Shown: piece after piece, positions 1-11,139 of the stretch | Numbering within the stretch: the stretch's first letter is position 1 | Layout: each line of letters begins with the position of its first letter | From: Chlamydiales bacterium | Lineage (GTDB): Bacteria > Chlamydiota > Chlamydiia > Chlamydiales > JBDQID01 | Length of the DNA: 11,139 nucleotides | Reading direction: 5' to 3' | Assembly (NCBI GenBank): GCA_047611865.1 | Contig: JBLFWS010000111.1 | Span: 1-11,139, forward strand | Notes under the pieces: model-generated | Databases searched by the model: none | Seen by the model: the letters and a program-made list of their open reading frames with translations, nothing else | What the model was told of the DNA's origin: nothing | Translations under genes and position numbers: made by a program

Positions 1-84
1 TTCTGTTTTAGCTAACCAGCATTGAAAATCAATATCTTGCATAGCATCCCCCAGATCAAAGTTTTCTTCAGTACTTCTTCTAAG

Positions 85-399
85 TTATCGGCTATATGCC
101 TGCATACTTAACTTGGACAGAGCCAAACAATTTCCTATGATCTCTTTTGTTACTTCATCTCCCTTTTCACGAAGAAACTCCTTTTTTTCTCTCGCTCTAG
201 ATGCGCCACCCATTGAAGAACTTCCGCTAATTCCTATTAAAACTGGAGCGGATTCACTTTCCTCAAGTGTAGGAATTACATCTCGACTAGCAACCTCGAC
301 CTGCTTGACAGATCCCTCTCTTACTAAAGATAAAGGCTCAAGTTTTATTGCGTTTGATTTTCCTAAGCTTGGAATTGAGTCTGAGGATGAGCTAAGCAT
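85..399 (-). CDS. hypothetical protein with Ser-rich N-terminus; possibly a pseudogene interrupted by TAA at 85-87
   Basis: ORF track 85..405. ATG at 399-397 is preceded by AAAAGGTG (GTG at 405-403 is an alternative start). The same frame stays open from 84 to the window edge (LRRSTEENFDLGDAMQDIDFQCWLAKTE). No recognisable family. Confidence 0.45.
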   Translation of the reverse strand: MLSSSSDSIPSLGKSNAIKLEPLSLVREGSVKQVEVASRDVIPTLEESESAPVLIGISGSSSMGGASRAREKKEFLREKGDEVTKEIIGNCLALSKLSMQAYSR

Positions 400-672
400 A
401 AACACCTTTTCTATATTAAAACAAACAGCACCTACTACTAGTTATTTTAATACAAAACTTGAATTACATCAATGTCGTGACTTAATTACATACTAACAAA
501 GGTTACTTACTGCGCAAATACCTACATTTTAATACGTTTGCAGAATTCATTGTTCGAACACAATGTGGTTTATTTACTTTTATAAAAGAGAGTATAAGGA
601 TATTAAAAAGGTCAACAAAAAGGTAATAGGGAAATTTCTAAATTAGAATGTGCAGATATTAGACATACCCAC

Positions 673-704
673 AAAAAAATGGGGCCGATAATTCGCCCCC
701 ATTT
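673..704 (-). terminator. Rho-independent terminator of the 718..1062 gene
   Basis: Stem AAATGGGG (677-684) / CCCCATTT (697-704), inner CGA/TCG pairs and a TAAT loop. The A7 run at 673-679 reads as a U-tract on the minus strand, 13 nt past the stop codon. Confidence 0.85.
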
Positions 705-717
705 CAAACAACTTCGT

Positions 718-1062
718 TTATTTTTTCATATCCGAAGCTTCTTTAAACTCCAGAATCATCATACCGTATCCTGCCGCGCCATAAGAATTCAAGGTAGAAG
801 CAAAGGATAGCATTACCCTGGGCTCTTTCTCGCAAGCTGTGTAGATAAGATCTGCAACCCTGCTATCCACAAACCTTTCTTGAATATACGGGCTCTTTCC
901 CAAACTTGACAGTACAGCTTCTTTTACTTGAGCTATTTTCTCATCAGTAACTGTGACTTTTTGATCTGCATTATATTTATCTTTGATATTCAAAATCAAA
1001 GGAATTTCATTCTGTAATAATTCATATCCGGAATTAACATAACTATCTAAACTAGCGGTCAT
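718..1062 (-). CDS. hypothetical protein (114 aa)
   Basis: ORF with an AGGT RBS-like motif, an upstream sigma70-like promoter and a downstream terminator. No recognisable motif. Confidence 0.8.
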   Translation of the reverse strand: MTASLDSYVNSGYELLQNEIPLILNIKDKYNADQKVTVTDEKIAQVKEAVLSSLGKSPYIQERFVDSRVADLIYTACEKEPRVMLSFASTLNSYGAAGYGMMILEFKEASDMKK

Positions 1063-1097
1063 AATGAATACCTATATGTTATAAAAGAGACGGGTAG

Positions 1098-1126
1098 AAC
1101 ATACAACAAACCTATATATCTGACAA
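1098..1126 (-). promoter_or_regulatory. sigma70-type promoter of the 718..1062 gene
   Basis: Minus strand TTGTCA-N17-TATGTT, with TG immediately 5' of the -10 box; about 35 nt upstream of the ATG. Confidence 0.55.
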
Positions 1127-1142
1127 TAAACTCACATGCCAT

Positions 1143-1320
1143 AGCGTTGTTGCATGGTCGACGCCGATACGGTGGGATCACAGAGAAAATGTGAAATATC
1201 TGAGGGAGCGGGGCATACGATCAGGCGTTGAATGCCAAAGTTTGAGAAAGTAGTAGCTCAGTTTCTCCCTGACTCATCCCTCCTCTGTGTTCTCAGTGGT
1301 GATTTTTGCGCAACAAGACC
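1143..1320. mobile_element. MITE-like non-autonomous element with IS903/IS5-like ends
   Basis: Direct repeat ACATGCCAT at 1134-1142 and 1321-1329. Imperfect terminal inverted repeats AGCGTTGTTGCA / GGTCTTGTTGCG (reverse complement of 1309-1320) share the core TTGTTGC. No transposase inside. Confidence 0.6.
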
Positions 1321-1425
1321 ACATGCCATCACAAATTTCAGAATAAACAGCTGTAAATTCATAAAAAAGAATTATTCTTCACTCTTAGTCATAACGACGT
1401 CTTACTCTATAGTATTAAATTCTCA

Positions 1426-1555
1426 TCAAAAGAGTATCGAAGTCTCACATGTGAGAAGGTCAATGGCGGCTTCCAATGAATATCTAGAAGGACTATGTGT
1501 TGCCACAAGGAGATCCGCGTCAGGAAAAGCCTCAGCGTCTCTGGGGTCCGCAAGA
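1426..1555 (-). pseudogene. nagZ: orphan duplicate of the nagZ 3' end
   Basis: Translates as LADPRDAEAFPDADLLVATHSPSRYSLEAAIDLLT-CETSILF*, identical to the NagZ C-terminus up to LLT. There is an in-frame TAA immediately upstream (1558-1560) and no start codon. Confidence 0.85.
1450..1555 (+). repeat. 106-bp direct repeat, copy 1 (partner 2949-3054)
   Basis: Manual alignment at offset 1499: 100/106 identical, no gaps, mismatches at 1453, 1459, 1510, 1516, 1519 and 1537. Confidence 0.97.
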
Positions 1556-1908
1556 TATTAACTCATCAATAAAAATTTATGTTGTACTAGTCGTAATCAG
1601 AATATGCCCCTAACTTGGGCTAATGGGTCTATCTAGTAGTACGTTTTTTTTGTTTCATCTGAAGTTATTTCAGATTTTTCCGGTCAATTCGCGGGAATCC
1701 TTCAGAAATTCAAAACAGAACTTTTGCTTGCGGAAGCGGTCTTCTACAATCCGCCAAGACAAACTGGGACAAAAACTCTATGTCTTCTTTTTCCTGTCAG
1801 GCCCCCGCGACTTCCCTCTAATTCAGGAGCAGGAAGGAGTACTCCACCTCCTCTATACCCAACTCTCGATTTAGAAAGAAAAAAAAATGCGCATTAACTT
1901 TGCAAGTA

Positions 1909-2799
1909 TCATACCCCAGGTTCGCCTTCATGAGACAAAAGTTTTTCTATCGCACCGACGTTACCTTTAAATTCTGCCGCCTGTAAAGGTGTCATACCAA
2001 ATTGGGTTACCTTATTTATGTCAGCTCTGTGAAATAAAAGACTTTCTGTAACGGCTGTGCCATCAACTTCAAATAGTGCTGCTGCGTGAAGTGGAGTCAT
2101 TCCTAAATTGTTTGTCTGATCTACAAAAGCACCTTGCCTTAAGAGACTTTCTGCAATAAATCCATGCCTGTTAAACGCTGCTATGTGAAGCGGAGTATCC
2201 CCACGAGGATCAGCCCTGTTTACATCAGCCCTGTGATGTAAAAGCTTTGTCACCATAGATTCATGATTATTCTGGGTTGCTATGTAGAGCGGTGTCATTC
2301 CATCTCGATGTTCTCGATTTACAGAAGCTCCCTGGTCTAAGAGCCTGTCTGCAATAGCGCTATGTCCATTTTGTGCTGAGATATAGAGGGCCGTCACATC
2401 TTTAGAATTTTGTCTATTTACATCTACTCCTTCTGCCAGAAGACTTTTTACTTTGGCCTCATCCCCACTTTTTGCCGCAATGAAAAGAAGTGGATTAAAA
2501 TTAACACGACAAAGGGGGCAAGTGTCCTTTTTTTCAGTCCAACGCACGATCATTGCTTTTCTAAACATGTGCCTGCAAGGTTGCTTAACTAAAATATCTG
2601 GTGATTCAGTAAGATTAAGTGCCTGAATCATTAAACTTTCTTTTGACTTCTTTTCAACAACTTTACTTACGAGATCCAGATGTTCACTAAAAGGCCTTTC
2701 TCTGTAAGAGTGAGATAAATGTATATTAAATCTTTCTAGAGAAATTGGACACAGATCGTCAGAATTGTAAAAATTCGGATAACGGGGTTCTATTGTCAT
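1909..2799 (-). CDS. degenerate RING/U-box-like domain plus six ankyrin repeats; putative E3 ligase effector
   Basis: N-terminal CPISLE...PCRHMF...IVRW...TCPLCR. About six 33-aa repeats with TPLH/TALY/TPLY...LL..GA.VN consensus. AAGGT RBS-like motif upstream. Confidence 0.92.
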   Translation of the reverse strand: MTIEPRYPNFYNSDDLCPISLERFNIHLSHSYRERPFSEHLDLVSKVVEKKSKESLMIQALNLTESPDILVKQPCRHMFRKAMIVRWTEKKDTCPLCRVNFNPLLFIAAKSGDEAKVKSLLAEGVDVNRQNSKDVTALYISAQNGHSAIADRLLDQGASVNREHRDGMTPLYIATQNNHESMVTKLLHHRADVNRADPRGDTPLHIAAFNRHGFIAESLLRQGAFVDQTNNLGMTPLHAAALFEVDGTAVTESLLFHRADINKVTQFGMTPLQAAEFKGNVGAIEKLLSHEGEPGV

Positions 2800-2936
2800 A
2801 ATAAAATACCTTCATTCATTGAAATAATACTTTAATTTATTATACTAATGCTTTTTTTTAAAAAATAATGATCTCGTGAAAGATACATTAGTCCAGCATA
2901 TACTACTATAGTATCCAGTTAAATTAATGCATATTT

Positions 2937-4445
2937 TCAGATACTAAGTGTAAGAAGATCAATGGCGGCTTCCAATGAATATCTAGAAGGACTATGTGTT
3001 GCCACAAGAAGATCAGCATCAGGAAAAGCCTCAGCATCTCTGGGGTCCGCAAGAAGCAATACGATCGATTCTCTATTTTTCCCTATCTTCTGAAACAAGA
3101 CTGCCTGCACAGGCTGAAGAATAACTTGGTATGCGCAGAAAATAATTCTGTCTGCAGTAAGATTCAAATCCTCAGAAAAGTCGTCAACAAAATGAAAGCT
3201 TATCGAATCCCCCAGGGATGACCAATCAACTTTTTCGACATTTTCTTTCAAGCTTTTAGGAGCCACCACCAAGGTCTTGACAGCTTTATCTGTGAGTTTG
3301 CCCTTTTTCAAAAATATCGTAGATTTTTTTGCTACCTCTTTAGCCAGCTTTTGATGACTCGCCCATTCAGAGATCGAAATTCCCTCACTTCTGTCCATTA
3401 CTTTGTAACGCTGCTTCAATAATAGAATTCTTTCTACCGATTTGTTAAGCCTATCTTCTGAAATACGACCATTCCTTACCGCCTCAAGAACAGCATGGTA
3501 AATTCCTATAATTTCGTGTACGTGCTCTCTTTTGCCGTCTATAAAATCTCTTCCGCCAAAAAGCAGAATATCCACTCCTGCGTTAAAAGCTTGAATGGCT
3601 CCTTCAGCAATGCCCGAACAGCTATTCACAAATCCTCCCATAAAAAGCGAATCTGAGATAACGACTCCACGATACTGAAGATTTTGGCGAAGGAGGGTGG
3701 TAAGAATCTTTTCTGAGAGTGTCGCACAATTGTAAGGATCTATTTTTGGGAAAAGTATATGACCCGTCATGATGGCTGGAGCTTTTCCTGAAAGATTCTT
3801 AAAAGGTAAAAGCTCTGCAGCTTGCAATTCTTCCATCGTCTTATTGACTACAGGTAAAGAAGCATGTGAATCTACATCTGCGTCGCCATGCCCTGGAAAA
3901 TGCTTTGCTGTTGCTATAACTCGTGATTTCAAAAACCCCTCCAAAGCAAGAGCCCCCAACTTGCTCACCTCTTCAGGAACCTGTCCAAAAGAGCGTATAC
4001 CGATAACAGGGTTTTCGTAACGGGTGTTCACATCCACCACTGGAGAAAAATTCATATTGATTCCGGAAGAACGCAATTCTCTGCCCATGGCTTCTGCACA
4101 AGTTCTCGTAAGAGCGGGCTCTTTCGTTGCCGCTAAAGAAAAATTTCCGGGGAACTCGGTGAATCCCTTTTTCAACCTCGTCACACGCCCCCCCTCCTGG
4201 TCGATACCGATGAAGAGTGGTAAGACTCCTTGATCATTAGCTAATGCTTGCAAGCCGCTGCTTAGATTTGTAACTTGTTCATTGCTACTTAAGGCATTAG
4301 ACCATTCATAATAAATGACCCCTCCGATTCTCACCTCTTCAATTAACCTCCTTGCATCGCCATTTGCTTCTTCTCCGTGAAAAAAAGTCATAAACAGCTG
4401 CCCCACTTTTTCTTCCAAAGAGAGCTCTCTTTCCCCAATAAGCAT
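2937..4445 (-). CDS. nagZ: beta-N-acetylhexosaminidase, glycoside hydrolase family 3
   Basis: LEEKVGQLF, IDQEGGRV, NPVIGIRSFG, NagZ signature KHFPGHGDADVDSH and nucleophile motif VISDSLFM. Short C-terminal domain, no signal peptide, RBS AGGTG. Confidence 0.96.
   Translation of the reverse strand: MLIGERELSLEEKVGQLFMTFFHGEEANGDARRLIEEVRIGGVIYYEWSNALSSNEQVTNLSSGLQALANDQGVLPLFIGIDQEGGRVTRLKKGFTEFPGNFSLAATKEPALTRTCAEAMGRELRSSGINMNFSPVVDVNTRYENPVIGIRSFGQVPEEVSKLGALALEGFLKSRVIATAKHFPGHGDADVDSHASLPVVNKTMEELQAAELLPFKNLSGKAPAIMTGHILFPKIDPYNCATLSEKILTTLLRQNLQYRGVVISDSLFMGGFVNSCSGIAEGAIQAFNAGVDILLFGGRDFIDGKREHVHEIIGIYHAVLEAVRNGRISEDRLNKSVERILLLKQRYKVMDRSEGISISEWASHQKLAKEVAKKSTIFLKKGKLTDKAVKTLVVAPKSLKENVEKVDWSSLGDSISFHFVDDFSEDLNLTADRIIFCAYQVILQPVQAVLFQKIGKNRESIVLLLADPRDAEAFPDADLLVATHSPSRYSLEAAIDLLTLSI
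2949..3054 (+). repeat. 106-bp direct repeat, copy 2 (inside the nagZ 3' end)
   Basis: Matches 1450-1555 at 100/106. Confidence 0.97.
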
Positions 4446-4473
4446 TGAAAATCACCTGTTCTTCTGTTACAAA
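4445..4473 (+). promoter_or_regulatory. candidate sigma70-type promoter for the symporter operon
   Basis: TTGAAA (4445-4450)-N17-TACAAA (4468-4473) in the 62-bp divergent gap, overlapping the nagZ start codon and RBS. Confidence 0.35.
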
Positions 4474-4507
4474 ATATCACATCAATTTATTAAGCCCGGA
4501 TTCCTCC

Positions 4508-6028
4508 ATGACCCCATCTACGACATTCACTACTTTGGATTGGTGTGTAGTCGCTGCGTACTTCCTTATAGTCCTTATCATTGGAGCCTACTTTTCCCGA
4601 GGTCAAAAAAACGACAGGGGCTTTTTTCTCGCTAACCGATCCATGCCCATGTGGGCCGTTTCCCTTTCCATTGTTGCTACATCCCTATCGGCCGTGACCT
4701 TTATCGGCGCCCCTCAAGAAGCCTTTCGTGGAGACCTATCCTACCTCATCCTCAATCTCGGCGGGCTGATTGCCGTTGTCATTATCGCCCAATTTTTTAT
4801 TCCCGCCTTTTACCAATCCAATAGCCTCACTATATACGGTTACCTCGAAAAACGCTTCAACTCCAAAGTACGCATTGCTGCTGGGATATGCTTTTTAGGA
4901 GGCCGCCTTCTTGCATCCGGCGCCCGCCTCTTCGCAGCCTCCCTTGCTGTCTCCCTACTTTTTTATGGCAATGCTCAAGGGAGCACCAGCCAGCTTATTA
5001 CTTGCATTGTTATTTTAGGAGCTACCGGTACAATCTATACCTTTTGCGGAGGTATCAAAGCTGTGATATGGACGGATGTTCTCCAAATCTTTGTCGTTAT
5101 TGGATCAGCCCTTCTCAGCATTGCAGTTCTGTACCAAAGCATCCCCCTTTCTTTTGAGGGGATGATCTCCTACTTATCCAATAGTCCAACCCATATTGAT
5201 GGGGGGAACAAGTTATCTGTACTACATACAAGCTTTGACTGGGCTACACCTTATAACATCTGGACAGGCCTTTTCGCCATTGTCTTTCTCAATATTGCCA
5301 GCTACGGCGTCGACCAGGATCTTGTTCAGCGTATGCTCACTTGCAAAAATGCCTGGCAAGGAGGCCTCTCTCTCATTATTTCCAACGTCATTGGGATTGC
5401 TGTAGTCATACTCTTTATGATCATCGGCTTGATGCTTTTTCTATTCAATGACCCTGAAATAATGGGAAGCAATGTCGCAAACTTTCAAGATGGAGCCCTC
5501 ATTTACCCGCAATTTTTAATTCAACATCTCCCTTCCGGTGTATCTGGATTGGCGATGGCGGGACTTCTCGCTGCGGCAATGAGCTCACTCGATTCCGCTA
5601 TCAACGCAATGGCTAGCAGTGTCATTGCCGATGTATGGCGCCCACTAAAAAAAACTAATACAGAAGAGTTCGAAGAAGGTACAAGCACAGCACGATGGAC
5701 TGTCGCCGGTACGGGTCTTGCATTAACTCTTTTTGCTATCTTCGCCGCACTAAGCTATGACCCTAAATCCGACACACTACTGGGCTTTGCTCTTGGTGTT
5801 ATGTCCTATGCATACGCCGGACTCCTTGGAGTATTCTTCACAGGCCTTTTCACCACAAGAGGTAGTACTTTGAGCGTCTACAGCGCTCTTTTTGCCGGAG
5901 CCTTCACCGTCCTTCTTTTACAACCGTATATGCTTCCAGCATTATGCGGTTTCTCTCTAGCGTGGCCTTGGTGGATGGTATTCGGAACAACTGTAAGCTT
6001 TATAACTTGTATAACAGGAAAGAAATAG
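4508..6028 (+). CDS. sodium:solute symporter (SSS/SLC5 family), probably an amino-sugar or muropeptide-sugar importer
   Basis: Many hydrophobic helices and motifs FFLANRSMPMWAVSLSIVATSLSAVTFIG, GGIKAVIWTDVLQ, DQDLVQRML and AAMSSLDSAINA. ATG at 4508 is preferred to TTG at 4445, which overlaps the nagZ start. Substrate inferred from context. Confidence 0.95.
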   Translation: MTPSTTFTTLDWCVVAAYFLIVLIIGAYFSRGQKNDRGFFLANRSMPMWAVSLSIVATSLSAVTFIGAPQEAFRGDLSYLILNLGGLIAVVIIAQFFIPAFYQSNSLTIYGYLEKRFNSKVRIAAGICFLGGRLLASGARLFAASLAVSLLFYGNAQGSTSQLITCIVILGATGTIYTFCGGIKAVIWTDVLQIFVVIGSALLSIAVLYQSIPLSFEGMISYLSNSPTHIDGGNKLSVLHTSFDWATPYNIWTGLFAIVFLNIASYGVDQDLVQRMLTCKNAWQGGLSLIISNVIGIAVVILFMIIGLMLFLFNDPEIMGSNVANFQDGALIYPQFLIQHLPSGVSGLAMAGLLAAAMSSLDSAINAMASSVIADVWRPLKKTNTEEFEEGTSTARWTVAGTGLALTLFAIFAALSYDPKSDTLLGFALGVMSYAYAGLLGVFFTGLFTTRGSTLSVYSALFAGAFTVLLLQPYMLPALCGFSLAWPWWMVFGTTVSFITCITGKK

Positions 6029-6029
6029 T

Positions 6030-8069
6030 ATGCATAAAACCGTTAGTACATCTTCTAAATGGACTGAGATAGAAGAAAACTTCAAAGAAAAAAGCAATTT
6101 CAACCCATCTACCCCAAAAGATCTTCTACCTCTCATAGAACTTAAAAACGGCGAAGAAATAGGTAAACTCTCATCCTTAAGCTTTATCCTTTGGCTAGCT
6201 AAAAACCCCAAAGGAGTCGCTGTACTTCCCATAGGCAAAAACTCCCTATCGTTTCTCTCCAGCCTGACACACTATGTCGTCCATTGGACTTCTCCAGATG
6301 TTCAAGAAGAATTAAATAGCCTTGGGATCTTTATGGAAATGTTTCCTGATACAAATAACGTCAAGTTGGTCCAGCCCTTTATTTTCAATCCTCCCCTTCA
6401 TCAATATCAAACCAGTCTTTACAAAAAACTCCTCCATATTGCGGACAAACATATTCTTTCTTTAAACCTCGAAGGGGTCAAACCCAGCAAGGTAGAAAAT
6501 GAATTTAGCACTCTCTGCCAACATACCCTTCGGCAATGGGGTGGCATTGGTTTCTACCTTTCAGAAATAGGTCAAGATGCTAATATTGGCTTCAATGCTC
6601 CTGGGTCTAAATTTAAGGATATCACACAACAATATCAGCCACCATATTCCACCCTCGCACAGATAGCTTCTGACTTTGGTGGCATTGACCATGTCAAAGG
6701 GAAGACTTTACTAACAATAGCCCTCGGTGGATTCCGTTCCGATGCTACGATCATCATTACAGGTACAGGCGAAGACAAAGCCCTATCTATTAAAGACGCC
6801 ATCGAAAAAACCGACAACTCTCACTTACCTATTAGCGCCGTTCGAAAATTAGCAAATATACGCTTTTACGTCACTGAGGGAGCGGCCTCCAAACTTTCTT
6901 CCAAACGCGGTGAAATAATCCGCACAGAAACCCCCCTTAGTCATAGGACAATCGACGATACGCTCATTGATCTTGCCCTTGAAAAGAAAAAACGACTTTC
7001 AGACCTTTCTTCCAATGACCTCGAAAGTGATGAGATGGGCAGATCTCTCCTATCCCGCCTATCCGACAATCTCGAATCTACGATTTCACAATGCAGACAA
7101 AGACTCATCGACAAAATGGGATTAGGACTTTCTCTACCCAAGAAGAAAACAATTCTGCATACAGCGCCCCACCATGACGACATTATGCTCTCCTATTATA
7201 GTAGTATCGACCCTCTGCTTTCTGAGAACAAAAACCATTTCACATACCTCACCAGTGGTAGTAACTCCGTTACTGACAAATTTGTAAAATCTCGTCTGAC
7301 TCCCAAAAACAGAAAAACCTCTCCCTTGTCTTACTCTGAACTTATCAATAGATTCTCCAAAGCCTACGAGGGCAATAGCCAAGAAGAGATGAATCTTCTT
7401 GAAAAAAAAATAATCCAGCAAAAAAAGATGGAGTTGGACTCTGAGGAAGACCTTAAGCCTCTAAAATCTTTTATCAGAGAGTCTGAAGTAGATCGCCTTT
7501 GGAGTTTGAAACAGGTCCCCCAAGAATGTATCACCCATTTTCGAGGTAAGTTTTACTCGGACATCAAGTTTATTAACGAAGATGCTCGCGAATTTAAGAA
7601 ACACATTGACGCCATCAACCCTGATATTATCACGCTTGCTCTAGACCCTGAGGGCACAGGCCCCACAACGCATCATCTCGTGCAGCGTATTATCACTGAT
7701 AGCCTTCGACGCTTTCTTGGAAATCCTCCCATAGAAATCTGGGGCTACCGCAATGTATGGTTCCAATTTTCCTGTTCCGAATGCAACCTTATCATTCCCG
7801 TCTCTAAAGACGCCCTCCAGGAACAGAACCGTGCTTTCCTCTCTTGCTTTCCCAGTCAGTCGAAGGCTGCCTTCCCCTCCCCTCGCCACGACGGCCCTTT
7901 TTCAGAGCTCTCGGAAAAGATTCTTAGGGAGCAGTATGAGCAGATTGTAAGTCTTCTCGGAGAAGATTTCCTCACCGATCACCCCGACGAACGCATCCGC
8001 TCCGCCCGTGGATTTGTTTTCATTCAGACCCTCTCGGTCAAGGAAATCATCCAAAAGGTCACCCACTAA
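6030..8069 (+). CDS. fusion of a degenerate glucosamine-6-phosphate deaminase (NagB)-like domain and a PIG-L/LmbE-family deacetylase
   Basis: N-domain LPIGKNS, GGIGFYLSEIGQDANIGFNAPGS, TGEDKA and FYVTEGAASKL follow the NagB motif order. C-domain has HTAPHHDD, IRESE, PDIITLALDPEGTGPTTH and WGYRNVW. Starts 1 nt after the symporter stop. Confidence 0.88.
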   Translation: MHKTVSTSSKWTEIEENFKEKSNFNPSTPKDLLPLIELKNGEEIGKLSSLSFILWLAKNPKGVAVLPIGKNSLSFLSSLTHYVVHWTSPDVQEELNSLGIFMEMFPDTNNVKLVQPFIFNPPLHQYQTSLYKKLLHIADKHILSLNLEGVKPSKVENEFSTLCQHTLRQWGGIGFYLSEIGQDANIGFNAPGSKFKDITQQYQPPYSTLAQIASDFGGIDHVKGKTLLTIALGGFRSDATIIITGTGEDKALSIKDAIEKTDNSHLPISAVRKLANIRFYVTEGAASKLSSKRGEIIRTETPLSHRTIDDTLIDLALEKKKRLSDLSSNDLESDEMGRSLLSRLSDNLESTISQCRQRLIDKMGLGLSLPKKKTILHTAPHHDDIMLSYYSSIDPLLSENKNHFTYLTSGSNSVTDKFVKSRLTPKNRKTSPLSYSELINRFSKAYEGNSQEEMNLLEKKIIQQKKMELDSEEDLKPLKSFIRESEVDRLWSLKQVPQECITHFRGKFYSDIKFINEDAREFKKHIDAINPDIITLALDPEGTGPTTHHLVQRIITDSLRRFLGNPPIEIWGYRNVWFQFSCSECNLIIPVSKDALQEQNRAFLSCFPSQSKAAFPSPRHDGPFSELSEKILREQYEQIVSLLGEDFLTDHPDERIRSARGFVFIQTLSVKEIIQKVTH

Positions 8070-8082
8070 CTTAAGGCTTTCT

Positions 8083-10809
8083 ATGACAGAGCAAATCCCA
8101 CTCCTTTCCCGCCTGCATCACTTCCCGTATATCTTTTGTATTGACGGAGGTGGATCCAAAACCGTCATGCAAGTCATCAATGGAGAAGGGAAACTACTTC
8201 CTTTGAAGCAGAATGGACAAGTCGTAGAAGCTGTTCGCTCTGGTGCCGCTAATATCTCTACCCTCTCTAAAGATATAGTCAGTAAAAGTCTGAAAGATCT
8301 TTTCCATCACGTCACTGTTGATGGAACGGAGATTTCCACTATATTTTCCAACTGCGCCGTAATCGGTGGCTTTGCTGGTGGGGAGCACCCTGAAAAAAGA
8401 GAAAGCCTTCTCTCTATCTTCGAAGATATAGGTATTCCGAGAGAAAATGCCTTCATCCGTAACGATGCTGAGCTGGCTTTGGAACTCGTGGGCAATGCTG
8501 GAGCTATCCTCGTCAGTGGAACAGGTTCTATTTGTTATGGGAGAAATGGAAACGAAACGAAACGTGTGGGAGGCCTCGGGAGATATCTAGGTGACGAAGG
8601 CAGTGGCCATTTCCTCGGTATGCAAGCCGTTAAAGCTGCGCTAGAAGAAGAATTTGTCTGGGGAGAACATACAACATTAACCCTTGCGCTACAGCAGCAC
8701 TTTCAAATGGAATCTCTAGGACCTTTGGCCTCTACCATCAATAGTGGTAAAATGGCAGCCTTTGACGTAGCCGTTCTTGCAGCTCATGTTTTTCACCATG
8801 CTCAACGCGGGGATCTCGTGGCAAGGAGGATCGCCTCTGAAGGAGCTCACCATCTGAGTAAGCTCCTAGCATCACTGCTCACCCAACTGAAGATATCACA
8901 ATGCAACGTCTACCTCGTCGGTGGAATTTTTAAAATTCCCTATTCTGAACAATTCATTGAAACCATTCGCCAGTCACCGGAGGTTTCGAGCCTGGATGAC
9001 CCCCTCTTGATCAATGTCAGCGACACATATATCGCCACACAAAGTACTATGGAAATCCTACGCCGCAATCAGAACCCTCGTTTCTGTGGACTCAGTTCCC
9101 TTCCGCATTCTCCCTCTACCCTCTCTGAGGATTCCCTAAAAAAAGTCCACTGCGGCCAACTCTCGACAGAACAATCCCACTCCCAGACTTCACAACTACA
9201 CAAAGTCTTTCAAAAGTCCAGCATAGAAGGCTTTGCTCTCCTCCACGATATTGACAAACAAGTGACAGCAAAACTCGCCTCCTTTCTGGAAGAACATTTT
9301 GTGGGCCTGTCTAAAAAAGTTCAGAAAACGATCCGCAAAGGCGGACGCATCTTCCTCGTTGGAGCGGGATCCAGCGGCAGAGTCGCCGTCTCCCTCGCTC
9401 GTAAATGGAGAGAGCACTGGAAAAATGATAAGTACTCCAATGCTGTGATACCTATTATCTCAGGTGGTGGCCGCGCCTTTGTACGCCCCAGAGAAGGTGA
9501 TGAAGACTCCATTGAAAAAGGGAAAGAAGCTCTTGCAAACTTTAAGCCGTGCTCGGATGACTTGAGTATTCTAATCTCGGCAAGTGGTTCTGCAAAATTT
9601 CACTTGGGAGTAGCATTGGTCGCCCATGCACATGGATGCGAAACGTGGATCTTTCAAAATACTCCCGAGTTACCTGAACACACCCAAGCTATAGTCCAGG
9701 AATATCAGGTACTCCCTCTAGTTCTCGACTTAGGCCCTCAGGCTATCACTGGTTCCACCAGACTACAAGCTGCCAACAGTGCACAGCTCTTTCTAGGCCT
9801 TCTTCTCGACGCCACCATTAGCGATTATGAAGACCCCCTTAAACGGGCATTAGATGTCCTCCGAAACTACGAAAAATCTATTGATTCTCTTCCTCAGCAT
9901 TTCGACGATTTAAAAAGAATTCTGGATACCACCGTAGAAATCTTTTCTTCCAAATCAGCCAACTTCTTTAGACAATCTGATGAAACAGAAGAGGGTTACG
10001 TCACCTACATCAGTGGTGATGACACCCTTACAGAAATCCTCATTGACACTGCTGAGACCGCTCCAACATTTTCCCTCAATCCTCCAAGAACTATCGAAGA
10101 AAAGGAAAAAAAGAAAGCCGAGTACAGAACGTATCTTTTAGGAGAAAGCAGCAACAAGGAAACATGGGCAAATCTTATCGGACCTTACCTGCCTATAAAT
10201 ACACAAAAAGACTCTAACGACCTCTTACTTTCCCAAAATGCAATCGGATTTGGCTCATACCTTGATCGTCCTAAAGGAACAGGTAATTTTGCAATTGGAG
10301 TCTTTACAGGAAAACCTAAGAAAGTTCTGGAAACAGAAATCGAAGCCATTAAAACTATTAGAGGCCGCACTGCCATTATCTCCATAAATAAAACCCAAAA
10401 CCTGGATATCATCCATGATATCATCCATCTAGACATCCAAGACATCTACGAGGACCCTTTAAAACTCATCCCTTCCCTTGTCCTCAAGCAAACCCTCAAC
10501 TACCTTTCTAACGGAGCTATGATACTAATGGGTAAAGTCCACGGAAACATCATGGTTGACCTCTCTCCGTCAAATGACAAACTTATCGATCGTGCTGTAC
10601 GCATTGTTAAAGAAATTTACTCAGAAAATCACCCTGGCGAAGCTCTTTTGGATGATGAACTGGTTTTCCAGGCAATATCGAGAGCCTTCCATTATAAGAA
10701 AGAGCACGAGAAATATCATAACACCTCTTATCCATCTCCAGTAAAAACAGTTTTAGCTATGTTAGAAAACCGTTGCGGGGTACAAGAAGCTTTTCGAAAG
10801 TGTGTTTAA
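8083..10809 (+). CDS. fusion of a BadF/BadG/BcrA/BcrD-type GlcNAc/MurNAc kinase and a tandem-SIS MurQ/GKRP-like domain (908 aa)
   Basis: Kinase motifs IDGGGSKT, NDA, SGTGS, GGLGRYLGDEGSG and VGGIF. SIS motifs STEQSH, GAGSSGR, EGDED, ISASG, GPQAITGSTRLQA, DTAETAPTF and GKVHGNIMVDLSPSNDKL. ATG at 8083 with AAGG upstream is preferred to GTG at 8008. Confidence 0.9.
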   Translation: MTEQIPLLSRLHHFPYIFCIDGGGSKTVMQVINGEGKLLPLKQNGQVVEAVRSGAANISTLSKDIVSKSLKDLFHHVTVDGTEISTIFSNCAVIGGFAGGEHPEKRESLLSIFEDIGIPRENAFIRNDAELALELVGNAGAILVSGTGSICYGRNGNETKRVGGLGRYLGDEGSGHFLGMQAVKAALEEEFVWGEHTTLTLALQQHFQMESLGPLASTINSGKMAAFDVAVLAAHVFHHAQRGDLVARRIASEGAHHLSKLLASLLTQLKISQCNVYLVGGIFKIPYSEQFIETIRQSPEVSSLDDPLLINVSDTYIATQSTMEILRRNQNPRFCGLSSLPHSPSTLSEDSLKKVHCGQLSTEQSHSQTSQLHKVFQKSSIEGFALLHDIDKQVTAKLASFLEEHFVGLSKKVQKTIRKGGRIFLVGAGSSGRVAVSLARKWREHWKNDKYSNAVIPIISGGGRAFVRPREGDEDSIEKGKEALANFKPCSDDLSILISASGSAKFHLGVALVAHAHGCETWIFQNTPELPEHTQAIVQEYQVLPLVLDLGPQAITGSTRLQAANSAQLFLGLLLDATISDYEDPLKRALDVLRNYEKSIDSLPQHFDDLKRILDTTVEIFSSKSANFFRQSDETEEGYVTYISGDDTLTEILIDTAETAPTFSLNPPRTIEEKEKKKAEYRTYLLGESSNKETWANLIGPYLPINTQKDSNDLLLSQNAIGFGSYLDRPKGTGNFAIGVFTGKPKKVLETEIEAIKTIRGRTAIISINKTQNLDIIHDIIHLDIQDIYEDPLKLIPSLVLKQTLNYLSNGAMILMGKVHGNIMVDLSPSNDKLIDRAVRIVKEIYSENHPGEALLDDELVFQAISRAFHYKKEHEKYHNTSYPSPVKTVLAMLENRCGVQEAFRKCV

Positions 10810-10824
10810 ATAGCGTTGTTGCAT
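10810..10824 (+). repeat. 15-bp direct repeat ATAGCGTTGTTGCAT (partner 1141-1155); IS903-like end
   Basis: Exact match to 1141-1155; begins directly after the stop codon of the kinase-SIS gene. Confidence 0.8.
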
Positions 10825-10855
10825 AATTTAATACGTTTACAATCATTTATTTAAC

Positions 10856-10882
10856 CACCGAGAGCACCGAGAACACAGAGAG
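10856..10882 (+). repeat. three tandem 9-mers CACCGAGAG/CACCGAGAA/CACAGAGAG
   Basis: Read directly from the sequence. An inverted related copy (16/18) lies at 1283-1300. Confidence 0.7.
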
Positions 10883-11072
10883 ATAGAAAAATGGGCATGG
10901 TTCAATTCAAGGTAACACTTTTTCCTAAGCCTATAGGCTGTCTGAGCAAAATCTCGGATGACTTAAGAGAAGCGAAGGAATTTGTGATTATGTAACTGAG
11001 TCATGCCCGACCTTCTAAAAATGCAGGGTATCAAAATTGATAAACGTTTTGTTCTTTGCTTATATTGGAGAG

Positions 11073-11103
11073 GTGCCACTACCGTGGCACAGAATCTTTT
11101 TTT
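11073..11103 (+). terminator. hairpin with displaced T-tract; possible terminator
   Basis: Perfect 7-bp stem GTGCCAC-TACC-GTGGCAC. The T7 run starts 6 nt downstream, which is non-canonical spacing. Confidence 0.4.
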
Positions 11104-11108
11104 CCTAT

Positions 11109-11128
11109 CCCCGAGCTAAAGTACGGGG
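11109..11128. repeat. REP-like palindrome
   Basis: CCCCG-AGCTAAAGTA-CGGGG; single copy in the window. Confidence 0.35.
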
Positions 11129-11139
11129 CTATCAAGAGG

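Follow-up and report, generated by a model that had tools for sequence, protein, structure and literature searches.

Two silently diverged nagZ 3' ends and a relic of a neighbouring gene at a chlamydial locus are consistent with lopsided exchange between two lineages

Results

Organization of the nagZ locus

The window, the whole 11,139-nucleotide stretch of DNA from a Chlamydiales bacterium that was analysed, contains the following features around nagZ.

1..124, no strand: end of a multicopy element, at a depth 7-10 times single copy
125..405, minus strand: 5' end of orphan gene X (b; ~458 aa), whose remainder lies on contig C146, joined by an exact overlap of 127 bases
718..1062, minus strand: ORF114, an orphan with no Pfam match and found in 0/400 genomes of the order
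1426..1449, minus strand: alternative tail CETSILF plus stop (LLT-CETSILF*, stop at 1426-1428)
1450..1555, minus strand: distal orphan copy a' of nagZ codons 465-499, with 0 indels and 0 amino-acid changes
1556..1586, no strand: AT-rich spacer of 31 bp that matches neither nagZ nor X and probably contains an illegitimate junction
1587..1894, minus strand: decayed relic b' of the 3' part of gene X, 308 bp, inside the bracketed DNA
1909..2799, minus strand: RING/U-box-like and ankyrin-repeat gene (RING-ANK), 296 aa, GC3 0.265 (1st percentile of the genome)
2937..4445, minus strand: nagZ-like GH3 glycosidase, 502 aa, intact, LLT-LSI* end, stop at 2937-2939 (PF00933, 1.6e-75)
2949..3054, minus strand: proximal, in-gene copy a of nagZ codons 465-499

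The locus order is nagZ(a)-RING/ANK-X relic(b')-spacer-nagZ tail(a')-ORF114-X(b)-ribH, and the start of nagZ lies ~60 bp from the ATG of a divergent transporter gene. Gene X starts at window position 405 and extends into C146 to position 7500, facing ribH. A unitig of 2,347 nt from run X3 joins C146 to window position 1489, and in a fraction of the population gene X is broken up by the multicopy element ending at 1..124.

Positions 1450-1555 and 2949-3054 are identical at 100 of 106 sites, such that 35 codons from the end of nagZ, a cell-wall recycling gene, are present twice and the two tails lie 1,499 bp apart. All six differences are at third positions and silent in the nagZ frame (GAT/GAC at codons 470, 476 and 496, GCT/GCG at codon 477 and CTT/CTC at codons 479 and 498), and the longest perfect run between the copies is 50 bp. 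The distal copy has an in-frame stop two codons upstream. Our re-alignment agrees with a preliminary description of this DNA, which had reported the repeat at this identity with six silent mismatches, and the two different endings that it had noted are borne out by the positions of their stops. It had also placed ~1.4 kb carrying RING-ANK between the copies; the gene is there, but the inventory was incomplete, since the bracketed DNA also holds the gene X relic and the unrelated spacer.

The relic b' is 79% identical to C146:7549-7861 over 314 aligned columns and carries 6 frameshifting indels and 1 in-frame stop. Gene X lies 1.2 kb past the distal nagZ repeat, in the same orientation as the relic. 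The X tails are ~2,509 bp apart, and the X repeat is interleaved with the nagZ-tail repeat. Among 5.8 billion proteins, the only homologue of gene X of comparable length was its own record; there was no match in 400 genomes of the order or in viral contigs, and an Atlas search gave no usable match. As gene X is without homologues in the proteins, order genomes and viral contigs, the relic must derive from this locus.

A single non-homologous junction (1556-1586) lies where the X relic ends and a' begins. The spacer has no full copy elsewhere in the genome, and no microhomology is visible at the junction. A promoter and terminator scan of 400-3200 yielded 10 promoter-like sites (8.7 expected) and 0 terminators, and an Rfam search of 1-4600 gave no match. 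Two candidate features were rejected. Similarity between the two downstream intergenic regions (TACTATAG) was not above chance (shuffle p=0.32), and a dif-like site in the spacer has the wrong spacing; the dif-like motif had no match in the window, and the genome-wide pattern matched once, on C12.

The RING-ANK protein may be a ubiquitin-ligase effector. It has the second half of the RING (C75, H77, W88, C94 and C97), but R80 and M83 occupy the two later zinc positions. The motif PCRHMFRKAM is therefore two ligands short, and the spacing of the first Cys pair is non-canonical. It thus departs from a canonical RING (C3HC4 or C3H2C3), which has eight zinc ligands in cross-brace spacing. The match to zf-RING_2 scored 27.2 bits (cut-off 27.3), and the best PDB match was RNF165 (E 1.5e-5). 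A full-length search returned, apart from the protein itself, only ankyrin-repeat proteins among the best 150 matches, and a search with residues 1-130 returned only the self-match. The N-terminal 105 aa likewise matched only themselves within the genome, indicating a single copy.

Divergence of the two repeat pairs

The nagZ pair and the X pair differ to a similar extent at third positions (6/35 for a/a' and 28/101 for b/b'; Fisher p=0.26), whereas at first and second positions the counts are 0/70 and 31/206 (p=1e-4). There are 0 indels in 106 bp of a/a' versus 6 in 314 of b/b'. The pS of the nagZ pair is 0.23 (0.27 corrected), and the exact chance that neutral change would be synonymous in 6/6 cases is 2.5e-4 to 1e-3. 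The similar third-position and dissimilar first- and second-position divergence of the two pairs indicates that both nagZ ends remained under selection and were joined recently. The preliminary description had likewise called both copies working nagZ ends. Two alleles that each evolved under selection are now adjacent, as in a scar of homology-facilitated illegitimate recombination (HFIR) or of one-sided recombination.

At all six a/a' differences the proximal copy reads T, where the distal copy reads C or G (two-sided p ~0.03). GC3 is 0.23 in the proximal copy and 0.40 in the distal copy (genome mean 0.37), and by codon likelihood the proximal copy is ahead by 4.2 nats. The X pair is without such bias, both in codon likelihood and in base changes (27 W>S vs 22 S>W).

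Assembly and read depth

The depths of left flank, cassette and right flank in three runs were 60.3/53.6/63.8, 5.9/8.8/8.5 and 11.4/11.8/11.3, placing the two nagZ copies and the DNA separating them near single-copy depth. In runs X2 and X3, the unitigs flanking both copies are at approximately single-copy depth and the common 50-mer at approximately double; in run X1, a unitig over 1480-1679 is not listed, and runs X4 and X5, with a small share, contained no long piece of the locus. Contig ends overlap their neighbours by 127 bases, pointing to an assembly k of 127, which is longer than the 106-bp repeat. No alternative unitig leaves either nagZ copy among the unitigs examined. An assembly artefact is unlikely.

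As to an empty site or excised circle, the three runs show no consistent depth deficit of the cassette, and X1 is compatible with up to ~15% empty sites. RecA could in principle excise the cassette by way of the 50-bp perfect run, but no excision was seen; Logan unitigs, built from short words, cannot show a crossover inside that run.

Relatives, recombinases and mobile DNA

The source genome is the sole member of its genus, and full-length nagZ matches reach 43-45% identity at best. Among 40 relatives searched with nagZ, all distant, 30 had a match; none lists a second 3'-end match or two full-length copies, and no empty or parental allele was found. Metagenome contigs gave three nagZ loci (42-46%), and the neighbouring transporter gave five loci in the genome collection. 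The neighbours of nagZ differ in 11/11 relative loci (1.5-kb flanks), and the C-termini of the relatives' nagZ differ in length.

As in site-specific elements, a direct repeat of the target 3' end flanks the insert and nagZ is kept intact. The absence of an integrase noted in the preliminary description extends to any recombinase or remnant among the window ORFs scanned. Elsewhere in the genome are five tyrosine-recombinase matches and one serine-recombinase match (on C65, C54, C11, C12, C209 and C94), so action in trans could be envisaged. No strong dyad common to both repeat starts was found; the search for an att-like core gave only dyads of 5/6 and 6/7, without a shuffle control. Searches of 72,556 plasmids and 50,697 phages gave no match to the cassette DNA. 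The genome carries a ComEC-family gene.

Among 1,977 ORFs, only nagZ has a downstream 3'-end copy with several, all-silent differences; low-copy gene fragments near their parent gene amounted to 14 same-contig matches, and at the protein level there were 12 matches in 9 genes. With regard to an integron-like or stacked gene-end system, the locus has one unit, and the layout is not repeated in the genome.

Origin of the arrangement

We propose that the locus is probably a tandem of two diverged versions of one segment, left by a single lopsided exchange with one homologous end and one illegitimate end at 1556-1586. The sources would be two related chlamydial lineages. Lineage 1 would have had nagZ ending in LSI*, RING-ANK and an already dead X stump, ORF114 and the 5' part of X having given way to RING-ANK; lineage 2 would have had nagZ ending in CETSILF*, ORF114 and intact X. 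Both versions would have been kept for want of a second homology arm long or similar enough to complete a clean double crossover (the candidates being 106 bp at 94%, or X at 79%), and the 106-bp repeat would be a leftover and not a target-site duplication. Both repeats would be explained, since one non-homologous junction suffices. The incoming DNA would be either that of lineage 1, anchored in nagZ and bringing RING-ANK, or that of lineage 2, anchored in the rib operon and restoring ORF114 and X. An identical structure would result if a circularised donor piece entered by a single RecA crossover, which is counted within this explanation.

Chlamydia are described as exchanging DNA upon co-infection (PMC8936141, in excerpt), and integration by an anchor plus an illegitimate join has been proposed for displaced gene ends (PMC5361080, in excerpt). 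Counting against an exchange, the frequency given for HFIR is 100- to 1000-fold below that of homologous transformation (PMC6382021, in excerpt). Also against it, neither parental allele was found, the spacer is unexplained, and the bias of T versus C or G is not predicted by lineages of equal composition.

Two claims of the preliminary description are affected. Its incoming replacement 3' end stands insofar as one end displaced the other, but since the nagZ-tail and X-tail repeats are interleaved, the incoming DNA could equally be the distal block (nagZ tail, ORF114 and X). Its mobile effector mini-island is not supported, given the relic of the locus's own gene X in the bracketed DNA and the lack of a consistent depth deficit. 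With the X relic inside, the bracketed DNA appears to come from the same locus of a related lineage, or from an old copy, and not from a roaming element.

An old tandem duplication of nagZ-ORF114-X within the genome, in which both nagZ copies continued to function, RING-ANK replaced the first ORF114-X and codons 1-464 of the second nagZ were recently deleted, would likewise yield silent-only differences, an undecayed tail beside a decayed X relic and one junction. It requires no donor, and tandem duplication is described as common in chlamydial gene families (PMC4209131, in excerpt). A whole-gene paralogue with a recent deletion fits the data too. We nevertheless consider it unlikely: redundant copies must last to dS ~0.27, uncollapsed and with 0 changes in ~79 nonsynonymous sites, and two full-length copies occur in 0/30 relatives with a nagZ match. 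Tandem duplicates are unstable. Furthermore, with the nagZ start so close to the transporter ATG, a working second copy would need part of the transporter gene, of which no trace was seen. The simplest event, partial duplication in place from nagZ tail to X tail, with the dead piece silent by chance or gene conversion, had several trials available, judging from the 14 same-contig fragment matches. It makes a' and b' of equal age, for which the chance of 0/70 at first and second positions is 0.004 to 1e-5, that of no indel in a' 0.13 and that of 6/6 synonymous changes, with one functional and one neutral copy, 0.004-0.009; gene conversion would also wipe out the silent differences. It is thus very improbable.

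A site-specific element of the e14/icd type, eroded or mobilised in trans, could have entered nagZ codon 465 with a replacement 3' end. The geometry of an intact gene, cargo and a silently differing displaced 3' fragment is that of icd-e14-icdC (PMC13626634, in excerpt), the genome has the recombinase matches listed above and a similar integrase-less islet with RING/U-box-like cargo at tRNA-Leu on C130, and the GC3 of RING-ANK is unusually low. We regard this origin too as unlikely, given that neither a recombinase or remnant among the scanned window ORFs nor a strong dyad common to both repeat starts was seen, that plasmids and phages gave no match, that the relatives' nagZ neighbours differ with no second 3'-end match, and that the cassette has no consistent depth deficit; the X relic requires an additional step, aberrant excision in the donor. 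An assembly that merged two co-occurring strains, or that threaded a free 1,499-bp circle into the contig, would fit the break of Logan unitigs at the 50-bp perfect run, which prevents phasing of the two copies, and the analysed runs may be the assembly's own source. Near-equal depth of flanks and cassette in three runs of very different coverage, contig overlaps longer than the repeat and the lack of an alternative unitig from either copy make this scarcely credible.

If the lopsided exchange is true, one genome records exchange between two uncultured chlamydial lineages at a silent divergence of ~0.25, and a route exists for adding orphan, effector-like genes without an integrase. Such an exchange would require the two lineages to meet, and the intracellular life of the group makes a single host cell the probable place. 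A silent duplicated gene end with cargo does not by itself make a mobile island, and such cargo should be checked for relics of neighbours past the far repeat. A wider reading, which we consider improbable, is that environmental chlamydiae acquire genes for manipulating their hosts through lopsided exchange anchored in ordinary housekeeping-gene ends, the partners being sister species that differ by ~6% at conserved genes. The 106-bp repeat would then make RING-ANK a removable, integrase-free switch, whose loss would swap the NagZ C-terminus from LSI to CETSILF, and the same donor pool would have left a second footprint on C47, in the silent-only fragment beside a helicase-domain gene.

Comparison with known systems

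The outcome and the candidate mechanisms have already been described in other bacteria; a narrow literature search found no such scar in environmental chlamydiae. The closest mechanism is HFIR with C-terminal displacement, which has been proposed for Rhs orphan 3' ends and for T6SS effector-immunity arrays of Vibrio (PMC5361080 and PMC6382021, both in excerpt) and would share with our locus one homologous anchor, one non-homologous join, old downstream DNA retained behind the new and no integrase. Unlike in the arrays as excerpted, a housekeeping-enzyme tail is displaced here, in a single event, and relics of both flanking genes are retained; unlike in HFIR, no microhomology or donor is seen at nagZ.

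RING-ANK resembles the chlamydial NEX1b RING/U-box-LRR family (PMC4209131, in excerpt) in combining an N-terminal RING/U-box-like domain with a repeat domain. It differs from the members described there in having ankyrin instead of leucine-rich repeats, a single copy and incomplete zinc ligands.

E. coli icd/e14/icdC (PMC13626634, in excerpt) shares the intact gene, insert and displaced C-terminal fragment, and in both systems recombination between the copies would exchange mostly silent changes and leave a working gene. According to the same excerpt, e14 is ~15 kb and undergoes site-specific excision under SOS induction, whereas the nagZ insert is 1.4 kb, is without a recombinase, and contains a neighbouring-gene relic, and its excision was not seen. 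Within Chlamydia, one strain obtained from an interspecies cross had three rrn operons rather than two (Suchland 2009, as cited in the excerpt of PMC8936141). Those recombinants arose, by that account, in a laboratory cross with drug selection and long rRNA homology, whereas the nagZ locus would be a natural scar of ~1.5-2.5 kb, and its lineage is uncultured and comes from ice metagenomes. In the cross, as proposed for nagZ, exchange between co-infecting chlamydiae left donor and recipient versions side by side.

Organization of the nagZ locus

Genome G000 (3.59 Mb, 272 contigs, the window being the whole of C111) was found in ice metagenomes; it is the sole member of its genus, and its family holds one other genome. 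Because the best named relatives of the transporter gene beside nagZ are from Chlamydiales/Chlamydiae MAGs (58-67% identity), we regard G000 as an environmental member of the chlamydiae. nagZ (Pfam PF00933) lies on the minus strand. Divergent from it are genes for a sodium:solute symporter, for a 679-aa product and for a fusion of a sugar kinase with SIS (Pfam). Together with nagZ they probably form an amino-sugar recycling cluster, the last two being likely recycling genes. The features of the locus are as follows.

1-124: terminal part of a multicopy element (in run X1, depth 446 versus 60), inserted in X at 125
405 into contig C146 (position 7500): gene X, orphan, ~458-aa ORF facing ribH
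718-1062, minus: ORF114, orphan
1141-1300: worn repeat mosaic, 14 matches in the assembly
1450-1555, minus: a', orphan copy of the nagZ end
1587-1894: b', relic of the 3' part of X
1909-2799, minus: RING-ANK, 296 aa
2949-3054, minus: a, nagZ codons 465-499
6030-8069: 679-aa ORF, no Pfam match; deaminase-like and deacetylase-like motifs by eye
8083-10809: BadF-type kinase fused to a GKRP/SIS domain
10805-10893: short repeat, 75 near-full copies in the assembly
10890-11139: short repeat, 28 near-full copies in the assembly

The end of C146 matches window 125-251 exactly, and C146 was placed to the left of the window because a single X3 unitig of 2,347 nt connects both, spanning C146 to window 1489. 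The element insertion is present in part of the population only: its junction unitig has a depth of 18.5 in X1 and 3 in X2, and the X3 unitig continues without interruption. The same element end, which may resemble the start of an IS1595-type transposase, also opens contig C7.

Along transcription, the order is nagZ (a), RING-ANK, the X relic (b'), a 31-bp spacer, the nagZ tail (a'), ORF114 and X (b). The repeats are thus interleaved, with spacings of 1,499 bp for a/a' and ~2,509 bp for b'/b.

RING-ANK begins with a RING-like segment, whose score falls narrowly below the Pfam cut-off, and continues with ankyrin repeats (Pfam, E 1e-36 to 1e-18). Only the second half of the RING-like segment matches RING-H2 ligases, and two of its zinc ligands are replaced; judged by its sequence, RING-ANK is not a canonical RING. 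The protein (P0001) is listed on three database contigs, the longest of which, at 19,776 bp, is similar in length to C146 and C111 joined (19,610 bp). The RING-like pattern fits four ORFs of G000.

Assembly support

Contig ends share 127-base overlaps, exceeding the length of the nagZ repeat. Unitig depths over left flank, cassette and right flank, from runs that may themselves be the source of the assembly, were 60.3/53.6/63.8 in X1, 5.9/8.8/8.5 in X2 and 11.4/11.8/11.3 in X3, and the 50-mer common to a and a' reached 126.8, 14.2 and 20.6, respectively. We consider an artefact scarcely credible. The X1-X3 unitigs showed no empty allele, and the depths are compatible with a minor fraction of up to ~15% in X1, which could escape these unitigs because they do not allow phasing across the 50-bp perfect run in a/a'.

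Divergence of the two repeat pairs

The preliminary description of a duplicated nagZ 3' end with six silent differences and unlike tails was borne out in every detail: the repeat spans codons 465-499, 6 of 6 differences are silent, and the tails read LSI* after a and CETSILF* after a'. Calculated with the real codons, this outcome has a probability of 2.5e-4 to 1e-3 if all change was neutral; for a working copy paired with one that was dead throughout, the figure is 0.004-0.009. The 26.3 synonymous and 78.7 nonsynonymous sites give a pS of 0.23 (0.27 after correction) and a pN of 0. The proximal copy (a) has T at all six differences, a bias that two lineages of equal base composition would not produce and that has no counterpart in the b'/b pair.

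A genome-wide BLAST search matched 1587-1894 to C146:7549-7861 at 79% identity. The relic has six frameshifting indels and one stop, and its mismatches with X at codon positions 1/2/3 number 13/18/28. Since X and ORF114 are orphans, the relic can only derive from this locus, in the lineage of G000 or a near one.

At third positions, a and a' differ in 6/35 codons and b' and b in 28/101 (Fisher p=0.26), compatible with one shared split time for both pairs, whereas first and second positions differ at 0/70 and 31/206 (p=1e-4). Copy a' is undecayed; b', 31 bases off, is badly decayed. From this pattern, a' must have functioned as the end of a nagZ gene through most of the time since the split and been severed recently, its later drift being at most ~4% (0 changes in 79 sites; rule of three); b' was dead well before a' was cut off. 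An intact a' beside a decayed b' at similar third-position divergence led us to reject simple in-place partial duplication, which we regard as very improbable.

Search for similar layouts

Filtering left 35 low-copy partial DNA matches to 1,977 ORFs of at least 200 aa in G000; 14 share a contig with the parent gene. Of these ORFs, nagZ alone has a downstream 3'-end copy with several, all-silent differences. Searching at the protein level returned 12 matches in nine genes. Neither self-search gave any sign of a recurring gene-end system in G000. An 81-bp fragment on C47 (1485-1565 and 4370-4450) has five differences, at third positions only (four silent, one replacement); it is an internal piece of a DEAD-box C-terminal-domain gene, 2.5 kb upstream of that gene, with a 533-aa orphan-looking ORF between. 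Four decayed gene fragments lie near intact parents, some with genes between:

C35:11976-12116
C22:24429-24511
C112:5376-5464
C14:10006-10052

Judged by their motifs, the parents are probably ssb-like, mscS-like, AAA-ATPase-like and ABC-ATPase-like, respectively. nagZ has a match in 30 of 40 relatives, among which no second 3'-end match is listed, and its neighbours differ among relatives (11 of 29 loci examined).

Origin of the locus

We interpret the locus as probably a recombination scar preserving two alleles of a single locus. In one lineage, nagZ would have ended in LSI* and been followed by RING-ANK and a stump of X; in the other, it would have ended in CETSILF*, with ORF114 and X behind it. 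DNA of one would have entered the other by homologous recombination on one side and illegitimate joining on the other, the latter because the second arm offers just 106 bp at 94% or ~300 bp at 79%. With the rib operon as anchor, the incoming DNA would be nagZ tail-ORF114-X, beyond the ~1.4-kb cassette first proposed; these data fit entry of either lineage's DNA. The earlier proposals that both ends evolved as working ends, given silent differences only and an undecayed a', and that one displaced the other, hold.

The same difference counts would result if the whole gene had been duplicated in tandem, both copies had stayed under selection and a recent deletion had then trimmed one of them; redundant copies must survive long in this scenario, and we consider it unlikely. 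An e14-like element, rather improbable in our judgement, fits the outer geometry (in the parts of the e14 account available, PMC13626634), and integrase-less islets do occur in G000, such as that at tRNA-Leu on C130. However, it requires an additional step for the X relic within the cassette, and we found no recombinase in the window, no clear core dyad and no plasmid or phage match. The mobile mini-island put forward in the preliminary description found no support. In the C130 islet (7113-8065, ~0.9 kb, without integrase), tRNA-Leu(TAG) is intact and is followed by a RING/U-box-like ORF of 169 aa on the opposite strand and then by a degenerate 57-bp tRNA 3' copy.

Comparison with known systems

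RING-ANK is alike in layout to the Parachlamydiaceae RING/U-box-repeat proteins, as far as the consulted portion of PMC4209131 describes them, and would act in a similar way. The e14 system has a similar outer geometry, whereas the nagZ locus lacks a recombinase in the window (PMC13626634, in part). G000 has a ComEC-family gene. In Chlamydia, recombination upon co-infection is described, one case having retained an additional rrn operon (PMC8936141, in excerpt). The outcome proposed here for the recombination scar at nagZ is the same as that termed homology-facilitated illegitimate recombination and C-terminal displacement in the sections seen of PMC5361080 and PMC6382021.

Follow-up and report, generated by a model that had tools for sequence, protein, structure and literature searches.

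A Chlamydiales NagB–LmbE fusion protein with a degenerate deaminase domain and a putative deacetylase domain in a cell-wall sugar salvage operon

We propose that P0001, a protein encoded in the window (the whole 11,139-nt stretch of Chlamydiales DNA analysed here), descends from a bifunctional LmbE-type deacetylase and NagB-type deaminase of which only the deacetylase half still works, a reading that we consider fairly probable on the basis of its sequence. On alignment, the N-terminal domain is a NagB fold that lacks the equivalents of Asp72 and His143 and the threonines of the phosphate loop, and the motifs and fold of the C-terminal domain suggest that it is active as a metal-dependent N-deacetylase, with GlcNAc-6P as its probable substrate. 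Because P0001 is encoded in an operon for the salvage of cell-wall sugars, it probably channels recycled amino sugar towards biosynthesis and not towards catabolism.

Domain organization of P0001

The gene for P0001 translated as a single open frame (Table 1), and the intact frame and all motif coordinates that had been claimed by eye in a sequence-only reading of this DNA were exact on the translation. The best NCBIfam match was PRK02122, "GlcN-6P deaminase-like", which paired P0001 residues 155–615 with positions 142–610 of the 653-position profile at 128.8 bits, below the cut-off of 384. As in PRK02122, a NagB-like domain precedes a PIG-L-like domain in one chain. Five intact relatives of ~790 residues also scored below this cut-off (186.8–221.1 bits). 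Scans of the window for Rfam families, tRNAs and repeats returned nothing relevant.

Table 1 Features of P0001 and its neighbouring genes, with positions in the window.
Feature	Residues	Position	Strand	Description
GH3 beta-N-acetylhexosaminidase (NagZ-like)		2937..4445	-	Pfam Glyco_hydro_3, 254.9 bits
Sodium:solute symporter		4508..6028	+	Pfam SSF, 129.1 bits
P0001, whole ORF	679 aa	6030..8069	+	NagB-like domain, helical linker, LmbE/PIG-L-like domain
N-domain	1–300	6030..6929	+	NagB fold, degenerate active site
Phosphate loop LPIGKNS	66–72	6225..6245	+	LPTGKTP in the family, LPTGGTP in E. coli
VQPFIFNP	114–121	6369..6392	+	Replaces FVQ(I/L)DEFYP
DANIGFNA	183–190	6576..6599	+	Replaces DGHI(G/A)FN
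Linker	301–370	6930..7139	+	Final portion common to C-only relatives
C-domain	371–679	7140..8066	+	LmbE/PIG-L fold, putative metal-dependent N-deacetylase
PHHDD	380–384	7167..7181	+	His381/Asp384 putative metal ligands, Asp383 putative general base
RESE	R483, E484, E486	7476..7487	+	Family-invariant motif, kept
GPTTH	His548	7659..7673	+	Distal His548 kept; family Asp546 replaced by Thr
WGYRNVW		7740..7760	+	Family-invariant motif, kept
BadF/BadG-type sugar kinase fused to MurQ-like etherase		8083..10809	+	GKRP-like insert and lid

A degenerate active site in the NagB-fold domain

Searched with phmmer against the PDB, the N-domain matched 11 distinct sequences, every one a NagB (best 3hn6, E = 6 × 10−9), and hhalign aligned the family profile with E. 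coli K-12 NagB over residues 7–247 (probability 99.6%, E = 7.9 × 10−24). An ESM Atlas model of P0001 (pTM 0.81) still predicts a folded N-domain, with TM scores of 0.72–0.89 to NagB-family models and 0.72 to a PF01182 cluster. The TIGR00502 (NagB) model gave 51.9 bits, below its cut-off of 236.9, and a Pfam scan at E ≤ 0.01 gave no match in P0001.

The by-eye alignment of NagB motifs was reproduced by phmmer, hhalign and MAFFT with E. coli NagB; phmmer paired "igqdanigfnapgs" of P0001 with "igpdghiafnepgs" of 3hn6. In the MAFFT alignment, Thr41 of E. coli NagB corresponds to Ile68, Asp72 to Phe117, Glu73 to Ile118, Gly142 to Ala184, His143 to Asn185, Glu148 to Ala190 and Arg158 to Gln200, while Asp141 and Lys208 are kept as Asp183 and Lys250. 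Seven residues are deleted after VQPFIFNP. In NagB, Asp72 is catalytic and His143 is an active-site residue.

The replacements go well beyond chance: most of the positions concerned are strongly conserved among 120 aligned family members, a set in which P0001 and its 77% relative P0006 are counted. The Asp72 position is Asp in 110 of the 120 and Glu in 6, the Glu73 position is Glu in 117, and Gly142 and His143 are matched in 118 and 115; the three phosphate-loop positions that changed in P0001 are otherwise Thr (109/120), Thr (111/120) and Pro (115/120). The family alignment thus bears out the earlier claims that the catalytic Asp72 and His143 are gone and that the phosphate loop is degenerate. 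Of the other two residues that this reading marked in DGHIAFNE, Asp141 is retained, and the Glu148 column is variable in the fusion family (Val 74, Met 14 and Ile 12 of 120), so that its loss in P0001 is uninformative. Overall, the N-domain retains 56 of 92 family-conserved columns (61%; family median 98%) versus 62 of 81 (77%; family median 99%) in the C-domain (Fisher P = 0.034).

A C-terminal domain with putative metal ligands

The C-domain has the LmbE deacetylase fold and, as the sequence-only reading had it, keeps a His/Asp/Asp/His set of putative metal ligands and general base. PHHDD aligns with the PHpDD of diacetylchitobiose deacetylases; across 66 sequences P380, D383 and D384 never vary, and conservation at H381 and H382 is 90% or more. 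The putative roles of these residues (metal His, general-base Asp, metal Asp) follow those in MshB and BshB. His548 (codon at 7671–7673) is invariant in the same number of sequences and lies within the Pfam match to PIG-L (PF02585; residues 378–556), which scored 16.7 bits (E = 0.011), below the gathering score of 28.2. Among 58 two-domain cluster representatives, His548 is present in 54, REE in 54 and Asp546 in 45; the Asp of GPDTH is among the 19 conserved C-domain columns that P0001 has lost. The structural model of the C-domain contains a helical insertion of ~90 residues (model residues ~50–130, partly at low pLDDT).

Genomic context and amino-sugar genes

The symporter, P0001 and kinase–MurQ genes are co-oriented and closely spaced. 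The symporter ORF is open from a TTG at 4445, with its likely start at ATG 4508, and its stop falls 1 nt ahead of the ATG of P0001; the kinase–MurQ ORF is open from a GTG at 8008, with its likely start at ATG 8083, 13 nt past the P0001 stop. The NagZ-like gene is transcribed divergently from these three; its product scored 199.9 bits with NCBIfam PRK05337, below the cut-off of 207, and inspection of its N-terminus revealed no evident signal peptide. The BadF/BadG kinase and the MurQ-like SIS domain recur together with the symporter in G001, G023 and L245. In G001, which belongs to the same family as the window's genome, the symporter directly adjoins kinase–MurQ with no gene between, and in G023 and L245 a form consisting of the C-domain only occupies the slot. 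Another C-only homologue, in G095, lies outside any Mur cluster and adjoins a potABCD-like transporter.

Among 80 loci of symporter relatives, NagZ is a neighbour in 8 and a MurQ-like gene in 9. Around 80 loci of intact relatives of P0001, where the commonest neighbours were NAD epimerases (17), integrases (13) and sulfatases (12), no shared amino-sugar operon emerged, and these neighbourhoods therefore say nothing about the substrate.

In the window's genome, which is 95.5% complete, no NagA was found: the best match to the NagA model (C142, 22.8 bits) is instead a dihydropyrimidinase (549.5 bits). The NagB model matched only P0001 and a fragment (C74) that is 6-phosphogluconolactonase-like rather than a second NagB. 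GlmS (800.9 bits) and GlmM (620.2 bits) are present; the genome search for GlmU gave nothing above its cut-off, so the onward route of GlcN-6P is assumed from the presence of the other two.

NagA is present in four of five sampled genomes that carry intact family members and lie outside the six Chlamydiales genomes considered below, so the domain in the fusion need not substitute for it. MurQ-bearing genomes of the order (n = 35) comprise 10 with NagA, 2 with the fusion family and 23 with neither, from which it follows that a deacetylase is not obligatory for the MurQ module. NagA is found in none of six Chlamydiales genomes with a fusion-family member, an absence that is uninformative on displacement of NagA because only 38 of the 401 genomes of the order have it; no anticorrelation between the fusion family and NagA could be shown.

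Divergence and loss of the N-domain

In trees of the C-domain, P0001 groups with two other proteins with degenerate N-domains, P0006 and P0038, and with four proteins that lack the N-domain (SH-aLRT 99, from quick trees in two builds), and the sisters of this clade have intact NagB motifs. Two of the four N-less members are those that take the operon slot of P0001 in other Chlamydiales, and the N-domain is therefore dispensable in principle.

P0001 and P0006 are 77% identical without gaps (N-domain 74%, C-domain 81%), whereas the N-domains of P0001 and P0038 are only 26% identical with 70 gapped positions, compared with 51% for their C-domains. The P0001 N-domain is closer to that of the intact P0007 (38%) than to that of P0038. 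The ratio of N-domain to C-domain identity is 0.91 for P0001 and P0006 and 0.50 for P0001 and P0038; in 190 intact pairs its median is 1.17 (range 0.87–1.46). Within this clade, N-domain divergence has run at about twice the C-domain rate. Scans of genome and metagenome contigs for the coding DNA of P0006 and P0038 found nothing closer than ~42% identity.

More widely in the family, the Asp72 or His143 equivalent is missing from 14 of the 58 two-domain representatives and HxDD is kept in 51. In six of the 14 the C-domain ligand motifs are altered as well, so decay is not generally confined to one domain. The 36 C-only representatives all have His548, and all but three, which have gaps there, have HxDD. 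Intact NagB–LmbE fusions are present in G021 and G147.

Proposed function and alternatives

In the route we propose, the transporter, NagZ, kinase and MurQ would convert cell-wall amino sugars (MurNAc and GlcNAc) to GlcNAc-6P, which the C-domain would deacetylate to GlcN-6P by metal-assisted hydrolysis. Spared deamination to fructose-6P, the GlcN-6P could enter the GlmS/GlmM route to UDP-GlcNAc; with the deaminase chemistry lost, a catabolic enzyme would thus have become one of anabolic salvage. The dead N-domain seems to persist in P0001 in folded form, as a structural remnant under weak constraint rather than a sensor; sister lineages have already deleted it.

The C-domain could instead be an active LmbE-type hydrolase with a substrate other than GlcNAc-6P, joined to the same dead N-domain; candidates are the free GlcNAc that NagZ releases, MurNAc-6P, GalNAc-6P and other N-acetylated sugars. 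We judge this unlikely, but it is the alternative we take most seriously. Solved LmbE relatives, going by the titles of their reports, use unphosphorylated GlcNAc conjugates (chitobiose, GlcNAc-malate and GlcNAc-inositol), and the co-occurrence of intact members with NagA, the position of the G095 homologue near a transporter outside any Mur cluster, and the fact that most MurQ-bearing relatives do without such an enzyme all point in the same direction. Against it, the presence of a GlcN-6P deaminase fold in the ancestral fusion favours a 6-phosphorylated product, GlcNAc-6P is the product of MurQ, the last enzyme of the operon, according to PMC10465942, and NagA was not found in the window's genome.

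We give little credence to decay of the whole gene, in which P0001 would be a remnant or a non-enzymatic binding or regulatory protein with both domains relaxed. Column retention in each domain is below that of any typical member, Asp546 is lost, the gene is missing from G001, and C-domain ligands have been lost along with N-domain residues in other representatives. The frame nevertheless remains intact over 679 codons, the gapless identity to P0006 is higher in the C-domain, the putative ligands and the RExE and YRN motifs are all kept in P0001 and recur in C-only orthologues in the same operon slot, and spacing within the operon couples the gene tightly to those on either side.

Least credible is a new conserved role for the N-domain, as ligand sensor, allosteric module or enzyme with different catalytic residues, for which its predicted fold, its similarity to the N-domain of P0006 and the retained Asp183 and Lys250 might speak, but neither the phosphate loop nor the Arg158 equivalent has survived, the domain has been deleted in clade-mates, the P0001 N-domain resembles an intact one more than that of P0038, and no new motif common to the degenerate N-domains is visible. 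The sequence-only reading had offered the N-domain as a scaffold or ligand sensor. The sensor option fares poorly given the degenerate canonical sugar-phosphate loop, the replacement of Arg158 by Gln200 and the low N-domain identity between the two degenerate lineages, which, set beside that of their C-domains, leaves no new conserved site visible; a role as scaffold is possible, but clade-mates in the same operon slot do without the domain.

Returning to the reading of P0001 as a former bifunctional enzyme with a working deacetylase half, a broader version of it would be that the genomes of environmental Chlamydiales show all stages of one process, from the intact fusion (G021 and G147) through the dead N-domain (the window, P0006 and P0038) to stand-alone LmbE in the same operon slot (G023 and L245), and that the LmbE-type domain is an unrecognised GlcNAc-6P deacetylase that takes the place of NagA in salvage of peptidoglycan sugars and, in bacteria without NagA and NagB, routes recycled or scavenged MurNAc and GlcNAc to cell-wall and LPS synthesis. 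We put this forward tentatively, and as a whole it is doubtful.

Public sources give relatives of P0001 the name "glucosamine-6-phosphate deaminase". With the N-domain stripped of its active site and the C-domain kept, this name would mislabel P0001, and it is probably wrong for P0001 and about a quarter of the two-domain representatives (14/58); metabolic reconstructions relying on it would assign amino-sugar catabolism in error. Should the LmbE-type domain deacetylate GlcNAc-6P, the NagA step would have a second solution, unrelated to the first, by which NagA-less Chlamydiales could recycle cell-wall sugars; this is relevant to how these intracellular bacteria maintain peptidoglycan. Taken together, the intact, dead and deleted states of the domain would offer a clean natural example of a pseudo-enzyme domain arising and later being lost.

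Comparison with known systems

The N-domain of P0001 has the fold of E. coli NagB (b0678) in common with it and keeps the GGIG...FN core and the equivalents of Asp141 and Lys208; it differs in the replacement of Asp72 by Phe, Glu73 by Ile, His143 by Asn and Thr41 by Ile, and in the second domain fused to it. Domain order is the same in the long NagB proteins with a PIG-L domain (PRK02122/NF002557), to which P0001 and its ~790-residue relatives form a sister subfamily, all below the PRK02122 cut-off. We take the Bacteroides protein BT_0258 to be a member of PRK02122. It is named a deaminase isozyme in PMC13634575. Our literature search found no biochemical study of the NagB–PIG-L fusions of PRK02122 or its sister subfamily, of LmbE enzymes with GlcNAc-6P as substrate, or of chlamydial MurQ.

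Solved LmbE/PIG-L deacetylases (diacetylchitobiose deacetylases 8bgo and 3we7, BshB 6p2t, MshB 1q74 and TT1542 1uan) are 10–17% identical to the C-domain, which adds to them the helical insertion and the invariant RExE, WGYRNVW and DGPFS motifs. NagA, the GlcNAc-6P deacetylase of the amidohydrolase superfamily, catalyses the same reaction as we propose for the C-domain, GlcNAc-6P to GlcN-6P, downstream of MurQ; its fold is unrelated, and we propose the C-domain as a functional analogue only. A parallel in gene content is murTKQ, the MurNAc utilisation operon of Tannerella forsythia, in which, according to two reports, a transporter, a sugar kinase and a MurNAc-6P etherase are encoded together (PMC10465942, PMC7670621) and the MurQ product is GlcNAc-6P (PMC10465942). 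The grouping of transporter, kinase and etherase is common to murTKQ and the window, a likeness drawn from gene content; in the window, unlike murTKQ, the kinase is fused to the etherase, which has a GKRP-like insert, and NagZ and NagB/LmbE genes are added.

Loss of the NagB active site in the N-domain of P0001

In a phmmer search of the PDB, P0001 (the 679-aa NagB-like/LmbE-like fusion) matched 11 distinct sequences, NagB every one, with its 'igqdanigfnapgs' aligned to the NagB 'igpdghiafnepgs', and a 66-member family profile aligned to E. coli K-12 NagB in hhalign with a probability of 99.6% (E = 7.9e-24). We sampled the family by a word-indexed search, which returned 1198 relatives at E ≤ 0.001 from 7999 scored candidates; among the best 120 listed, P0006 (679 aa) is 77% identical to P0001, every other is at most 38% identical, and most are 780–810 aa long. 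The MAFFT consensus of 120 sequences (LPTGKTPE, FVQ(I/L)DEFYP and GGIGPDGHI(G/A)FN) reads as an ordinary NagB active site.

Against this near-invariant family, catalytic columns are lost in P0001. In E. coli NagB numbering, the phosphate-loop residue Thr41 is replaced by Ile68, Asp72 by Phe117, Glu73 by Ile118, Gly142 by Ala184, His143 by Asn185, Glu148 by Ala190 and Arg158 by Gln200, while Asp141 (Asp183) and Lys208 (Lys250) are unchanged; we take Asp72, Asp141 and His143 to be catalytic positions. The columns altered in P0001 are otherwise occupied by Thr (109/120 and 111/120), Pro (115/120), Glu (116/120 and 117/120), Asp (110/120), Gly (118/120) and His (115/120). The sequence-only reading had identified these motifs by eye; its five sets of coordinates are exact on translation, and the phmmer, hhalign and MAFFT alignments bear its motifs out. 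It had also set DGHIAFNE (Asp141/His143/Glu148) against DANIGFNA; there His143 is lost and Asp141 is kept, and the absence of Glu148 is uninformative because most family members have Val, Met or Ile in that column.

A C-domain with retained motifs

The C-half keeps H377, P380, D383, D384, R483, E484, E486, H503, R505, H548, Y573, R574, N575 and W577. The PHHDD motif and distal His previously picked out are present. The only motif loss is Asp546 of GPDTH, replaced by Thr and likewise absent in P0038, the C-only relatives (those with a C-domain and no N-domain) and one further subgroup. An LmbE/PIG-L identity is weakly suggested by sequence: the Pfam PIG-L model reaches 16.7 bits, short of its gathering score of 28.2, and a nine-sequence profile reaches diacetylchitobiose deacetylases at E 0.02 at best ('LHtaPHHDD' versus 'LciePHpDD'). 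The full-length protein has an ESM Atlas model (pTM 0.81, pLDDT 0.80) that resembles NagB-family models in its N part (TM 0.72–0.89) and PIG-L clusters in its C part (TM 0.78). By homology, His381, Asp384 and His548 would converge on one putative metal site, presumably with the roles of their counterparts in MshB and BshB.

Relaxed constraint on the N-domain

Of the alignment columns whose conservation across the other 118 sequences is 90% or more, P0001 keeps 56 of 92 in residues 1–300 and 62 of 81 in residues 371–679 (Fisher p 0.034). Since the family medians are 98% and 99%, respectively, both halves are unusually divergent, the N-half more so. The losses differ in kind: those of the N-half are catalytic and phosphate-loop residues, and the C-half motifs are kept apart from Asp546.

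Pairwise comparisons bear on what the N-domain now does. Across 190 pairs of intact members of the family, the better-conserved half is usually the N-domain (median N/C identity ratio 1.17, range 0.87–1.46). The ratio is 0.91 for P0001 and P0006 (N 0.74, C 0.81), falls to 0.50 for P0001 and P0038 (N 0.26, C 0.51, with 70 gapped N-domain positions), and is 0.52 for P0006 and P0038. Because the P0001 N-domain is nearer to that of intact P0007 (38% identity) than to that of degenerate P0038 (26%), it is under relaxed constraint, in directions that differ between lineages. Between P0001 and P0006 the N-domain is open, gap-free and foldable, and the pattern fits a structural remnant that is weakly constrained. 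The suggestion that the dead domain serves as a ligand sensor is disfavoured, since divergence that differs between lineages speaks against a sensor role having been newly fixed; a scaffold, the other suggested role, is a less apt description than a remnant under weak constraint, which has already been dropped in sister lineages. The broader claim of a pseudo-deaminase joined to a probably active deacetylase is supported.

Decay and deletion across the family

We searched 1.84 billion cluster representatives exhaustively with HMMER. Of the 730 relatives at E ≤ 0.001, the best 150 were aligned, which gave 58 two-domain, 36 C-only, 4 N-only and 53 partial aligned rows. The Asp72 or His143 equivalent is missing in 14 of the 58 two-domain rows; eight of these, P0001 and P0006 included, keep HxDD and His548, and in the other six the C-domain ligand positions are altered too; misalignment of the most divergent rows may make these counts too high. 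Overall, 51 of the 58 have HxDD and 54 have His548. Among C-only rows (29 of 36 start with Met, although some short rows may be fragments), HxDD is present in all but three, which have gaps there, and His548 in all 36. These counts make the C-domain the common denominator of the family, with NagB chemistry lost repeatedly. The two domains have also commonly decayed together, which fits two activities once in one pathway. In the two-domain representatives P0181, P0185, P0189, P0211, P0212 and P0240, key residues are missing from the NagB-like and the LmbE-like domain alike, and these are candidates for fully non-catalytic members.

Scoring 400 genomes of the order turned up a homologue in 6, the window's own among them. 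Two encode proteins with intact NagB motifs (G021, 729 aa; G147, at least 791 aa), one a divergent 607-aa form (G041), and two C-only proteins (G023, 336 aa; G095, 321 aa) in which the PHHDD, RExE, His and YRN motifs are all preserved. The G023 gene is flanked by a kinase-MurQ fusion and by a symporter that shares 61% identity with its counterpart in the window, exactly the window's arrangement, and locus L245 repeats it with a C-only protein of 358–364 aa identical to P0126. In G001, which is 68% complete and the sole sampled genome from the window's own family, the symporter (67% identical) is followed by the kinase-MurQ gene with nothing in between; loci L234 and L235 duplicate the G001 and G023 arrangements and were not counted again. 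The G095 gene (L113, G095:C1, 9885–10850) lies outside any Mur cluster and adjoins an opposite-strand potABCD-like polyamine ABC transporter and a SAM-methyltransferase, surroundings that hint that the C-domain substrate may differ between lineages.

Two builds of a C-domain maximum-likelihood tree (50 rows, then 48 after removal of two long branches) both unite P0001, P0006 and P0038, whose N-domains are degenerate, in one clade with the C-only G023 protein, P0130, P0125 and P0126 (SH-aLRT 99 in each). Neighbouring groups have intact NagB motifs (P0007, P0019, P0015, P0023 and P0020; P0017 and P0022).

Gene neighbourhood and a proposed role in amino-sugar salvage

P0001 is the middle gene of a co-oriented trio, with 13 nt between its stop and the likely start of the kinase-MurQ fusion. 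Symporter relatives adjoin NagZ at 8 of 80 loci and MurQ-like genes at 9 of 80.

Genes of the window
Feature	Coordinates	Strand	Remarks
Ankyrin/RING protein, 296 aa	1909–2799	−	left of NagZ-like gene
GH3 NagZ-like beta-N-acetylhexosaminidase	2937–4445	−	divergent transcription
Sodium:solute symporter	ORF 4445–6028	+	likely start ATG 4508
P0001, 679 aa	6030–8069	+	ATG 1 nt past symporter stop
BadF/BadG-type sugar kinase fused to MurQ-like etherase, 909–933 aa	8083–10809	+	likely start ATG 8083

The ankyrin/RING protein combines at least four ankyrin repeats with a RING-H2-type zinc finger at its N-terminus; such eukaryote-like architecture is typical of effectors in intracellular bacteria. Positions 1–1900 are AT-rich (GC 0.36–0.41) and hold five ORFs of 83–127 aa without a Pfam match; no tRNA or Rfam match was found anywhere in the window. 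The etherase half of the kinase-MurQ fusion is split by an insert of ~230 aa, and its C-terminal lid resembles glucokinase regulatory protein (Pfam GKRP_SIS_N 49.7 bits, GKRP-like_C 22.8 bits); the alignment to MurQ 4s12 from the PDB falls into two stretches set apart from each other, and E is ~1e-12 for GKRP chains. Of 400 genomes of the order, 54 have a match to the MurQ part, the kinase part or both, ~27 of them with a MurQ-only form in open frames of ~560–880 aa; these long forms may be etherases or GKRP-like binders.

In the window's genome assembly (3.59 Mb, 272 contigs, 95.5% complete), no NagA model match exceeds 22.8 bits, the top one being a dihydropyrimidinase, and the only NagB model matches are P0001 (53.9 bits) and a fragment at the end of a contig, apparently a 6-phosphogluconolactonase adjoining an OpcA-like gene. 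Genes for GlmS (800.9 bits) and GlmM (620.2 bits) are adjacent. Nothing scores above the GlmU cut-off; the best partial matches, a 242-aa hexapeptide-repeat protein and a 267-aa nucleotidyltransferase, lie on different contigs (C1 and C58), and a split or divergent GlmU is possible.

In the proposal that the C-domain deacetylates GlcNAc-6P, the weakest point is the substrate. NagA is also present in four of five sampled genomes with intact family members, and no conserved amino-sugar operon surrounds intact relatives across 80 neighbourhoods. Of 35 genomes of the order bearing MurQ (match at least 33% identical; nine genomes with only 27–29% matches excluded), 10 have NagA, 2 the NagB-LmbE family and 23 neither. 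GlcNAc-6P accumulation, as titles of papers have it, harms enteric bacteria, and by analogy such harm would be a possible reason to retain a deacetylase downstream of MurQ.

The N-domain of P0001 appears to be a pseudo-enzyme domain within a widely annotated fusion family that is itself uncharacterised: our literature search found no characterisation of any NagB-PIG-L fusion, and one paper does no more than name BT_0258 a deaminase isozyme (PMC13634575). The finding bears chiefly on annotation and on how Chlamydiales salvage amino sugars. A GlcNAc-6P deacetylase would connect the symporter/kinase-MurQ module to GlmM. Through its murTKQ operon, Tannerella forsythia takes up MurNAc, phosphorylates it and turns the MurNAc-6P into GlcNAc-6P (PMC10465942, PMC7670621), and the symporter and kinase-etherase fusion of the window follow the same logic.

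Follow-up and report, generated by a model that had tools for sequence, protein, structure and literature searches.

A BadF/MurK-type sugar kinase fused to a GKRP-like tandem-SIS body in a Chlamydiales bacterium: a probable MurNAc kinase and MurNAc-6P etherase in a single chain

What function may be served by joining a sugar kinase and a GKRP-like tandem-SIS body in one polypeptide? A gene with this architecture is located in the window analysed here, that is, the whole stretch of 11,139 nucleotides of contig JBLFWS010000111.1 (Chlamydiales bacterium, assembly GCA_047611865.1). Its frame is open on the + strand, without internal stop, from nucleotide 8008 to 10809. The likely start codon is ATG 8083, 13 nt past position 8069, where the upstream gene stops; the gene then spans 8083–10809 (stop codon included) and encodes a protein of 908 aa. 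The original prediction had placed the gene at 8083–10809, and the motifs on which it was based were all located in frame, at the positions given for them, by script: GAGSSGR (9361–9381, aa 427–433), SLARKWREHW (9391–9420, aa 437–446), EGDED (9493–9507, aa 471–475), STRLQA (9754–9771, aa 558–563), DTAETAPTF (10045–10071, aa 655–663) and GKVHGNIMVD..SNDKL (10531–10584, aa 817–834).

The N-terminal part of the protein (aa 1 to ~326–330; 8083–9060, + strand) is a BadF/MurK-type ASKHA sugar kinase domain. Pfam PF01869 (BcrAD_BadFG) matches aa 20–296 with 77 bits (cut-off 31.5), while the score with NCBIfam NagK_SO3507 is 88.6 bits vs 370. The motifs DGGGSKT (aa 21–27), N127-D128, GTGS (aa 146–149), GDEGSG (aa 170–175) and G280-G281 are present. 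The best solved relative is PDB 8zo3 (E 2.3e-26 over aa 15–282), a MurK named by its depositors N-acetylmuramic acid/N-acetylglucosamine kinase, which has DGGGSKT, NDAE, GTGSICYGRN and GDEGSG in common with the query but is a free-standing enzyme of 306 aa and not a fused domain. The catalytic Asp (D128 in the query) is kept in all 25 kinases linked to tandem-SIS proteins, and in 22 of them it is preceded by T, S or G. The corresponding residues of T. forsythia MurK are T94-D95, and MurNAc specificity has been related to a small residue before the catalytic Asp, which leaves space for the lactyl group (PMC10465942). The query, like 8zo3, has Asn127 at this position. As such an N-D pair is the pattern of GlcNAc and glucose kinases, GlcNAc could be the main substrate of the query kinase.

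The kinase is followed by a linker of 30–35 residues (aa ~327–360; 9061–9162, + strand) which is weakly conserved in the alignment of relatives and of low model confidence (pLDDT below 50 for aa 341–360, residues 1–20 of the AlphaFold2 model). It is probably flexible, and is predicted to be disordered. Beyond it, solved MurQ chains (4s12, 1nri, 4lzj) match the query in two blocks, aa ~361–574 and aa 802–846, separated by ~230 residues. The first block corresponds to SIS1 (aa ~361–580; 9163–9822, + strand), with the GAGSSGR phosphate loop, EGDED, ISASGSA and GSTRLQ, and with a match to Pfam GKRP_SIS_N (PF22645) at aa 411–509 (49.8 bits, cut-off 27). The second belongs to the C-terminal lid helices (aa ~801–908; 10483–10806, + strand; GKVHGNIMVD..SNDKLIDR), where the Pfam GKRP-like_C lid model (PF20741) gives 22.9 bits at aa 822–848, under its cut-off of 27.7. 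Over the whole protein the NCBIfam MurQ models also remain under their cut-offs (TIGR00274, 135.3 vs 302 bits; PRK05441, 152.1 vs 168; PRK12570, 117.3 vs 255).

The intervening region, comprising connecting helices and SIS2 (aa ~581–800; 9823–10482, + strand), had no sequence-family match in profile searches; Pfam GKRP_SIS_2 (PF22198) gave no match to the query at E ≤ 0.01, and profile-profile comparison of SIS1 with SIS2 (hhalign) found no similarity (probability 0.24%, E 0.26). It is the structure that points to a second SIS fold. The AlphaFold2 model of aa 341–908 (pLDDT 85.9, pTM 0.88), compared as a predicted structure with solved ones, aligns to GKRP 4bb9 with Z 39.1 and rmsd 2.8 Å over 497 of 568 residues (Foldseek TM to GKRP, 0.71–0.73) and to two-SIS GlmS-type domains with Z ~27, while MurQ 4s12 superposes on model residues 23–243 only. 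From the strand-helix pattern and from these superpositions we infer that the second SIS is present, and the predicted fold of aa 341–908 is SIS1, SIS2 and lid. The proposed fusion of a sugar kinase with a GKRP-type tandem SIS, with two lobes and not one, is supported by the PF01869 match and by the model.

We then considered where the MurQ active-site motifs lie. In the MurQ alignments, the query SLARKWREHW stands opposite LDASECPPTF, and EGDED opposite EGAED. SIS1 has kept the phosphate loop and EGDED and has lost the D and E of the DASE motif, K441 occupying the position of the first MurQ catalytic glutamate. SIS2 is the reverse: the loop is gone (SGDDTLT), and D655-x-x-E658 is retained in DTAETAPTF in the same register, the stretch between the Gly that precedes strand 1 and the Glu position measuring 21 residues in MurQ, in SIS1 (…SLARK) and in SIS2 (GYVTYISGDDTLTEILIDTAE). 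Both MurQ catalytic glutamates, which we take to be Glu83 and Glu114 in E. coli, are present on separate lobes, E474 on SIS1 and E658 on SIS2. These data support, as had been predicted, a single remaining composite site with its motifs split between SIS1 and SIS2. The layout of human GKRP is the same; in the alignment its SIS1 reads GGGTSGRMAFLMSVSF and REGTEDS, and its SIS2 MDGVECIHTF.

The contacts of the GKRP ligand were mapped onto the query by means of the GKRP-query alignment (chain index = human number + 11), using the ligand list of PMC4109836, a figure legend of which places Glu153 (SIS-1), Glu348/His351 (SIS-2) and Asn512/Lys514/Arg518 (lid) around the sugar phosphate. In this mapping Glu153 corresponds to E474, Glu348 to E658, Ser179–Ser183 to S499–S503, Gly256 and Arg259 to G557 and R560, and Asn512, Lys514, Leu515 and Arg518 to N831, K833, L834 and R837; the pocket differs at His351 (P661) and Ser258 (T559). 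GKRP and the query share the SIS1-SIS2-lid plan, the motif split and the ligand pocket at a sequence identity of 17–23%. With respect to MurQ, described in a preprint (10.64898/2026.05.08.723886) as a homodimer of one SIS domain, SIS1 and lid of the query align with the full length of MurQ, and the phosphate loop, EGxED, GSxR and SNxKL..R are common to both. The query differs from MurQ in the inserted, very diverged second SIS of ~230 residues, in the Lys at the DASE glutamate, in a Gln for the Lys after GSTRL, and in its sub-cut-off family scores.

That last substitution had led the original prediction to doubt the activity of the protein, and the doubt can be answered in part. In place of the MurQ Lys of GS(S/T)R(M/L)K, 84/84 tandem relatives and 6/6 distant ones have Gln, which makes the exchange a conserved trait; it marks the bacterial tandem family as a whole and is not a lesion. 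Residues E474, D475, G557, T559, R560, Q562, D655, E658, P661, T662, K833, L834 and R837 are identical in the same 84 and six proteins, and N831 is kept in 83 of the 84. GKRP has Lys and E-C as MurQ does, whereas the bacterial tandem family has Gln and E-T/R. Conserved glutamates are no proof of catalysis, since human GKRP retains Glu153 and Glu348 and rat GKRP is reported in the preprint (10.64898/2026.05.08.723886) to be almost without etherase activity.

The neighbouring genes bear on the pathway. The upstream gene (6030–8069, + strand, 679 aa) encodes a NagB-like deaminase (NCBIfam PRK02122, 128.8 bits, cut-off 384; nagB, 51.9 bits; PDB NagB 3hn6, E 6e-9) with a weak PIG-L/LmbE deacetylase region (Pfam PIG-L, E 0.011, under cut-off). 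It is preceded by a sodium:solute symporter (4445–6028, + strand; Pfam SSF, 129 bits; TIGR00813, 184.2 bits) whose true start is probably ATG 4508. Transcribed divergently is a GH3 NagZ-type beta-N-acetylglucosaminidase (2937–4445, − strand; Pfam Glyco_hydro_3, 254.9 bits; NCBIfam beta-N-acetylhexosaminidase, 199.9 bits, cut-off 207), in which no signal peptide was seen and which carries the motif KHFPGHGDADVDSH at aa 181. A search of the genome, which is 95.5% complete in 272 contigs, found MurA; it found no second MurQ-like gene, BadF-type kinase or NagB (the NagB-PIG-L gene is the sole NagB-like gene found), no AnmK, and no NagA above cut-off.

This neighbourhood is not conserved around the fusion. 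In a survey of 12 relatives, with Pfam applied to 52 of their 89 flanking open frames, amino-sugar-related neighbours were seen at three loci only, L102 with a GH18 and L100 and L103 with symporters of the SSF family ~3 kb off, and the NagB-PIG-L query had no match in 5/5 genomes with the same fusion. At three Planctomycetota loci distant tandem-SIS genes stand amid SSF, MurQ, AnmK and NamZ genes, and homologues of the symporter (E ~1e-54) adjoin MurQ and AnmK at two Planctomycetota loci, L025 and L058. At those three loci the tandem-SIS gene lies beside a canonical single MurQ, which speaks for a task that is not redundant, in this distant subfamily at least.

Fusion of the two parts has taken more than one form. 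Among the tandem-SIS proteins retrieved, ten have the kinase at the N-terminus (the query and nine from other assemblies) and fifteen at the C-terminus; the continuous kinase and tandem-SIS architecture occurs in five further genomes too, and at one Rhabdochlamydiaceae locus the two parts are separate adjoining genes. The SIS tree requires at least nine architecture changes, and the SIS parts of nine of the ten forms with an N-terminal kinase group together in it. Kinases linked to tandem-SIS proteins group in a single clade (SH-aLRT 99), separate from the kinases of single-SIS MurQ fusions, and the kinase co-diverges with the SIS module. Joining at either end, together with neighbouring genes, suggests that the two parts carry out successive steps in the same pathway, and clearly illustrates coupling by fusion.

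The tandem kinase fusion is rare, whereas databases contain many fusions of a kinase with single-SIS MurQ (Atlas clusters of 51–193 members; 54 such proteins were retrieved in this analysis). The latter, from Verrucomicrobiota and Ascomycota and, with a ROK kinase, from Bacteroidota, also have a sugar kinase in one chain with a MurQ-type module and bear automatic database names only; they have ~580–690 aa and one MurQ-type SIS, all of them retaining Lys and DASE[IC]PPTF. The original prediction would have been weakened by a fusion that was both common and already characterised; the single-SIS form is common, and we found no characterised example of it. A literature search found no paper on the tandem form or on the bacterial tandem-SIS family.

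The original prediction had left two functions side by side, a bifunctional kinase/etherase and a regulated kinase. The former fits better because both fusion orders and adjacent genes occur, because NagZ, the symporter and NagB-PIG-L are neighbours and because no other MurQ-like gene was found. We therefore regard the protein as probably combining two functions, those of a MurNAc(/GlcNAc) kinase and of a pseudo-dimeric MurNAc-6P etherase. The architecture, the split motifs, their conservation, the recurrence of the fusion and the genomic context were observed directly; substrates, catalysis and a possible advantage of fusion are deduced from them. Sugars would be imported by the sodium symporter, and cytoplasmic NagZ would cleave GlcNAc-MurNAc. 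The N-terminal ASKHA kinase would phosphorylate MurNAc at C6, and probably GlcNAc as well. The C-terminal body would behave as a single-chain pseudo-dimer of MurQ etherase whose sole surviving site, formed by the SIS1 phosphate loop and Glu474, Asp655/Glu658 of SIS2 and Asn831/Lys833/Arg837 of the lid, would remove D-lactate from MurNAc-6P to give GlcNAc-6P, which NagB-PIG-L would deacetylate and deaminate to fructose-6-P. Given the predicted disorder of the linker, proximity or co-expression is a more likely benefit of the fusion than a rigid channel.

A comparable set of genes is the murT-murK-murQ operon of T. forsythia, described in PMC5790795 as encoding a sodium symporter, a PF01869 kinase and the etherase. 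There, as would be the case in the query cluster, import, 6-phosphorylation and lactate removal come together. In the query, however, one polypeptide contains both kinase and putative etherase, the latter built as a tandem-SIS pseudo-dimer, and the cluster has an inserted NagB-PIG-L gene and a divergent NagZ. The query kinase is closer to 8zo3 than to T. forsythia MurK, with N-D instead of T-D at the catalytic Asp, and no T. forsythia chain appeared at E 0.01 when solved structures were searched with the query. The locus is a rare arrangement of two ordinary enzymes in a small cell-wall-sugar cluster, and overturns nothing known.

It seems unlikely that the tandem-SIS body acts instead, as lyase or hydrolase, on a different substituted sugar phosphate made by the fused kinase. 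The invariant Gln, set against the Lys and DASE[IC]PPTF kept by all single-SIS fusions, would suit a change of substrate, as would MurQ family scores that are all under cut-off and a canonical MurQ adjoining the three Planctomycetota genes. Those same clusters, however, are peptidoglycan-sugar clusters (AnmK, NamZ, MurQ, SSF), the query itself neighbours NagZ and NagB-PIG-L in a genome where no second MurQ-like gene was found, and the preprint (10.64898/2026.05.08.723886) reports the GKRP homologue of Naegleria (N. gruberi; Veiga-da-Cunha et al., 2009, as cited there) to cleave MurNAc-6P, and both this protein and non-mammalian GKRPs to be active etherases.

Quite improbable, in our view, is that the tandem-SIS body has lost catalysis and serves, in the manner of vertebrate GKRP, to bind a sugar phosphate and to regulate the GlcNAc kinase attached to it. 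The body plan and pocket match GKRP, both glutamates are likewise retained in human GKRP, the rat protein is reported to be a nearly inactive etherase, the N-D pair of the query kinase is that of GlcNAc kinases, and NagZ, a GlcNAc kinase and NagB-PIG-L would make a complete GlcNAc pathway without an etherase. But GKRP has no kinase fusion and its partner glucokinase is hexokinase-type, whereas the fused kinase is from a different ASKHA branch (PF01869); and according to the same preprint (10.64898/2026.05.08.723886) the binding of glucokinase by GKRP originated in jawed vertebrates only, when a new loop was inserted. In 5/5 checked relatives with a tandem-SIS protein no BadF kinase scored above cut-off, so most of the family has no such kinase to regulate. 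Furthermore, E-T-A-P-T-F of SIS2 is closer to MurQ E-C-P-P-T-F than to GKRP E-C-I-H-T-F, and most linked kinases have the MurK-like small residue. The idea of a Rosetta stone for GKRP and glucokinase is accordingly not supported. That an assembly error or frameshift fused two adjacent genes is extremely improbable: the assembly is fragmented and one relative has the split adjoining form, but the frame runs unbroken through the linker and the same continuous architecture recurs in the nine other proteins, clustering as described, and in the five further genomes.

If the protein is a kinase/etherase, it offers a compact candidate route of MurNAc/GlcNAc use in a chlamydia-like, probably intracellular bacterium with its own peptidoglycan synthesis (MurA). 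The sugars could come from turnover of its own wall or, more speculatively, from bacterial debris in a bacterivorous host. The single-chain MurQ pseudo-dimer is not limited to eukaryotic GKRP, a separate bacterial family having its own signature, and this bears on the origin of GKRP. There is some chance, though a fairly small one, that the Gln-signature proteins are an old bacterial family of single-chain pseudo-dimeric etherases that shares one duplication with eukaryotic GKRP; in that case the two-lobed body would be a bacterial invention passed to eukaryotes, not built there from bacterial murQ, and its donors were possibly PVC-group (Planctomycetota-Verrucomicrobiota-Chlamydiota) symbionts of amoebae. 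If both arose separately, the split active site would have evolved twice in parallel. By record title, tandem-SIS proteins are found in Chlamydiota, Planctomycetota, Verrucomicrobiota, Armatimonadota and Acidobacteriota, and Atlas clusters hint at their presence in Lentisphaerota and Bdellovibrionota.

The source genome comprises 3.59 Mb in 272 contigs (95.5% complete, 2.5% contamination), the window being one entire contig. The frame 8008-10809 (+) runs without internal stop across the kinase and SIS regions, and a script located in it, each in its place, all the motifs that had led to the original prediction of a sugar kinase fused to a GKRP-like tandem SIS body, which confirms that observation. 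The fusion (8083-10809, +) probably starts at the ATG at 8083, 13 nt past the stop of the upstream gene, and would then have 908 aa. Its kinase half is matched by Pfam BcrAD_BadFG over aa 20-296 (77 bits, cut-off 31.5). The best solved relative of this half is PDB entry 8zo3 (E 2.3e-26), deposited as an N-acetylmuramic acid/N-acetylglucosamine kinase, and the alignment of both proteins has DGGGSKT, NDAE, GTGSICYGRN and GDEGSG in common. The C-terminal remainder is matched by Pfam GKRP_SIS_N (49.8 bits) and, under the respective cut-offs, by Pfam GKRP-like_C and by all three NCBIfam MurQ models. Solved MurQ chains (4s12, 1nri and 4lzj) match two separate segments of the protein, aa ~361-574 and aa 802-846; the MurQ-like chain is therefore broken by about 230 residues.

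Sequence comparison did not identify this insert. On the query, TIGR00274 matches only the two pieces flanking it, Pfam GKRP_SIS_2 gives no match, and hhalign, run with the SIS1 columns of an alignment of relatives against those of SIS2, gave a probability of 0.24% (E 0.26). The case for a second SIS fold is therefore made by the predicted structure and by the register of the motifs. The model that AlphaFold2 gives for aa 341-908 from 18 sequences (pLDDT 85.9, pTM 0.88) superposes on GKRP (4bb9) over the full body, with Z 39.1 and an rmsd of 2.8 Å for 497 residues; Foldseek TM values against GKRP are 0.71-0.73. Two-SIS GlmS-type isomerase domains match model residues ~27-485 (Z ~27), and the match to MurQ 4s12 (Z 21.7) is confined to model residues 23-243. 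The distance from the Gly that precedes the first strand to the Glu is 21 residues in MurQ, in SIS1 (GRIFLVGAGSSGRVAVSLARK) and in SIS2 (GYVTYISGDDTLTEILIDTAE) alike, and this agreement in register, alongside the predicted structure, argues for a second SIS domain. Structure prediction, not sequence, does show the insert as a second SIS domain, and the tandem fold originally proposed is upheld on that basis.

Each lobe retains what the other has lost: SIS1 the phosphate loop, SIS2 the Asp/Glu motif. In the alignment human GKRP divides the motifs between its lobes in the same way, so the proposed likeness of layout holds. A figure legend in PMC4109836 gives as sugar-phosphate contacts of GKRP Gly107, Thr109, Ser110, Glu153, Leu178-Ser183, Gly256, Ser258 and Arg259 in SIS-1, Glu348 and His351 in SIS-2, and Asn512, Lys514, Leu515 and Arg518 in the lid. 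When these contacts are mapped by alignment (chain index = human number + 11), Glu153 corresponds to E474 of the query, Ser179-Ser183 to S499-S503, and Gly256, Ser258 and Arg259 to G557, T559 and R560; Glu348 falls on E658, His351 on P661, and the four lid residues on N831, K833, L834 and R837. By homology to liganded GKRP, both glutamates would line a single pocket. Residues E474, D475, G557, T559, R560, Q562, D655, E658, P661, T662, K833, L834 and R837 are invariant in 84/84 tandem relatives and in all six members of a distant group (~517 aa); the pocket residues are under strong selection.

The invariant Gln562 bears on the earlier concern that a Lys-to-Gln change might have damaged the enzyme. 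Gln occupies this position in every tandem protein and is hence not peculiar to the query, which answers the concern in part: Gln562 is not a lesion of the fusion gene. Fusions of a kinase with a single-SIS MurQ all have Lys, together with DASE[IC]PPTF, and Lys is also found in the single MurQs adjoining tandem genes in Planctomycetota. Human GKRP has Lys at the aligned position, and this residue is absent from the contact list of PMC4109836. Mainly because of Gln562, we keep a different substrate preference as a possibility.

Among 5.8 billion protein clusters searched there were 93 matches; when 21 long ones were aligned, the domains proved to occur in two opposite orders. The named relatives come from MAGs of Chlamydiota, Chlamydiales, Simkaniaceae and Rhabdochlamydiaceae; one, a 905-aa 'SIS domain-containing protein', is assigned to Simkania negevensis. 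Going by these relatives, the source organism is probably a member of Chlamydiota. Proteins from two retrievals were sorted by local HMM searches. Tandem SIS bodies carried the kinase N-terminally in 10 proteins and C-terminally in 15, and lacked it in 66; single-SIS proteins had it N-terminally in 50 cases and C-terminally in 4. A further 48 were classed as single SIS without kinase, of which at least 43 are really diverged tandem forms (480 aa or longer, with the tandem signature of Gln and DTTER[SA]PTF) mislabelled through a coverage threshold. Proteins counted as kinase-less, here and in the trees below, may have an unseen kinase gene next door.

Fusions of a kinase with a single-SIS MurQ are abundant in databases, with ESM Atlas clusters of 51-193 members, Verrucomicrobiota included. 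Ascomycota clusters (87-162 members, ~670 aa) join a BadF kinase to GKRP_SIS_N under the name 'N-acetyl-D-glucosamine kinase', and a Bacteroidota cluster (193 members) joins a ROK kinase to GKRP_SIS_N. As BadF and ROK versions both exist, the kinase-etherase fusion arose with two unrelated kinase families. The tandem version joined to a kinase is rare, with 25 proteins among those retrieved; the name 'MurNAc-6-P etherase/N-acetylglucosamine kinase-like BadF-type' is already in use for one JGI record of a tandem form. The literature searched contained no paper on a chlamydial MurQ or on a fusion of MurK with MurQ, and no description of a tandem-SIS protein fused to a kinase; Veiga-da-Cunha et al. 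2009 (Biochem J 423:323), which lies outside that literature, may already describe two-domain homologues from bacteria or a link to kinases.

Of 300 genomes scored in a sample from the phylum of the window (genome G000 included, one further genome not scored), 27 have a tandem homologue (E <= 1e-10); in family f4, with genomes of 1.0-1.2 Mb, 0/29 have one. Among the 27, the fusion with an N-terminal kinase occurs in five and that with a C-terminal kinase in one, and in another the two genes lie side by side in different frames. At locus L011 (5390-8139), from a Rhabdochlamydiaceae MAG, tandem-SIS and kinase genes are separate and adjacent, in different frames with a 55-nt overlap of the open frames; this pair is the unfused state. 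A quick SIS tree (IQ-TREE, LG+G4; 90 rows, 7 partial-coverage tandem rows omitted) places the query within a clade of nine kinase-N-terminal forms (SH-aLRT 83; 97 for an inner five-row clade) and the kinase-C-terminal forms elsewhere, interleaved among kinase-less forms, and requires at least nine architecture changes. In a quick kinase tree (43 rows, with 18 of the 54 single-SIS fusions taken in), all tandem-linked kinases, be they N-terminal, C-terminal or separate, form one clade (SH-aLRT 99), and those of single-SIS MurQ fusions fall apart from it. On these two quick trees, the partnership between kinase and tandem SIS is old, with several rearrangements in its history. Five Chlamydiota genomes with a stand-alone tandem-SIS gene (G085, G115, G077, G253 and G147; 96-100% complete) have no PF01869 match above cut-off, which argues against a strict dependence of the tandem-SIS protein on a BadF-type kinase.

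Three genes follow one another closely on the + strand, with 1 and 13 nt between them, and the fusion is the third. The first encodes a sodium:solute symporter, which scores 129 bits on Pfam SSF, and the second (6030-8069, +; 679 aa) a NagB-like protein, found as such by NCBIfam and PDB searches. The latter is too diverged for the Pfam deaminase domain, its sole Pfam match being a weak PIG-L region (E 0.011). No NagA was found above cut-off in the genome (95.5% complete), and its place may be taken by the PIG-L part. Nor did the same genome show a further MurQ-like gene, BadF kinase or NagB, or an AnmK; MurA was found. A divergently transcribed GH3 gene of NagZ type, which contains KHFPGHGDADVDSH, scores 199.9 bits on a beta-N-acetylhexosaminidase model (cut-off 207), and no signal peptide was seen in its product. 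In the pathway that we propose, the symporter would import the sugar, NagZ would cleave GlcNAc-MurNAc, the kinase half would phosphorylate at position 6, the composite etherase site would remove D-lactate, and the NagB-PIG-L protein would deacetylate and deaminate the product to fructose-6-P. The core logic is that of the characterised murT-murK-murQ operon of T. forsythia (PMC5790795).

The catalytic Asp is kept in 25/25 tandem-linked kinases, preceded in 22 of them by T, S or G. This resembles the T94-D95 pair of the MurNAc-specific T. forsythia kinase (PMC10465942). The query has Asn at this position, as has 8zo3. In the AlphaFold2 model the linker (aa 341-360) stays under a pLDDT of 50, and the full-length Atlas ESM model reaches pTM 0.60 (pLDDT 0.74), lower than the 0.88 of the SIS body alone, the two values coming from different methods. 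For these reasons we make no claim of a rigid channel between the two halves.

It had also been proposed that the GKRP-like body regulates the attached kinase. Mammalian GKRP keeps both glutamates and is reported to be nearly inactive, so this reading retains some weight; we nevertheless hold it to be quite improbable, as glucokinase binding by GKRP, according to the 2026 preprint 10.64898/2026.05.08.723886, arose in jawed vertebrates only, via an inserted loop, and the fused kinase belongs to a different ASKHA branch. The GKRP-glucokinase parallel is best seen as a coincidence between consecutive enzymes.

Homologues of the symporter (E ~1e-54) adjoin MurQ and AnmK in Planctomycetota loci L025 and L058; these clusters, and that of L026, also hold a distant tandem-SIS gene and NamZ. 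In all three (L025:2462-9227, L058:4087-13679, L026:187-8128), a single MurQ and AnmK lie on one strand, followed by the distant tandem-SIS gene and then NamZ. The symporter is seen in L025 and L058, L026 beginning within the cluster; a beta-lactamase-fold protein and a sulfatase come after NamZ in L058 and L026. Since MurQ and the tandem form coexist in these loci, their roles may differ. Because of these clusters, the tandem family can thus be said to keep company with peptidoglycan-sugar genes across phyla. The NagZ/SSF/NagB cluster is not conserved in the Chlamydiota relatives searched (phmmer with the window's proteins on 14 + 12 related loci; Pfam on 52 of the 89 open frames that flank them, the outermost omitted). 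A NagZ-like gene lies elsewhere in each of the five other genomes that carry this fusion (5/5), and a search with the window's NagB-PIG-L protein detected a counterpart in 0/5.

Positions 4445-10809 of the window have 45.0% G+C, a value reached by 2.75% of 1092 stretches of equal size across the genome, whose mean is 41.5%; this is a mild hint, not decisive, of foreign origin or different constraints. Promoter and terminator scans gave 13 and 9 sites against 10.1 and 6.7 expected, and were uninformative. The window contains no tRNA or Rfam family, and the several small open frames in 1-1900 (83-127 aa) matched no Pfam or NCBIfam family. The gene at 1909-2799 (-) encodes 296 aa with four ankyrin repeats (Pfam Ank, 120 bits), a RING-type zinc finger just under Pfam cut-offs, and NCBIfam matches to Legionella Ank effectors far under cut-off; its product is a possible eukaryote-like ubiquitin-ligase effector, a type of protein known from intracellular bacteria.
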